In this document: positions 1-64,000 of the stretch, piece by piece
How the letters are laid out: every line of letters starts with the position of its first letter
How positions within the stretch are numbered: position 1 is the first letter of the stretch
NCBI GenBank assembly: GCA_963845755.1
Contig: CAWJTV010000013.1
Span: 256,001 to 320,000 of the forward strand
DNA length: 64,000 bases
Source: an uncultured Planctomycetota bacterium
Lineage (GTDB): Bacteria; Planctomycetota; Planctomycetia; Isosphaerales; Isosphaeraceae
Direction: 5' to 3'
Notes under the pieces: generated by a model
The model's database searches: none
What the model saw: the letters and a program-made list of their open reading frames with translations, nothing else
What the model was told of the DNA's origin: nothing
Position numbers and translations under genes: made by a program

Positions 1-79
1 ACTCGGTGCAAGGTGGGACAGGAGCCGACTGAGGTCAGCGAGTTACAGAGCTGGGACGACCTCCTCCATTCGAGTTGAT

Positions 80-2097
80 GTGATGGGTACGCTCGACGCG
101 ATTCAGGGGCTATCGGATGGGGAGTTCCACAGGCTTGGAGACGACCTTCTACGGAAGCTCGACGCCCGATACCGGCGGCTCCGCACACACGGCCTCAATG
201 ACCGTGGAGAGAGCATCAAGGGGCAGCCGGATTCCTATGTCGGTGACACGGCTACGACGTGTAGTGTGGCGGTCTGCTATACCGTAGAAAAAAAGGGGTG
301 GTGGACCAAGGTCGTAGACGACGTTCGTGAAGCCGTCGCTGTTTCGCCGATGGTCAAAGAGATCGTTGTGGTCATCCCGCACAACGCCGACCGGGACGGA
401 CCGAAGGTTAAGAGCATCGACTGGCTCTCAAACGCACGTACGGCGGCCGGGACGGCGAGTCTCCGTGTGATCGACGGGCGGGAGATCAGCCGAGAACTGG
501 ACACAGACCACCAGGACCTTCGTTACATACATCTCGGGATTCCCTATTCTCGTCTCTCCGGCCAGAGCATCCTCGCCGGTTGCCAGGCCGCATCCCTGAA
601 GGTCATCGATTCGATCAAGGCGAGTGGTCGATACGACCCCGGTCGTTATGTCCCGAGGTCCGCCGACGGGGAATTGTACAGGCTCTGGCAGGCGGCCGCC
701 CGACACGGTTTCGACAACGAGCGACGAGTCGGCCCCGTCCGGTTGATTGCTCTGGTAAGTGATTCCGGCCTCGGGAAGACTAGCCTCATGTGCGAGTTTA
801 CCCTCAAGCTCGGGCGGGTGCTCCCGGTGTTGCTCGTCCAGGCTCGGGATCTGCTGCTCGGGACCGAGAACAGCCTGGTCGCCCACGCGGTCCATGACAT
901 CCAGGGCTTTCTCGACCCGGCCGCACGAGTAAACGAGGAAGCCGCCCTGTGCAAACACCTGTCTGGCTCCGTGTCGCTTACCGTCGTCCTGGATGGGCTG
1001 GATGAGGCGCACCACCCGGATGCCATCAGAAGAATGATCTCGAACTGGTTGGGGTCCAGGCTGGGTCAATCCAGCATCTTGATAGTCACTTCACGGCGGG
1101 AGTTCTGGAGGACATGTGTAGACCGCTCCTGGGAGCGATGGATGCCGTCCACGACCCATGAAGACCGCTTATCCATCAAGATTGCCGAACCTATGCAGTC
1201 CGAGCGGAGCGATCCAGTCGCCGGCATCCGGCTACCGGACCGATTCACTGATGACGAACTCGATGCAGCCTGGTTACGGGCGGCCCAGCCTCGGCAGGAA
1301 TTGTTCGCATTTTCAGACGAAGTCAGGGCGGAACTTCGCCACCCGTTCACGCTCCGGGTGTTCCTCGACCTCCGCAGCAAAGGCGACCCTCTGCCCGGAC
1401 CCTGACGAGGGCGGCTCTCCTCGAGTGCTGGTTGGACCGCCGGCTCGCCGCCGAGGCAGAGGCGATGCCGAGGGAGCGGATCACCCGCAGCCACTTCCAG
1501 CAAGCGCTCCGTGTCGTGGCGCGTCGCCTCGCCGATGCGAACTCGGGCTCCGTGTCCGTTGACGAGTTGACGGGAGTTCCTTACTTCAATCCAGCCAAGC
1601 CGCCTGGGCTGGTTGTTCAACGCCTAATCGAGGCCAGCATCCTGGAAAGTCTACCAGGCCGACCGGATCGGGTCCGTTTCTCCGTCGAGGCGGTCCAGGA
1701 TTACTACCAGGCGGAGGTGGACATCGAGGAGATCAAGGCTGATCCCAGTCGGATGGCGGAGGTCTATTCACGCCTCCAGTTCACAACGGCCTATCTCAGG
1801 CTGCTGCGGATCGGGCACAGCCAGGTCGGCGGGGGGGACCTGGACGAGTTTGCCCGTCGCCTGGCGGAGTTGAATGCCTGGATGGCAGCCGTCGTATTGC
1901 GGCCGGCCCCCCACCGATTCTCCCCGGACATCAGGGCGAGGATCGCCGACGAACTCGGTCAGCAGATATCGTCGCGTCACCGTGCCCGGGCAGCGATGGC
2001 GATAACTATGCTCGGAGAGGTTGATTGTCAGGAATCCGCCGAGACTTTGGCGGCTCACCTTCTCCCGCCGTCCGACGCTCATCCCGATTTTAAACGC
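80..2097 (+). CDS. 5' part of interrupted STAND/NACHT-like NTPase with N-terminal restriction-endonuclease-like domain (frameshift at ~1400, then split by RIT insertion)
   Basis: Walker A SDSGLGKTS, Walker B VVLDGLDE, sensor-like ILIVTSR, ELRHPFTLR. N-terminal EFHRLGDDLL...KGQPDSY pattern. ORF 80-1405 continues into 1432-2178 through a 1-nt shift and turns to non-coding-like sequence after HPDFKR (2097). Confidence 0.8.
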
Positions 2098-2178
2098 TTA
2101 TGTTGTCGCTCTCGTTATGTGGCAGCTACCCGCTTTTTCCGAGGACCTCAGGCCGTGGCCAGCGCAGACACCACATAA
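2098..2178 (+). repeat. RIT left end (two 8-bp core sites 9 bp apart plus an inverted internal site)
   Basis: ttatgttg tcgctctcg ttatgtgg ... ccacataa; inverted counterpart at 9116-9197. Confidence 0.8.
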
Positions 2179-2319
2179 GTTCGCATGCTGTCACGCCAAC
2201 TCATGCAAGGACTCGCGATCGCGGTTTTACCGGAAACCCTGGCCCCTCCTTGGTTCGTTATTGGCCCTTCGCTGCACTGGCTTGGGCGGGGCGGGCCGGC
2301 TTCGCCGGACCTGCTGCCG

Positions 2320-2566
2320 ATGGCAGTTGGTATTTGAGCAGTTGGAGCCGCTCGTCGATGGACCGTGCCAGGCCGAGCTAGCGGTCAAGCATCTGGATGG
2401 CGCCGATGCCACCGCAGGCGATGCCCCGAGTCTTCGCGGCGCCCTCGTAATGAATGTTGGAGGCGGTGAAGACTAGCTCGGGCGAACGGGCGGTGACCAG
2501 CCTGTCGAGCCGCAGGCAGATTTTCCGCTTGCCGACGGCGTGGTGGCGGTGTGGAATCGTATTCAC
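2320..2566 (-). pseudogene. IS1380-family transposase N-terminal remnant
   Basis: RKICLRLD...VFTASNIHYEGAAKTRGIACGGIGAIQMLDR*LGLARSIDERLQLLK resembles N-termini of planctomycete IS1380 transposases as I recall them; internal stop. Confidence 0.6.
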
Positions 2567-2740
2567 TCGAAGCCTCCTTGTAGGTTCGGCTGTGGGATCG
2601 GTGTAGGTCGGTCTAATGTGCTGGAAACGCCGGGAGATCACGAGTTTTTCACTGGTTGCCCGGACGCGACCGGCCACCCCAATCTCGCGAATGGCGCATG
2701 GAGGCGAAACCCCGTGGAGCAGGCCGAAGGTGCACCGGCC

Positions 2741-5541
2741 ATGAGCATCACATCCGACCTTGTCGAAGCGTACTCCCTCTGTCCAAGGAAAGCATTCCTG
2801 CTGATGACGGGGGCGACAACAGACCCCGGTCCGCACGCCTATGAACTGCTCATCCGAGAGCAGGCGGAGGCCAACCGCCAAGCCCACCACGTCCGCCTGG
2901 CGAATACCAATGAGGTCGTCATCGCCAGCGGCCCGGCCGACCTGACGGCGGGCCGGGATGTACTCGCGGACGCGGAACTGGCGATCAGCGGCCTCCAAGC
3001 CCACTTCGACTTTCTCGCGAAAGTGCACGAGCCCTTGCGGCGGGGACGGAGCTTCTACGAGCCGATGAGGGTCATCGGCACTTACAAAGCGTCAAGGACG
3101 GACGCCCTCGGCTTTGCCTACGAGGCTCTTGTCCTTGGCGAAGTGCAGGGGCGGAAGCCGGCCTCGGGCGCGCTGGCTCGGCTGGGCGGCCGCCTCTGCG
3201 AGGTGCAGTTCGCCAGCAGGTATAAAGAGGTGCGGCGGATCGTCGAGACGCTGCGGGCATGGGCAGCGCAACCCGCTGGTGAACACCCCGCCAGTGGTCG
3301 CTGAACAAGCACTGCCCGAGCTGCCCCTTCCGGGCCGCCTGCCTGAGCAGGCGGAGAAGGAAGACAATCTGAGCCTGCTGGACCGGATGACGCCGAAGTT
3401 GATGCGGAAGTATCACGACAAGGGCATCTTCACGGTCCGGCAACTGTCCCACATCTACAAGCCGAGGAGGAGCAGAAAGAAGGCCAGACGGCAGGCGCGG
3501 CACAACTTGGAGTTACAAGCTCTGGCAATCAGGACGGGGAAGGTCCATGTCGAGCACCTGCCCGACCTGCCACGCGGGTCCGTCGAGTTGTTCTTGGATC
3601 TCGAGGGTCTCCCGGACCGCGACTCGTACTATTTGGCCGGACTTCTCGTGTGCAGGGAGATGGCGAGGCCGAGTACGAGCCCTTCTGGGCCGATGACGAG
3701 AACAGACGAGGCCGCGATGTGGTCAGCCCTGGTCAATCGGTTGGAGACGTTCCCCGACGCCCCGATCTACCACTACGGCAACTACGAGAAGAAGGCGTTC
3801 GCCACGCTGACGAAGCGGCACGGCAAAGGCGGCGGGCTTGCTGAGCGCTTGGTCAACGTGGCATCGTCCGTGTACGGCAAAGTCTACTTCCCGGTGCGGT
3901 CGAACGGGCTGAAGCAACTGGGCAGGTTCCTGGGGGCCGTTTGGGCCGACCCGCAGGCATCGGGCTTGCAAAGCCTGGTCTGGCGGCACCGCTGGGAGAT
4001 CGACGCGGGACGAGGCGTTTAAGCGGTTCCTGCTCCAGTACAACTACGAGGATTGCGAGGCCGCTCGTCTGCTGGTCGAACGCTTGGACCAGATCAAGCG
4101 GGAGGCCGCGTCGGATCCGGTGATCGAATTCGCCAGCCGGCCGAAGCGACACGCGACCGAAACCGGAAAGGCACTCCACAGCCAGTTCGAGCAGATCTTG
4201 AAGTCCGCACAGATTGAATTCGCCGGTCAGGGAATCCGTATCGCGAGAGACAAGAGATATGGGGGAGCGAATGCCTGCGGAAGAAACGGAGCGCGCGAAA
4301 CGGACACCAGACTTACCGCCGGATCATGTCTAAAGGCCAGCCGGACTGTCTCCGTGGAACCGCGGCAGCAGATGCCCAAAGCACAATGTGGTGATCTCGT
4401 GCCGAAACCGAACAAGCTCGGCCGAGAGAACCGTCATCGACCTCGTGTTTTCCAAGAACGGTTGCCGGAAGACAATCACGCGGTACGTCGGGTCAATAGA
4501 GGTTACTGCCGATGTGATGCGGAGCCCTACAGACCAGAAGGATTTCGCGGCTGGCAACAAGGCCTTCGGGCACGGGTTCCAGGTCTGGGCCGTTTACCAA
4601 CGGATCGTGCTTCGGCTGCCCTACGCGATCATTGCTCAGGTCATGGAGCACTTCTTCGGCGTCGGCGCTCGGCATCATCCAGCATCATCGACTTCCTCGG
4701 GAACCTTGCCGGTTTCTACTCGGAAACCGAGGCCGCCCTTCTCCGGGCGATCCGGAAGAGCGACTTCGTCCACGTCGATGAAACCAAAATCAACATCGAG
4801 GGTGTGGCCCACTACGTTTGGGTGTTCACCGACGGGCAACACGTCGTGTTCCGTATGACGGAGACACGAGAGGCCGATATCGTTCGCGAGGTGCTGGCCG
4901 ACTACAAGGGCGTATTGGTCAGCGATTTTTACTCCGGCTACGACGGAATTCCGTGCCGTCAACAGAAGTGCCTCGTTCACCTCATCCGCGACATCAACGA
5001 CGACCTCTGGAAGGCTCCCTTCGAGAAGGAACTGGAGGCGTTCGTCCGTGGAGGTCCAGACCCTTCTCGTGCCGATCCTAGGAAGCAGTGGATCGCTTCG
5101 GATTGAAAACCCGGCACCTTCGGAAGTTCAACAAGGAAGTAGAACGATTCTACGAGAAGAACATTTCTGGAAGGGAGTACGCGTCGGAGTCAGTGCGAGA
5201 CATACCGAGAAGCGGTTCGACCGCTACCGGAACAACCTGTTCACCTTTCTAAACGAGGACGGAATCCCCTGGGAGAACAACATGGCGGAGAGGGCGATTC
5301 GGCAACTGGCCGTGCAGCGGAAGATCTCGGGATCGTTCTTCAAGCGGGTCGGTCCCGCACTACTTGCTGCTGCTGGCCATCTCGCAGACGTGCCGCTTCC
5401 AGGAGCAAGTCGTTCCTGAAGTTCCTGTTGTCGAAGGAGACCGACATGGATTCGTTTCGGCAGAGAAGGCTAGTCCGTTATTCCTACGCCGCCGGCAGCC
5501 AGAGGGTCATGCCGGAACCGCCACCAGGTCAGACAGTTTAA
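2741..5541 (+). CDS. TM0106/RecB-Cas4-like + RNase H-like DEDD exonuclease + IS66-family DDE transposase fusion (~930 aa, several frameshifts)
   Basis: CPRKAFL ... NKHCPSCPFRAAC (Fe-S staple); LFLDLEG, HYGNYE, SNGLK, LLQYNYEDC; VHVDETKI, LVSDFY, QQKCLVHLIRD, IPWENNMAERAIR. Assembled from overlapping ORFs 2540-3304, 3114-4022, 4084-5106, 4388-4858, 5048-5419, 5364-5744. Confidence 0.8.
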
Positions 5542-5840
5542 ACGAGCGAGGTCTGGGCATTGACAGCACCATGCATCGAGAAAACTACAGGGCATCCCGA
5601 GACGATGGTTTTCGGCGAGGCAGCTCACTCGAAACTACCCCTTTAACCTCAGAAGTGATTCGGAGTCCATTCCCCTGGTTTTCTGGACCAGAAGTGGCAG
5701 TCAACCATGTATCACAGCGAGCATCTCGCTTGTTTCAGGTCTAACTTGAAGGGAGTCCAATGGTGGCTCATGCCCCAGAAAAAGCTCGGAGAGCATGCAC
5801 AAAGATCTTCTCGGTCGCCATCAAGACGCGAACGAGACGC

Positions 5841-6856
5841 TTACAACGTCCGCAGGAATGCCATGACATCCTTCTGTTCACGCCAAGGTTTCCGATGCTC
5901 CTCGCCACCAACTTCGCAGTTCGCCAGGGCCTTGGCCTTCATTTCCAGATCTACTTCCGCATAGACGTTCGTCGTCTTTAGCGAGACGTGGCCGAGCCAG
6001 GCACGGATCGTGTTGATGTCCACCCCGGCACGCAGCAGGTGCATCGCCGTCGTGTGCCGGATCGTGTGCGGGCTGACGCGTTTGTTTGCCACCGACGGCA
6101 TCGTCGCTGCGACCACTTGCCGCGTATCGCTCCACCAGCGCATGAATTCCAAACCGCGTCAGCGGTTGGCCTCGACGGTTGAGGAAGACGGGTTCCTGAA
6201 GGGGCACGACCGCTCACCAAGGGAATCAACTCGTTGACTGTCCTGGCCCACAGCGGGCAGCGGCGTTGCTTGTTCCCCTTGCCGTGGATCAGGACCGATG
6301 AGGGATCTCGCTCCGGTGTCTGACCCAGGTCGAGGTCAGCGACCCGGACCTGGGCCGCCTCGTCCGCGCGAGCACCCGGTGTTGTAAAGGAACAGCAGCA
6401 GGGCGTGATCCCGCCGACTCTGGGCCTTGCTCGTATCCGGTGCCGCCAGCAGGGCGTCCATCTCCGCCTTCTCCAGGTAGCTCACCAACGGCCGGGGCGC
6501 TTTCTTGAACGGGATGGAACGGATTTCCCCGCACCACTGGACGTGTTCCGGGCTGCGCTGCACCGACGAAGTGCGCCAGGGAGCGGATCGCCGCCAGACG
6601 CTGATTGCGCGTCGCCGCGCCACAGCCCCGCTTCTCGCCCAGTTCGCCCAGGAAGGCCCGAACCCGGACGGCCGAGAGGTCCTCGACCTGGAGCCGGTCA
6701 ATCCCCTTGCGGACTCGCTGTGCGGCAAAGGGCAGGAGCAGCCGCAAGGTGTCGCGGTAGCTCCGCTGGGTGTTGCGCGCGAGGTTCCGCTCGGCGACGA
6801 GGTGCTCGAGCAGGAAAACGCCGCACCCACGGCCCGAGCAAGGCGGCGTCAGTCAT
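5841..6856 (-). CDS. ritC: Tyrosine recombinase RitC (frameshifted)
   Basis: ATRNQRLAAIRS, RDHALLLFLYNTG, SPHTIRHTTAMHLLRAGVDINTIRAWLGHVSLKTTNVYAE. Confidence 0.85.
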
Positions 6857-7802
6857 GGCTACCCTCCTTTCCCGCGTAGCACTCGAAGCGTCCATTGGCT
6901 TCCGCCAGCAACTCCGGCGTCATGCTCAGATAGACCTGCGTGGCGGCGAAGTAGACATGCCCCAGGTAGACCGACAGCTGGGGCAGCAACTTCTGCACAT
7001 CAACCCCCTGCCGATACCAGGACGTCAACCGGTGGACCGCGAAGGTGTGACGCAGGTCGTGCAGCCGCGGCTGGTAGCGCGCGCCGGCCTGCGCCGGACG
7101 CCGGAGTCCTCACAGACGCGACGGAAGCTATTCATCCATGGTGTCCTTGGCTCACTCGGATGCCATCGCGCATGGTGAAGAACGGAGCCTCTGCTGCGGG
7201 ACTCGGGATGGTGCCGCGCGGCGGCCGAGGTGTACTCGGCCAGGACGCCACCCAATTGCGGGCTGAAGGGGACCAGCCGGGTCTTGAAGAACTTCGTCGT
7301 GGCGGACCGTGAGCAGGGAATCTTCGCCAGATCGACGTCGTCGCGATTCAGGGCAAGCGCCTCGTGGAGACGCAGACCGGCCCCGTAGAACAGCAGGACG
7401 ACAGTGCGAATCGTGATCGGCTCCAGGCGGCTGCGTCGTCGCCGGTAGCAGTCCGTCGCTCGCACGAGGCGACGGATCTCGTCGTGCGTGTAGATGTACG
7501 GGACAAAAGGCGGGGGCCGTTGCGGCAGCACTACGGGCAGGGGCGACGCGGCAACGTAACCACGGGTGATGGCGTAGCGATAGAACCCGAGCAAGGCGGT
7601 GTACCTGATGTACCAGGCGCTGGTGATCGGCCCCTTCCCGTCCAGGAAGGCTTCGACTTGCTCCTGGCCCGGACGTCAGTGACAGTGGCAGACGCACCGA
7701 CGGCACGCCCGAAGGCCCGCAGGAACTGGCGTTGGTCTTGAACCGTTCCCCCAACATCTGGCGATAGGCAATGTAGCGTTCGATCAGTTCTTGCAGGTTC
7801 AT
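6849..7802 (-). CDS. ritB: Tyrosine recombinase RitB (frameshifted)
   Basis: MNLQELIERYIAYRQMLG, PYIYTHDEIRRL, LFYGAGLRLHEAL, TKFFKTRLVP, RLHDLRHTFAVHRLTSWYRQG...LSVYLGH. Confidence 0.85.
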
Positions 7803-9055
7803 AGCAACCCTCCGAGATCGAAGTCGGCAACCTGGCGGAGCCCGCGAGGTCCACCTTGGCGTAGACGCGCGTCGGTCTCCGGGTGGCGGTGGCCGAGGTG
7901 GTCGCCGATCTCCTTGAGTGATAGACCCTGTTTCAGGAGGTGAGTCGCGCAGGCATGGCGAAGGGCATGGGGGCCAAACCGAGCCAGGGAAGGACTCACA
8001 ACGCGCAGGCGTCGCGAGACGATCAGGTAGAGCGTACTTCGGTGCAGTGGGCGGAGTGGGGCATGACAACGTGCGAGGAAGACTTCGCGTAAGGCCGCGC
8101 GTGGCCGCACCTCCTTGAGGTAGCGGAGGATTGCCGCAGCCACGGATCGGGCCAGCGGATAGATCCGAGGCCGACCCGACTTAGAGAGCCGCACGGTAAA
8201 CACCTCCCCGCTCCCAGTCGAAGTCATCCAGCCGGAGTTGGACGACTTCGCTGGCGCGGAGGCCGTAGACGGACAGCAACAGGAGCAGGGCATGATCCCG
8301 GATGTCAACCGGCCGATCTCCCTGGGTCATCGCCAGTGCCCGCCGGACCTCGTCCCAGGTCGGACCGGTGGGAATGGTTTCCTGTCCGAAGACACGGGGG
8401 CCTTTGATGGCGGCTGCCAGTCCGGTGCGACACCAGCCGCGCCTTTCCGCATAGCGGAAAAAGGAGCGTAAGAAACCGGCACAGTCACGCACCGTGGAGC
8501 GGCAGTAGCGACCAGAAGCGACCTGCGCGGCAAGGGCATTGTCGATATGATCGACCGTAATTCCTTGGAGTGAGCCGTTGGTCGGGTTGAGACGGATGAG
8601 TATTATACCGAGGGCCAAGCAACGGCACTCAATGGTGGTGGGCGACAACCCCCTCTCGTTGCGGAGGTACTCGGCAAATGCCGCAATCTCTCCAGCGAAA
8701 GGAACAGGTGTGACAGGTACTGGCTTGAGTCGTCCCAGGAACCGAAGCCAGGCGATGGCGAAGGCGAGAATAAGGTGCGGGCGGTCCGGGCCCCGGCGAT
8801 CCTGCGCGGTCCGGGTTGCTGAGCCCAGAGGATTGCCGTCTGGCCAATCTCGTCGCGCGAGATGAGTTCATCTGTACGATCCGCCAAACGCAAGAGTCGA
8901 GCAATCACGAGCAGATAGTGGGCTCTGCACCGTAAGTCGGTGCGACGCATCCCGAGCTCGGCCAGATGAGCAAGGTAGCGGAGCCGCTCCTCGAGCAAGG
9001 GACCAGCGCGATGGAGTGCTACATAGCGGGGACGCTCGAATAGTTGGTCGAACAA
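7799..9055 (-). CDS. ritA: Tyrosine recombinase RitA (frameshifted)
   Basis: MFDQLFERP, RDHALLLLLSVYGLRASEV, GPHALRHACATHLLKQGLSLKEIGDHLGH, LRQVADFDLGGLL; stop overlaps the RitB start (ATGA). Confidence 0.85.
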
Positions 9056-9115
9056 AGTCGAAACTCCACGGGGGTAGTGAGAAAGGAATCACTTCGACTA
9101 TGGTAATGACGGAAT

Positions 9116-9229
9116 TTATGTGGTCTTCTTGCAAAGGCAAACCTGAGATTGGCCGAGAGTAGTGGCTGGCCGCCACATAATCAGGCACGTCACACAAGAG
9201 CTCTTATGTGGTCGACCACATAAGAGCTC
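9116..9229. repeat. RIT right end plus perfect 32-bp palindrome (9198-9229)
   Basis: gagctcttatgtggtcgaccacataagagctc equals its own reverse complement. Confidence 0.9.
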
Positions 9230-11032
9230 CTCGGAGCAGTGGCGTTTTCCAAACTCGGCTATGTGCCCGCAGCCGAATTCGTGTACCGATGGGAGATGTT
9301 CGGACTCTCAGGCCATGACATCTACATCTTCAAGAAACTCCTGGGAACCATCCGAGGGGCAAACCCAGACTTCCGCAAGACTCTTGCGGAGGTGGCACTC
9401 CAGAAGATCTCAAATCCCAGCGGCGCAGCCGAGCACCTAAAGGCCGTGGCCGTGCTTTCTTCTCTCGGCGATGACCGCCTCGTGGCACACCTGGAGGGCC
9501 GCCTCGCCGAGAACGGCCTGCTCGGTAGGTATGAAAACCATGCCCTGATCGCCCTGGGAACAGATGCAGCGGGGGCCTTGTTCGCCCGCTCCGTGATGGC
9601 GGTCGGGGCAAGGCTCGCCGGACTTCCTAACGACCATGCCAACCACGATGCCCGCAACAGGCTCATCTCCCTCGTCCGTTCTAATACATATGATACGCGT
9701 TACTTGCTAACTCCGGCTTTCGAACCGCATCTCAAAGCACTCATCAAGGCCGACAATCCAGATGTTTCGTGGCTTGCCAGTGCTCTGGCAAAGCGTGGCC
9801 TCATGGCATCGCTACTCTACTCGGCCGTCGTAGTAGGCGATCCGCCAGGCGAGTTGGATTTGCATCGCAACCAACAACGAGCCTGCGTCACCACTGACGT
9901 TTGGCTGGGATGGTGGCGGCAATCCACCGACTCCGGCTTGAGACGAAGACTGCTGGGCCTTCTCCCGCTTTGCCCGAGTGCCGAGGTTGAAAAGATCCTT
10001 ATCGAATGTCTCGATTCGGCCGAACTTCGTGGATCAGCCGCCCGAGAACTCGGAGACTACGGTGTTGTCCGTTCGGCGGCTGATCTGCGGGGAATACTGG
10101 CGGAAGAGATTACTGCGGGCGACCATTGGGGCAGGTACGGAGCGGTCCGTGCTTTGGGTGCCTTGCGAGACGAGGCCGCAGTGCCCCTCTTGGAGAAGAC
10201 CGCGGCAGAGTATCCACTCGACTGGATTGTAGGAGAAGCGGTGTCGAGCCTTGGCCTTATCGGCACTCCGGCGGCGGAATGTGCTTTGGACCGACTCCTT
10301 CAGTGTGGAAAGGCGGGAGAGTTTGAGGAGATGGTCCTCGAAGCCCTGTTATACTGCGGTTCCGCGCCAGCAGTTTCAATCGTTGTGAATCGCGCAAGAT
10401 CGAGAATGGATGGTCCCCGTTGGCTCTGCGATCGCCTCGTCGGGCTTAGCGACTTCCGTGGGTGGAGCCAAGGTGAATACTACACCGACATTTACACCGA
10501 CGAGTTGGTGGACTATCTGACGTCACATTACCAGACGGGCTCGCCAGGACAGGATTGGAAGTTGGGAGAAGCCTTTCGCCAGATCGACAGTCCGGCCGTC
10601 CGGACCTTGCTGCGGAAGTGGGCGGACCGACGAGGATCACCCCAAGATTCGTTGATGCGAGAGAACGGACGCCGACGAATATCCGATGTTTGCCTCGAGG
10701 AATTGAGGGACCGAGGCGATGAATCGGCTATCGATTTTACCCTTGATGGGCGAGCAGAGGATAAGGACAACATTTACGTCCTGGCGACAGCCGACCTCCT
10801 CCGCACATTCCCGGCTACGGCTGTCGCCGAGCGTTTACGCCTGCGGCTGGCCGCAGCGACGACTACATCGCAGGTTGTGCGAATGCTCTGTCTTCTCGGG
10901 AGATTTGGTGAAGCGGCCGATGTAGACCGGGCCAACCGTTTCCTGGACCATCCTGACGACCTGGTGGCGAGCGTTGCCTGTACGACTGTGCTCAGGCTGA
11001 GTGACCCGATGCTCCTACCGGACCGCTGGTGA
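9230..11032 (+). CDS. 3' part of interrupted STAND protein: HEAT/PBS-lyase repeat domain
   Basis: RGSAARELGDYG, YGAVRALGALRDEAAVPLL, GEAVSSLGLIG repeats; no RBS; in frame with the 5' part across the insertion. Confidence 0.8.
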   Translation, partial: LGAVAFSKLGYVPAAEFVYRWEMFGLSGHDIYIFKKLLGTIRGANPDFRKTLAEVALQKISNPSGAAEHLKAVAVLSSLGDDRLVAHLEGRLAENGLLGRYENHALIALGTDAAGALFARSVMAVGARLAGLPNDHANHDARNRLISLVRSNTYDTRYLLTPAFEPHLKALIKADNPDVSWLASALAKRGLMASLLYSAVVVGDPPGELDLHRNQQRACVTTDVWLGWWRQSTDSGLRRRLLGLLPLCPSAEVEKILIECLDSAELRGSAARELGDYGVVRSAADLRGILAEEITAGDHWGRYGAVRALGALRDEAAVPLLEKTAAEYPLDWIVGEAVSSLGLIGTPAAECALDRLLQCGKAGEFEEMVLEALLYCGSAPAVSIVVNRARSRMDGPRWLCDRLVGLSDFRGWSQGEYYTDIYTDELVDYLTSHYQTGSPGQDWKLGEAFRQIDSPAVRTLLRKWADRRGSPQDSLMRENGRRRISDVCLEELRDRGDESAIDFTLDGRAEDKDNIYVLATADLLRTFPATAVAERLRLRLAAATTTSQVVRMLCLLGRFGEAADVDRANRFLDHPDDLVASVACTTVLRLSDPMLLPDRW

Positions 11033-11297
11033 GATATGTAAGGTTGCAGATCGCCCCCATCGAACGCGCCGTTTGAAGAATATCAGGTAGGGGCAGGTCG
11101 AATGGACGCCTCTCGGAGGTCCTCGAACATTCGAGATCGACTACGTGAAGGACAACGCGCTGGAGGGGTATTGCTGAGAAACGACCAAACTCCACAGGAC
11201 GACGGTCGGCAAGGCGACCGTGGCGCGGTGGAAAAGACGGGTTGGCTCGCTGCAGTTGCCTCGGGTGCTCTCGCGGGTTGGGTGCGCCCGAGGAAGA

Positions 11298-11344
11298 CCC
11301 CTCACCCGCCCTTCGGGCACCCTCTCGCCCTGCGGGGGCAAGGG
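11298..11344 (+). repeat. REP-like palindromic intergenic element
   Basis: cccctcacc-cgccc-ttcg-ggca-ccctctcgccc...aggg; stem-loop with TTCG loop typical of REP/RIME-like repeats; single copy in window. Confidence 0.5.
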
Positions 11345-11362
11345 ATTGGAACACGCCGCACT

Positions 11363-11656
11363 TCAAGAAGCGATCACGTACCTCGAGGCGGATTGCGGGG
11401 GTCGAGGGCGCCTCGTGGATGTTGGACAGCCGGGGCCTGAGCCGCACGGACGAAGCGAGGGTACGAGGTGGCCCTCGACGAGCTTGATGAGCTTATCGAG
11501 GTCCGTCTTCTTCTTCAAACCCAGTGCCGTGCGGAGGCCGACGGGCTCATGGAGGGCGTGCTCGTAGAACGCCTCGGCGGTGGCGATGCCGTAGCGACTC
11601 TCGAGGAGCTGGGCACTCTCCGCTGGGAAGGTCGGGATTTCGTCGAGGTATTTCAC
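11363..11656 (-). CDS. Small hypothetical protein, possibly frameshifted at the 3' end
   Basis: VKYLDEIPTFPAESAQLLESRYGIATAEAFYEH... has protein-like composition and GC3-rich codons. Confidence 0.45.
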   Translation of the reverse strand: MKYLDEIPTFPAESAQLLESRYGIATAEAFYEHALHEPVGLRTALGLKKKTDLDKLIKLVEGHLVPSLRPCGSGPGCPTSTRRPRPPQSASRYVIAS

Positions 11657-11900
11657 GGGCCTGGCTCTTGGGGATGAATGTCCCATCCTGCATTGTATGA
11701 CTTGCCCCCCTCTGCGTCACCCACACCGATTCGCTTCACGCTGAACCGGCGTGGCTGGTCGTTGGGGTTCGGTGGGCCGGTCGTCGGCCTGCCCGCCGAT
11801 TCCGTGAGCGCTCTGGCAAATCCGGGGGTTCGTGGGGACAATCGACGCTCACGAACGGTCGGAGACCTGGAACGCACTCCAATTCCCGAAGGCCCGCGAG

Positions 11901-12203
11901 ATGTCCACTGCATCGAATGTGTCGGTTGGTCTGATCGCACTCGTGTGGTTCGCGCTGAGCGGGGTGCGCCCGGGCTTCGCCAGCGGCGTGGAGCCCGAGG
12001 GTGCGAGAGGAGAGGCCGCCGCACATCGCGATGTGCACTCGTACGGCAATCCGGATCTGGTGCGGGTCCGGCGGGTCGCGCTCGACCTCAGCGTGGACTT
12101 CGACCGTCGCGAGCTGAAGGGCGAGGCGGTCCTTGACATTCAACGACAAGATGGCGGTCCGCCCGCTCCTGGAGAGATGGGTGGCGAGGCAGAGGGGCCT
12201 TGA
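11901..12203 (+). pseudogene. N-terminal stub of M1-family aminopeptidase (leukotriene A4 hydrolase-like)
   Basis: Signal-like peptide then DVHSYGNPDLVRVRRVALDLSVDFDRRELKGEAVLD; stops after ~100 aa. Confidence 0.65.
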
Positions 12204-13727
12204 GGGGTGGCAGGCCGCGATCGTCCGCGGCCTGATCGACTACGAATCCCGGCGGCTGCGCTTCGTCTGCGACGATCCCTCGCTGAGGGACGGGCGCTGA
12301 CGACGGGGGCGAGCTGGGCGGCCATCGAGGCCGGGGGCGACATCTCCGGGGTGCTCGAGCGATCCAGAGCGGGCTTACCTTGACCCCCGAGCTGCTCGCG
12401 GCGCAGGTCGTCCTATTCGTCCGGAAGATCAACGGATCGCTCGCCGCGTACACCCTCGACGACGCCTCGCACCCCGCGCTCTGCGGAACGACGCGGCGCT
12501 GATCTCCGCGATCGAGCGGCGACCGGAATGACCCTGGGGTGGGGCGGCAGGGCCGCCCCACCCCGCCGCCGTGATCAGAACGCGTCGCGCATCCAGGGCG
12601 AAAGGCCGGCGAACACATGGCGAGGCGCTCGAGGTCCGCCTCCGATCCCTCGATCACCCCCAGCGAGGCCAGCGCCGTCGGCGGCAGGTGCCCGGTGAAC
12701 AGGACGGCGCGGCCCCGGACGCCGAGCCGACCCTCAGCCGCCCGTCGATCATACTGTAATTGTATACAAATCAAGGCCAGAGGCTTAGAATAAGTCAAGG
12801 CTCCTTGCGCGTCTTGAGATGCGTGAGGCGTCTTCGTGATAGCGTGAGTGAGCCATTGTGTTCTAGTTTCGGCTAGGCTCTCTCTGGCTTTAGTCGCGCG
12901 TACGCTGACAGGCCTGTTCGGGCGTTTGGATATCTCTGTTCGGGAATCACCGATGGAGGGCTTTGTCCATTATGGCCACCAGCCATAAAGCAAACTAGTC
13001 CAACAAATTACAAATGATCGACCATGAGGCCACCAAGGTCTCGGGCTTGAGTTTACTCGGTCTCGCTAGTTTACCATGTCGTCACCTTGATGGGCCGATT
13101 CTGACCATTCAGCCCCTGCGGATCCAATAGCCAACTGGTAAACAGGACCGACAGGACTCTCTGGTGGTGCCTCATTAGTGATCTGTCGGTCTAGTTGACT
13201 GCGAGGTTGTTGTAACGGGTGCCCGAGGCACGATACTCTTCCTACCAGCTCACCACCTGCTCTATGATGTGTCGCCGCCGAGAGGTGGCTTTGCTTTGTC
13301 GTAGTGCTCGTCGCGTGGCTGGATGGAACGTGCGGGAATGACCGCTCCGATGCGCCTCAGGCCGACACGACTGCTGGATGCGCGGAGAGCTATACCGCTC
13401 GTCGCCAGCGAGTCGCCGTGGTCGGCGACTTCGGCCGCGGCGGTGGTGAAACAGCCGACGGGCCATCGCGGTGCCACTGCCACCTCAGGCGCCGGTGCCC
13501 GGAGCGGTCTGGCTCGAGCGAGTGGACTGCTTGGATCACGCCCGTCGAGGTCTCGCTCCTCGGGTGGGCCGGCTGGGTCGCTCGTCGTGGGTCCCGGGGG
13601 ATGAGCCGCTCGCCAAGGGCCAGCCTCTACTCCGATTCATTATATTAAAGTGCATTTAATTTACTGAGATGATAGTGGTTGATCGTCCTCCGAAACTGCG
13701 TTACAGTGAGGTCATATTACTTAATAT

Positions 13728-14716
13728 ATGAGCAAACAGATTTCGAAAGCCGAATCGCCCTGGAGCACCGAAGCCGTGGACGCCCATGCCGCCCTCCGGG
13801 CTGCACGGGGGTCGATGGATGTTCGGATGGCCGAGTTGGAAGACGGCGTGCGCGATCTCCGGGCCAGGCTTCACGTCGATCCCACCGGGTCGCCCAAGCA
13901 ATGTCCCACCGGCCCGATCGGACTGAAACGAAAGCCACTGACTCCGCCGTCCTGGCGAAAACGCGGGGGACAGCCCAGCCATCAGGAGGCGTTTCGAGCC
14001 CGGGTCCCTCCCGAGAATCCTCGCTCCTCCCGCGACTGCAGGCCCTGCGACTGCCGACTCTGCGGCTGCGCGCCGGACGGGCGAGCCCCCAACCCCCTGA
14101 TCCATCAGGTCGCCGATCTGCTCGAGATCGCGCCGCCGTTCGACGAGTATCGCCGGCGTCGTCCGAGACGGTCGGGCTCGGGGGCGACCGCCTGCGTCAC
14201 GCCGCCAGAGGATGTCCGCGCCGGCAGATTCGGGCCGCACGATCGAGTCGAACGCGCGACCCGCGCGGGTGCCTACAGGCTCGGCAAGTGGCAGGTCAAC
14301 CCGCTCGCCAGCGAGGTTCTGGTGCTGCCGACTTCCACCGGGATGATTTCCAGGTTTGGAGCAGCCGGCTCACGTGTTCGATTCCTCCTTCAACGGGCCG
14401 GCCGCCGTCCGCGCGGCGGAGGTGAAGCACAACGCAACGGGGCACGCCGAGCGGCAGGGAGTGATCTGGCGTCGGATCAGCCGAAGGACCGACAGGGCGC
14501 AGGGGAGTTCGTTCGTCGAACGGAATGTTGGTGGCAGTCGCCGCGAGCCGACTGCAAGAACGGCTCGTACCGGACCACCTTGGATGCCGTTTCGACGCGG
14601 CTCGAAGCGGCTGAGCGATCTCCCCACTCATCTCGGCGATGTTATCGAAGTTCAAAGTCGCCTGATCCCACCTACGGCGCCCTATCTACGCGCATGGGAA
14701 TTTTTTGAGGAGTTAC
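13728..14716 (+). pseudogene. Degenerate IS66-family transposase
   Basis: PIGLKRKP.TPPS.RKRGGQPSH, CRPCDCRLCG, HQVADLLEI; 3' part NATGHAER..VIWRRISRRT...FVER; ends in IS66-like ...GAGTTAC. Confidence 0.7.
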
Positions 14717-14719
14717 AAC

Positions 14720-15175
14720 TTGGCTGACGAACTCTTGTCTCGTCGCTCCTGCTTTCGCGAGGGAACTCGGATTCGACTGGCTGATGGCCAGCTGTGGACA
14801 TTCCCCGCTCCCCCGAAAGCGTCGGCATGGGAAGCGTCACCATTAGGGACCGAATACACGGGCCTTATCCAAGCGCTCAACGAGGCAGGAGATCGTTCTG
14901 AAGCACGCCTCACCGAACTGGCACTCGCTGTCTTCTTGCTCGGGCACAATTATTCCTTATCACCGACAGACTACCAGCACCTGCTCAGCTCCAACTCGGA
15001 ATCCCCGGACGCGACCGAGTGGCAGGTTGCCTTTCACGACATCGCGCTGGAACACCTTCTCTCCTTCCGGGAGTCGTCCGATCCCCTCGACAGGAAGCCG
15101 TTGCCCACCGTGTCGAAGATCTTCTCTCGGCTGCTGGATCGGCTTCGAAGAGTCCTTCCATCCGGGTTCCGATGA
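14720..15175 (+). CDS. Hypothetical protein
   Basis: Clean ORF (RLADGQLWTFPAPP...ELALAVFLLGHNYSLSP); start uncertain. Confidence 0.55.
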   Translation: MADELLSRRSCFREGTRIRLADGQLWTFPAPPKASAWEASPLGTEYTGLIQALNEAGDRSEARLTELALAVFLLGHNYSLSPTDYQHLLSSNSESPDATEWQVAFHDIALEHLLSFRESSDPLDRKPLPTVSKIFSRLLDRLRRVLPSGFR

Positions 15176-15377
15176 ATTTAACATTTTAAATTTGATGATA
15201 AGATAACGGAAGACGTCTCCTCGGCTTTGCCTACGCGGCTGACAATGGCGTGGCAGAGCACCTCGATGGCGCACTTGAGCCGGACGGTGGCGCGGACGCG
15301 GCGCGCAGCACTTGAGCCGAGTCGATGCCCTGTTTGCCCCCGGCCTTGAGCAGCCCCAGCGCCTTACGGCGATCTAG

Positions 15378-15786
15378 TGTCTTGCTTCAGACGGAAATGG
15401 AGAGGCGCCCCACCCGAGTTATATGAATAGCTCGGCAGGAGCCTCACCATGCGAAAGCCCCGAAAGAACGATACGCCTGTCGAGAAGGTCGCCATTTTGC
15501 GACGGCACCTGATCGACCACGTTCCGTCTCGGACCTCTGCGACGAGCATCAGTTCTCCCCCACCTTGTTCTACCAGCGGCAGAAGCCGTTCTTGGAGAAC
15601 GGCCCGGCCGCCTTCCAGCGGAAGAGCCCCGCGCCCGATGGACACCTCCAGTGCACCATCGCCGCCCTGCGCGACAAGCTCAGCGCAAGGACGAGGTCGT
15701 CTCGGAGTTGATGGAGGAACATATCAAATTAAAAAAGAGCTTGGGGAGCTCTGAACGGAGTCTGGGTTCCCCACGACACCCGGGAC
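15378..15786 (+). pseudogene. IS3-family remnant (left end, orfA, start of orfB), truncated by ISKra4 insertion
   Basis: 5'-TG end; MRKPRKNDTPVEKVAILRRHLIDHVP; A-run slippery site AAAAAAG at ~15731. Confidence 0.7.
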
Positions 15787-17246
15787 GGGTGCGGTCGAAA
15801 GTTGATGTCGCACTGTAGTCAATGAGATTCTCATGTCAAGCTGCAACCGGAAACCCGTACTGGTCCACCTTCGACCAGAACTGGTCCCAGCGTTCCGGCG
15901 TGTAGGTGAGGCACGGCAGGCTCAGGACCGCCGCCGCTCCCCCTTCCTTCCCCCGCATTCCCGAGCCGCACAGCCGCTGCTTCACGATCACCTTGCACGC
16001 CGCCTCGGTCACCCCCGAGCCGATCGGATCATTGATCACCACCCGCGCCGTATAGTTCATTCGCCCCTGGCCATGCTGGTTCGCGAAGTACCTCAGCGCG
16101 TCGGCGACTTCCTCGCTGTCCTTGGTCCACGGCCGGACCTGGGCCTTGGACCACAGCTCCCGGATCATCCGCCCCGCCCCGCCCCGCCGACCTCGTGTTT
16201 GCGGATATGGCACATCTCCTCCAGCCACACCCGCCGCGCCCCGTCTTGGCCGCGGAACAGGACGCCGCCGCCGCGCCCAGGTATTCCGCGGCGTGCCAGA
16301 AGTTGACGACTTGCACCTCAGTGTGCCGCTCCAAGAAATCCCAATTCCCCTGGGCCTCGCCAGCGATCCCGATGAACTGGACCTCCGGGAGTTCCGCCCG
16401 GCGCGCTCCACTTCCCGAGTCATCCGCTTCAGGAACGTCGCCTTGCCATATTCGGGGGTACCCCCAGGTAGATCGTATGCAGCCGCTGCCCCTGCTCATC
16501 GTAGAAGTTCAACGTCCCGACCATGACCTCGCGCCAGCCGTCCTCACTCAGATGCATGCAGGGCCCGTTCAGGCCGACGCTCACCGCCGCCGGTGGGTCG
16601 TGCCATCGCGGCAAGGAGTAGCTCCCCGATTCCTCCTTGGCCAGCGCCACCGCCGCCACGGCGTCGGCCAGGTACTGGACCAGGCACTTGGCGACACAAC
16701 GGCCATGGTTGTCTTGCAGGTCGCGCCGCACCCGTATGGCGCCGAATTCGGCATACTTGCTCGAGACGATCTTGGCGAACAGCGGGGTGGAGGTCACGAT
16801 GATCCGCGCGGTGCGCTTGAACGGACAGAAGGTCGAGCCCCCCTGGGCGGACTGGTAGACGTGCTGCTCGAGGGAGACGGCCCCATAGGGCGTCTGGTAC
16901 TCCTTGGAGAGCTGTCCCTTGCTGGAGAGGGTCGTGGACCCGACCGGGATGGGCGAGCCGTCGGTGTCGAAGCGTCGAAGCTGCTCAGGAGTGGCCAGAG
17001 TGCCAGCCTCGTGGAGTTCCTGTTGGAGCCGGATCTCGAGGTCGAGCATCGAGCGATCGAACGGGACGGTAAGCTGCACCGTGATGCCCTCAGGGGACGA
17101 ATTGACGACCTGGGCGGCCATGGCTTGACTGCTGGAAAGGGCAGTAGATGGAGTCAGGACACCAAGCACCACCGTGAAAATCAACATCAAATTTCGGCCG
17201 CAGCCCGGCTATCCCCCGTATCGACGGGAGCCATGGGACGTGTCCC
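15787..17246 (-). mobile_element. ISKra4-family IS, transposase disrupted
   Basis: RFDTDGSPI, KEYQTPYGAV, DGWREVMVGTL, FWHAAEYL, PIGSGVTEAACKVIVKQRLCGSGMR; GGG...CCC ends. Confidence 0.8.
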
Positions 17247-17266
17247 CTAACGCCCCGCAGGCCCCG

Positions 17267-18528
17267 CAGGGCTCTTCACTTTTTGAAGATACCCAGTTTG
17301 GTGAAGAGCCTTCCGACCTGAGAAGCGTTCCGCCGTATGGTCTCGGCAATATTCGTCGCGCCGGTGGCCCGGAGGAAGCCAATCGCCGCATTGCGCAGAG
17401 CGGCCATGATCTCGGGACCGCAGCCCTTGCGGATGCGACTCGCGTCCTCCCCGAGAGTCACATCGCGCACGTAATGCGACCGATTCTCGATCGACCAGTG
17501 GCCTCGTGCCCACGTCAGCAAGACACCGGCATCGGCCAGCTCCCGCGGGGCGCTGGTGAGGAAATAGCGGGTCTCTTGGGTCGTCTTGCCGTCCTGCTCG
17601 ACCACACTCTCAATCTGGCCGACCTGAGCGACACCGGGCCAATCCAGATACCCGTTCAACGCCGTCGTCGCCTTCAAGGTCCGCCGTTCGCGACGACCAT
17701 GCCCCTTGTCGAGGGTCGTCGCTGTGTCTTGCGTATCGGCCCAGATTTGTCGCTGTTTAGGGGGAAAAAGCCGCTTCGATGGAAGCGGCGAAGGCCATCT
17801 GAATATCGTGGAGTAGCGTCGGTTGGTTCTCTTTGACGAACCACAGATAGTGGCCCTGGGCATCAATCACCTGTTGAGACAGATCGCGTTGGCAGAACAT
17901 GGCGTCGCCGGTGACCAGGCGCCCTTTGAGAACGAGGTCTTGGAGCAACCGGAGGGCGGTCTTGTGCTCGTTGGTCTTGTTCTCGCTGCCCTGAGCGACG
18001 GGAGTCTGGGCCAGCGTGAGCCCTGATTGATGAGCCACCAGGGAGAGCAGATGCACCGCCTTCTCCAGGCCGTCGAAGCTACCACGAGCCGTCTTGCCGT
18101 CCACGGCGAACGCCTCCAGTGGTGTCGGCGGGGTCGAGGTCGCCCCGCCCAGTAACGATTCCGCCCACCGCGTCAGCGCGTCCTCAAAGGCTTTCGGGCT
18201 CAGGGCAATCAAAACCTTGCGGATGCCGCCGAGTTTCGGCGGTGTGCGTGTGAAGCCGAGTTGGTGCATCAGGGCGATGTCTTGGTCGTGTCCCCATTGA
18301 GCGATCGCGGCGTAACTCTTGGCGCCGCACATGATAGCGCAACAGACCAATCCGAGGATGGCCGTCAGGGGATGTCGGCGGCCTCGGCGGCTGCGCGGAT
18401 CGGGGACAGCGGCCAGAAAGGAGAGAAGACTCCCGGCGGTGTGGGCTTCCATGCGAGACCTCCCTGTGGAAAAACGCGGTGGTGCACGGTCTCCTTATCG
18501 ACGAAACCTTCTCGTACCCGCCCACCCG
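17267..18528 (-). mobile_element. ISAs1-family IS (transposase in two ORFs, 17757-18452 and 17276-17866)
   Basis: VPDPRSRRGRRHPL, AVDGKTARGS, VTGDAMFCQR, VKENQPTL, DKGHGRRERR, RGHWSIENRSHYVRDVTLGED; CAGGG end; flanking direct repeat cccgcaggccccgc. Confidence 0.88.
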
Positions 18529-19328
18529 CAGGCCCCGCGGGCGCCTGGACTTCGACATTGGTGTCCTCCCCCGAGCCATGAACCGGATCGGTAAGAATAT
18601 CGCGGGGTTGCTCGTCGAATGGGATGCAGCCACGCCCCGTCCGATCGGGCCTCTCGCGCGTCCCGTCCGTCTTCCATGCTCGACGCGACGTGGCGAGGTC
18701 TCCCGATCAGGCCCCGCGGCCGACCGACGATCTCCCGTCACTCGCACAGGGAGAACTTCGGTCCGGGTCTACGGCGGGATCTGGAGACCCACGCCGAGCG
18801 CGGGAACTCCATTCAAAGGACGGCTCTTCGGGTTCGTATGAGCCGCCTGCAACCCAAGCGTGAGACGATGCAGGCTACCTCGTCGGCGATCGCTACGAAG
18901 CGTGGGATTGACGATCTCTTGTCCACTATGTCGTCGATTCAATCATCGGCATGTTGCCAAATCGCCACACTTGAAGCCTATCAATCACATTCCGATGGCA
19001 TCCTGCGCAAGATCAGCCGTGCTGATGGTAATTCCAAGCTAGATTTGAAACAGCCTGATAAGCGCATTGTTTTTCGGGTGCACGGGAACCCCTGCTTGCA
19101 ACCGACGGGCACGGAGTGCTGCGCACTAGAATGTGGTGAGGGATCACGATCACGAAATGCGGCATTTCGCGAGACGGGGATTGCCCAGGGCGTCGGCAAG
19201 TACGACGTCTCCGCATCGGAGCGGACCTCGTTGCGGTGAGGCCGTTTGATGAGACGATTTGCAGACCGGGCGGACGACCCGATTCGTCACAACTCGGCGA
19301 CTCTTGAATGCCCTCTCAGGAGTGGCCC

Positions 19329-19598
19329 TTGATGGAGATCGAAGATATGCACTCGCTTACCGGTCCGCAGGAGGATGAGCCGGCGTCGATTCCGTCTCGA
19401 GTTCAGGGTGCCTCCGCGGAGCCGGTTCGCGTCACTCCGGGCCCGATCAATCCGGCTCCGCACGCGACCGCACCGGATGCCATGGGACTGCTACGGGCCT
19501 TCCGACGTCGTTGGCGGCTGGCAATCGGTGCCGGCGTGCTCCTCGGTGGGATCGCGGCCGTCGCCGCCTGGTATCCACCCCAGGTGGCTCAAAAATGA
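19329..19598 (+). pseudogene. Truncated wzc copy 1 (N-terminus to first TM helix)
   Basis: MEIEDMHSLTGPQEDE...AAWYPPQVAQK*. Confidence 0.85.
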
Positions 19599-20101
19599 CG
19601 CGAAATGTTAATAAGGCACGATTTTCCTAATAATGCTATAAAGGTCGAAATTGGGAAAAACGATCGGTAGAGGCTTGATACCGGACTCTATCCGGATTAT
19701 AACGATATCACTCGCTCACTGACGAGCGGGACACAGCAAGAATCCAACGACGGTTCCATCATAGCAGATGATTCGAGATCGGCCTGAGGAACGGTGAGAC
19801 AAGGTTGTCTCGGATTGTTGCATCCTAAGACGCGTCGTTTCTCGGGTGCACGGCAACCTCTGCTTGCAACCGACGGGCACGGAGTGTGCGCCCTACGAAT
19901 GCGGTGATCAGAGGGATCACGATCACGAAATGCGGCGTTTCGCGAGACGGGGATTGCCCAGGGCATCGGCAAGAACGATCTCTCCGCGTCGGACCGGACC
20001 TCATTGCGGCGAGGTCGTTTGATGAGACGATTTGCAGACCGGGCGGACGACCCGATTCGTCACAACTCGGCGATTCTCGATTGCACGCTCAGGAGTAGTC
20101 C

Positions 20102-20365
20102 TTGATGGAGATTAAAGGTATACACTCGCTTACCGGTCCGCAGGAGGATGAGCCGGCGTCGATTCCGTCTCGAGTTCAGGGTGCCTCCGCGGAGCCGGTT
20201 CGCGTCACTCCGGGCCCGATCAGTCCGGCTCCGCACGCGACCGCACCGGATGCCATGGGACTGCTACGGGCCTTCCGACGTCGCTGGCGGCTGGCAATCG
20301 GTGCCGGCGTGCTCCTCGGTGGGATCGCGGCCGTCGCCGCCTGGTATCCACCCCAGGTGGCTTAA
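20102..20365 (+). pseudogene. Truncated wzc copy 2
   Basis: Identical to the first 82 aa of the full gene, then PPQVA*. Confidence 0.85.
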
Positions 20366-20875
20366 AAATGACGCGAAATGTTAATAAGGCACGATTTTCC
20401 TAATAATGCTATAAAGGTCGAAATTGGGAAACAACGATCGGTAGAGGCTTGAAACCGGACTCTATCCGGATTATAACGATATCACTCGCTCACTGACGAG
20501 CGGGACACAGCAAGAATCCAACGACGGTTCCATCATAGCAGATGATTCGAGATCGGCCTGAGGAACGGTGAGACAAGGTTGTCTCGGGTTGTTGCATCCT
20601 AAGACGCGTCGTTTCTCGGGTGCACGGGAACCCCTGCTTGCAACCGACGGGCACGGAGTGTGCCGCCTAGAATGCGGTGATCAGAGGGATCACGATATCA
20701 CGAATGCGGCATTTCGCGAGACGTGGATTGCCCAGGGCGTCGGCAAGAACGATCTCTCCGCGTCGGACCGGACCTCATTGCGGCGAGGTCGTTTGATGAG
20801 ACGATTTGCAGACCGGGCGGACGACCCGATTCGTCACAACTCGGCGATTCTCGATTGTACGCTCAGGAGTAGTCC

Positions 20876-23122
20876 TTGATGGAGATTAAAGGTATACACT
20901 CGCTTACCGGTCCGCAGGAGGATGAGCCGGCGTCGATTCCGTCTCGAGTTCAGGGTGCCTCCGCGGAGCCGGTTCGCGTCACTCCGGGCCCGATCAGTCC
21001 GGCTCCGCACGCGACCGCACCGGATGCCATGGGACTGCTACGGGCCTTCCGACGTCGCTGGCGGCTGGCAATCGGTGCCGGCGTGCTCCTCGGTGGGATC
21101 GCGGCCGTCGCCGCCTGGTATCTGGTTCCGGCAGCGAAGTACACCGCCGAAGCACTCCTTCTGGTCGAGCCGGAGCAGCCCAGGCTGATCGCCACCACCA
21201 AGGAATACCATTCGGATCCGGAGACCGATCGCAAGACCCAGGTGACGCTGATCAAGAGCCCCGTCGTCCTGGCGAAAGCCCTCGGCCAACCCGAAGTCGC
21301 CAAGCTCGCCTTGATTCGGAGGCAGGCGGAGCCGGCGGAATGGGTCGAGAGCGAGATCAAGGCGGAGTTCACGGGCAAGATCCTCCGGCTCAGTTTGAGC
21401 GGTGACGACCCGTCCGAGGTGGCCACTCTCGTCAAAGCGGTCACGAGCGCCTACTTGAGCGAGGTCGCCTACAAGGAAAAAGCCCAGCGACTCGAGCGGA
21501 ATGAGACCCTGAAGCACCTCTTCGACAAACTTCAGAAGCAGCTCGAGTCGAAGCGCGGTGAACTTAAGGCCCTGGCGTTCGAGCTCGGTTCGAACGACAA
21601 ACAGACGCTCAGCTTGCAGCAGCGGCTCGCGATGACGCAACAGAGCCAGGCAGAGCAGGAATTGCTGCGGACTCAATCCGACCTGCGCCAGGCTATGGCG
21701 AGACTCAAGGCAATGCAGGCGAAGGTAGAGAGGGACGGCTCGGATGAAGGGGCGGACTCATCCGGTGGGCCGGCGATCGCCGATGTGGAAAAGGCCATCG
21801 CGAGCGATCCGGTCGTGCTCGGCTACTTCGACAAGGAAGAGGAGCTTAAGAGCAGCATCGCGTATGCCAGGTCGGTCGTGCGGAACCCGTCGGATCCCGC
21901 GGTGGTGCGCCTCCAGCAAGAAATGATCAAGATCCAGAAGCGGCGGAAGCAGTATGAGGCACGGCTGCGTTCCCAGATCCTCAGCCAGCCGAAGGCCCCC
22001 TCCGATCCTCACGGCCAGGCGGAATCGAGCCTCGCCGCGCTCGAGGACGAAATCGGCGTACTGAAAGAGATGGAGCAAGAACTGAGAAACGAGGTCGGTA
22101 AATTCACCGGAGGCACGAAGAAGCTGGGTACCCAGGCCCTCGAGATGGAGTCAATCCAGGACGAGATCAGTAGCTCCATGGAAATGGCCAAGCTCATCGG
22201 GACCGAGATCGAGGCGTTGAAGATCGAGTTGAATGCGCCGGATCGCGTTCGGGTGCTCAAGGAGGCCAAAGCCCCGCACGTCCTCGACTCGAGTCGCAAG
22301 CTCAAGCTCACAGAAATGGCCGGTGGTGGGGCTTTCGGAATGGTCGTTCTCCTGGTCTCGTTCTGGGAATTCCGAGCTCGGCGGATCGATTCGCAGGACG
22401 AAGTGACCCAAGGTCTGGGAATCAAGCTCGTCGGCACCATGCCAACGATCCGCCGGACTACGTCCGGTCCTGTCTCCGCCGTGAGGAGCCAGCGGGAACT
22501 CCTCTGGCAACACCAGTTGGTCGAGTCGGTCGAGACCACGCGAATCATGTTGACCCACGAGGCCAACGCTGGGTCCTACCGGGTGGTACTGGTGACGAGC
22601 GCCGTCGGGGGCGAAGGCAAGACCTCGCTGGCCTGCCACCTGGCCACCAGCCTGGCTCGCGCCGGCCAGAAGACGCTGCTCATCGACGGCGATCTCCGCA
22701 GGCCGACGGTCCATCGCATCTTCGATCAAGCCCCGGAGCCCGGCTTCTGCGAGCTGATTCGCGATGAAGTCGCCATCGACGATGTCATCCGGCCGACGAC
22801 GGTCAACAACCTTTGGACGATCCCGGCCGGCCACCAGGACGATCACGCCCTCGCGGTGCTGTCGCAGCCCCGGGCACGGGAGTTATTCGATCAGACCCGG
22901 GAACGGTTCGGTTTCGTGATTGTGGATTCGGCGCCCGTGCTGCCGGTCGCCGATACCCTGTTGTTCTCCCGCCATGTGGACGCCGTGTTGTTTTCCATTC
23001 TGCGCGAGGTGAGCCAGGTCCCCAAGATCCAGGCTGCTTACGGTCGAATCGCGGCTCTCGGAATCCCGATCCTCGGCGCCGTCGTGTCGGGTACTCAAAT
23101 CAGTTCTGACTATCGGTATTGA
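20876..23122 (+). CDS. wzc: Polysaccharide co-polymerase / tyrosine autokinase (Wzc family)
   Basis: Two TM helices flanking a coiled coil; VTSAVGGEGKT, LIDGDLRRP, VIVDSAPVL; C-terminal DYRY. Confidence 0.93.
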   Translation: MMEIKGIHSLTGPQEDEPASIPSRVQGASAEPVRVTPGPISPAPHATAPDAMGLLRAFRRRWRLAIGAGVLLGGIAAVAAWYLVPAAKYTAEALLLVEPEQPRLIATTKEYHSDPETDRKTQVTLIKSPVVLAKALGQPEVAKLALIRRQAEPAEWVESEIKAEFTGKILRLSLSGDDPSEVATLVKAVTSAYLSEVAYKEKAQRLERNETLKHLFDKLQKQLESKRGELKALAFELGSNDKQTLSLQQRLAMTQQSQAEQELLRTQSDLRQAMARLKAMQAKVERDGSDEGADSSGGPAIADVEKAIASDPVVLGYFDKEEELKSSIAYARSVVRNPSDPAVVRLQQEMIKIQKRRKQYEARLRSQILSQPKAPSDPHGQAESSLAALEDEIGVLKEMEQELRNEVGKFTGGTKKLGTQALEMESIQDEISSSMEMAKLIGTEIEALKIELNAPDRVRVLKEAKAPHVLDSSRKLKLTEMAGGGAFGMVVLLVSFWEFRARRIDSQDEVTQGLGIKLVGTMPTIRRTTSGPVSAVRSQRELLWQHQLVESVETTRIMLTHEANAGSYRVVLVTSAVGGEGKTSLACHLATSLARAGQKTLLIDGDLRRPTVHRIFDQAPEPGFCELIRDEVAIDDVIRPTTVNNLWTIPAGHQDDHALAVLSQPRARELFDQTRERFGFVIVDSAPVLPVADTLLFSRHVDAVLFSILREVSQVPKIQAAYGRIAALGIPILGAVVSGTQISSDYRY

Positions 23123-23199
23123 TCGGCAAATATGATGTATTTCGTCGATGAAGACGATCGCTCAAGGAATCCGAGGAACAACGAGGAGGGTATGTCACG

Positions 23200-23970
23200 A
23201 TGAGCTTGGTGTCCAAGACAGATCGCGAATCGATCGAGCCGGCGAGCGTGGTCAACCATCCGTGGAAATCGACGATGGATTGGTTTCTCGCCGCATTCCT
23301 GATGTTTCCGGCCGCGCCAGTGATCCTCGCCGCGATGGCGCTGGTCCGCCTGACGTCGCCCGGTCCGGCGATCTATCGTCAAACACGGCTGGGCCGCGGC
23401 GGTCGGTCGTTCACGATCTACAAGATCCGGACGATGCACCACAACTCCGAGCGGCTGACAGGGCCGCGGTGGTCGACGCCTGGAGATCCTCGGGTCACTC
23501 GTCTCGGCCGGATCCTCCGGGCCACCCACCTCGACGAGCTTCCCCAGCTCTGGAACATCTTCCGTGGCGACATGAGCCTGGTCGGACCCAGGCCGGAGCG
23601 GCCCGAGATCGTGCCGCAGCTTGAGCGTGTGTTGCCGGCCTATCGTGAGCGGCTCCTGGTCCGGCCGGGCGTCACGGGCCTGGCCCAGGTGCAGCTCCCG
23701 CCAGACACCGACGTCGAGAGTGTGCGCCGCAAGCTCGCGTGCGACCTGTACTACATCAGTCGGGCTGGCATCTGGTTAGACCTGCGAATCATGATCGGGA
23801 CTGCGCTCGGGCTGATGAGCGTGCCGGTGAAGATCAGATGCGGGCTCCTCGGCATCCCCCGCGTCGAATGCGCCGAGAGGGAATACCTCGACCAGTCGGG
23901 CGAGATGAATACTCTGCCCGGGCCATCCGATCGCTTCGCCCCGATCTCATCGGCGTCAAGAGCATTCTGA
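23200..23970 (+). CDS. Priming (undecaprenyl-phosphate) sugar transferase
   Basis: [66 protein letters not shown]. Confidence 0.95.
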
Positions 23971-24134
23971 GACGAGTGGGCGGACGCTTGCCCGGCGACG
24001 ATGGAGCCTCGTGACCGCGGCGACTCCCGCGTTGGAATCAAAGAGGGTGGCGAAAATCGACGGGGCCAGAGCCGCCTGTCTCCGGCAGCGGCGTGAGAGC
24101 CGGGCAGGAGAGCAACATAATATCGACCTTGGAA

Positions 24135-25076
24135 ATGCCTCGGGATTCGCGAGCGGGGCGACGCCGAGTCAATCCGTTGGCGAGTGCCGCGATCCTCGGC
24201 TACCTGCGCCACGTGCCGTGGGAACGAGGCAAGTATCGCCTGGTGCGCCTATTCGGACGGTCCCTGCTGGTGGAGCTCGAGCCGGGCTTGTTCATCCGGC
24301 CCCTGGGCCTGTCCGCCGTGGAGGTGGGGATTATCCGCGCCGGGATGTTCGAGCCCGAGACGGTCCGGGCGTTCGCCGCGTTGCTCGCCCCGGGGATGAC
24401 CGTCCTCGACGTGGGTGCCAACGTCGGGCAGTTCACCCTCATCGCCGCACGCCGGGTCGGGCCGACCGGCCGGGTCCATGCGTTCGAGCCGACACCCGAA
24501 CTGGTCGCCCATGTGTTCCGCAACCTGGAGTTGAACGGACTGGACAATGTCGTGGTCAACGAGGTGGCAGTCAGCGAGACGGCAGGTCATGCGGTGCTGC
24601 ACCTGGTGGAAGCGGATGATCCCGGCGAGAACTCGATCGTCAATCCCTCGCCCGGCGCCCGGACTCTGGAGGTCCCTACCGTCAGCCTCGACGGTTACCT
24701 CGCCGAGCATGCCGTCGGGCCGGTGGATGTGATCAAGATCGATATCGAGGGCGCCGAGATGCCGGCGCTCCGCGGTGCCCGAGACCTGCTCTCCAGCGAA
24801 GATTCACCCGTGCTGGTCCTGGAGTTCCACCCAACGACGCTTCGCTACAGCGGCCACAGTCCCGACGACATGCTCGGGCTGCTCAACTCTTACGGTTACG
24901 CATTTTACCCGATCGCGGTCTACAGCCTTCACACGCATGACCCGTATCTCAACGGGATCGCCGCCAAGCCCGGCCACATCAATCGATTCCCGGCCCTGCG
25001 TCGGTGGCAGCAACGTCCGCTAGCGAGTTGGGATCCGGCCCTCCTGAAGACGCTCACCTGTCCTCCCCTCCTCTGA
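24135..25076 (+). CDS. FkbM-family methyltransferase
   Basis: VLDVGANVG, VHAFEP, VIKIDIEGAE. Confidence 0.92.
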   Translation: MPRDSRAGRRRVNPLASAAILGYLRHVPWERGKYRLVRLFGRSLLVELEPGLFIRPLGLSAVEVGIIRAGMFEPETVRAFAALLAPGMTVLDVGANVGQFTLIAARRVGPTGRVHAFEPTPELVAHVFRNLELNGLDNVVVNEVAVSETAGHAVLHLVEADDPGENSIVNPSPGARTLEVPTVSLDGYLAEHAVGPVDVIKIDIEGAEMPALRGARDLLSSEDSPVLVLEFHPTTLRYSGHSPDDMLGLLNSYGYAFYPIAVYSLHTHDPYLNGIAAKPGHINRFPALRRWQQRPLASWDPALLKTLTCPPLL

Positions 25077-25105
25077 GGGGAAAGATACCTGATGGGGGGC
25101 AGATC

Positions 25106-26203
25106 ATGCCGGGACCTCTGGTCAGCATCATCATCCCGACCTTCAATCGTGCCTACTGCGTAGGCAAGGCGATTGACAGCGTCCTGAACCAGACGCATCA
25201 GAATACCGAAATCATCCTGCTCGACGACGGCTCAACCGACGGTACACGCGAGGTGATTGAGGAGTGCTATGGGCCCGACCCGCGCGTGCGCTACGTCTTC
25301 CACGAAAACCGGGGGGTCACCGCGACCCGCAACCGGGGGATCACCCTGTGCCGGGGTGACTTCGTGGCCTTGCTCGACTCCGACGACACGTGGTGCCCCT
25401 GGAAACTCGAGCTCCAGCTCGCCTGCCTGCACCATCGCCCCGAACTGGGCATGGTCTGGACCGACATGAGGGCCGTCGGCCCCGCCGGAGAAGTCCTCAG
25501 CGAATCTTTCCTCCAAACGATGTACCATGCCTATCGATGGTTCTCCCGGGAAGAGCTCTTCCCCCAGTCATTCCCCCTGGCCGAACTGGCCCCGGGACTT
25601 GCGCCGATCGTGGGGGATTGCAGGCTCTACACGGGTGAGATCTTCTCCCAGATGATCATGGGGAACCTGGTGCACACCTCGACCGTGCTGCTTCGCCGGG
25701 AGCGCCTGGCGAAGGTCCGCGGGTTCAACGAGGAGCTCCGGCTTTCGGGAGAGGACTACGATTTCCACCTGCGGACGTGCTGGGAGGGTGCCGTCGGGTT
25801 CATCGACCGGGCGACCATCGACTATCAAACGGGATTACCGGATCGGCTGACACACAAGTCGTACAGGGTCCAAGCGGCGACCAACTGTTTGAAGACCATC
25901 CTCCCCTGGATCGAGCAGGAGCGGTCGCAAGTCAAATTGTCGGACGAGATGCTTCGACTCCGGTTGGCGGAGGTCCAGGCTTGGGTGGGCGACGCGCTTC
26001 TGGAAGCGGGCCAATCCTCGCAGGCGCGGGCGCACCTGTGTCGATCGCTCATGCATCAGACATGGCAACCCAGGACCCTCAAACTCTTGTCGCTGGCCTT
26101 GATGCCTGACGCCGTCCGTCAGCATCTGAGGCGCCTCGTCCGGGCGCTGAAGCCCAAGATCAGAGCCAAAGTGGGGACCGTTGAGGCCACCGAGGCGTCC
26201 TGA
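25106..26203 (+). CDS. GT2 glycosyltransferase
   Basis: VSIIIPTFNR, DDGSTD, LLDSDD, EDYD. Confidence 0.93.
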   Translation: MPGPLVSIIIPTFNRAYCVGKAIDSVLNQTHQNTEIILLDDGSTDGTREVIEECYGPDPRVRYVFHENRGVTATRNRGITLCRGDFVALLDSDDTWCPWKLELQLACLHHRPELGMVWTDMRAVGPAGEVLSESFLQTMYHAYRWFSREELFPQSFPLAELAPGLAPIVGDCRLYTGEIFSQMIMGNLVHTSTVLLRRERLAKVRGFNEELRLSGEDYDFHLRTCWEGAVGFIDRATIDYQTGLPDRLTHKSYRVQAATNCLKTILPWIEQERSQVKLSDEMLRLRLAEVQAWVGDALLEAGQSSQARAHLCRSLMHQTWQPRTLKLLSLALMPDAVRQHLRRLVRALKPKIRAKVGTVEATEAS

Positions 26204-26237
26204 GTCGTTCGATACCCGATGACGGGTATGAATCATC

Positions 26238-27593
26238 GTGGAGACAATCGAACTGATGATGAGTCCTACACTCTCACGAACCACGGACGATGCCGTGTCC
26301 GGTCGTGAGGCGCATCTGGTCCGTGATGCGGAACACTTGGACGCACTCGAGGGGGAGTGGAAAGCACTCTTCGAGGTCTCTCCCACGGCATCCCCGCCCT
26401 TGCGCTGGGAATGGGTTCGGGAATGGTGGCGGATCTATGGGCCTGTCTACGGCGACGGCGGCCGGGGCCTGCGGATCATCACCGTCCGCCGCGGGCCCGA
26501 CCTCATCGGAATCCTGCCTCTGTACCAGCGGTCCTCGGCCGGTCCATGGGCGGCCCGCCAGTTGAGATTCATCTCCACGGGCGCAGCCGAATTCGAGGAG
26601 ACCTCTACCGAGTACCTGGACTTGCTCCACCTGCCGAACTCGGCTGGAGAGTGTGTCGAAGCCATCTGTCAGACTCTGCTTGACTGTCATGAAATGCGCT
26701 GGGATCAGCTCGACCTCACCGATATGTCAACTCACTCCCCATTGCTAACTCTGAGCGAATCCCTCCGGGGTCGGGGTATCTGGCCCAAGGTGACGAGTCG
26801 CGAGACATGTTATGTCTCGGACCTGACAGGAGGGTTCGAGTCCTACTTGAAACGCCTATCTCAGGGAGCCCGGGGCGAGGCGCGGAGGCTGCTGAGAGAA
26901 GTGAAACGGACTGGGATGGTTCTCGAATTCGCCACGAATGCCGAACAGGTCAACCAATTCTTCGACCAGATGGTCGAACTCCATCGGAAGCGCTGGGCGT
27001 CTATCGGAAAAGCGGGCAGTTTTTCACCACATCATGCCGCCTTTCACCGCTCGGTGGCCCGGACGTTGGTCCCCGCCGGTAAGGCCGTGCTCGCCCGACT
27101 CTCCCATGAAGGAAAGCCTCATGCTGTGACCTATGGTCAACTTGTAGGTAAAGTCTATCACTGTTACCAGCGCGGCGTGTGTATCGGTACCCATCCCGTA
27201 CGGAGCCCGGGCACGGCGACCCTTCTTCTGCTCATGGCCGAACTCGCCGAGCGAGGGATCGTTTGCTATGACCATCTCCCGGGCGTCAATGCGTTCAAGC
27301 AACGTTTCGCAACCGGCGAACGTCCCTTGGCCGAGTTACGGATCGTCAAGCCGACATTGCGTTATTTGACGACGAGGACCGGAAACGTGGCGATACGGGC
27401 CACCGCTAAGGCGGCGCGACTCATCAAGAGATCACTGGCCGGACGACCGGAGGGACAGCGGTTCGGCTCCCAGCAGAACCGGGCGATCCGAAGGTCCGCG
27501 ATTTCGGTCGGCGATTTACCCGGGGACTCGAACGACGGTGGCAAATCACCTCGAGAGATCCAGGTGAGGCCCCCTGATGAGGAGGTGTTGTGA
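26238..27593 (+). CDS. GNAT-family (CelD/BcsL-like) acyltransferase
   Basis: EWVREWW, GILPL, ELHRKRW, SPGTATLL, YDHLPG..AFKQRF. Confidence 0.8.
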   Translation: METIELMMSPTLSRTTDDAVSGREAHLVRDAEHLDALEGEWKALFEVSPTASPPLRWEWVREWWRIYGPVYGDGGRGLRIITVRRGPDLIGILPLYQRSSAGPWAARQLRFISTGAAEFEETSTEYLDLLHLPNSAGECVEAICQTLLDCHEMRWDQLDLTDMSTHSPLLTLSESLRGRGIWPKVTSRETCYVSDLTGGFESYLKRLSQGARGEARRLLREVKRTGMVLEFATNAEQVNQFFDQMVELHRKRWASIGKAGSFSPHHAAFHRSVARTLVPAGKAVLARLSHEGKPHAVTYGQLVGKVYHCYQRGVCIGTHPVRSPGTATLLLLMAELAERGIVCYDHLPGVNAFKQRFATGERPLAELRIVKPTLRYLTTRTGNVAIRATAKAARLIKRSLAGRPEGQRFGSQQNRAIRRSAISVGDLPGDSNDGGKSPREIQVRPPDEEVL

Positions 27594-28495
27594 GTACGGC
27601 GACTGACATCTGTGACAAGGCGACGACGATCTCGGAACTCGCTGCGACGGCCCGCGACCGCTCGCCGGCCTCGTTGTCCCTGACCGTCCTCGAGCGGAAA
27701 CCAGGCTGGCGGGTCGTCAACCTGGGCGAATTGTGGCGCTCTCGGGAGTTGCTTTACTTCTTGACCTTGCGCGACATCAAGGTCCGGTACAAGCAGACGG
27801 TCCTGGGAGCAACCTGGGCCATCCTTCAGCCGTTGGCGACGATGCTGGTATTCAGCCTGTTCTTCGGCCGGGTCGCCGGCAATCCCTCGAGCAAGATCCC
27901 TTATGCGTTGTTCGTACTTTCTGGGCTCGTCCCGTGGATGTTCTTCTCCACCGCCATCGCCTCGGCCGCTCAGAGCATGGTGGTCAGTCAGAACCTGGTC
28001 ACCAAGATCTACTTCCCTCGGTTGATCATCCCGATGGGAGCCGTCGCGGCTTGCCTCGTCAACCTTGCGATCTCCTTCGTCATGCTTCTATCCATGATGG
28101 CCTGGTATGGAGTGACGCCGAACTGGTCGTTCGCCCTGTTCCCGCTGCTGACACTGATCCTCTTGATCACAGCGCTGGGGGTGGGGACCCTCCTCTCGGC
28201 CTTGACCGTCTCGTATCGCGATTTCCGACATATCGTGCCCTTCTTGGTTCAATTCTGGATGTTTGCAACGCCGTCCGTTTATCTTCAGCAGGAAGCCGCT
28301 CTGGATCCTGGAAAACGACTTTTGCTCCTACTCAACCCCGCCCATGGGCTGATCGCCAACCTCCGTGCGACGCTCATGGGCTTGCCACTTGATTACCTCT
28401 CGCTGGCCATCTCCACGATCGCCGGGCTCGGTCTGTTGTTCGCGGGATGCGTTTGGTTCCGCCAGATGGAAGGAACGTTCGCTGACATCATCTGA
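27590..28495 (+). CDS. wzm: Polysaccharide ABC transporter permease
   Basis: ELWRSRELLYFLTLRDIKVRYKQTVLG, LVTKIYFPR, FADII. Confidence 0.94.
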   Translation: MSTATDICDKATTISELAATARDRSPASLSLTVLERKPGWRVVNLGELWRSRELLYFLTLRDIKVRYKQTVLGATWAILQPLATMLVFSLFFGRVAGNPSSKIPYALFVLSGLVPWMFFSTAIASAAQSMVVSQNLVTKIYFPRLIIPMGAVAACLVNLAISFVMLLSMMAWYGVTPNWSFALFPLLTLILLITALGVGTLLSALTVSYRDFRHIVPFLVQFWMFATPSVYLQQEAALDPGKRLLLLLNPAHGLIANLRATLMGLPLDYLSLAISTIAGLGLLFAGCVWFRQMEGTFADII

Positions 28496-28565
28496 CAAGA
28501 TCAGATGTTTCTCGCAGCAGGTGGACCGGGGTTTCATTGCAACGTGTGAAGGCAGAGTAAAAACC

Positions 28566-29879
28566 ATGCAATCTGCTATTACGGTTGATCGCCTTTCCAA
28601 GAGTTATCGAATCGGTGTGGATCAGCACGCAAACTATCGAACTCTACGCGAGACGATCATGGCGGCTGCCGCCTCCCCTTGGCGTCGGTTCGCTCGATTG
28701 CTCTCCACGGCCGGTCGAGACGGTAGCTCGTGTCATGAACAGAATCAGACTGACACCGACCTCTGGGCGCTCAAAGATGTCTCGTTCGAGGTCCAGCCCG
28801 GCGAGGTCGTCGGCATCATCGGCCGGAACGGGGCCGGCAAGTCTACGCTCCTGAAAATCCTCAGTCGGATTACGGAACCGACTTCGGGTCGGGCGGAGTT
28901 TCGGGGCCGAATCGGCAGCTTGCTCGAGGTGGGAACCGGTTTCCACCCCGAACTCACCGGCCGGGAGAATATTTACTTAAATGGCAGCATTCTTGGAATG
29001 TCTCATCGAGAGATCGCCAGCAAATTCGCGGAAATCGTGGAGTTCGCCGAAGTCGAGAAGTTCCTGGATACTCCCGTAAAGCGTTATTCCAGCGGGATGT
29101 ATGTGAGGCTGGCGTTCGCCGTCGCGGCCCATTTGGAACCCGAGATCCTCCTGGTCGATGAGGTCTTGGCTGTGGGAGACGTCCAGTTTCAAAGGAAATG
29201 CTTGGGCAAGATGGAGCATATCGCGCAAGGTGGGAGGACCGTTCTGTTTGTGAGCCACCAAATGAGCGCGGTGCAGAGGTTATGCAAGCAATGTCTGTGG
29301 TTCGATTCAGGGCGCCTTGAGGCATTCGGTTCGAAGAGCGAAGTCATCGCCCAATATCTCTCGAAGAGCGCACAACAAGACCGACCGAATGAGTGGATTG
29401 GTCTCACAACGACGAGGCGCGGGGCTCGCGAGGCTCGATTCGTATCCATGCGATTTCGGTGTCCCGATGCCCGAATGGCCAATCATCCGTATCCAGATAG
29501 CCCCCTCGAGATCGAACTGTTGATCGAATCCGATATCGCGCGACGTGTCAACGCCCTGGTGGTCACTTTCTCCGATCGATACGGGACAAAACTCGTGAAT
29601 GCGGACAGCGTCATCCTCGGCGACTCGATCTGGCTGGATCCGGGGACCAATCGTTTCCTCGTTCGGATCGAGGAACTTCACCTCACCCCGGATTCCTATA
29701 TCGTCGGCCTCTATTTAGGAAACAACGATTTAATATATGACGGTATCTCAAACGCGGCGGAAATCGAGGTTGTCGACCCGCCAGTTGAGTCGTTCGGGAA
29801 GCGCCCGATGAGGGACGGCAGAGTGACTTGCCGTTTCTCGGTTACGAAGAGGGACGCCGAAATCAATGAGGAGTCTTGA
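28566..29879 (+). CDS. wzt: Polysaccharide ABC transporter ATPase with C-terminal Wzt_C domain
   Basis: GRNGAGKST, YSSGMYVRLAFA, LLVDE, VSH. Confidence 0.95.
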   Translation: MQSAITVDRLSKSYRIGVDQHANYRTLRETIMAAAASPWRRFARLLSTAGRDGSSCHEQNQTDTDLWALKDVSFEVQPGEVVGIIGRNGAGKSTLLKILSRITEPTSGRAEFRGRIGSLLEVGTGFHPELTGRENIYLNGSILGMSHREIASKFAEIVEFAEVEKFLDTPVKRYSSGMYVRLAFAVAAHLEPEILLVDEVLAVGDVQFQRKCLGKMEHIAQGGRTVLFVSHQMSAVQRLCKQCLWFDSGRLEAFGSKSEVIAQYLSKSAQQDRPNEWIGLTTTRRGAREARFVSMRFRCPDARMANHPYPDSPLEIELLIESDIARRVNALVVTFSDRYGTKLVNADSVILGDSIWLDPGTNRFLVRIEELHLTPDSYIVGLYLGNNDLIYDGISNAAEIEVVDPPVESFGKRPMRDGRVTCRFSVTKRDAEINEES

Positions 29880-29938
29880 ATCGGGGGGTCTCTCGTCGAT
29901 GATGTTTCGAGCCCCGGGATTTTTACAAAGTAACTCTT

Positions 29939-30847
29939 ATGTCATCGATAATTAATGCAAACGATTGCGATGAGCCTGCAGTAACTTGGCGGCGTGGAGC
30001 CCCGGATCCTCCGCGGGGAGCATCCCGACCGCCTGCAAGGACATCGAGGTTGATCAGCGCGTTTGTACGCTCCTACCTGCGGAGTATCCCCATCGAGCGG
30101 GGTAAGTGGTGGCTGCGCCGCAAGACGGCGCCATGGCTGGTCGCTCGCCTGGATACGGGGCCATGGATTCGGATCAGCGGCCAGTGCGATTTCGAGTGGG
30201 CCGTACTCGAGGGGATCGACACGCTCGAGCATCGCACGGCTGACTTGTTCAGTCGGCTGCTCGGACCTAGGTCGGTCGTAATCGACGTGGGTGCGAACGT
30301 CGGCTACTACACGTTGACTGCCGCAGTATGCGTCGGGCCGGCGGGCCGAGTGATCGCCTTCGAGCCAGGGCCGACCACCGCGGCCCGTCTCCGCGAGAAT
30401 GCGGCGCTGAACGGGTTTTCCAACCTCACGATCGTCGAGGCGGCCGTCTCGGATCGCCCGGGATCGTCCGTCTTTCGCATGGCCTGCGACAGCGAGGCAT
30501 CCAGCTTGTACGATGGCGGATCCGATGCCAGCAGTTGCGTAGAAGTGCAGGTAACCACACTCGATGGCTATGTCTTCCAGTCGGGGCTGGACCGCGTAGA
30601 CTTGATCAAGATCGATGCGGAGGGCGCGGAGGTGGCCGTGCTCCGCGGGGCTCGACAACTCCTTTCAAGATTCGACGTCCCACAGATCATCATCGAAGCG
30701 AACCCGATAACATTGCGAGCCGCCGGCGAGTCCATCGATTCATTACGCGCGGAGATCGAGAGTTCCGGCTACGTCATCGAGGTCATCGAGGAAATGCCCT
30801 GGAGGGGAGAGATTACGCAGAACTGGCTGGCGACCAGGTCCACTTGA
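29939..30847 (+). CDS. FkbM-family methyltransferase
   Basis: VIDVGANVG, IAFEP, IKIDAEGAE. Confidence 0.92.
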   Translation: MSSIINANDCDEPAVTWRRGAPDPPRGASRPPARTSRLISAFVRSYLRSIPIERGKWWLRRKTAPWLVARLDTGPWIRISGQCDFEWAVLEGIDTLEHRTADLFSRLLGPRSVVIDVGANVGYYTLTAAVCVGPAGRVIAFEPGPTTAARLRENAALNGFSNLTIVEAAVSDRPGSSVFRMACDSEASSLYDGGSDASSCVEVQVTTLDGYVFQSGLDRVDLIKIDAEGAEVAVLRGARQLLSRFDVPQIIIEANPITLRAAGESIDSLRAEIESSGYVIEVIEEMPWRGEITQNWLATRST

Positions 30848-30926
30848 GTAGCGGGGACATGCTCCCGGATCGGGCATCGATTTCCCCGGGCGGCGCGGCA
30901 ATGGGACACCGGTGAGAGCCAGGGTG

Positions 30927-31014
30927 GGCATTCCCACGACGCTGGCGTCGTCTCCCGTGCGACCGGGCGCTTCGAGTACGACTATCGACGTCGGCGTAGG
31001 GGCGTGCTGGAATC
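30927..31014 (+). repeat. Direct repeat A, copy 1
   Basis: Aligns with 32131-32216 (gctggcgtcg..cccgtgcgaccgggcgct.cgag...cgacgtcggcgtaggg.cgtgctggaatc). Confidence 0.9.
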
Positions 31015-31123
31015 TTCGGGCTGAGTGGAAGAGAGTTGTATCCGGAGGGCCGTCGCGCAGGCCATCGCCTCATTCCAGGCTATCGTTGTGTCTCCTTTAT
31101 GGTAGTGACAGATTTCTATCGGC

Positions 31124-31958
31124 GTGGACCATGAGCGGAAAATTCTCTCACGTCCAAACTGGCAGAAGCGGAGGTGTGTCCTGAACAGCCCGGTCCGCAC
31201 CCCCTTCAAAACCTCTGCCACCCCGATCCTGCAACGGTTCCTCGACAAGGTCGCGCGGGGGAAACACATCCTGCGCCGTACGCGGGAAGGACGTCTATTT
31301 CCGCCCGACGACCTCGCGGTGCCTCATGAAGCTAGGCGTTGGCGACGGTGAATGGACGATTCGCCCGGACAAGGTGACCCGAGGCGGCTTGGTCTATTCG
31401 TTCGGGATCGGCTGCGACATCTCGTTCGACCTGGACATGATCAATCGCTTCGGCTGCGAGGTGCACGCGTTTGACCCCACACCGATCTCGTTGGAGTGGT
31501 TGAGCAAGCAGTCGTTGCCGGCCGGCTTCCATAGCCACCAGTTCGGGATCAGCTCCCATGACGGGGTCGCCAACTTCGGGCTTCCGGTCGAGAACGGGGT
31601 CTCGTTCACGATGGCGCTCGACACGCCCATCCGTCAGACCTGCACCGGCGAGGTCCTCCGCCTGGCGACGATCCTCGAGCGGTTAGGGCATGACCGGATC
31701 GACGTCCTGAAGCTCGACGTCGAGGGGGTCGAGTACGAGATCATCGACGATCTGGTGGAAGTATTTCCCAGGATCGGTCAGCTCCTCATCGAGTTCCATC
31801 ACCGGCTCATCCCGGGCCGTGAGGGGGTGGATCGCTCGAGAAAGGCGATCAAGGCGCTCCTGAAGGTCGGGTACTCCCTGTTTTACGTGTCCAGGCGAAG
31901 CTACGAGTACAGCTTCCTGGGAAGCGAGCCCGCCGGGGCAGCCTGGCGCATCCGGTAG
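31124..31958 (+). CDS. FkbM/Methyltransf_22-like methyltransferase (probable frameshift at ~31320; start uncertain)
   Basis: VYSFGIGCDISFD, VHAFDPT, IDVLKLDVEG.EY, QLLIEFH. Confidence 0.85.
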
Positions 31959-32130
31959 CACGTTGGGCTTAACCGCTTCGTGGTTGGCCAAAGACTGCAA
32001 ACCGTGGGATGCCGGCCTCCGCGGCCTGAACTCGCCCCGTCGGCCTCCGCTGTTGTCATCGGGGCCATCCGGCCTTGTCACTGGAGCCTCGATATCACCA
32101 ATCGCGAGGACGAATCGCGGATTCGCGAAA

Positions 32131-32216
32131 GGCACTCCCACGCACGCTGGCGTCGCCCGTGCGACCGGGCGCTACGAGGTTGACTACCGACGTCGGCGTA
32201 GGGACGTGCTGGAATC
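32131..32216 (+). repeat. Direct repeat A, copy 2
   Basis: Aligns with 30927-31014. Confidence 0.9.
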
Positions 32217-32240
32217 CTGAGGCCAATATATTAAATAGAT

Positions 32241-33008
32241 ATGAAGAGCTTTATTATCTATTTATTAAATCCCTTTACAATTGCGAGCATTGTGACCGGC
32301 GTGGGGGTTTTCGCCCTGTGGCGCAAACGTCAGGTGTCCAAGGCCCTGCTCTCAGTCGTCACGCTCGGTTTCGTATCGATGATTGTGCTCGAGCTTCCCG
32401 TAGTGAGTCATTTCGCACTGGGAAGCCTGGAATGGTCGTTCATGCCCCTTGGGGAATTGCCGAAAGAGGTCCAGGCGATCGTCGTGCTGTCGGGAAGCAG
32501 CAATCCCCCCAATTCGGTGCAAACAGAAGCCACACTCGGTTCGGATACGTCCCATCGTTGTGTTTATGCCGCATCTGTTTACCATCGCCTGAAACCGATG
32601 CCAGTCCTCGTCAGCGGAGGCAAGGTTGACCCTACGGTCTCAGGGCCCGCCGTCGCTCAGCTCATGTCCGACTTCCTGATCAAGTTGGGCGTGGATGCCT
32701 CGGCGGTCGAATTGGAATCCGTTTCGCGCTCGACGCACGAAAATGCAGTCGAATGCCGGAAAGTGCTCGATCGACGACGCATCCGGAGGATCCTCCTGGT
32801 CACGGAGGCCTGGCATATGCGACGTGCGGCGTTATGCTTCCGCAAGCAGGGGATCGAGATCATCCCCGCAGCCTGCCATCATCGTGCGACGAGGTTGGAG
32901 GGTTCGATCCTGAACTTCTTACCCAACCCCTCCTCGACGGAAGGTCTTTCGGATGCCTTTCACGAATGGCTCGGCCTGGCCTGGTACGGGTTACGAGGTT
33001 GGATCTGA
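32241..33008 (+). CDS. YdcF/ElyC/SanA (DUF218) family membrane protein
   Basis: AIVVLSG, VLVSGG, SRSTHENA, LLVTEAWHMRRA, HEWLGL. Confidence 0.9.
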   Translation: MKSFIIYLLNPFTIASIVTGVGVFALWRKRQVSKALLSVVTLGFVSMIVLELPVVSHFALGSLEWSFMPLGELPKEVQAIVVLSGSSNPPNSVQTEATLGSDTSHRCVYAASVYHRLKPMPVLVSGGKVDPTVSGPAVAQLMSDFLIKLGVDASAVELESVSRSTHENAVECRKVLDRRRIRRILLVTEAWHMRRAALCFRKQGIEIIPAACHHRATRLEGSILNFLPNPSSTEGLSDAFHEWLGLAWYGLRGWI

Positions 33009-33017
33009 CGTTGATCC

Positions 33018-33122
33018 GGGATCGGCGCCTTACTCCGACCATCAAGGCCGTTCCGACCGGATTTGTGCGAGCGACAACGACATCGGAGAGAACCAGGTGA
33101 CCTCGTTTCGCGTTCTGATCTT
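33018..33122 (+). repeat. Direct repeat B, copy 1 (duplicate of the leader, RBS and first codons of the 34104 gene)
   Basis: 105 bp ungapped, 14 mismatches versus 34025-34129 by manual alignment. Confidence 0.92.
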
Positions 33123-33411
33123 ATTCCGGTCAGATCGTCGTTTTCGGGATGACCCGGACACGAGACTGCGATTCACCATCCCGCTATGTCCCACAACGGC
33201 CTTGGCGAGAGTGCCAAGGTTCGTATAGCTCCGCGGTCAGGATGGACACCGAGATGGTGAGGATCACCGATTCCGATTTCACCGGTCTGGACCGCTAGGT
33301 TTAGATGTCTCCTCTTTGGGATTTGGTCTTGTCATGAACATCAGCGCAGCAATGCTCGGAGAATCGCGATTCGCGGGCTCGCAACGCAACGACGGGGAGC
33401 CGCGAGACGGC

Positions 33412-33894
33412 ATGGTTGTCGTATTCACCGATGGTGAGATCGACGGAGTGACGATGCGACCGCTCCGATTCTACCATGATGCGCGGGGCTGGTTGGTGGA
33501 GCTGTTCCGTCAGGATGAGGTGGGGGAAGAGCGGTGGCCCGCAATGACCTATGTTTCTGAAACCTTGCCGGGGGTGACCCGCGGCCCGCATGAGCATGCC
33601 GACCAGACGGACGGGTTTGCATTCCTCGGCCCGTCGGACTTCCGGCTCTTCCTGTGGGACACTCGAGCCGGCAGCCGGACCCAGGGCCGCCGCACGAGCA
33701 TTATCGTCGGGGTGTCGAACCCGATGGCAATCTGGATCCCCCCGGGGATCGTGCACGCTTACCGCAATATCGGGGGTGTCCCGGGCTTGGTGTTCAACGC
33801 GCCCAATCGCCTCTTTGCCGGCTGGGGCAAGAAGGAGCCGGTCGACGAGATCCGCCACGAGGACGCCGAGCCCGACCGGTTCCTGATGGACTGA
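33412..33894 (+). CDS. dTDP-4-dehydrorhamnose 3,5-epimerase (RmlC)-like cupin
   Basis: DARGWLVELFR, PGVTRGPHEH..QTD, WIPPGIVHAY. Confidence 0.88.
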   Translation: MVVVFTDGEIDGVTMRPLRFYHDARGWLVELFRQDEVGEERWPAMTYVSETLPGVTRGPHEHADQTDGFAFLGPSDFRLFLWDTRAGSRTQGRRTSIIVGVSNPMAIWIPPGIVHAYRNIGGVPGLVFNAPNRLFAGWGKKEPVDEIRHEDAEPDRFLMD

Positions 33895-34103
33895 AGTTCG
33901 CCCGCAAGCAGCCATACGACACCCAGCGCATCCTCGGCGTCAACCGAACCGAGATGCCTGATGGTGGCGATCTCTGATCGGTGCCGGAGCGTTGAGGCAT
34001 CCGGGATCGGATCAGCAAGGCCTTGGGACCGGCGCCTGACCCCGACCATCGAGCCCGTTCCGGCCGGATTGGTACGAGGGACCACGACAACGGAGAGAAC
34101 CAC

Positions 34104-35819
34104 GTGACCCCGTTCCGCGTTCTGATCTTCGCCGATGCCGAGCCGCACCGGATTAAACAATTGCTCAGACATTTGATCGAGGATCTGCCTGAAGTCGAGC
34201 TGAGCTTGCTTTACGAGGAGAAGCGTCGCCCCTCGCCGATGAGTCACGGAACCGGGCCGACTCCGGAAGGACACACAAGTTTGGGTCTGCTCATACAGTC
34301 CGTTGTCGGCGAGTGGGCGAGGTCACTCTCCTCCATAGCAAGCGGGTGTCTCGATCGGCTGCTTCGCTGGCTTCACGCCGCCCCGTTCGACGCCGATGCA
34401 GGACATTCAAGCGTCGATGAAGTGCGCGAATACGCCGAGCATCAAGGCGTTACCTTCTGCCTCGCGGCGGATCCGTCTTCACAATCAGCCCGGGATTTCG
34501 TTCGGAACGAGAATCCCGACCTAGGTGTGATCTTCGGTGATCCGACCCAAGATTCGGATTTGTTCCGGATACCCAGAAAGGGCTCGATCGCTCTTCACTC
34601 AAACGGAAGGTTCGGCGATCATCGAGCCGGGCCTGCAACAAGGGACTCGGGTCGGTCCAACCAATCGTCGCACGTCGTGTCGGCCTACCGGCTCGCGGGC
34701 TGTGCCGGTTCGCCCGTTCTCCTGGATGAACGATCGTTCCCCGTTCAGCAGTACGACACGTCCCAGAGCATCGCCGTCAAGTCGGACCTTCTCGGGATTG
34801 AATGCCTCGTCAACGTCATCCGGTCGGAGCGGAGCGGTGACCGGGGAGGGCATGCTGAAGGAACAGCCGAGAGCAGATGCGATTCCTTGAGGTGCCACGG
34901 AGTCGCGGGGGCCGATGGCTTTGTCGTCCGCAATCGTCGGCCATTCCGCCCCAGGTCTGGCCGGCCTCTAGCCAAACTGATGGCTCGATTCCTTCTCTAT
35001 CCGAAGGTTTGGATGGACAACCGCCGCAGGGCCGTCACCCGGCGCTTTCCCATCGTGATCCTCTTCGGCCACGTCGTGGCCGACCGCCCCAAGTTCATGG
35101 GCGTCTCGACCGATCAATTCCTCAGGCAAGTGAGGTTTCTGAAGAAACACTATCGAATTGCGTCGCTGCCCGATGCAATCCAGATGCTCGAAGAGGGTCG
35201 AGTTCCTTCACCGACCGTCGTCTTGACCTTCGATGATGGCTACGGAGATAACTACCTCGGACTGCGTGCGGTGATCGATTCGGAAGACATTCCGGTCACC
35301 CTGTTCGTGTCCACCAGAAACATCGAGGAGAATTCCCCTTTCGATCATGATCTGAGGCGCGGGGAATCGGACTTCTTCCCTTTGACGTGGGACCAACTCA
35401 AGGCGTTCGAGCACCGGGGCAGCACGATCGGTAGCCATACCCGGACGCACTTCGATTGCGGATCGCGAGACGAGGCATTGCTGAAGGACGAGATCGCCGG
35501 CGCCCAGGACGACTTGCGGCACCATCTGGGACACACTGTACCCTATTTTTCATTCCCTTGGGGATACTCGAAGAATATGTCCAAGACCGCGATCCGGATC
35601 GCGGCGGAGACCTATCCTCATTTGTTCGCCGCGTATGGCGGGGCGAACGAGCCTGGTGCCCCCTCTTTGCCGTTTTTCCGGCGTGCCTGCCTGCCCGAAA
35701 CCTTGCTCGAGCTGGAACTTCTGCTGCAAGGCCTTCTGGATTTCGGAAAGGCGGAGGCCGAAGAATCTTCGATGAGTGGTCTGACGCGAGTCACTCCGCG
35801 CGTGTGCCACGCCGGATGA
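34104..35819 (+). CDS. Polysaccharide deacetylase (NodB domain) with degenerate formyltransferase-like N-terminus
   Basis: LTFDDGY, IGSHTRTH, FSFPWG; N-terminal NPDLGVIFG...IPRKGSIALH; GTG start after GGAGA. Confidence 0.85.
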   Translation: MTPFRVLIFADAEPHRIKQLLRHLIEDLPEVELSLLYEEKRRPSPMSHGTGPTPEGHTSLGLLIQSVVGEWARSLSSIASGCLDRLLRWLHAAPFDADAGHSSVDEVREYAEHQGVTFCLAADPSSQSARDFVRNENPDLGVIFGDPTQDSDLFRIPRKGSIALHSNGRFGDHRAGPATRDSGRSNQSSHVVSAYRLAGCAGSPVLLDERSFPVQQYDTSQSIAVKSDLLGIECLVNVIRSERSGDRGGHAEGTAESRCDSLRCHGVAGADGFVVRNRRPFRPRSGRPLAKLMARFLLYPKVWMDNRRRAVTRRFPIVILFGHVVADRPKFMGVSTDQFLRQVRFLKKHYRIASLPDAIQMLEEGRVPSPTVVLTFDDGYGDNYLGLRAVIDSEDIPVTLFVSTRNIEENSPFDHDLRRGESDFFPLTWDQLKAFEHRGSTIGSHTRTHFDCGSRDEALLKDEIAGAQDDLRHHLGHTVPYFSFPWGYSKNMSKTAIRIAAETYPHLFAAYGGANEPGAPSLPFFRRACLPETLLELELLLQGLLDFGKAEAEESSMSGLTRVTPRVCHAG

Positions 35820-36051
35820 CTCGGCATTCTCCTGGCAATCGGAGAACAACGAAGCCTTGGTTCCTCAAGGGACACCGTCCTCAGAGACGATGGCCAAGCC
35901 CCTACGCGTGCTCGAGGTCGAGCGTATCATTCATGATCCGCGACGCCGCTTCTCCTGGAAACGAAACCGTATTTCTGGACCGCGTGCCAAGAGCATATCT
36001 TGCACCTCTTGACTCTTGATACCCATGTTGACTGGAGACTGTGACGGGACA

Positions 36052-37383
36052 ATGAGCCGATCGCCGGGCTTCGGATACTTTCTTTTCATCCTGCTTAATG
36101 CCACCCTGTTCATCAGGCCTCACGAGCTCTTCCCAGAACTCGGACTGGGCGTAATGCCGATCTACAATGTCATCATGATCGGTTGTCTGACAGTCTCAGC
36201 GTCCGCGGTATTTGGCCAGTTCAAGTCGGAAACGTTGCGTAATAATCCCGTCAATGTTTATATACTTTGCTTCTTGGCGTCGGCGGCCGTTTCGCACTTA
36301 TCCCACTTTCGGATCGCTGAAGCGCTCACCGGGACGACCGATTTGAGCAAGATCCTTCTTTACTATTTTCTGCTCGTAGGATTTCTCGATACCTTCAAGC
36401 GTCTTCGTGGATTCCTGCTTTGGCTCGGCGTGCTCGCGGTGGTCTTGGTTTCACTTTCGCTGTTACACTACTATCACTTCGTCAACATCCCTACCCTGGA
36501 GGCATACCACGAATTCGAGCCTGAGCTTGATGACGAAACCGGCGGAAGTCTCGCAATAGACAGACTTACGTACACCGGGATCTACGGCAACCCGAACGAT
36601 CTCTCGCGCATCTTGGTGATCGGGATTCTCATCAGCCTCTACTTCCTGGGCGACAGCCGTCTGGGTCTACTCCGCCCACTCTGGCTATTGCCGATCGCTA
36701 TGTTCGGCCTGGCGTTGCACTTGACTCACTCGAGGGGGGGGCTGTTGGCTCTGTTCGCTGGTATCGGCGTCCTCTTCTACAACCGCTACGGGATGAGAAA
36801 GAGCCTCCTCCTGGGTGGCCTGATTCTTCCTATCCTCCTCGTCGCCTTTGGTGGCCGACAGACCGACTTTTCCACAAGTGGGGGTACGGCCCAGGAACGA
36901 ATTAAGCTCTGGAATGAGGGCCTCGTCCTCCTGCAGGGTTCTCCGCTGTTCGGGATCGGTATGGATCAGTACGGCGAACATCTCAAGAAGGCCGCGCACA
37001 ACTCATTTGTCCATTGTTACGTAGAACTTGGCTTCATCGGGGGTAGCTTCTTCTTCGCGATCTTCTGCCTGCTAGCCCGAGTCCTCTGGTCCGACCGTGC
37101 GGCTGATCCGGATGTCATCGACCCCGAGTTGAGTCGCCTCCGTCCCTTTCTGTTGGCAATCTTGTTATCTGCTATTGTCGGTATGTTTTCTGCTTCACGT
37201 TGTTATTATATTCCTACATATATGGCAGCCGGACTTTGCATGTCCTATTTAAACTTGATGGCCATGGCGGGCCATCGCATGATGCCCAAGAACGACACGA
37301 ATCTCTTGGGCCGCCTCTTCTTCCTCAGCGTCTTGGCTTTGGCCGGTCTCTATGTTTATGTGCGCCTGAAGTCACGTTATTGA
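36052..37383 (+). CDS. O-antigen ligase / Wzy polymerase family membrane protein
   Basis: Multiple TM helices; GNPNDLS, THSRGGLL, PLFGIG, AHNSFV. Confidence 0.9.
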   Translation: MSRSPGFGYFLFILLNATLFIRPHELFPELGLGVMPIYNVIMIGCLTVSASAVFGQFKSETLRNNPVNVYILCFLASAAVSHLSHFRIAEALTGTTDLSKILLYYFLLVGFLDTFKRLRGFLLWLGVLAVVLVSLSLLHYYHFVNIPTLEAYHEFEPELDDETGGSLAIDRLTYTGIYGNPNDLSRILVIGILISLYFLGDSRLGLLRPLWLLPIAMFGLALHLTHSRGGLLALFAGIGVLFYNRYGMRKSLLLGGLILPILLVAFGGRQTDFSTSGGTAQERIKLWNEGLVLLQGSPLFGIGMDQYGEHLKKAAHNSFVHCYVELGFIGGSFFFAIFCLLARVLWSDRAADPDVIDPELSRLRPFLLAILLSAIVGMFSASRCYYIPTYMAAGLCMSYLNLMAMAGHRMMPKNDTNLLGRLFFLSVLALAGLYVYVRLKSRY

Positions 37384-37557
37384 GCGGCCGTATCGACATC
37401 TTGCCACGAAATCGAGCGGCTTGATCGAAGGTGTGACGCAGCCGGCAGTCATAGGGACTCCGCTTCCCTCGGGCTTGAGAGCCGCCCGGCGGGACTCCCA
37501 GTAGTGGGCGCGGGCGATCACGGGCTCGTCGAGACTCTCGATTCGATCGGTATCAAG

Positions 37558-38773
37558 ATGAAAATCGGCCTCCATTCAACTGGATATCCAGGATTGACGC
37601 CCGCCGGGGGGGTCGCGACATACACCCGCGAGCTGGCCCACGGCCTCTGCGAGCTCGGGCACGAAGTCCACGTCTTGATCTCGGGTGAACCCGTCGAGCC
37701 GGCCCGCGACGGCCCAGTCTGGGTTCATAAGACCCGTAGTGACTACTTCCCGATCGTTGAGCGGATCCTCCCCGGCTCGGGGGCCTGTTATTACATTGGC
37801 GCGACGATGAGGCGACTCGCGACCGAGTATGGGCTCGACATCGTTGAGTTCCCGAACTGGGAGGGAGTCGGCCTCTGGTATGCCCTGCGGCGTCCTACCC
37901 CCTTGATTGTCAGGCTCTACACCTCCTCCATCGAGGCGGGCCAGATCAACGGGACCAGCGGCGACCGTTCCATACGCTGGGACGTCTCTCGGGAGCGGTG
38001 GCTGTCCTTGATGGCGGATACGTTGGTGACACACTCGCAAGCCCATCGCCAATTCATGGCGGAGGAGCTGGCGATTGACAGCGGGCGAATTGCGGTCGTG
38101 CCCCTCGGTGTCATCGTGGACCGGGGATTTCGACGGGCGCCGCGGCAGGGAACCGATCTGACGGTGGTCTATCTCGGCCGATTGGAGAACCGCAAAGGCA
38201 CCATAGATCTCCTGCGAGCGGCGCCGGAGGTTCTACGCGAGGTTCCGGAAGCCGCGGTTCGTCCTCATTGGAGCCGATCGACCGCACTGTCCTGGAGGGC
38301 GGACACACGCACGGTACCTCGAGGAGGAGTTTCCCTCGGAGGTTCGCAGCCGGATCACGCTCACTGGCCCATTGCCGAACGCGGACGTGGATCGCTGGTT
38401 GCAGACCGCCGACCTGCTCGTGGCGCCCTCCCTGTATGAGTCGTTTGGGCTCATGTTTCTGGAGGCGATGCGTTGGGGGACACCGGTCATCGGCACGACC
38501 GCAGGCGCCATCCCAGAGGTCGTCGAAGACGGGAAGTCCGGCGTGCTCGTGACGCCGGGCCGGCCGAGTGAGTTGTCCGGCGCGATCGTGGCACTGTTGC
38601 GTGACGAAGAGCGTCGCCGACGGCTAGGCGAGACCGGTCGCCGTCGTGTTGAAACCCTCTTTACCGTCGATCGAATGGCACGGCAGGTTGCAGATCTTTA
38701 TGCCTCGGCGATCGAAAAACGGGGACGCGTGAACTCTCGACCTTCGCCGTTGCTCCGCCGAACGGGTTGCTAA
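37558..38773 (+). CDS. GT4 glycosyltransferase (frameshift at ~38255)
   Basis: GGVATY, YLGRLENRKG, PSLYESFGLMFLEAM. Confidence 0.9.
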
Positions 38774-38976
38774 CCCCGCAGGGCGCCGCGAGTCATGGCC
38801 CAGTATCTGCGTCGATCGTCAGACCCCTTTGCGGCTCGCTGTATGGCCGGTGCGCCGACATCGTTGCGGTTCGTCACCCAATCGACCTTTCCGATTGTAA
38901 CGAATGGGCGGGTTATGTTGAGAATGCCTTCCGCGGTAGAACGAAACCCCAACGCGTTTTGTTGGAGGAAATTGCC

Positions 38977-39825
38977 ATGCTTCAATACATTCAGTTACCG
39001 CTTCTAGCAGCACGCGTCACGGCGGATAGCGAGAGCTTCCGCTACGCGAAACCGTTTCGGCACGTCGTACTTGATGATCTTCTTGTCCTGGAGAGCGCGC
39101 GGGAATTGTTGAATGCATTTCCGGCGGTGGAGTGGCCTGGCTGGGATCGCGGTTTCGGAGATAACGAACCTCATCAACCCAAGAAACTTACGTGCTGGGA
39201 CATTGGAGTCATTCCATCGCCCCTGGATCTCTTCATCCACGAATTGAACTCCGGGCCGTTCCTCACGTGGCTCGAGAAACTGACAGGGATCGAAGACCTG
39301 ATTCCGGATCCCCAGTTGGCTGGCGGAGGTCTGCATTCGTCCGGACCTGGTGGACGCCTTGTCCCTCATACGGACTTCCATAAGGGCAAGAATCAGCGCC
39401 TATACCGCCGCCTTAATTTATTGGTCTATTTCAACGAAAACTGGTCTGCGGATAACAACGGCGCCTTAGAACTGTGGGATCTGCGTAAGGACCGCATCGA
39501 ACGCCAGGTGTTACCGGAGTTCGGGAAAGCAGTGATCTTCGAAACGGATGATCAGTCGATGCACGGATTTTCGAAGCCGATCGTGGGGCGGTTTCGCAAT
39601 TCCGTGGCTATTTACTATTACACCGCGTATCCGACAAGTCGATACAGCGGGGACGGGGATACGCATTGGCGACCGGACGGTGGTCCAAAGAGGGGCTTGA
39701 TCACACTTCCTGTGCGCAAACTGGCGATGTTCGCTTCACGAGCCATGGCGGGGGCCGGGTGGCGGCTGGCTAACGCGGCGAATCGAGTGGAAGACTGGAC
39801 GGGCGGGCGACAGGCGCCGCCCTGA
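38977..39825 (+). CDS. 2OG-Fe(II) oxygenase
   Basis: AKPFRHVVLDD, GGGLH, HTD, RRLNLLVYFN, GALELW, SMHG, RNS. Confidence 0.88.
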   Translation: MLQYIQLPLLAARVTADSESFRYAKPFRHVVLDDLLVLESARELLNAFPAVEWPGWDRGFGDNEPHQPKKLTCWDIGVIPSPLDLFIHELNSGPFLTWLEKLTGIEDLIPDPQLAGGGLHSSGPGGRLVPHTDFHKGKNQRLYRRLNLLVYFNENWSADNNGALELWDLRKDRIERQVLPEFGKAVIFETDDQSMHGFSKPIVGRFRNSVAIYYYTAYPTSRYSGDGDTHWRPDGGPKRGLITLPVRKLAMFASRAMAGAGWRLANAANRVEDWTGGRQAPP

Positions 39826-39905
39826 AATGGATCGCTCTTTGGGAGAGTGATTCGATCGACTTTCCATGGAACCGGTCTCTAATCCTTTCGGGAAGTGAAG
39901 AATCC

Positions 39906-40850
39906 ATGGCGCGGAACCTTGACTCGATCCCACAGAACCTTGTCTCGATCGTTGTCCCTTGCTATCGCGGCGCACGCTTCCTAGCGGAAGCCATCGAAAG
40001 CTGCCTCCGCCAGACGTACCGCGAGATCGAGGTCATCGTGGTTGATGACGCAAGTCCTGACGACTGCGCCGCGATCGCCGAGCGTTATGTCCGGACGGAC
40101 AAGCGGGTTCGCCTAATCCGCCGGCCGCAGAATGGTGGGGTCTCACGCGCCCTGAACACAGGGTTGGAGGTCGCTCGCGGTCGGTACCTGACCCGCCTGG
40201 CTCAGGACGATGTATTCGGTGAGAACGCTGTCGAAGTCATGCTGAGGCACCTACAGGCGCGTCCGGATGCGGGCCTCGTCTATTGCGACAACTATGTCAT
40301 CGGCGAGGAAGGCGAGGTGATCGAGCGGTACTGCCTCCCCGAACCCGACGACGTACTTTCTTTCAGAAATCGCCTGGGGCTGTGCGTCATGTGGCTGCGG
40401 GAGGTCACCGAAAGGGTGGGGTATTTCGATCCTCGTTTCGACACCGCAGAGGACTTCGAGTACTGGCTGCGGATCGCGGAGTCGTTTCCCATTATCAAAT
40501 GCCCCGACGTCGCCCCCTTCTATGTCCGGGCTCACGGCGAGAACGGATCCACGCTGTTCTTTGAGAGGCAGGTACACGCGACGCTCGACGTCGTGAACAG
40601 CCGCTTCCCGACTCGTTCGCTGCGGCAGCGCCTCGCGAAGCGGAAAGCACTGGCGAGCGCGGTCTTCTCTGCGTCGATCGGCTATTCCACGATTTGTCGG
40701 CGACAGATCCCGGCATTGGCCCGCCTGCTGCAGTCACTCGCCCTCTGGCCGTTCCCCTACCGCTCGGGCGAGCTGCCACGGCCGCTGGCCCGCCCAAAGG
40801 CGATCGTCGTATACACATTGCGACTTATTGGTTTACTTGGTTCATATTGA
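39906..40850 (+). CDS. GT2 glycosyltransferase
   Basis: VSIVVPCY, VDDASPD, AQDD, AEDFEYWLR. Confidence 0.92.
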   Translation: MARNLDSIPQNLVSIVVPCYRGARFLAEAIESCLRQTYREIEVIVVDDASPDDCAAIAERYVRTDKRVRLIRRPQNGGVSRALNTGLEVARGRYLTRLAQDDVFGENAVEVMLRHLQARPDAGLVYCDNYVIGEEGEVIERYCLPEPDDVLSFRNRLGLCVMWLREVTERVGYFDPRFDTAEDFEYWLRIAESFPIIKCPDVAPFYVRAHGENGSTLFFERQVHATLDVVNSRFPTRSLRQRLAKRKALASAVFSASIGYSTICRRQIPALARLLQSLALWPFPYRSGELPRPLARPKAIVVYTLRLIGLLGSY

Positions 40851-40935
40851 CATATCATCAACATATAACATTGATAAATATCTTAACATATTTTTAATAA
40901 TACTTGTATATTTGTTTTTTCGAGGATCACCACTT

Positions 40936-42142
40936 ATGAATTTTACTCCGCAACCGAACGCCGGATTCGTCGGAGTCGACGCTCCTGCATCCCCCCTCGT
41001 TCATAAACTCCGGTCGTTCCTCTACGTGAACGACTTGGTGCCTCGCCAATTCGGGTTAGGGGCTCGTTTTATTTCGGAACTGGGCCGGCGGGCCGCGTCC
41101 GATGGCATCCGGATGGGGATCTTGCTGGCAGGTGAGCCGATCCCCATGGTTGCCGAGGCTTTTCGTGGTGCGGGAATCGATTGGTGGTCGCTGCCGGATT
41201 GGAAGGCTTCCGACGACCAGGAGCGGCGGTGGCGATTCGTATCGGGTTTCCGGCGCGTCAATGCCCTCGAAGATTGGGACGTGGTCGTTTTCAACCACTG
41301 CAATCCCGTCAGTGTAATATGTGCTTGCACGTGGTCCCGAATTCGCGACGGACGCCGATTTGCTCGGGTGTGGCATCAACACCAGGGAGTCCCTCGGCCG
41401 CGAGGCATCAAGAAGTACGTTTCGACGTTGCGTCTGCTCGGGCCATTCATGGATGCCCTCGTCACCAATTCGGGCTCGGGCAGGAGCTATTACACAGAGC
41501 GACTCTGTCCGCCGGAGAAGATCCGGGTGATCAACAATGGCGTTCCAATTCCTGAAGGCCGCACTGAGGCATCCTTGAGGACGGAACTCGGATTGCCGGA
41601 TTCGGCCCGATTGCTGGTCGCGGTCTCGAGTCTGATCCGACGCAAAGGCATCGATGTGTTGCTGGAGGCCGTAAGCGAGTTGTTCAAGGAGCACAGCGAC
41701 TTGCATCTGATCATCGTGGGGGGCGGGCCGGAACTGGAATCCCTCCAGGAGGCAGCACGGCGCTTGGGGATCGAGCATCAAACCCATTTCCTGGGCATCT
41801 CGAACCGGGTCATGGACATACTTTCCGACACCGACGTCTTTGTGTTGCCATCTCGCAACGAGGATCTGCCCTGTTCCATACTCGAGGCGATGGCCTCCTC
41901 ACTTCCCGTCGTGGCGACGGACGTCGGTTCGATTCGAGACATGGTACTTCAGGATAAGACCGGCTTCCTTGTGCCGCCTGAAGACCCCGTCGCTCTGCGC
42001 TCGGCCCTTCGAAACCGTACTTCTCGATGAGGAACTTGCTCTTGGGTTGGGGCGCCGCGGCAGGGAGCGGGTCGAGACATTGTTCAGCTTCGATGGGGTG
42101 GTGAACGGTCATTTGCAGCTTTACCGGGACTTGTGCAAGTAG
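40936..42142 (+). CDS. GT4 glycosyltransferase (frameshift at ~42015)
   Basis: VINNGV, RKGIDVLL, FVLPSRNEDLPCSILEAMA. Confidence 0.9.
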
Positions 42143-42375
42143 GCGTGGTCCGCCTCGGCGCCACGCGTGTTTTCCTGAGCGGCTTTCGATCTCAAGTGTT
42201 AGTGCCATAAGAATGGGATTGGTCTTGCCTTACGCGTAGCGAGACCGCCACGAGGACGAAGAGGCTCGACCACAGGGGTCGGATCGGGACCAGGAGAGAG
42301 AGTTTGTTGAGGGCGTCTTTCATTGCGGCTTGCAAAAGGGAATGGGTACAAATACCTTCTTCCAGGAGTACTGTA

Positions 42376-44523
42376 ATGTGGAAGCGTGACAATAGCCGCC
42401 ACAACACGGTCAAGCCATGGATTCCCAGGTCCTCGGTCCGATCCTCCCGACAGGAGAGGGGGCGCCGGCTGCGAGTCGAGCTCCTGGAGCCGAGGTTAGC
42501 GTTGAGCACATACTATGTCTCTACGACCGGGAACGACGACAACGACGGCTCGAAGTCCAGCCCCTTCGCGACCATGCAGCACGCCATGATTGCGCTTGAG
42601 CCGGGTGACACATTAGATGTCGAGTCCGGTTCCTATCCGGGCTTCATCGCCGGTTGGGATTCCACCCCGGCCAGTTCGGGAGATCCCTACGGCTACATCG
42701 ACGGTACGGCCGGCAACCCGATCACCATCCAGGCCGATCCCAGCGCACCCGCTGGCTCGGTCATCATCGACTCGAGCAACGATCAGACAGCCGTCGGCAT
42801 CGACCTGGAGCCCGGATGTAATTATATCAATTTGTCAGGCTTCACGATCGAGGACGGCGACGGCAGCATCACCCGGGCCGGGATGAAGGTGACCGGGAAC
42901 GATGATGGCATCCTCGGTAACACCGTTTCCGGAGTCGGCGGATTCGGCATTCTCGTCAACAACGCGAACAACGTGCTCATCCAGGGCAACACGGTTTCCG
43001 GCACGACCGGGAGCGGTGGTACGGGCCATGGGATGTACATCTCCGGCAGCACCAACGGTGCCGTGGTCGAAGACAACTATATTTATAATAATGATTATAT
43101 CGGAATTCACATCAACGGGGATGTGAGCGAGGGAGGTCTGGGGCTGGTCACTAATGCCCTCATCGAGGACAACGTGATCTATGGCAACGGCCAGAATGGC
43201 ATCAACGCCGACGGCCTTCAGAGCTCGGTCATACAGAACAACCTGATCTATGACTATCAGGACTTCGGCATCTGCCTCTTCAAGCTCGACGCCTCGGCCG
43301 GCAGCTCGAACAACGTCATCGTGAACAACACCATCGATGCCGGGACGACGGGCGGCGCTGCCGCGGTTCGCATCCTGGATGCGAGCACCGGCAACACCCT
43401 CCTCAACAACATCCTGCTCGGTGCCGGCGGGATCACGCTTCGCATCAGCAACGACAGTCTTAGCGGCCTGGTGAGCAACTACAATGTGGTCGGCTCCCTG
43501 GTCCAGTCGGAGGACACCGGCAACACCGAGTCCCTCGCCCAGTGGCAGAGCCAGACGGGACAGGATGCCAACTCGCTGATCGCCACAGAATCGCAGCTCT
43601 TCGTCAACCCATCCGCGGGCAACTACCAGGAGTTACCTACCAGCCCGTCGATCGGGGCCGGGACATCGACCGACGCCCCCTCGACCGATCTGGTCGGCAC
43701 GGCGCGCCCGCAGGCCCAGGGTTACGACATTGGCTGTTACGAATATATTCCTCCCGCGCTGGTCCCGACGGCCGTGAAGGACAATGGCCAGGCAGGCTAC
43801 TACCAATACGGCAAGTGGACGACCATGGCGGGGGGCTACGGGGGCACGTATGCGCTGGCCAACCCCAACACCTCCAGCACTGCCACCGCCTACTGGAATA
43901 TGACGGTCGCGGCCGGCACCTATAGCATCTGGGCCACCTGGGTCAACTCGTCAGCCGATGCGTCGAACGCCGCGTATACGATCTATCACGGATTCACGAG
44001 TCTGGGCACGGTCCAGGTCGATCAGCAGCAGGCGCCGGTGGAGGCCGGGTATGGTGGTGTGCTGTGGTCCCAACTCGGGACCTTTACCGTGACGAAGGGC
44101 ACGATCACCGTCATCTTGAGCGCCTCGGGTGCCAACGGTGACATTATCGCCGATGGGATGCTGTTGGCAGCTACCGGCACGGCCACGGTCGCACCGGGAC
44201 CGGTCGCTCCCGGACCGACAGGTACGCCCTCGTCGACGACAGAAGTTCCGCTCGGACCGCCCATGCCGGCACCCGGGCTTGACCAGGATCAGCAAAGCAG
44301 CTCCGGGACCCCGATTGTCGCGAGCGCCGGTGCTGTGGTTATCCGGCGCCGGCGGCACGATCGTGTCGCCCACCACGATCGCGGACGACATCGCCATCGG
44401 AGAAGCGAGCGGGCGGGCGAGATCCGTCACACTGCGACTCTGATCGATCGCGCGATCGACAAGGTCATCGTCGGACGGCGGCCGGGCCAGGCCCTCCTCG
44501 TCGACCCCCTCGAAGAGGGTTGA
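42376..44523 (+). CDS. Secreted right-handed beta-helix protein with planctomycete extracellular N-terminal motif and C-terminal beta-sandwich (xanthan-lyase CBD/Golvesin-like)
   Basis: RRLRVELLEPRLALS; YYVSTTGND..GS.SSPFAT; Asn-ladder repeats; RPQAQGYDIGCYE; GTYSIWATW...VDQQ..IIADG. Confidence 0.85.
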   Translation: MWKRDNSRHNTVKPWIPRSSVRSSRQERGRRLRVELLEPRLALSTYYVSTTGNDDNDGSKSSPFATMQHAMIALEPGDTLDVESGSYPGFIAGWDSTPASSGDPYGYIDGTAGNPITIQADPSAPAGSVIIDSSNDQTAVGIDLEPGCNYINLSGFTIEDGDGSITRAGMKVTGNDDGILGNTVSGVGGFGILVNNANNVLIQGNTVSGTTGSGGTGHGMYISGSTNGAVVEDNYIYNNDYIGIHINGDVSEGGLGLVTNALIEDNVIYGNGQNGINADGLQSSVIQNNLIYDYQDFGICLFKLDASAGSSNNVIVNNTIDAGTTGGAAAVRILDASTGNTLLNNILLGAGGITLRISNDSLSGLVSNYNVVGSLVQSEDTGNTESLAQWQSQTGQDANSLIATESQLFVNPSAGNYQELPTSPSIGAGTSTDAPSTDLVGTARPQAQGYDIGCYEYIPPALVPTAVKDNGQAGYYQYGKWTTMAGGYGGTYALANPNTSSTATAYWNMTVAAGTYSIWATWVNSSADASNAAYTIYHGFTSLGTVQVDQQQAPVEAGYGGVLWSQLGTFTVTKGTITVILSASGANGDIIADGMLLAATGTATVAPGPVAPGPTGTPSSTTEVPLGPPMPAPGLDQDQQSSSGTPIVASAGAVVIRRRRHDRVAHHDRGRHRHRRSERAGEIRHTATLIDRAIDKVIVGRRPGQALLVDPLEEG

Positions 44524-44731
44524 GCCGGTCGCAGGTTGATCGCTCGCCAGCGTGAGGCATGTTCAACTCGTCCTGGGGCACGGGGGTTGAATCCCACCCG
44601 GCCAGGATGTTCGAAAGGCGTCGCATCGCACCGACCCATCGACAGAGTTCATTCCGTACGATAGGATGATCGGCCGGATCCTTCACCGTGGAAGGCAGTA
44701 TCCCTCCCGATCTCTCTGCGAGGTGCCCGCC

Positions 44732-45478
44732 ATGCGATCGAAAGCTGTTCAGCGGTTGCTTTGCTTCCTCGCCCTGATCCTCGGAGGCGCCCCTCACGCG
44801 TTCGCCGGCAGCCTGACCTACTCACATAGTGCTTCCGCCCTGCCCGACGCACCCGGACCCGCGATCACCTTACTATCGATCACGGGCGAGAACGATGGGA
44901 CCAATTTCAACTTCACCTTGACGTTCGCCAATCCCACGATCGAGGGACCCTCTTCTGGTAACAACGACGCGGTCTTCGGGTTTATCAACCTCGACACGGA
45001 CAACAACTCCTCGACGGGCGTCACTGGTGCCTACCTGGACTCCAACGGCTATGAGCCGGGCTTCGGTCAGTATACGCCGAGCTCCTACGGAATCGACGCT
45101 TATATCAACCTGAGCAGCGAGGGGAACCCTCTTCACGGCGTCCCGGGGCTCGTCGATGTTGTCTCGACCAACGGCTTTGCTCCCATCGCCACAGTTCCGG
45201 TGACTTATACCAATCAAGCGGGATCGACTCCGTCCACGCTGACCCTATCCATCCCTCTTTCGGTTTTCTCGAGTAACGGCATTACGCTCCTGGACACCGG
45301 GAACTTCTCGGTAGTCGTGGGCAACGCCAATAATGCGACAGATTTCCTTCCTTCGAGCGACGCCGTTCCCGAGCCGAGTTCTGTGATCCTCCTGATGTTT
45401 GGGGTGTCGCTGAGCCTACTGTCCTCGGGACGTAGGAATCGGGCCGTCGCGGCGAGACCCAGCGTTCCGCTCAGGTAG
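44732..45478 (+). CDS. PEP-CTERM sorting-domain protein
   Basis: Signal peptide (..PHAFA); C-terminal VPEPSS + TM helix + RRNR. Confidence 0.9.
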   Translation: MRSKAVQRLLCFLALILGGAPHAFAGSLTYSHSASALPDAPGPAITLLSITGENDGTNFNFTLTFANPTIEGPSSGNNDAVFGFINLDTDNNSSTGVTGAYLDSNGYEPGFGQYTPSSYGIDAYINLSSEGNPLHGVPGLVDVVSTNGFAPIATVPVTYTNQAGSTPSTLTLSIPLSVFSSNGITLLDTGNFSVVVGNANNATDFLPSSDAVPEPSSVILLMFGVSLSLLSSGRRNRAVAARPSVPLR

Positions 45479-45681
45479 GGGGATTCTCGTCAGGAGATGG
45501 CCGGTTGGCGTTGAGGACGGATTGTATCGAGGCGGAGCCACGTTACGGCTTCGAGCCGCTTCCTGACGGGGAGGAGCAACCGTCTTGGCGGCAATTGCAG
45601 TCGATTGGCGAGCCGTCCTGGGAGATCCGCCGCTCTCCTCGAGGACTCCGAAGAAGCTCAGGAGGCGGTCCAGGCTGATCC

Positions 45682-46836
45682 ATGAATGTCGCTCATCTCG
45701 TCCTGTCACTCGACGTTGGTGGCCTGGAACGCAATGTGATCAACCAGGTGCGCGAAGGCCAGGCTCTCGGGCAGTCCGTCTCGGTCATTTGCCTCGAGAA
45801 GCCCGGAGTCCTGGCGGAGCAGGTTGATGCTTGGGGAGGCCGGTTAATCAGCCTGGACAAACCTCCCGGCATTCATCTCTCTGCATTACAGCGGCTCAGG
45901 GCCATCCTCCAGGAACTCGAACCGGACATTATCCACACGCACCAGATCGGCACGCTTTTCTACGCCGGGCCCGCGGTTGCCAGCCTGGGGAGATCGCGGA
46001 TAGGTGTGGTTCACACCGAGCACGGCCGGGAACCCTACGCGAAATCCGCACGGCGGCGCTGGTTGGGACGGTTAGCCGGCCTATACGCCCAGCGCTTCTT
46101 TTGCCTGACTCACGACATGGCCGCTGAGTTAGTCACCAATCGAATCGTGCCGAAGCGGAAGGTCCAGGTCATCGACAACGGTATCGACATCGATCGATTG
46201 GGCGATCGAGGCGACCCGGTCTCCCTGCGCCGTTCTCTGGGGATACCTCACGATTCGATGGTGATTGGGAGTGTCGGTCGTCTCGTCGAAATCAAGCGAC
46301 ACGATGTGCTCATTCGCGCCTTCGGGGAACTGCGGCGTGAGATCCCCAGCGCTCATCTGGTCATCGTGGGAGATGGGCCCTGCAGAGACGAACTCCTCAG
46401 CTTAGTCGGCCAACTCGATCTAGGGCCGAGCGTCCATCTCGTCGGTTATCAGCCCCAAGCCTGGAAGTTCCTGTACATCTTGGACTGTTTCGCCCTGTCG
46501 AGTCGCTCGGAGGGGATGCCTCAGGCGGTCCTTGAGGCCGCCATCGCCGGGCTGCCGATCGTCGCGACCAGCGTCGGTGGCTTGCCCGAAGTCATCGAGC
46601 ATGGTCGGACGGGGATCCTTGTGGAACCGTGCGAACCGGAGGCCATGACCCAGGCCATCTTGTCAATTCTGCGAGACCCTGACACCGCACGCGCGATGGG
46701 CCGGGCGGTGCGAGAGCGAGTCGAGTCGAGGTTTCACGTTCGCCGGATGGCTCGAGTCTACCATCACCATTTCATTGAGATTCTGGGTTCTGATCGTCCA
46801 GCCGATCGACCCGTCTCGAACGAGTCTCCCCTATGA
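45682..46836 (+). CDS. GT4 glycosyltransferase
   Basis: GGLER, HTEHG, NGID, VGRL..IKRH, SRSEGMPQAVLEA. Confidence 0.93.
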   Translation: MNVAHLVLSLDVGGLERNVINQVREGQALGQSVSVICLEKPGVLAEQVDAWGGRLISLDKPPGIHLSALQRLRAILQELEPDIIHTHQIGTLFYAGPAVASLGRSRIGVVHTEHGREPYAKSARRRWLGRLAGLYAQRFFCLTHDMAAELVTNRIVPKRKVQVIDNGIDIDRLGDRGDPVSLRRSLGIPHDSMVIGSVGRLVEIKRHDVLIRAFGELRREIPSAHLVIVGDGPCRDELLSLVGQLDLGPSVHLVGYQPQAWKFLYILDCFALSSRSEGMPQAVLEAAIAGLPIVATSVGGLPEVIEHGRTGILVEPCEPEAMTQAILSILRDPDTARAMGRAVRERVESRFHVRRMARVYHHHFIEILGSDRPADRPVSNESPL

Positions 46837-48051
46837 AGCTACTCTTTATTTCCACCGTATTTCCGAATGCAATCGACGCATCGCGCAGGCTGTTTCAACG
46901 ACTCGCTCGTCAAGGCCCTGGCGAAGGAGCACCGGGTCGATGTCGTCTCCCCGGTCCCCTGGGTGGACCTCGTTAAGGGCCTTCGAGAAGGGATCTGTCT
47001 CCCCCTGTACCGGCCCATCGCGAATCCCGCGGGCTTCGGCGTCCGTTATGTGCCCTTCCTCTACACGCCAAAAACCCTGCGCCGTTGGTACGGCGACTTC
47101 TACTGGACCTCGATCGCTGGGACGGTTCGGTCCGTGATCCGCACGTGTCGGCCGGAATTGATCATCGCCTACTGGGCGCATCCGGACGGCGAGGCCGCGG
47201 TCAGGATCGGTCGCTTGGCCGGGGCGCCGTCGTGTGTGATCATCGGCGGATCGGACGTCCTGCTCTTGACCCGCAAGCCGAGCCGGCGACGCAGGGTCCG
47301 GAAGGTGTTGGAAACCACGGACGCGGTCATCACGGTGAACGAAGACCTCAAGGACGCCGTCGTGAGTCTGGGGATCCGCCCCGACAAGGTCCATGTCTGG
47401 AGCCAGGGGATCGACATGGGACAGTTTCACCCGGGAAACAAACAGCTTGCGCGGCGCCAGATCGGGATCCCGATCCCAGGCCGTGTCATCGTCTGGGTGG
47501 GACTGATGGTTGCTGTCAAGGGGCTCGATATCCTCCTTGAATCGTGCGAGAATCTGCGGGCCCGTGGCGTTGACTATCACCTCTACCTCGTCGGATATGG
47601 GCCATTGTGTAAGGAGTTGATGGCCCGATCCGAGGCCCGCGGGCTGTCCACATATGTCACGTTCGTTGGCCCCAAAACTCACGACGAACTGCCCGATTGG
47701 TACCGTGCGGCCGACTTGACCGTGTTGCCGAGTCGGTCCGAAGGGTTGCCGAACGTCCTCAGGGAGTCGCTGGCTTGCGGCACCCCATTTGTTGCCTCCG
47801 ATGTCGGGGGAATCCGCGAGATCGCCGATCGAAGTTCCAGCCTGCTCGTCTCGAGCGAGGACCCCGCCTCGCTGGCCGATGCGATCGCACAAGGCTTGGA
47901 CCGTTGGGATGGGGATAGATCGCTCGCCCGGCCGATGATCAAGAGCTGGGAGGAGTCCGCGAGTACCCTGGTCAACATCATGAAACCCTATGTCGGTTCC
48001 CGCGCTCTCGGCGATTGCTGTCACGTCGCCCATCCCGCGGCCGTTCAATGA
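46833..48051 (+). CDS. GT4 glycosyltransferase, TuaC-like (5' frameshift; MKLLFISTVFPN start)
   Basis: AYWAHPDG, GSDV, PSRSEGLPNVLRES. Confidence 0.9.
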
Positions 48052-48248
48052 ATGAGCGAATGGAACCCAAGAACTTCGATCAACGAGAGCAGGCCGCCTC
48101 TCCGGGTTCGTTTCCCTCTGCCGCGGGATACGGTCGCATCCGCGTCACAACGAAGATTCTGGATTGAGGCGGTTGCATCAACGGGCCTGAGATGACGGAC
48201 GGTCCGGTGCGCTTTCCCTGCGACGGTTTCCCATGGCTGAGGCTCGCG

Positions 48249-49364
48249 ATGTCGCAGGACGCTCCCGGTACCACCCAATCAGGCGCGACGAGAGGAGCTG
48301 GTGAATTGAACTCTTCAGCTCAACATTCCTTACTCGCGAGGGACGGAAGGCTTACGGAACACCGTGGTCGTGATGTCCGAGATCGCGGTGCATTGAATGT
48401 ATTCATAACAATCGACACCGAGTTCTCGCCCCTGTTCCCCGACGGTCGCCAGCGCGGATTCGAGCAAGAAATGGCGCGCGAAATCGATGGGGTTACGGCG
48501 GACGGCAGGTTCGGCCTGTCGTATCAGTTGGACGTACTCGACAGGTACGGCCTGAGGGCGGTCTTCTTCGTCGAGTCCCTATTCGCTTCGGTTGTCGGCC
48601 TCGATCCGCTGCGCCGAATCGTCGGGTTGATCCAGGATCGAGGCCATGAGGTTCAGCTCCATTTGCACCCCGAATGGGTCTCGTGGATGTCTTCCCCAAT
48701 CCTCACGGTCGGGGACCGCCATTACCTCCGGGACTACAGTGAAGACGAGCAGACATTGCTCATCGCTCACGGCCTCGAGAACCTCCGCGCCTGCGGAGTT
48801 CGCGTCCCGTGCGCCTTCCGCGCCGGAAAATATGGCGCGAATTTCGATACCCTCGGCGCGCTCGCCCGAAATGGGATCCCCTACGACTCGAGTCATAATA
48901 CCTGCTATTTGGGTTATTCTTGTGATATGGATACCGGAGGATTTTTATTGCAACCCAGGGTAATCAAGGGGATCTATGAGTTCCCGATCACCTTCTTCCG
49001 CGACTGGCCCGGGCACTACCGGCACCTGCAGCTCTGCGCCTGCTCCATTCACGAGCTGAACAACGCACTGATGATGGCATGGAATATGAATTGGTATTCG
49101 GTCGTAATCGTCTCGCACAGCTTCGAGCTGATCAAACATCGGAAGCAAACCAGGAAGGCCGCCTCGGTCAACCGGATCCTGGTCCGGCGCTTCGATCGAC
49201 TCTGCCGTTTCCTCGCCGGCAATCGGGATCGGTTCCAGACGGCGGTGTTCTCGGAAATCTCGACGGAATCGATCCCCAGGACGGAATTCTCCCAGCCGCT
49301 CCACTCGGGTCTGCACTACACGATCCATCGATATTACGAGCAGGCACTCCGGAGAATCATGTGA
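48249..49364 (+). CDS. Polysaccharide deacetylase family protein (start uncertain)
   Basis: VFITIDTE, AVFFVE, GHEVQLHLHP, AFRAG, YDSS, SHSFE. Confidence 0.82.
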   Translation: MSQDAPGTTQSGATRGAGELNSSAQHSLLARDGRLTEHRGRDVRDRGALNVFITIDTEFSPLFPDGRQRGFEQEMAREIDGVTADGRFGLSYQLDVLDRYGLRAVFFVESLFASVVGLDPLRRIVGLIQDRGHEVQLHLHPEWVSWMSSPILTVGDRHYLRDYSEDEQTLLIAHGLENLRACGVRVPCAFRAGKYGANFDTLGALARNGIPYDSSHNTCYLGYSCDMDTGGFLLQPRVIKGIYEFPITFFRDWPGHYRHLQLCACSIHELNNALMMAWNMNWYSVVIVSHSFELIKHRKQTRKAASVNRILVRRFDRLCRFLAGNRDRFQTAVFSEISTESIPRTEFSQPLHSGLHYTIHRYYEQALRRIM

Positions 49365-49513
49365 TAGAATTGTGGGCATTTATTCATATGGCGAGTGTGG
49401 CCTGATTCGTGGGGATTCGCGGTCCAGGGGCGGCTCGCCTACCGAAGCCACTACCCCGGGGTTCGGCGATCACTCGGTTAACCGGAGGCGGCATATCTCG
49501 TGCCGGATTCTCG

Positions 49514-50590
49514 ATGAGGCTCGTCGCCGTCGTCGGCGCGCGTCCCAATTTCATGAAGATCGCCCCCTTGTTATGGGAGATCCACCGTCGCCCGAACATC
49601 AGCGCTTACTTGGTCCACACGGGGCAGCACTATGATCGGGAAATGTTGACGCTCTTTTTCGACCAGTTGCACATACCACGCCCGGACATCAATCTGGAAG
49701 TGGGATCGGGCTCTCATGCATTCCAGACCGCGGAAGTGATGAAGCGGTTCGAGCCGATCGTCAAGGAACAGTCCCCGGATGCGGTCGTCGTCGTCGGGGA
49801 CGTGAACTCGACTTTGGCTTGCGCCCTGACGTCTGTCAAACTCGGCATACCGGTGGCCCACGTGGAGTCGGGACTACGCAGCTTCGACCGGTCCATGCCC
49901 GAGGAGATCAACCGCGTCTTGACCGACGCGATCAGCCGATGGTTGTTCGTGACCGAACGAAGCGGCCAGATCAACCTGAAGAACGAGGGGATCCCCGATG
50001 AGCGGATCTTCTTCGTCGGCAACGTCATGATCGATACGCTCCTGGCCTGCCGGGAACGCAGTGACGAGTCCCCGATATTGGAGCGGCTGGGTTTGTCGGG
50101 AGGGGGTTATGCCGTCCTGACGCTGCACCGGCCATCGAATGTGGATGATCCTCTCGTGCTCGACGGCTTGTTGACCGCCGTCGAACGACTCCAACGGGAG
50201 GTACCGGTTGTCTTCCCCGTCCACCCGCGGACCCGGAAGGCCCTGGGCAGCCTGGTCGGAAAACCGATGCCCCGGCTCCTGTTGATCGACCCATTAGGAT
50301 ATCTCGACTTCGTTAAACTTGTGGCACATTCTCGTCTGGTCTTGACCGACTCCGGGGGCCTCCAAGAAGAGACCACCGTATTGGGGGTCCCGTGCCTGAC
50401 GCTGCGGACCACGACCGAGCGGCCGGCGACGGTGGAGCAGGGGACGAACGTGCTCGTGGGACTGGACCCGGCCGCGATCATTTCTTGTGGAATCCGTGCA
50501 CTGACAACCGCACCCAAGCCGGACCGGCTCCCGGAATTCTGGGACGGCCGCGCGGCTGAGCGGATCATCGATATCCTGGCTCCTCGATGA
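49514..50590 (+). CDS. wecB: UDP-N-acetylglucosamine 2-epimerase (non-hydrolysing)
   Basis: VVGARPNFMKIAP, HTGQHYD, HVESGLRS, MPEEINR, TDSGGLQEE. Confidence 0.96.
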   Translation: MRLVAVVGARPNFMKIAPLLWEIHRRPNISAYLVHTGQHYDREMLTLFFDQLHIPRPDINLEVGSGSHAFQTAEVMKRFEPIVKEQSPDAVVVVGDVNSTLACALTSVKLGIPVAHVESGLRSFDRSMPEEINRVLTDAISRWLFVTERSGQINLKNEGIPDERIFFVGNVMIDTLLACRERSDESPILERLGLSGGGYAVLTLHRPSNVDDPLVLDGLLTAVERLQREVPVVFPVHPRTRKALGSLVGKPMPRLLLIDPLGYLDFVKLVAHSRLVLTDSGGLQEETTVLGVPCLTLRTTTERPATVEQGTNVLVGLDPAAIISCGIRALTTAPKPDRLPEFWDGRAAERIIDILAPR

Positions 50591-50833
50591 ATCCACGATC
50601 TGGAGCGCGCATTCGGGCCGCCGCCGGCGGCGAGCTCTTGCCGATGATCGGCTTCCCCTCATCACGACTGATACGGTCGCCCCGAGCTCATCGCAGCGCC
50701 GACCTGGCGCATCGGTCCTCATTGCGTCGGTCAGACAAGTCGCCGATCGGTTTTTCGTCCTGCGGCGTCATCCATCACAACCTGCCCAATGGTAACCTGC
50801 GCCTCAACCTTCACATCGAGAGAGCAACCCGGA

Positions 50834-52018
50834 ATGCAACAGACGATCCTCTACTTTGGGAACGATTGGTCGGCCGATAATCGGACCTCCAGCCACCATA
50901 TCGCGCGTTGGCTGGCGCGACGCCATCGGGTCTATTATGTCGAATGTCCGGGCTTGCGGGCCCCGAAGCGGTCCGGGCGGGATGCGAGGAAGGTGTGGTC
51001 GAAGCTGTGGCGGTTCCTGCGGGGGGTGAGGCCCACGCCGCAGGGGGTGATGGTCCGGACGCTGCTCCAGATCCCTCTCCACCGCTTCGCGGTCATGCGT
51101 TGGTTCAATCGTCTCTTGATCACGGTGACACTTCGCCACATGATGTGGCGGGAGAACATCCGCCAGCCCATCACCTGGTTCATGGTGCCCCATCTCTCCA
51201 ACGTCGTCGGGCGACTGGGAGAGCGATTGTCGGTCTACTACTGCATCGATGATTATGCGACGCTGCCCGACGTCGATCACGACGCAGTGCGCGCCATGGA
51301 CGAGGAGCTGACAAGCAAGGCCGACCTGGTTTTCGTCTCGGCCGAGAGCCTGCTGGAGCGGAAGCGGCCTCTCAACGAGCAGACCTATTTCAGCCCGCAT
51401 GGGGTCGATTTCGACCTGTTTTCCCGCGCCCAAGACGACCGAACGGTCGTGCCCGCCGACACGGTCGGGATCGGTCGGCCTGTTGTCGGTTTCTTCGGTC
51501 TGATCGAGCGCTGGATCGACCTGGAATTGATCGATTACCTGGCCGAGAAGCGTCCCGATTGGAGCTTCCTCATGATCGGCCGAGTGGCGGTACCCTCAGA
51601 CCAACTCCCCTCGCGGCCGAACATCCATTGGATCGGGCAACGGTCCTACGAGAGCCTTCCGGCCTACGGCAAGCAATTCGACGCCGCGATCATCCCGTTC
51701 CAGCTCACGCCGGTCATCCTTCACGCCAACCCGCTCAAGCTCCGCGAGTACCTGGCGATGGGCAAGCCGATCGTTTCGGTCAGGACGCCGGAGATCGAGA
51801 AATACGCCGACGTCGTCAAGATCTGCGACTCGCGCGAGGGATTCCTCGCCGGACTCGACACGGTGCTGGCTCGCCCGGACGGCGTCGAGGAGGTCGCGCG
51901 ACGAATGGAGCGGGTGCGGCCGGAAGGCTGGGATGCTCGTTTGCACGAAGTCTTCAGGGTCGTCGAGGGCCATAACGACGACCGCGCCCACCGAGCCGTG
52001 GCCGAATACGCAGTCTAA
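50834..52018 (+). CDS. Glycosyltransferase, GT-B fold (TuaH-like)
   Basis: YYCIDD, PHGVD, NPLKLREYLAMGKP. Confidence 0.88.
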   Translation: MQQTILYFGNDWSADNRTSSHHIARWLARRHRVYYVECPGLRAPKRSGRDARKVWSKLWRFLRGVRPTPQGVMVRTLLQIPLHRFAVMRWFNRLLITVTLRHMMWRENIRQPITWFMVPHLSNVVGRLGERLSVYYCIDDYATLPDVDHDAVRAMDEELTSKADLVFVSAESLLERKRPLNEQTYFSPHGVDFDLFSRAQDDRTVVPADTVGIGRPVVGFFGLIERWIDLELIDYLAEKRPDWSFLMIGRVAVPSDQLPSRPNIHWIGQRSYESLPAYGKQFDAAIIPFQLTPVILHANPLKLREYLAMGKPIVSVRTPEIEKYADVVKICDSREGFLAGLDTVLARPDGVEEVARRMERVRPEGWDARLHEVFRVVEGHNDDRAHRAVAEYAV

Positions 52019-52154
52019 GTCCAATACCGTACTCTAAACGTCCGCCGTCGCGCGACGGCCCATATCATGAATGTCGTTGTACATCTACAGGTGTTATGAA
52101 GTTGTTTCCTGCCTGTGCAGAAGGCCTTCACCATCACGAGCGAGCTGAGGTATC

Positions 52155-53172
52155 ATGACAAGCCAGGTTTTCCTCCGCAAAGCCGACGTCGCCAACCCGC
52201 TGAGCACCGTGCGCGAACTCCTGAATGAATGTCGCTTCAGGGAGCTGATCGCCGGTGGAGCACGAGTCGTCATCAAGCCCAACCTCTGCACGGAGCGACT
52301 CGAGCAGCTCCACACCGCCAACACCTCGATCGGGGTCTTGCGTGCGGTCTGCGAAGTGGTGCGGGAGCAAACCGCGCGGATCACGATCGTCGAGTCGGAC
52401 GGGGCGCCGCTACCCGGCCGAGGCAGCCTTCGAAAACAATGGGGTCTATGCTTTGGCCGAGGAGTTGGGCCTGAAGGTCGTGAACCTCTCCAAGGATGAG
52501 CTGGTCGAGATTCCCGACCCGCGGCTCAAGGGGTTCGGCATGGCGCGGACCTGGCTGGAGGCCGACGCATTCGTGACCCTCCCCGTGCTCAAGACCCACG
52601 CGACGACCGTATTTACCGGCTGCTTGAAGAACCAATGGGGCTGCATCCCCCGGTACGATCGCATCCTGCTACACAAGTACCTGCACGAGTTGATCGGCCA
52701 GATCAACGCAATCCGACCTGTCACCCTGGCCCTGATGGACGGCCTCGTCGGGATGCAGGGCCGTGGCCCGATCAACGGCTATCCGATCAACCTGGGTGTC
52801 CTTCTCGCCAGTCGAGACCCCGTCGCCCTGGACGCCACGGCCATGCGCCTCATCGGGCTGGAGCCGGCGACGAGCCGACACGTCGTCCATGCCGAGCGGA
52901 TCGGCCTTGGGTGCTACTGCGAGACACAGATTGCTGTGGACGGGCCGTTCGCCGAGCTGCGAACGACCGTCGAGCCCGCGGTCGAGGACTGGGCGATCAA
53001 GCTCATGAACCAGGTCGCTCGGTCTCCCTTCATCACCAAGCACTTGCTGCTCAACGACCACGTCTTCTATCCGGTTCGACGCGCGGTCGGGCTCTGCGCC
53101 ATCTCGCAGGCCGCCATCGCACTTTCAAGAATCCGGCCGCTTACGGAACACTACCCAAATAGGACATCATGA
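52155..53172 (+). CDS. DUF362 domain protein (frameshift at ~52405)
   Basis: VVIKPNL, IVESDG, LPVLKTH....TGCLKNQWG, MDGLVGMQGRGP, ASRDPVALD. Confidence 0.88.
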
Positions 53173-53474
53173 TCGGCTCGATTGGGGGCAGCGAAGTACC
53201 CGGCACTCAAGGGAGATTGCTCTTTTGCTAAGGTCTTCATCGACGTATTTTTGAGGCAGCTCGCCGGGGTGTCGAACCGATCGTCCGGCAATCCGCGACG
53301 TCCGTCGAATTATATCGAGATGCGCCGTCAAAGCGCGGGTCCTCCGAAGAATGGTCGGCGACGAGTGCCGTCCTGGCGACGATCTGCCGACGGGACTAAC
53401 ACCTTCGGGGGCGCCGAATTCCTCGGGAAACCTTCCGTGAACTTCCGGTACTCTCTCAGGCGCGAGTGGTTACC

Positions 53475-55019
53475 ATGCTCGAGACGAACGCAAATGCCTC
53501 CCACACGACCCGGTGGTGGATCTCTGCGATCTTGGCGACTTTGCTGGGTTTGGTTCTACGCGGCTTCGCCATCGATTCTCAGAGTTTCTGGTACGATGAG
53601 GCGGTTTCATCAGATATCATCATGTCCTCTTATGGAGATATATTATGTGGAGACGCGAAGGACCAGGGCAATCCGAACGCATACTTGATCTGTGCGAAGG
53701 CCTGGTCGGGCCTTTTCGGGCGCACCGAGATCGGGTTTCGCAGCTTTTCAGTGGTTTGCGGCGTCTTGACCATTCCTTTACTCGGACTCCTGGGATGTCA
53801 ACTCTTCAATGAAGACGTGGGGATTATGGCAGCCGGTCTGCTGGCGATCTCACCCCTCGAGATTGAGCTCTCGAACGAAGCGAGGTGCTATGCTCTGCTT
53901 CATCTCGTGGCGGTTGGGAACACGTACTTCTTCGTCTTGTGGGTACGAGGAGAGCGACGGATCGATCTGATCCTTTACGGAGCGACCGCCGCTCTCGGGT
54001 GGTACACTCACTATTACGCCCCCGCGCTCCAGCTGGCCCAAGCAACCTCGCTGGCAGTCTTACCCCACCTTCGAAAGCGACTTTTCCCCTGGACCGGCGC
54101 AATGCTCGGGGCGATCTTGCTCTGGAGCCCATGGCTTCCCGCTTTCGTCGAACAACTCCGCACCCCCGGGAACTTGGAGCGTGTCCCCGGGGAGAGTTGG
54201 CTGATACAGTACTTCGCTACGCCGATCGCCTTCGGACTGGGGCGAACCTTTGCCTGGCGCGATTCGCCCTACTGGATGTTCGGACTGGCGGCACTCGTCG
54301 TGATGGTGACGCTGCTCTTTCCGGTTGCTCTCGGAATTGTGCGCGGTCCCTCTCAGCGATTTGCGCGCGTGCTCCTGCGGCATGGTTCCTGATACCGATT
54401 CTCGGCCCTTTGATCCCGGCAGTTCTGGGGAAGCCCATCTATTCATACCGATATGCAAGTATCGGCGTGCCGGCCTTCCTCTTGCTGGCCGCGCTAGGAT
54501 TGCGACAACTTCGCCCAACATCGAGAGCGGTCCTCCTGGGATTACTCCTCAGCTTCACCGCGATCTCCTTGTTCCGGTATGCGACGCGGCCCTTGAAGGA
54601 TGATTGGCGCTCTGCGGCCCGCACGCTCCTCGCCGGGATGGACGCCCAGGAGTTGGTCCTTTTCGATAAACCGATCGAGATCGTTACGTTTCGTTATTAC
54701 GCTTCCAGGTATGGTTGCATGCCGGCGAAGGTGGTTGGCCTGAAGCCTCGGTCAATTGGTGGGAGCAGACTCTCCGGGAATGGGTATCGGGACGGGACTC
54801 GGATCGAGTGGGATGACCGGGATTATTCCGTCGAAATCGGCGCGAGCCCAGGTCTCTGGCTGGCCCTCTGTCTCCCCGTCCTACGCGCCGAGGAATACAC
54901 ATCGGAGTTTCGAACGCCTGGGTTTTAGGCTGGTTGAACATCAGTCGTTTCATCGAGTTGATGTATATCACTTCATAAAAATAAAGGGTCTCCGGGGCTC
55001 GGACACGCGGGTCCGGTGA
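53475..55019 (+). CDS. GT-C glycosyltransferase (GT39/ArnT/PMT-like; two frameshifts)
   Basis: SFWYDE, SNEARCY, YTHYY, LWSPW, RY, DDWR; many TM helices. Confidence 0.85.
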
Positions 55020-55045
55020 GTCGCGGTCGCCGCAATTGGGAGGAC

Positions 55046-56233
55046 ATGTTTATGATTATATTAAAATCTATTTTTTGTTTGTGCGGCTTATTAATTATTT
55101 ATGTTTATTTAATTTATATGCTTCTGATCTGTTTCCTGGATTACTGGTTCGCGCCATCGACCGGGGAAACCCCGGACGATCCCGAGGATTGGCCCGAGGT
55201 CACGTTGCTGATCGCCGCGTACAACGAGGAAGCCGTCATCGAGCAACGGATCCGCAATGGCCTGGCCATGGACTATCCGCGCGAGCGGCTTGAGATCGTG
55301 ATCGGGCTGGATGGATGCACCGATAACACGGCAACGATTGCCCAGCGATTCGTGGGTCGCAGTCTCAGGCTGCTCGACTACCCCCAGCGCCGCGGCAAGG
55401 CCACCGTCCTCAACGCGGCCATGGCCGAGATCCAGAGTCCGATTGTCCTGATGTCCGACGCGAATACCGACATCGATCCTCAGGCGGCCCGCCGCCTCGT
55501 CCGATGGTTCCAGGACCCGTGGGTGGGTGCCGTCGTGGGACGGTTGATCCTGACCGAGCCGGGCACCGGCAATAACGTGGACAGCCTTTACTGGAGGTAC
55601 GAGACCTTTTTGAAGCGATGCGAGGGGCGGCTGGGAGCGCTGCTGGGGGCCAACGGCGCCATCTATGCGATTCGCCGCGATCTCTATGTCCCGATTCCCT
55701 CCGACACCATCATCGACGACTTCGTCATTCCGCTGCTGGCCAAGCTCCGTTCGGGCTGCACCATCATCTACGATGGCGAGGCCGTCGCGCGGGAGGAGAC
55801 CCCCGCGAGCGTCGCCTCGGAATTCCAACGCCGGGCCCGGATCGGGGCCGGCGGGTTCCAGAGCATCGCCCTGCTCTGGCGATTGCTCGATCCCCGCCGT
55901 GGCTGGGTCGCGTTCACTTTCCTCTCGCACAAAGTCTTGCGCTGGTTGTGCCCGTTTTTCTTGATCGGACTCCTGGTCAGCAACGCCCTACTCCGGGATC
56001 ACATCCTTTTTCGATGGGCGTTCGGCGCCCAGATCGCCTTCTATGGGGTATCGCTCTTGGCAGCCCTCGCGCCACGGGGTATTAGACTGCCGAAGCTCAT
56101 CCGGCTAATGACCATGTTTACCGGCATGAACGCCGCCCTCCTCGTGGGCTTCTTCCGCTGGATCACGAGGCGTCAGAGTGCTGCATGGCGGCGGACGACG
56201 CGGGTGGCGGAAGCCACCGGAGCCCTCCGATGA
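55046..56233 (+). CDS. GT2 glycosyltransferase (membrane-bound, PgaC/IcaA-like)
   Basis: LLIAAYNEE, DGCTD, RRGK, SDAN, GAIYAIRR, DDF, QRRARIGAG. Confidence 0.92.
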   Translation: MFMIILKSIFCLCGLLIIYVYLIYMLLICFLDYWFAPSTGETPDDPEDWPEVTLLIAAYNEEAVIEQRIRNGLAMDYPRERLEIVIGLDGCTDNTATIAQRFVGRSLRLLDYPQRRGKATVLNAAMAEIQSPIVLMSDANTDIDPQAARRLVRWFQDPWVGAVVGRLILTEPGTGNNVDSLYWRYETFLKRCEGRLGALLGANGAIYAIRRDLYVPIPSDTIIDDFVIPLLAKLRSGCTIIYDGEAVAREETPASVASEFQRRARIGAGGFQSIALLWRLLDPRRGWVAFTFLSHKVLRWLCPFFLIGLLVSNALLRDHILFRWAFGAQIAFYGVSLLAALAPRGIRLPKLIRLMTMFTGMNAALLVGFFRWITRRQSAAWRRTTRVAEATGALR

Positions 56234-57456
56234 ACACGGGATACCTTCTGGCCTGCATCTTCGGCGCCGTAGTCTTGCTCATGGCAGGGGGCGGCCTCGT
56301 CGACGGCGAGTTGCGTCGGAGGAGCATGGACCGCTGGATGTTCACCTACATCCGGGAGCGGTCGAGTCGTCATGCGCCGAGACCCGGCAGGCCGGTCCAT
56401 CTTCTGCTGTGCATCGCCGACCACTTCGAGCCGAGAAATGGCGGGGTGACTCCGGATGTCGCCCGTGGGCGGATGCTTCGGTGGACTGAAGACTATCCGA
56501 GGTTCTGCCAGGAATTCCGCGACAGCGATGGGCGTCCCCCCCGACATACGTTCTTCTACCCCATCGAGCAGTACGTCGATTCGGATCTCGATGCGCTGGC
56601 GGAGATCTGTAGACTCGGCCTCGGCGAGGTGGAGATTCACCTCCATCACGACCACGACACTTCGGAAAACCTGCATCGGACCCTGATGACCTTCAAGGAG
56701 GTTTTGGCACGGAACCATGGACTGCTAGCCCGGCATCGCGAGACGGGCGAGGTCGCCTACGGCTTCGTGCACGGAAATTGGGCATTGGACAACGCGCGCC
56801 CCGATGGGGCTTGCTGCGGCGTCAACGATGAGATCGAGATCCTCAAGAGGACTGGGTGCTACGCCGACTTCACGCTGCCCTCGGCGCCCGACCCGACCCA
56901 GACCCGCAAGATCAATAGCATTTACTACGCAGTCGACGACCCGCATCGACCCAAGTCGCACGACTCGGGGACCGACCTCGGGAGTGGCATGATTCCGCGC
57001 GACGGGCTGATGATCGTCCAGGGGCCACTGGTCCTGGACTGGAAGCGCCGCAAGTGGGGGATTCTCCCTCGGATCGAGAACGGCTGTCTCCAGGGTAACC
57101 AGCCTCCGGACCCGGTCCGACTCGAAGGATGGCTTAGAGCGCGGGTCCAGATCCCCACGCGGCCGGACTGGTATTTCGTCAAGCTCCATACCCACGGCGC
57201 GCCCGAGGAGAACCAGCGTGTCCTCCTAGGCGAGCCGATGGCCGCGTTCCATCGCGCGCTGGCCCGGAAGGCAACCGAGGATACGAGCTTCCATTTCCAC
57301 TATGTAACGGCTCGCGAGATGTACAACCTGGCCTGCGCCGCCGAAGCCGGCTGGCAGGGTACTGTGGATGACGCGCGGGATTATGAGCTAGTCTTTAACG
57401 GGGCTGTGCGATTGGTGTCGGCCTCCGGTCGAGACATCAACACGGCAACGGCGTGA
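56230..57456 (+). CDS. Conserved hypothetical protein, probable metal-dependent carbohydrate esterase/hydrolase
   Basis: DHFEP, HTFFYP, EIHLHH, HGNWALDN, KLHTHG, HYVTAREMYN. Confidence 0.75.
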   Translation: MNTGYLLACIFGAVVLLMAGGGLVDGELRRRSMDRWMFTYIRERSSRHAPRPGRPVHLLLCIADHFEPRNGGVTPDVARGRMLRWTEDYPRFCQEFRDSDGRPPRHTFFYPIEQYVDSDLDALAEICRLGLGEVEIHLHHDHDTSENLHRTLMTFKEVLARNHGLLARHRETGEVAYGFVHGNWALDNARPDGACCGVNDEIEILKRTGCYADFTLPSAPDPTQTRKINSIYYAVDDPHRPKSHDSGTDLGSGMIPRDGLMIVQGPLVLDWKRRKWGILPRIENGCLQGNQPPDPVRLEGWLRARVQIPTRPDWYFVKLHTHGAPEENQRVLLGEPMAAFHRALARKATEDTSFHFHYVTAREMYNLACAAEAGWQGTVDDARDYELVFNGAVRLVSASGRDINTATA

Positions 57457-57545
57457 CGGTGCGCATTTTGTTCAGCCCACTACTTAAGTAAGATCAGGGA
57501 ACGAGGCCAGGTCGCAGGCCGTGGACTCCAGCAAGGATTGAAGGC

Positions 57546-59189
57546 ATGATCAACGTCGCCAACGGTGGGGCGAGTTCGGCGAGATCGTCGCTGCCGACCA
57601 AGATGAGAGGACGACTCCTCACTCTGGTCTTGGTCTCGGCTTCGGTCTGGGGCTGTCACTCAGACGTCCGAGCCGCCGATTACTGGGTCGCTCCCAACGG
57701 GCGAGATGCGACCGGTCGGGGCAGTCGATCTCGTCCGTGGGCGACCCTCCAATATGCCGCCAACCGGGTTCGTAAGGCCGATATCGTCCACGTCCTCGAT
57801 GGTGATTACGAAGGTTTCTACTTGACCCGCGGGGGGACGCAGTACGCCCCGGTCCAGTTCCGAGCCGAGGGGAAGCACGTTCGGATCTCGAAGCGGAACC
57901 GCGAGACCCCGGACGGGATTAACATCGAGGGTGCCAGCCATGTCATTCTCGACGGCTTCGCGATCAACGGCATGCCTCGCGCCGGGATCCGTGCCACGCA
58001 CAGCTCCGGTACCAGGATCCAACACATCAACGCCGATGGCAACGGGATCTGGGGAATCTACACAAGTTTCTGCGATGATATCCGCATCGAAGACAACTCC
58101 TGCTCGGGATCGATCAAGGAGCACGGAATCTACGTGAGCAACAGCGCCGACCGACCCGTCATCCGCGGCAACACCTCCCGAGGCAATCGGCAATGTGGTA
58201 TCCATATCAACGGCGATGCGAGCCAGGGGGGCGACGGGATCATCTCAGGTGCCCGGATCGAGAACAACCTCATCTCCGATAATGGTCGCGGCGGCGGGTC
58301 GGGCATCAATTGCGATGGCGTGCAGGACTCCAAGATCCAGAACAACTTGCTCTACGAGAATCACTCCAGCGGGATTTCCCTCTACCGCGTCGACGGAGCG
58401 GCCGGGTTGACCGGCAACTCTGTGATCAACAATACGGTCGTCCAGGCGACGGATTCGCGGTGGGCCGTCAACATCAAGAACCGGAGCAGGAACAACCTCG
58501 TCGCGAACAATATCCTCATGAACGGTGGATCGCGTGGTAGCCTCAACGTCTCCTTGGACTCCTTGGCAGGACTCCGGAGCGATCATAACATCGTTGCGGA
58601 CCGGTTCTCGCCCGACGATGGCGAGCGAATCCTCAAATTATTCTCCTGGCAGTCCGTAACGGGTCTTGATGGCCACTCTCGCCTCTCGAGTCCCCGGGAT
58701 CTTTTCGTCGATCCTGATGGCGGCGACTACCACCTCCGGCAGGGGAGTCCAGCGATCGACGCGGCCGACCTCGCGATGTCTCCACGCACAGACATCGAAG
58801 GAGTGCCCCGGCCGCTGGGCGCCGGCCCGGACGCGGGCGCCTACGAAGCGAGGGCCGGCGCCAAGAACGGCCACGGCCGAGTCGGTCCTCTTCGAGGGCA
58901 TGTCCTCACAGCAGGATTCCTTGCTCTCGTCGTTGCTGGGTTCGCAGCAACATGGGGGTTTCGCGCTTGGATTCAGGCTATTCCCACAGCAATCGTGATG
59001 GATGTACTTTTTGATACTTTGGCAAGCTGTTGTGTCGAAGCAACATCCAGTTGCAGGCTACAATCCCCCTTCGACCTGCCAAACTTGGCACTCTTGATAT
59101 TTAATGACCAAACTAGACCCTTCAGACCAGAGTCGCGATACGCCCCTGCCGGCTCGTCGCGTTCCGGGTCCGATGCATCTCGAAGATGA
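57546..59189 (+). CDS. Secreted right-handed beta-helix protein (paralog of 42376)
   Basis: YWVAPNG..GS.SRPWATLQ, HGIYVSNS, GIHINGD.SQGG.G, INCDGVQDS.IQNNL, RPLGAGPDAGAYE. Confidence 0.87.
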   Translation: MINVANGGASSARSSLPTKMRGRLLTLVLVSASVWGCHSDVRAADYWVAPNGRDATGRGSRSRPWATLQYAANRVRKADIVHVLDGDYEGFYLTRGGTQYAPVQFRAEGKHVRISKRNRETPDGINIEGASHVILDGFAINGMPRAGIRATHSSGTRIQHINADGNGIWGIYTSFCDDIRIEDNSCSGSIKEHGIYVSNSADRPVIRGNTSRGNRQCGIHINGDASQGGDGIISGARIENNLISDNGRGGGSGINCDGVQDSKIQNNLLYENHSSGISLYRVDGAAGLTGNSVINNTVVQATDSRWAVNIKNRSRNNLVANNILMNGGSRGSLNVSLDSLAGLRSDHNIVADRFSPDDGERILKLFSWQSVTGLDGHSRLSSPRDLFVDPDGGDYHLRQGSPAIDAADLAMSPRTDIEGVPRPLGAGPDAGAYEARAGAKNGHGRVGPLRGHVLTAGFLALVVAGFAATWGFRAWIQAIPTAIVMDVLFDTLASCCVEATSSCRLQSPFDLPNLALLIFNDQTRPFRPESRYAPAGSSRSGSDASRR

Positions 59190-59238
59190 GACGGCCGATT
59201 TCTCAGGTCGATGCCACACACCAAGACCTGGAGGGGTT

Positions 59239-60575
59239 ATGCGTCTGTGCCTGGTCGAAGATATGGCCGCCGGTGGGCTTGAACCACTGACCTTGACACG
59301 TCCGGTGCATGAATTGCTCCTGGGCGCCACCACACTCGCAAGCAAACTTGCGCGCGCGTTCGGTATCGGACCTGGACCACAGCGTCGTGGATGCGTGATT
59401 CGCTCCCATCTGGTGACCGCCCAGCAACATCGTGATCCGCACATGGTGGTGAACGACCGTGACTGGCTGGCGTGCGCGGCGGTGGTCGTGGCCAACAGTC
59501 GATGGGTTCCCCCAGCGGGGTTCCGGGTTCCCGACGATCATGGTCCCTGGGTGGGATTGTGCGAGGGGCAACCGGCCTGTGCGCTGGTTGGTCCCGAGGA
59601 GGCCGACTCGCTGGAACCGCAGCATGTCAACATCTGGTTCGAGCGGGTCGCGGCCCGGTACGGAGGGTCGGAGCTCGGCGGCGAGTGGATCGTTCGCCCG
59701 TGGGATCTGGTCGCCCGCAACGGAGCCTATCTGGAGCGGGATTTTGTCGAGGGAGGGCATGGGGGAGTCACCAACCGGCACTTGACCACGATGGCGCTCG
59801 TGGGACCAGCCGATCGACTGCGAGTCCACGATACCGCCCGCATCGACCCCTACACCGTCTTCGACACGACGAACGGCCCGATCATCCTGGGGCCGAATGT
59901 CTGGGTCCAACCGTTCACCCGGATCGAGGGCCCGTGTGCGATCGCCGCCGACACCCAACTCTTCCGGGCCAACCTGCGCGGTTGTGTGACGATCGGGCCT
60001 CAGTGCCGGATCGGTGGCGAGGTCGAGGCCGCCATCGTCCACGGCTTCTCCAACAAGTATCACGAGGGGTTCCTGGGGCATGCTTATGTCGGCGAATGGG
60101 TCAACCTCGGAGCGATCACGTCCAACAGCGACCTGCGCAATGATTACGGCGAGGTCTCCGTCCCCCTCCAGGGGGACCCGATTCCGACCGGTCAGGCCAA
60201 GGTTGGCTGCTTCATCGGCGACCATACGCGGACCGGCATGGGGAGCATGCTCAATACGGGTACGTCGATTGGCGTGATGTGCAACGTCCTGCCGGCAGGG
60301 ATCCTCTTGCCGAAGCACGTGCCGTCATTCACCGCAGTCTTGTACGGCCGGGTTGCGCCAGCTTTTCGCTCGACAAGATCTTCGAGACGGCTCGCATCGT
60401 GATGAGCCGCCGGGGCAAGGTGTTCAACGAGGCCGAGGAACTGCTCCACATGGCGCTCCACGACCAGACCCGCCTCGAACGCGAGCGCGCCTTCCAGCGC
60501 TCCCATGATCGCCGGGGCGATTTCTGGCCGATCGCCCAGGCCGCACGGCCCGATCGGCCCTACGCCGCTCTGTAG
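59239..60575 (+). CDS. Putative sugar nucleotidyltransferase, GlmU-like with left-handed beta-helix (3' frameshift)
   Basis: LEPLTLTRPVHELLLG, IGGEVE, SNKYHEGFLGHAYVGEWVNLGA..NSDL.NDY. Confidence 0.87.
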
Positions 60576-60973
60576 CTTACGGCGACCAGAACATTGATGT
60601 CGCCAGAGAATACGATCACAAGTCACTGTCGCAAGAAAGGCCGTGCTGCACTCAGCCAATATAAAACCGCACGTTTCCCAATAATATCGTTTAACTAGGA
60701 TTCATTGAAAAAAATATCGAAGTGGACTTGACTTCATAGTACAATCACGGTGAAAATCCATCACTCGCTCATTGAGGAGCGGGAGAGAGCAGAGTCGCAA
60801 GGATCGTCCCAACGAAGTCGGGGACATCTGAGATTGCTCCTGGCGTGTCTGCTCGCGCGCGCATTCGATGTCTTGCGAGGGCGCCCACAAGGTTCTCTCG
60901 AAGCGACCCGCCAGCATTGTCGCTGGTAGTCTCAATTCGACTCACAATCCCAATCTCGTACGGAGGACGTACC

Positions 60974-61639
60974 ATGCCATCATCGAATGGGTGTTTGCTT
61001 GCAGAACCTGTTGCGTTGATTGAGGACAAGGTGACCGCAATCATCGACGAGCTCATCGAGTCGCTGCCCGACCCGAAACAGCTTACCAGCCAAGAGCGCC
61101 GTGGGATCATTGCGAGATACACCTCGGTGCTCGAAGGCAATTTCATTTACTGGATGACGGCCGCGGTCATCGCCGCTAAGGCGGAGCAATCGGGGCCCAT
61201 CCTGCTGGAAAACCTGTATGAGGAAGTGCATGACTGCCATCCACTGATGCTGCGCAAGTTTGCGATGGCGGCCAACGCCTTCCCCACCGATACAGACGCC
61301 TTGGCGGTGCACGACGACCTGACCAAGATACGCCAGTTCATGGGCAAGCTCTCGCCGGTCAAGTTGGTGTTGACGATGGGCTTCTTCGAGGGCTTCATCC
61401 AAAAGTTTATGGCTTACCTGGCCTACTTGGCCGCGCAACAGGGCTCGACGGAGATGGAGTACACCGATGTCCATGGTGTCTGCGACATCGAGCACACCGA
61501 AGGGCTCTTCAAGGTGTTAGCTGCTGAGATTGCCCTGACGTCGCCCGCGCCGGATGCGGATCTCTTCGAGGGAGTCGCCCTTCTTCGCACTCTGATCGAG
61601 CGGATTATCTGGCCCCACGCGGCACCGGCTGCTGCCTGA
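60974..61639 (+). CDS. Heme-oxygenase-like diiron oxidase (HDO; TenA/PqqC/CADD fold)
   Basis: ENLYEEVHDCH, FFEG, YTDVHGVCDIEH ligand pattern; helical composition; RBS GGAGG. Confidence 0.7.
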   Translation: MPSSNGCLLAEPVALIEDKVTAIIDELIESLPDPKQLTSQERRGIIARYTSVLEGNFIYWMTAAVIAAKAEQSGPILLENLYEEVHDCHPLMLRKFAMAANAFPTDTDALAVHDDLTKIRQFMGKLSPVKLVLTMGFFEGFIQKFMAYLAYLAAQQGSTEMEYTDVHGVCDIEHTEGLFKVLAAEIALTSPAPDADLFEGVALLRTLIERIIWPHAAPAAA

Positions 61640-61703
61640 ATCGCCGGGCGAGGAAATACGCGTGCCAAGCTAGCCAAGAACACTGCCAGCGGAGAACTCA
61701 TGC

Positions 61704-61949
61704 ATGAGCGTTCGATCTGAGATTCTCGACCAGTTCAACCAAGTCGCGCATGAGCAGGACAAGCGGCTCGGGCCGCTGTCCGATGAATCGCCGCTGCTGG
61801 ACTTGGGCTTGGACTCGCTGTGTTTCGCGATCATTGTGAGCCGCCTGGAAACCGTGCTGGGCGCGGACCCGTTCAGCGAGAGCGAAGACGCTCCCTTCCC
61901 TGTGATTCTGGGAGAGTTTATACGCTTCTATGAGAACGCCGTGCAATAG
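61704..61949 (+). CDS. Acyl carrier protein
   Basis: 81 aa, acidic, DLGLDSL phosphopantetheine motif. Confidence 0.9.
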   Translation: MSVRSEILDQFNQVAHEQDKRLGPLSDESPLLDLGLDSLCFAIIVSRLETVLGADPFSESEDAPFPVILGEFIRFYENAVQ

Positions 61950-63327
61950 CTTCCCTATCCTGCGGGATGCGATCGATGCCGACGGGACGCCGCCTGGCTC
62001 TTTGATCGGCGCCGCCCATCGCACCACTCTTGGCGATCTGCTCCAGGGGTCAGCGATTGCGTCCGGCGTTGAGAATCTGCGCGGACGCTCGGTGCTGATC
62101 GCCTCGGCTGACCCATTCCTCGTGGCGCTGGCGCTGATCGAGTGCGATGGACTGGCGCGGCGCATGACTCTCTATCCGCCCGACCTCGCTCTCGAGCATC
62201 TGCCCTACGTGATGCGTCACGCCGAGGTGGATTCGGTGGTCTCCGACGGCAGTTTTCTCAGCGCCGCCTCCATCGGCGCGGCGCAATATGCCATATGTAC
62301 GCCGCGGCTGGTCCCGCGCGTTCATGCCAGCCTAGAGCGTCTGCCCACCGAGTGGATTCTGCTCACCTCGGGAACAACCGGCCGGCCTAAGATGGTGCTG
62401 CACACGCTGGCCAGCTTGGCGGGAGCCATTGGCGCCAGCGAGTCGCACACCGAAGTGATCTGGGGCACGTTTTACGACATTCGCCGCTACGGCGGCCTGC
62501 AAATCTACCTTCGCGCCGTGCTGTCGCGTTCGTCGCTGTTGCTTACCGGGCCGCAGGAGCTGGTGGCGAACTTCCTGCGGCGTGCCGGAGAAGCCGGCGT
62601 AACGCACATCTCCGGCACTCCATCACACTGGCGGCGGGCGCTGATGAGCCCCGAAGCCGACCGCATTGCGCCACGTTACATCCGGCTCTCGGGCGAGATC
62701 GCCGATCAGGCCATCCTCAACAGCCTGCGCTCCTTCTATCCGGACGCTGAGATCAGCCACGCCTTTGCCACCACGGAAGCCGGCGTGGCCTTCGATGTCC
62801 GCGACGCGCTGTCAGGGTTCCCAGCCAGTATGCTGACCGGCACCTCAGGTGTCGACTTGAAGGTGGTGGACGCAACGCTGCGCGTGCGCTCCAGCCGCAC
62901 CGCCGAACGCTATCTCGGCGAGAATCCGCCCGTACTGAAAGACCGGGAGGACTTTGTTGACACCGGCGACGTGCTCGAGCTTCGCGATGGCCGCTATCAC
63001 TTCCAGGGCCGGCGCGACGGCGTTATCAACGTTGGCGGGCTCAAAGTGCATCCCGAGGAAGTCGAAGCGGTGCTCAACCGCCATCCTCAGGTGCGGCTGT
63101 CACTGGTCAAGACGAAGAAGAACCCGATTACCGGCGCGCTCGTCGTAGCCGATGTGCTTCTCAAGGACCCGTCTACTCCCGAGGGCGATCAGGCGCGTGA
63201 ATTGCAGCAGACCATCGCGCAGTTCTGCCGTGAGTCGCTGGCGCCACATAAGGTGCCGGCGGCGATCAGCTTTGTTCCCGCGTTAGCCATCTCGGAGACA
63301 GGAAAGCTGGTACGCCGTCATGGGTAA
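61930..63327 (+). CDS. AMP-dependent acyl-CoA/acyl-ACP ligase (ANL family)
   Basis: LTSGTTGRPK, FATTE, TGD, GRRDG.INVGGLKVHPEEVE, TGK. Confidence 0.92.
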   Translation: MRTPCNSFPILRDAIDADGTPPGSLIGAAHRTTLGDLLQGSAIASGVENLRGRSVLIASADPFLVALALIECDGLARRMTLYPPDLALEHLPYVMRHAEVDSVVSDGSFLSAASIGAAQYAICTPRLVPRVHASLERLPTEWILLTSGTTGRPKMVLHTLASLAGAIGASESHTEVIWGTFYDIRRYGGLQIYLRAVLSRSSLLLTGPQELVANFLRRAGEAGVTHISGTPSHWRRALMSPEADRIAPRYIRLSGEIADQAILNSLRSFYPDAEISHAFATTEAGVAFDVRDALSGFPASMLTGTSGVDLKVVDATLRVRSSRTAERYLGENPPVLKDREDFVDTGDVLELRDGRYHFQGRRDGVINVGGLKVHPEEVEAVLNRHPQVRLSLVKTKKNPITGALVVADVLLKDPSTPEGDQARELQQTIAQFCRESLAPHKVPAAISFVPALAISETGKLVRRHG

Positions 63328-63370
63328 CGTCATCGTGACCGGCGGAAGCCGAGGCATCGGACTCGTTGTT
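63320..63370 (+). pseudogene. SDR (FabG-like) N-terminal stub
   Basis: MGNVIVTGGSRGIGL, overlapping the ligase stop, then similarity is lost. Confidence 0.7.
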
Positions 63371-63718
63371 CGCTATGGAGCGGCGATCTTAACTGCACAG
63401 GTCTGTATCTGCGGCGGTCCCATGCTGGGGCTAGCATCTGCCGGACGCCGGGACTTCGCTACAGAAACCGTGCATGCTTCTCCTGCTGCCTAGATCTCCC
63501 TGGCCTGCCTGGCAGTCCTCCCGACTGTTCTGGCCTACACCCTGTGGTACGTGGCCCTGGAGCGGCGTTCCGCAGCGAAATTGACCATCTTTACCCATCT
63601 TACGCCGGTCTTTGGCGTCGTGCTGTCGGCGGCGGTGCTTGGCGAGGCTGTCGGGATGACCGTCATTTCAGGCGGGGTTGTCGTCGTTGGAGAACTCGCC
63701 TTCACAAACCTCAAATGA
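63365..63718 (+). pseudogene. EamA/DMT transporter C-terminal remnant
   Basis: LWYVALERRSAAKLTIFTHLTPVFGVVLSAAVLGE; stop and frameshift upstream. Confidence 0.65.
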
Positions 63719-63739
63719 ATTTTGTGGTGGCATAATCGT

Positions 63740-64000
63740 ATGATCATCTGGAAATTTGGCGGGGCGTGCTTCTCAGATAATGAACGCCTGATCAGAATCG
63801 CTCGCAAGATCGCCGACTGGCCTCGACGCCGCGACCTCGTCGTGGTCGTCTCGGCCAAGCAGGGTGTCACCGATCAGTTGATTGCCGAGATGTGCGAGTT
63901 GAATCCCAATCCCCCGCTCGATGCGCTCGACACCATCCTGGCGACGGGAGAGATGCAGGTCGCGTCTCTGCTCGCCGCCTCGGTCGCGCGCTTCGGGAGG
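63740..64000 (+). CDS. Aspartate kinase-like protein (partial, runs off window)
   Basis: MIIWKFGG, VVVVSA.QGVTDQL, LDTILATGE. Confidence 0.8.
   Translation, partial: MIIWKFGGACFSDNERLIRIARKIADWPRRRDLVVVVSAKQGVTDQLIAEMCELNPNPPLDALDTILATGEMQVASLLAASVARFGR

Follow-up and report, generated by a model that had tools for sequence, protein, structure and literature searches.

Precise Insertion of a RIT Element With a Fused Cargo Gene Into a Nuclease-NTPase-HEAT Coding Sequence of a Planctomycete

A recombinase-in-trio (RIT) element of 7,132 bp lies inside the coding sequence of a large nuclease-NTPase-HEAT gene in the planctomycete DNA stretch of 64,000 nucleotides analyzed here (the window), and the gene is cut after codon 670 with all of its bases retained. 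We consider it probable that this is a recent and precise RIT insertion, which simply inactivated an accessory Avs-like gene, and that the frameshifts observed in the element are consensus errors. The features are collected in Table 1.

Table 1. Features of the split gene and of the inserted element, in window coordinates.
Feature	Position	Strand	Remarks
Split gene, 5' part	83..2097	+	Residues 1-670 of ~1,272; tblastn and alignment to homologues
PD-(D/E)XK nuclease domain, 5' part	about 83-550	+	Fold match of N-domain model
NACHT-like P-loop NTPase, 5' part	743-1114	+	Pfam stretch
Helical region, 5' part	within 83..2097	+	
Target 6-mer AAACGC	2092..2097	+	Codons Lys-Arg; adjoins left end of element
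Inserted DNA, 7,132 bp	2098..9229	.	RIT element, cargo gene, end palindrome and one carried 6-mer
Left end module	2098..2178	+	Outer site TTATGTTG (2098-2105), inner TTATGTGG (2115-2122), inverted CCACATAA (2171-2178)
Cargo, fused gene	2747..5463	+	RecB/TM0106-like nuclease, RNase_H_2 exonuclease-like and IS66-type DDE transposase
ritC	5844..6856	-	331-aa reference aligned end to end; 5 frameshifts, 0 stops; R / HxxR / Y motifs
ritB	6873..7802	-	5 frameshifts, 0 stops; catalytic motifs kept
ritA	7805..9055	-	4 frameshifts, 0 stops; catalytic motifs kept
Right end module, mirror of left	9116..9197	-	TTATGTGG (9116-9123), inner CCACATAA (9173-9180), outer TCACACAA (9190-9197)
Perfect 32-bp palindrome	9198..9229	.	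GAGCTC (9198-9203), 20-bp core TTATGTGG-TCGA-CCACATAA (9204-9223), GAGCTC (9224-9229, imported word)
Split gene, 3' part	9230..11032	+	Homologue residues 671-1271; no frameshift, no internal stop
HEAT repeats, 3' part	10112-10303	+	Pfam stretch

The Insertion Point

When longer proteins were searched with the 3' piece, 35 full-length homologues (1,205-1,279 aa) were found, the nearest being 67-75% identical. By tblastn, three of these homologues matched the window with residues 1-438 at 83-1396, residues 433-663 at 1378-2076 and residues 671-1271 at 9230-11029, and the 7 residues between 663 and 671 correspond to exactly 21 bases (2077-2097). Removal of the element leaves a gene of ~1,272 codons, and in the multiple alignment of this read-through the joint 2097/9230 is gap-free with 35/35 homologues, the window reading HPDFKR/LGAVAF and the homologues H-x-[YH]-L-K-x/[LV]-G-A-x-A-F. 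The left flank ends with cat ccc gat ttt aaa cgc at 2097 and the right flank restarts with ctc gga gca gtg gcg ttt at 9230; the insert boundary is ambiguous by one base, as 2097 and 9229 are both C. None of the 35 homologues is interrupted, and neither is the gene in the two relatives that have it. In the window, its N-terminal part continues for 27 codons into the element and ends at a stop codon (2176-2178).

The two junctions carry different 6-mers, AAACGC on the left and GAGCTC on the right. Since position -2 of the joint is lysine in 27 of the 35 homologues and glutamate in none, AAACGC can be assigned to the target and GAGCTC to the insert; one junction 6-mer is native, the other is imported, and there is no target duplication. 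The first-pass annotation of this DNA had given the same flank letters and the same 6-mers beside the outermost core sites, had seen no duplication, had likened the unequal words to those of Tn916-type elements, and had proposed that clean removal restores the frame, to be checked by alignment of the rebuilt protein to uninterrupted homologues. All of this agrees with our alignments, in which the ~1,272-aa product is colinear with 35/35 homologues whichever 6-mer is kept.

These junctions suggest how the element entered. A RIT with a fused exonuclease/IS66-type transposase cargo would have invaded the nuclease-NTPase-HEAT coding sequence by tyrosine-recombinase strand exchange, with the crossover, as judged from the junction sequences, within a 6-bp overlap just beyond the outermost 8-bp recombinase sites. 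Because the crossover would lie in this overlap outside the outermost sites, the left junction would have retained the target word AAACGC and the right junction the element-borne GAGCTC, with nothing duplicated.

Content and Ends of the Element

The ritA, ritB and ritC genes abut on one strand and are colinear with residues 1-415, 1-305 and 1-331, respectively, of an annotated Mesorhizobium huakuii plasmid trio, and the catalytic Arg, His-x-x-Arg and Tyr residues are legible in the frame-corrected alignments (e.g., HTIRHTTAMHLL ... VYAEV in RitC), which bears out the identification as a RIT. The three genes are not open in the assembly, as had also been noticed before, with 14 frameshifts across them. 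What had first been read as a RecB-like gene and a separate IS66 transposase turned out to be one fused gene, colinear with a 911-aa Calothrix plasmid protein and interrupted by 17 frameshifts and 0 stops. No excision or directionality factor and no regulator was recognized among the genes of the element.

The two end modules are mirrored, with three 8-bp sites each at equal spacing, and their outer 39 nt are identical at just 23 of 39 positions. The sites TTATGTGG and CCACATAA recur in the Mesorhizobium reference and in four relatives. The outermost 8-bp sites of the element are TTATGTTG at 2098 and CCACATAA at 9216-9223. At the right end there is a second, inner crossover site (9190-9211) with the same 6-mer, the use of which would leave a 26-bp scar and would not restore the frame. 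A second RIT with similar sites is present in the same genome, in contig C6.

For comparison, we assembled 39 RIT ends from 46 genome loci and the window, 16 elements (including that of the window) being delimited at both ends. The 39 ends follow a common plan: inner site, 9 nt, outer site, 6 nt, 20-bp palindrome, 6 nt, flank. Of the 16 delimited elements, 7 have the same 6-mer at both junctions and 9 have different ones, and the unequal pairs still share 33 of 54 positions, against 0.30 in the control (p 2e-6), which fits a 6-bp overlap tolerating mismatches. With 7,132 bp, the RIT of the window is the longest of the 16, the others measuring 3,402-4,773 bp.

The relatives were found in genes coding for a serine recombinase, rve transposases, YhcG nucleases and a possible SNF2-like helicase (weak Pfam match). 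Removal of the element plus one 6-mer restored the YhcG nuclease domain in two elements (profile positions 2-76/77-157 and 2-75/77-156), and this domain was struck at the same position in two phyla. Right flanks show a weak G-W-A preference, which the flanks of the element in the window do not follow.

The Interrupted Gene

The split gene has a three-part build of effector, NTPase and repeat sensor, represented by a PD-(D/E)XK nuclease, a P-loop NTPase and HEAT repeats. The model of its N-terminal domain matched Avs4 (PDB 8dgf, residues 2-203; Z 9.1, rmsd 5.3, 158 aligned) and LlaBIII (Z 9.3, rmsd 3.4, 125 aligned), and the fold of the NTPase domain matched ORC/Cdc6, p97 and plant NB-ARC about equally. 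The Pfam NACHT profile matched the window piece only weakly (22 bits, with a cut-off of 26.7) and exceeded the cut-off in two of the four homologues scanned (27.0 and 32.2 bits).

Avs proteins (such as Avs4) and bacterial NACHT proteins likewise combine an N-terminal Mrr- or FokI-type PD-(D/E)XK nuclease, a P-loop NTPase and a C-terminal repeat sensor. In contrast to these proteins, the sensor of the split gene consists of HEAT repeats, the NACHT profile is weak and no PADLOC model matches: PADLOC gave no match for the window pieces of the gene and 14 neighbouring ORFs, and for the homologues just weak WGR_XIII matches over the HEAT region, in three of the four scanned. There are no defence genes among the neighbours of the split gene, and we know of no phage sensing or defence in this planctomycete family. 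The product may thus be called Avs-like in domain plan only, and its role in defence is putative; of its earlier description as a STAND defence protein, the domain plan stands and the match to known defence models does not.

Frameshifts and Assembly Quality

Frameshifts were counted with a home-made alignment script (penalty 14), with which divergent stretches may give rise to spurious, closely spaced pairs of shifts. In control genes we found 7 frameshifts in 16.9 kb (0.41/kb) and in the element 31 in 5.93 kb, a 13-fold excess (Poisson P 1e-23), together with 0 in-frame stops in about 1,950 aligned codons. Over its 3.8 kb (some 1,270 aligned codons) the split gene has no stop and one frameshift, the one previously placed at ~1400 and located here at 1392-1398, so that indel density is ~20-fold higher in the element than in the gene. 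In the same assembly rpoC spans two frames (2 shifts), and rpoB is broken by a missing base within a conserved motif, which we take to be universally conserved, with a stop directly after. The frame-corrected Rit proteins score against an outgroup within the range of other copies, with normal amino-acid conservation.

Considering that rpoB and rpoC are also broken, that stops are absent and that substitutions are not in excess, we judge the rit frameshifts to be assembly errors; those of the element as a whole would most likely be consensus errors of a long-read-type assembly. For the first-pass annotation, real frameshifts were to count against excision, which cannot serve as a refutation as it was worded, since even rpoB and rpoC carry indel errors in this assembly. 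The local excess, 13-fold, suggests a lower read coverage of the element than of the DNA on either side, so that only some members of the sampled population may carry the insertion. Alternatively, the excess could reflect true decay of a non-autonomous copy that the RIT of contig C6 had mobilized in trans.

Since both halves of the gene are without damage beyond the assembly error level, the insertion is probably recent, an argument from the absence of damage only, the nearest homologue being too distant to gauge decay by substitution. An old dead locus, in which gene and element would both be true pseudogenes and the frameshifts real mutations, would account for the 31 frameshifts of the element, the one of the gene and the excess far over the control-gene level, but it seems improbable to us. 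Neither the element nor the gene has a stop, the Rit scores equal those of other copies, and rpoB and rpoC show the same type of defect. Moreover, gene and element would have drifted together, whereas at equal rates at most one of 32 events would fall in the gene with p 2.7e-6, which argues that the element did not decay neutrally beside a broken gene.

Alternatives to a Plain Insertion

The first-pass annotation had raised the possibility of an excision switch, in which the RIT would excise and re-insert at a useful rate, toggling a potentially toxic Avs-like nuclease. Such a programmed or phase-variable switch is compatible with the colinear frame obtained with either 6-mer, with the integrity of both gene halves beyond assembly noise, with the catalytic motifs kept in all three recombinases and with the local error excess, as might be expected of an insertion on a minority of molecules; integrated elements that act as excision switches are, in fact, documented, as described for the comK and hlb prophages. 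Nevertheless, we regard it as unlikely, and our comparison gave it no support: the site is empty in the 35 homologues and both relatives, so that no lineage keeps the element there, not one of the other 15 delimited RITs occupies a gene of this kind, neither a directionality factor nor a regulator was recognized in the element, the inner crossover site could be used instead, and 4 of 9 palindromes had no rit gene in the fetched flanks. Moreover, restoration of the frame is expected of any precise insertion, a caveat already attached to the proposal; indeed, when the flanking DNA was joined for 18 related RIT elements or ends, the frame stayed open over 80 or more codons to either side of the joint in 8 cases.

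A related possibility, to which we likewise assign a low probability, is that the insertion is unfixed, with most chromosomes carrying the intact gene and a minority carrying a RIT that moves precisely via the outer 6-bp crossover. The RIT would then turn an Avs-like immune nuclease on and off reversibly, and low read support would have left its mark in the 13-fold error excess seen in the element only. The 28-mer of the left flank had 0 matches in metagenome contigs.

Still less probable is a targeting of STAND or defence genes by this RIT lineage, favoured by selection because it disables host immunity. The target is built like an antiviral STAND protein and the family does show a site preference, in the YhcG nuclease domain; however, the check whether related RITs hit similar genes came out negative, with no NACHT/HEAT or STAND-like target among the 15 other delimited elements, the flanks of the element in the window deviate from the right-flank preference, and neither PADLOC nor the neighbourhood points to defence. 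Finally, a chimera in which the assembler joined the element into the gene would suit an error-prone assembly and the lower consensus quality of the element region, but it is the least credible explanation, as both junctions fall exactly at conserved RIT end structures with no gene bases lost, which is not expected of a chimera. We therefore retain a plain insertional knock-out of an accessory gene as the most likely reading.

Implications

RIT elements are common, and the 35 homologues allow the empty site to be rebuilt here with single-base precision, which helps to locate their crossover: probably in a 6-bp overlap beyond the outermost site, one 6-mer being imported and nothing duplicated. 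The insertion in the window is a substrate suited to a direct excision test. In assemblies of this kind a frameshift is no proof of a pseudogene, and where frameshifts cluster locally they may mark DNA carried by part of the population only. A switch, if true, would matter for bacterial immunity, and the support for it here is no more than any precise insertion gives.

Comparison With Known Systems

The archetype of RIT elements is that of Cupriavidus metallidurans CH34 (Van Houdt 2009; Ricker 2013; cited in PMC10214605), with terminal inverted repeats of 34 bp (PMC10214605). RIT ends are described as 34-bp terminal repeats and 47-51-bp imperfect palindromic ends (PMC10214605; PMC5737581), and one of these accounts reports no movement of RITs in the laboratory, listing target choice and movement as not tested (PMC10214605). 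The element of the window resembles the archetype in its abutting ritA-ritB-ritC genes with catalytic tyrosines and in its inverted end repeats, and differs from it by carrying a 2.7-kb fused exonuclease/IS66-type gene within its ends. In contrast to the ends as described in these accounts, it has a 20-bp palindrome and a 6-mer outside one inverted repeat.

As in the skin, nifD, comK and hlb elements, an element with its own recombinase interrupts a coding sequence, the frame of which precise excision would restore. Excision restores the interrupted gene in the skin element of Bacillus subtilis sigK and in the Anabaena nifD element, and the comK and hlb prophages, in which excision likewise restores the gene, are described under the term "active lysogeny." In these systems the same site is occupied across a lineage and excision is regulated, whereas the site described here was empty in all other genomes seen.

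With Tn554, SE and GInt elements, the RIT of the window shares tyrosine-recombinase transposition without target duplication and a foreign 6-bp word at one junction with a native one at the other, although its recombinases are RitABC and not TnpABC or IntA/Tfp/IntB/Srap. Unequal words at the junctions are also typical of the coupling sequences of Tn916-type elements. In contrast to Tn554- and Tn916-type elements, 7 of the 16 delimited RITs have identical 6-mers at both junctions, the overlap often matching the target.

Reconstruction of the split gene

Three plus-strand open frames (80-1405, 1432-2178 and 9239-11032) proved to be parts of one gene. Using the 3' piece as query among longer proteins, we retrieved 35 full-length homologues (1,205-1,279 aa) that cover the whole of this piece, two of them with named sources (Planctomyces and Isosphaeraceae MAGs). 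By tblastn with three homologues, residues 1-438 were placed at 83-1396, 433-663 at 1378-2076 and 671-1271 at 9230-11029, while the 21 bases 2077-2097 account for the seven homologue residues left between segments. When the read-through is aligned with the 35 homologues, none of them shows a gap at the joint between 2097 and 9230, and every observed detail of the first-pass annotation, which had described a gene split by a RIT (recombinase-in-trio) insertion and the flanks on either side, was correct: the reconstituted protein is contiguous and colinear with its uninterrupted counterparts. At position -2 of the joint, lysine is present in 27 of the 35 homologues and glutamate in none (our own count from the alignment), so that AAACGC is the native word and GAGCTC is extra DNA. 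Since the joint is gap-free and AAACGC native, the inserted DNA is 2098-9229 (7,132 bp, with a one-base ambiguity); target duplication is absent.

The gene is patchily distributed, being present in 3 of the 61 genomes searched, the window's own included. It was not found in a genome of the same genus (G001, 87% complete), and a search for paralogues in the same genome gave none. The 5' part runs 27 codons into the element up to a stop at 2176-2178, and the 3' part has a GTG start at 9239, 9 bases past the junction; these frames would in principle allow a truncated nuclease-NTPase lacking its sensor, or a HEAT fragment on its own, to be made.

Domain architecture and surroundings

In the window pieces, Pfam gave HEAT repeats and a weak NACHT match (22 bits, cut-off 26.7); two of four homologues scanned passed this cut-off. 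In a model built with the 35 homologues (pLDDT 85.6), the N-terminal 208 residues adopt a PD-(D/E)XK restriction-nuclease fold, and the eight best VIA matches to this model are all PD-(D/E)XK nuclease domains: LlaBIII (Z 9.3, rmsd 3.4, 125 aligned), residues 2-203 of Avs4 (Z 9.1, rmsd 5.3, 158 aligned), R.BspD6I, AF1548, AspBHI, MspJI, N.BspD6I and FokI. Foldseek on the same domain was weak (best match EcoT38I, E 3.7e-3, with none at or below 0.001), and the nuclease fold came from the wider VIA search. The NTPase model (pLDDT 73.9) matched ORC/Cdc6, p97 and plant NB-ARC domains about equally, and a profile search of solved structures returned HEAT and alphaRep matches only. From the N-domain fold, the NTPase model and the Pfam HEAT matches, the build is nuclease, AAA+/STAND-type NTPase and HEAT repeats. 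This domain order is like that of Avs proteins. No PADLOC model matches the split gene; PADLOC on homologues, gene pieces and neighbours gave nothing beyond weak hits in the HEAT region. A defence role is suggested by the architecture.

No defence neighbours were seen around the split gene, PADLOC found no match among its 14 neighbouring ORFs, and no defence-type Pfam family was present among the neighbours of the intact homologue in a relative (G016). The genome (14.27 Mb, 49 contigs, completeness 87.9%) carries planctomycete-typical genes upstream (PSCyt1, PSCyt2/PSD1 and DUF1501), the window lying in contig C13. The 11-20 kb region of the window is a 9-kb stretch of ORFs without Pfam or PADLOC match, which also holds an IS4/ISAs1-type transposase, truncated or frameshifted.

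Gene content and ends of the element

The element holds a recombinase trio and a fused cargo gene, and its 8-bp site (TTATGTGG/CCACATAA) occurs three times per end with mirror-image spacing, a perfect palindrome lying outside the right-hand repeat (see the table).

Features of the inserted element and other window genes (window positions)
Feature	Position	Strand	Remarks
ritA	9055-7805	-	colinear with annotated trio of a Mesorhizobium huakuii plasmid; catalytic motifs kept
ritB	7802-6873	-	colinear with the same trio; catalytic motifs kept
ritC	6856-5844	-	colinear with the same trio; catalytic motifs kept
Fused cargo gene	2747-5463	+	aligns to residues 7-910 of a 911-aa Calothrix plasmid protein
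8-bp sites, left end	2098, 2115, 2171
8-bp sites, right end	9116, 9173, 9190
Palindrome, 32 bp	9198-9229
IS4/ISAs1-type transposase	17279-18494	-	DDE_Tnp_1_assoc and first half of DDE_Tnp_1
GT4 glycosyltransferase	37384-38770		domain split between frames
DUF362 protein	52149-53169		domain split between frames

A reading of the cargo as a separate RecB-like gene and an IS66 transposase was rejected, as it is a single gene, colinear with the Calothrix protein. The same fusion is found on an Acaryochloris plasmid, and the same fused gene adjoins a RIT of a relative (G014, contig C5, 11963-14693; locus L028) and a partial RIT on the genome's own contig C40 (72397-77703). The combination of a RecB/TM0106-like nuclease, RNase_H_2 and an IS66-type DDE domain stands beside RIT recombinase genes three times in this family, and tyrosine recombinases are also close to it on the two cyanobacterial plasmids; one subgroup of RITs may regularly carry the fused gene as a passenger or helper. 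Since a search for inverted repeats around it gave none (one shared 10-mer; no 24-base window with at least 19 matches), it is treated as cargo and not as a nested IS, an assignment subject to IS ends having escaped this search.

A scan with the 32-bp palindrome hit 2 contigs, both unrelated RITs with only the end in common, and a metagenome scan with the 28-base left flank gave 0 matches. The same genome has a second RIT on contig C6 (L029, about 3722-11720), 68% identical to the window element at the DNA level. Its trio contains only 2 frameshifts, its palindrome is similar (TAATGTGG-TCTA-CCACATTA), and it carries a different cargo of about 4 kb. This RIT could act in trans on the window element.

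Comparison within the RIT family

The genome collection has the 20-bp palindrome core at 46 loci (Acidobacteriota, Planctomycetota, Pseudomonadota and others), and a RIT end stands at the expected offset beside 41 of its 50 occurrences, the window's included. Four of the nine occurrences that do not follow this plan had no rit gene in the fetched flanks (L044, L049, L058 and L083). After removal of duplicates, 39 ends share one arrangement: inner site, 9 nt, outer site, 6 nt (X), palindrome, 6 nt (Y) and flank, Y being the reverse complement of X in 13, among them the window. Next to the palindrome stands ritA in 14 of these ends and ritC in 12; for the other 13, the stretch searched gave no rit match. 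Two elements (L052 and L081) carry a palindrome at each end. Among elements with a single palindrome, both boundaries could be set for sixteen, which measure 3,402-7,132 bp, the longest being that of the window. The 6-mer before their left outer site equals Y in seven and differs in nine. The unequal pairs share 33 of 54 positions, compared with 0.30 in a shuffled control (p = 2e-6).

A YhcG/DUF1016 PD-(D/E)XK nuclease domain is interrupted at the same place (profile positions 2-76/77-157 and 2-75/77-156) by two RITs, L066 and L076, one from a Terriglobia MAG and one from an Isosphaeraceae MAG, which suggests that RITs may home to a conserved coding motif. Elsewhere the interrupted genes encode a large serine recombinase, two rve transposases and perhaps a SNF2-like helicase; none of the 15 other delimited RITs sits in a gene like the split one.

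Frameshifts: assembly error or decay

Frameshifts were counted by aligning clean reference proteins to the DNA with our own frameshift-aware script, so that shifts lying close together in pairs may be artefactual; the annotated plasmid trio was the reference for the rit frames. The RITs of two relatives (G001 and G008) were dropped as references because of frameshifts of their own, as was GC3 as a filter for real genes, being too weak in this genome, and a near-identical clean copy of the element was not found. There are 14 frameshifts in the three rit genes, 17 in the cargo gene and one in the split gene (1392-1398), where one base is missing from a C run relative to the homologue frame.

In the same assembly, rpoC (contig C34, 567489-571586) is read in two frames, with 2 shifts, and rpoB (C34, 79366-83015) has 1 shift, a single missing base with a stop directly after, inside a motif that we take to be universally conserved. 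A living cell needs intact rpoB and rpoC, so indel errors are present in the assembly. In the rest of the window, the Pfam scan revealed at least two further domains split between frames, GT4 and DUF362, both in a polysaccharide cluster; these are probably more assembly errors. The control genes (rpoB, rpoC, the split gene, the genome's other RIT, on C6, and two more copies of the fused gene) have 7 frameshifts in 16.9 kb (0.41 per kb), so that the split-gene shift near 1400, being at this level, is uninformative on decay.

The element itself has 31 frameshifts in 5.93 kb (5.2 per kb; Poisson P 1e-23 against the controls). True decay of the locus would explain this density; however, the element's roughly 1,950 aligned codons contain no in-frame stop, the Rit proteins, once their frames are corrected, have outgroup scores within the range of the C6, G001, G008 and G012 copies, and the split gene, though expected to drift with the element, is nearly free of shifts (at most 1 of 32 events, p 2.7e-6). 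On these grounds we hold decay to be unlikely. Indels confined to the insert, without substitutions, look like a consensus built from few reads, and an insert carried by fewer molecules than its flanks would be the simplest cause. Frameshifts in this assembly are clearly not to be taken at face value.

Knock-out or switch

The insertion is most probably an ordinary, likely recent knock-out of an accessory gene, and it is a new kind of target for a known kind of element. The first-pass annotation had also raised a reversible excision switch for a toxic defence protein. Excision by the outer crossover would indeed restore the frame, with Lys-Arg or Glu-Leu at the joint, both gene halves are undamaged, the recombinases appear functional after frame correction, and the insert is perhaps a minority form. 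However, the site is unoccupied in every one of the 35 homologues and in both relatives with the gene, no related RIT sits in a gene of this type, and no excision factor or regulator was seen in the element. An inner crossover on the same 6-mer (TCACACAA-GAGCTC-TTATGTGG, 9190-9211) could compete and would leave 26 bp and a broken frame; the existence of scars of this kind is suggested by the palindromes whose fetched flanks hold no rit gene. Frame restoration follows from any precise insertion, as the same annotation had cautioned: with flanks joined, 8 of 18 related elements or ends have a frame that stays open in either direction for 80 codons or more. The precise, frame-restoring insertion stands; the switch is unsupported and improbable. 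Like decay, targeted counter-defence, in which the gene would have been inactivated as a defence gene, and an assembly chimera rank below the knock-out, the former being very unlikely and the latter scarcely credible.

Proposed insertion mechanism

Two publications describe RIT target specificity and movement as untested, laboratory transposition as not reproduced and the mechanism as unknown (PMC10214605; PMC5737581), and the window insertion has some value for RIT mechanics. On the basis of the 6-mer equalities, the YhcG splits and the target comparison in the RIT family, we propose that the crossover would occur in a 6-bp overlap adjoining the outermost site, working best with partial identity to the target. 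Where the words are unequal, the target's would stay at one junction and the element's at the other; in the window, the left word is native and the right word the element's own, the reverse complement of X. The same pattern of one native and one carried junction word is known from Tn916. According to PMC10214605, SEs and Tn554 have the junction-word pattern proposed here for the window RIT.

Follow-up and report, generated by a model that had tools for sequence, protein, structure and literature searches.

A RIT element with a fusion gene as cargo

The window, that is, the whole stretch of 64,000 nucleotides analysed here, carries a TM0106-IS66 fusion gene on the plus strand (positions 2741 to 5541), with an ATG at 2741 and a stop codon at 5539-5541. 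As sequenced, the gene is broken by 19 frameshifts, which makes it either a pseudogene or the product of a poor consensus. It is preceded on the same strand by a leader (2430 to 2740), of which about 308 nt are common to locus L022 and the last 90-110 nt or so are kept clade-wide. The first encoded domain is a Cas4-like Fe-S domain (2741 to 3345, plus strand) whose cysteine codons start at 2780, 3313, 3322 and 3340; its CPRK motif lies at 2780-2791 and LNKHCPSCPFRAAC is read in frame 1 at 3301-3342. This copy has D at 3008 and E at 3059, and the position that varies between K and I in the family is R at 3068. Three further regions follow, all on the plus strand: a DEDD (DnaQ-like, RNase_H_2) 3'-5' exonuclease domain (3588 to 4086; codons D 3597, E 3603, H 3771, Y 4039 and D 4051), a Cys-rich linker (4373 to 4515; Cys codons 4373, 4463, 4507 and 4513) that forms a putative zinc finger, and an IS66-type DDE catalytic domain (4565 to 5338; codons D 4777, D 4924 and E 5288).

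Pfam RNase_H_2 (PF13482) matched positions 3300-4019 with an E-value of 5e-12, and DDE_Tnp_IS66 (PF03050) matched 4021-5416 with E-values of 4e-18 and 2e-08, the same model reaching 2e-35 on the intact homolog P0079. The NCBIfam model TIGR03491 (TM0106) scored 121.9 bits on 3300-4019, against a cutoff of 97.45, and 25.5 bits on the N-terminal piece alone. A read-through alignment of the window copy shows DLE, HYGNYE, YNYED, HVDET, SDFY, NNMAE and YEPMRVIG, with every catalytic residue kept. Together, these profile matches and the alignment recover all the domains and motifs that an earlier note on this DNA had claimed for the gene. Its remark that tnpA, tnpB and GTAA...TTAC ends are missing around the gene is likewise borne out: no tnpA or tnpB gene was found in positions 1-12000 of the window, and no GTAAGC...GCTTAC pair around the fusion gene. 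An Rfam search of positions 1-12000 gave no match.

The gene had also been placed inside a RIT element, and both the three tyrosine recombinases and the enclosing inverted ends are real. The recombinases, identified by PF00589 matches, tblastn and frameshift-aware alignment, are ritC (5844 to 6801, minus strand, convergent with the fusion gene, 4 frameshifts), ritB (6855 to 7802, minus strand, 8 frameshifts) and ritA (8102 to 9055, minus strand, 3 frameshifts). The left inverted end (2115 to 2182) reads TTATGTGG, about 48 nt, then CCACATAA; each of its two 8-mers is found 32 times in 14.27 Mb, with clustering only there and at 9116-9223. The right inverted end lies at 9113 to 9182, and a perfect 32-bp palindrome of the same 8-mers (9198 to 9229) sits just outside it. 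Between these imperfect inverted ends of about 68 bp, 7.07 kb hold the fusion gene and the three recombinases, and positions 2115-9182 are a RIT element carrying the fusion gene as cargo. PMC3414803 describes RIT elements of about 3,500 bp in which ritA, ritB and ritC are same-strand neighbours between inverted repeats, close to a palindrome. The window element resembles them in its adjacent, one-strand trio (all three genes being frameshifted), its inverted ends and its nearby palindrome; unlike the trio-only elements of about 3.5 kb outlined in that source, it measures 7.07 kb, with a 3.7-kb cargo segment that includes the 2.8-kb fusion gene. The window is a clear case of a cargo-bearing RIT and bears on gene movement by poorly understood recombinase trios.

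The pairing of the fusion gene with ritC recurs at loci L003 and L013, where ritC ends upstream of the gene, and L013 has a RIT-type end downstream, with a similar palindrome beside it. One metagenome contig bridges 4995-6144, from the 3' end of the fusion into ritC. On contig C40 of the same genome, a 40%-identical paralog is convergent with a ritC-like gene; inverted ends above shuffled sequences were not found for that unit.

Frameshifts in the window copy

The window gene is split across all three forward frames. Its alignment to the intact 922-aa homolog P0079 passes through 19 frameshifts, with 674 of 919 aligned residues identical and no in-frame stop, and DNA alignment against nine intact homologs reveals 22 window-specific frame-changing indels, 19 of them insertions. 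Frameshift-aware alignment to ritA, ritB and ritC of the same genome gave 15 frameshifts in total for the three recombinases. The description of the gene as one polypeptide consequently fails for the window, given its 19 frameshifts, and stands for the relatives, 31 of 32 full-length loci having no stop. Judged by its intact relatives (899-943 aa), the TM0106-IS66 fusion is a real single protein, and the window copy, read as sequenced, cannot work.

Because the fusion gene and the three recombinases are all frameshifted (19 and 15, respectively), the element at 2115-9182 is either dead or badly polished. It is quite possible, if somewhat short of probable, that the frameshifts are not biological, the region being poorly polished (for example, through an insertion carried by part of the sequenced population) and all four genes being intact in the organism. 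The window copy may be intact since 34 frameshifts without a stop, together with a strong bias towards insertion, resemble consensus errors over decay. More specifically, no in-frame stop occurs over about 5.8 kb of coding sequence, and the 19 insertions among the 22 window-specific frame-changing indels are of 1-4 nt and mostly outside homopolymers. All catalytic residues survive in the frameshifted copy, its DNA identity to the nine intact homologs is 72-77%, and these share 70-90% with each other (pairwise BLAST). Long ORFs elsewhere in the window are unbroken, and the extra base seen at 5044 and at 5083 is missing from a metagenome relative. On the other hand, multi-copy IS elements of the same genome read intact, and its other RIT copies and the C40 and C19 paralogs are likewise damaged, so mobile-element decay is common in this genome. 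Among public sequencing runs none was found to contain the stretch (best word share 0.10), and four metagenome runs yielded only short contigs of relatives.

Conservation and predicted fold of the fusion protein

Residue conservation was counted over 33 diverse relatives. The four-Cys staple of Cas4 and RecB proteins (an N-terminal Cys plus CxxCx5C) is present, with C16, C193 and C202 in 33/33 and C196 in 32/33; all four cysteines occur in the window, and the staple is predicted to bind an Fe-S cluster. The exonuclease residues D288, E290, H345, Y434 and D438 are found in 33/33 and E350 in 31/33, which gives the DxE, the further acidic residue and the Y/H-x3-D of DEDD enzymes on an RNase H-like fold; the 3'-5' exonuclease is apparently active. 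In the linker, C543, C586 and C589 are each invariant (33/33) and C572 occurs in 25/33.

The Cas4-type catalytic positions behave differently. D92 is present in 26/33 and E109 in 31/33, K112 (a K at +3) in 10/33 and Q130 in 8/33, and a Lys two residues after E109 (ExK) in none of the 33 sequences. The D...ExK and QxxxY arrangement of Cas4/RecB nucleases is accordingly missing, the window reading YEPMRVIG. The earlier note had proposed to check homologs for loss of the ExK with the DDE triad retained, and this is what we see: the ExK lysine is lost family-wide and D676, D725 and E845 are each present in 33/33. Since another part of the fold could supply a lysine for catalysis, loss of Cas4-type nuclease activity is likely but unproven.

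For the intact L013 homolog, an AlphaFold model covering residues 1-470 has a pLDDT of 86.9 and a pTM of 0.84. The best solved look-alikes of the first domain are Cas4 of Cas4-Cas1-Cas2 complexes, the Cas4 protein Pcal_0546, Dna2 and Exo5 (Cas4-type matches 7mi5, 8d3l, 4r5q and 4ic1), and those of the second domain are polymerase exonuclease domains, TREX1/2 and DnaQ. Cas4 profiles match the fusion protein at an E-value of 7e-09; a 28-sequence profile of residues 1-470 had no match at E up to 1 among the sequences of solved structures. Conservation, model, structural matches and Cas4 profiles all uphold the proposed Cas4-like fold, four-Cys staple and DnaQ-like exonuclease.

Genomic settings of the fusion family

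The claimed lack of own IS66 ends holds across homologs. Scanned against shuffled controls, own inverted ends were found at none of 13 loci in a narrow scan and at 1 of 31 loci when 900 bp to either side were scanned, the sole exception, L064, having 236-bp repeats that resemble a carrier or palindrome. The settings of the gene are diverse. At L014, the only GTAAGCG inverted-repeat pair found (3674/9727) encloses the fusion together with classical tnpB/tnpC, and TnpB_IS66, found only at this locus, belongs to the classical IS66 element. A convergent classical tnpC adjoins the fusion at L028 and L032, a large serine recombinase lies directly upstream at L019 and L038 (with a remnant at L008), and other copies reside in tRNA-Pro-linked direct-repeat units or alone. 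A carrier is not always visible, because neither a recombinase nor a transposase lies within 4-10 kb of many copies (for example L010, L024, L066, L067, L072 and two complete genomes). L010 sits among repeats. Within a single clade (72-90% DNA identity), the gene is found on four kinds of neighbour. A universal linkage to RIT elements was rejected, such linkage being seen at 2 of 83 other loci.

Comparison of L008 with L086 and L088 as empty sites revealed a messy picture, a variable 3.8-kb insert with extra material, and a search for the empty site of L006 returned a right-flank ortholog only. Full-length copies number one per genome in 5/5 genomes checked, and the gene is present in 4 of 401 genomes of the phylum sample; on these two counts a proliferating insertion sequence was rejected. 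The term "domesticated", used in the earlier note, fits poorly, because the gene is sporadic (4/401), in many cases disrupted, and spread over numerous unrelated contexts and several types of mobile carrier. The behaviour of the fusion is that of a gene belonging to mobile elements and not of one fixed in its host, and an acquisition-like or target-selecting role for it would be pure inference. Near the fusion, cas genes occur in one locus group only (L016).

Known systems and models of movement

The nearest IS66 group to the fusion is presumably that of the single-ORF members, the ISBst12 type, which lack the accessory tnpA and tnpB. IS66 terminal inverted repeats typically start with GTAAGCG, and the target duplication is 8 bp. 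Like ISBst12-type members, the fusion has a DDE_Tnp_IS66 domain with invariant D, D and E, a Cys-rich region ahead of it and no tnpA or tnpB; unlike IS66, its N-terminal region is a TM0106 module of about 450 aa, a search around the gene gave no inverted ends of the GTAAGCG type, and it is usually single-copy. With the TM0106 (TIGR03491) RecB-like putative nucleases it shares a four-Cys Cas4-like domain followed by an RNase_H_2 exonuclease domain, and it differs from them by its fusion to a transposase domain and by unconserved PD-(D/E)xK lysine and QxxxY. Cas4 and Cas4-Cas1 fusions give the best structural matches and likewise join an end-handling domain to an integrase; here, however, a DDE enzyme serves as integrase in place of Cas1, the motifs for nuclease activity are degenerate and CRISPR linkage is not seen beyond the one locus group with cas genes. 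In Tn7, the restriction-enzyme-fold protein TnsA and the DDE transposase TnsB are separate and active. The fusion similarly pairs a restriction-enzyme-fold domain with a DDE transposase, whereas its nuclease-fold domain looks inactive and the partner activity would be a predicted 3'-5' exonuclease.

The TM0106-IS66 fusion gene is widespread but unstudied. By title and abstract, literature on TM0106 concerned pipeline corrosion only, no work combining IS66, Cas4 and transposase dealt with such a fusion, and TM0106 was absent among the best 15 of 555 literature matches for TM0106 or IS66. To our knowledge, neither the mechanism of IS66 transposition nor the role of TM0106 proteins has been established, and the fusion ties the two questions together in one testable protein. 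Its Fe-S domain, devoid of nuclease motifs, is conserved, as are the exonuclease and the DDE site, and natural variants run into the thousands, with about 2,300 homologs.

The best explanation as a whole, in which we have middling confidence, is an orphan IS66-type DDE transposase with an end-processing module, travelling as RIT cargo. The TM0106 module takes the place of the usual IS66 N-terminal region and consists of a Cas4-like Fe-S domain that has lost the canonical ExK and QxxxY motifs and then an apparently active DEDD exonuclease. In the proposed mechanism, a DNA end or single strand would be bound by the Cas4-like domain, 3' trimming by the exonuclease would leave a defined 3'-OH, and the DDE domain would join the trimmed end to a target; overall, the protein would be an integrase with built-in end processing, and the window copy would have moved with the RIT element via the RIT tyrosine recombinases. 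If true, this would be the DDE counterpart of Cas4/DnaQ-assisted Cas1 integration. Counting against the cargo reading, few of the other loci (2 of 83) show RIT linkage, and two subgroups are single-gene units of about 3.2-3.3 kb whose sharp shared boundaries fit a self-moving element.

These units raise an alternative that we hold rather unlikely: the fusion could encode the transposase of an atypical single-gene element of its own, about 3.2-3.3 kb long and without inverted ends. Such an element would insert either beside sequences like its own right end, for example where a tRNA-Pro gene ends, or at the termini of other mobile elements, with the RIT, IS66 and serine-recombinase neighbours as targets and not carriers. 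In subgroup A, the unit begins directly after ...CCCCGACT in 6/6 left flanks. CCCCGACT is a real tRNA-Pro(TGG) in L002 and L026 (the 84 sequences searched yielded no other tRNA gene) and a tRNA-like 3' end in L006, L012 and L034; the same tRNA-like sequence closes the unit in 4/4 right ends that reach far enough, and in L034 the left end is immediately preceded by a 90-bp copy of the right end. In subgroup X, a single junction joins 100% identical gene copies to three or more different left flanks, and the clade with four kinds of neighbour (72-90% DNA identity) also agrees with such insertion. Against an autonomous element, inverted ends were not found and no target duplication was seen; the gene is rare (4/401 genomes), with one full-length copy per genome (5/5 checked). 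Moreover, the imperfect direct repeats of 33-90 bp suit recombinase att sites and tRNA-island accretion better than DDE transposition, L006 has a third tRNA-like repeat at the island edge, and the sole empty-site comparison, L008 versus L086/L088, gave a variable 3.8-kb insert and no clean unit.

An extension of this view, which we consider improbable, makes the fusion a self-sufficient, inverted-repeat-independent DDE integrase: a DNA end or hairpin would be caught by the Cas4-like domain for the exonuclease to trim, and the DDE domain would insert the unit of about 3.3 kb beside right-end mimics, for example the 3' end of tRNA-Pro or structured termini of elements such as RIT and IS66. This would account for the gene bordering mobile elements of four unrelated kinds; if true, DDE transposition would gain a new mode, one that parallels Cas4/DnaQ prespacer processing for Cas1.

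Finally, it is very improbable that the fusion protein lacks a DNA-moving role and is an accessory nuclease, carried by mobile elements for defence or counter-defence and built from a recruited transposase. In favour of such a role, its neighbours are often defence or conflict genes (AbiJ-TIR in L006, AlwI in L047, Mrr in L048 and L054, HNH in L061 and L073, TOTE in L075, cas genes in L016, PIN in L024 and L045), which proves little because defence genes and mobile elements cluster anyway. Against it, the PADLOC library matched the Cas4-like domain only and named no system, and the fully conserved DDE triad (33/33) points to strand-transfer chemistry.

The fusion gene and recombinase trio in the window

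The window spans C13:256001-320000 of the source genome (14.27 Mb in 49 contigs, rated 87.9% complete), which carries the fusion gene at window positions 2741-5541 (+), where Pfam profiles for RNase_H_2 (PF13482, E 5e-12) and DDE_Tnp_IS66 (PF03050, E 4e-18 and 2e-08) were matched on the forward strand. Among NCBIfam models, the gene pieces scored 121.9 bits against TIGR03491 (the TM0106 RecB-like family; cutoff 97.45) and also matched the IS66 transposase model. No single open reading frame (ORF) was found at 2741-5541 (+); the coding signal switches among all three forward frames, and the cysteine motif LNKHCPSCPFRAAC (3301-3342, +) lies in a frame different again from the other domain pieces. 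We wrote a frameshift-aware protein-to-DNA alignment and compared the window gene with P0079, an intact homolog of 922 aa. In total, 919 residues were aligned, 674 of them identical (73%), with 19 frameshifts and no in-frame stop. The read-through keeps all predicted catalytic residues and contains every motif listed in an earlier note made from the sequence alone. That note had described the window copy as one polypeptide, which is wrong, as 19 frameshifts across three frames are needed to read it. The window copy is non-functional as sequenced.

Three consecutive tyrosine recombinases (PF00589) follow at 5844-9034 (-) and align to ritC, ritB and ritA of other trios in the source genome, with 4, 8 and 3 frameshifts, respectively, and no in-frame stops. 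Imperfect inverted ends of ~68 bp (2115-2182 and 9113-9182) enclose the fusion gene and the trio in a composite unit of 7.07 kb. Each end consists of TTATGTGG, about 50 nt and CCACATAA, and a perfect 32-bp palindrome made from these words lies just outside one element end (9198-9229). The two 8-mers have 32 occurrences each genome-wide and form clusters only at the two element-end regions. According to PMC3414803, recombinase-in-trio (RIT) elements are ~3,500 bp long, and their ritA and ritC genes are flanked by an inverted repeat and a palindrome. The trio, inverted ends and palindrome match this layout and therefore support the proposal that the gene is carried inside a RIT element. The palindrome might serve as a recombination site or as a target; one built from RIT-end words is also present at L013 (3266-3285), a locus with a homolog, again just outside one end. 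On either side of the element lie a NACHT-like ORF (2-1405; weak, E 2e-04) and an unbroken 597-aa HEAT-repeat ORF (9239-11032). Other RIT-like trios or fragments in the source genome have no fusion gene (C6:123936-127157, C6:52750-56021 and C12:159720-160382), and at least one of these has a ritC frameshift.

Fusion gene and trio together comprise about 5.8 kb of coding sequence, with 34 frameshifts and no stop codon. Relative to nine intact homologs, 19 of the 22 window-specific frame-changing differences are short insertions, mostly outside homopolymers. Mutational decay would be expected to bring stop codons and to favour deletions; the pattern therefore fits an insertion that is poorly polished in the assembly, and perhaps of low depth or polymorphic, at least as well as a dead element. 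Poor polishing is also favoured by the ordinary divergence of the window copy from its relatives (72-77% DNA identity) and by the long ORFs elsewhere in the window, which are intact. A search of public sequencing runs for the window DNA found none containing it.

The fusion family beyond the window

A homolog search aimed at longer proteins, with a 240-aa exonuclease fragment as query, gave 6,542 candidates, of which 2,351 reached E <= 0.001. Among the 120 matches listed (72-81% identical to the fragment), 93 have PF13482 and PF03050 together, most of them in proteins of 920-985 aa. Where names are given, they read 'IS66 family transposase', 'predicted RecB family nuclease' or 'TM0106 family RecB-like putative nuclease'. 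Scanning contigs from genomes and metagenomes yielded 83 fusion loci, most with an unbroken single frame, and 31 of 32 full-length copies gave a stop-free translation. The TM0106-IS66 fusion is a real protein outside the window. By record labels, the loci belong to Gemmatales, Pirellulaceae and Planctomycetaceae, and also to Deltaproteobacteria, Acidimicrobiaceae, Aminicenantales and Methylococcaceae bins.

The fusion gene is rare and low-copy: matches at E <= 1e-50 occurred in only 4 of 401 sampled genomes of the window's phylum (its own genome included; of the other three, at least two are broken), and each of five host genomes had one full-length copy (5/5). The family is a real, widespread IS66 transposase variant with a built-in end-handling module; it is apparently unstudied, and a literature search on it found no paper.

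Active sites and predicted fold

Conservation was assessed in an alignment of 33 sequences, comprising P0079 (whose numbering is used) and 32 full-length copies 42-86% identical to it. The four cysteines are kept in 33, 33, 32 and 33 sequences. The exonuclease residues D288, E290, H345, Y434 and D438 are present in 33/33 each (E350 in 31/33), as are D676, D725 and E845 of the DDE triad. At the RecB/Cas4 motif, D92 is kept in 26/33 and E109 in 31/33; a lysine two residues past E109 occurs in 0/33 and one three residues past it in only 10/33 (isoleucine in 17), and the glutamine of QxxxY is found in 8/33. Judged by sequence, the RecB/Cas4 nuclease motifs are not conserved in the family, and the test proposed earlier, namely loss of ExK with retention of DDE across homologs, was borne out on both counts. 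From these motifs we infer that the Cas4-like domain has probably lost nuclease activity.

AlphaFold modelled residues 1-470 of the intact copy from L013 with confidence (pLDDT 86.9, pTM 0.84). Among solved structures, the model most resembles Cas4 in Cas4-Cas1-Cas2 prespacer complexes, the Cas4 proteins Pcal_0546 and SSO0001, Dna2 and Exo5, and its second domain most resembles the exonuclease domains of family-B polymerases, TREX1/2 and DnaQ. PADLOC Cas4 profiles match residues 8-204 (E 7e-09). On the basis of conserved residues and folds only, the fusion protein would bind a DNA end, trim it and join it.

Carriers, ends and tRNA-linked units

The pairing with RIT genes recurs. At L003 and L013, the 3' end of a ritC gene precedes the fusion gene by 200-230 bp, and 140 bp downstream of the gene L013 also carries a RIT-type end with a palindrome; moss metagenome contigs (91-98% identical) cover the left end and bridge the fusion 3' end to ritC. 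A 40%-identical paralog exists in two copies in the source genome (C40:72196-78081, -, and C19:2843-6059, -), the C40 copy facing a solo ritC-like gene (71107-72060) in convergent orientation. One and the same element, with a 418-aa DDE transposase, splits both copies, and an IS3-like insertion additionally interrupts the C40 copy. RIT linkage is found in a minority of other loci (2/83), and the window adds a clear, recurrent case of the fusion gene as RIT-element cargo.

Own ends were searched for by local alignment of upstream against downstream flanks with shuffled controls. No inverted ends scored above shuffles in 13/13 loci in a narrow scan, or in 30/31 loci with 900 bp on each side. The sole exception, L064, has 236-bp inverted repeats (about 87% alike; 102-337 and 3568-3804) at -623..-388 and +54..+290 relative to the fusion gene, which resemble a palindrome or carrier around the gene. 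Copies are usually similar from 90-330 nt ahead of the ATG up to the stop codon. At L014, GTAAGCG-type repeats (3674 and 9727) surround the fusion gene and convergent tnpC and tnpB of a classical IS66; convergent tnpC also follows it at L028 and L032. Large serine recombinases lie directly upstream at L019 and L038 (a remnant at L008) and a small resolvase at L062, and some copies have housekeeping neighbours and neither a recombinase nor a transposase within 4-10 kb. This is evidence that the fusion gene, lacking ends of its own, rides on several carrier types.

The ~90-110 nt before the ATG form a conserved leader (window 2630-2740; also L013, L014, L017, L018, L022, L040 and L055), with GC-rich inverted segments around a GGAGG ribosome-binding site that a hairpin might hide; it had no Rfam match. 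The only cas neighbourhood seen is at L016 (3527-4758, -), where an intact fusion gene is followed, 400 bp downstream, by Cas5d and a CRISPR-associated gene of PF08798.

Subgroup A is a 3.3-kb single-gene unit whose left junction falls directly after ...CCCCGACT in 6/6 loci. In two of the six, CCCCGACT is a real tRNA-Pro(TGG), these being the only tRNA genes in all 84 sequences, and a tRNA-like copy of it marks the right end in 4/4 loci reaching far enough. A 90-bp copy of the right end lies ahead of the left end at L034, and a further tRNA-like repeat at the L006 island edge. A second subgroup comprises 100%-identical copies in which three or more different left flanks converge on one junction. 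Direct repeats next to a tRNA gene point to att sites and to an integrated island that grew by accretion; alternatively, the subgroup A arrangement could reflect an element targeting look-alikes of its own end. Beside the subgroup A unit at L006 (10870-10925) lies a ~50-nt hairpin (GC stem, then a T run), present in 1-3 copies in each of several related genomes (G049, G064, G084, G085 and others), which is either a REP-like repeat or a shared terminator.
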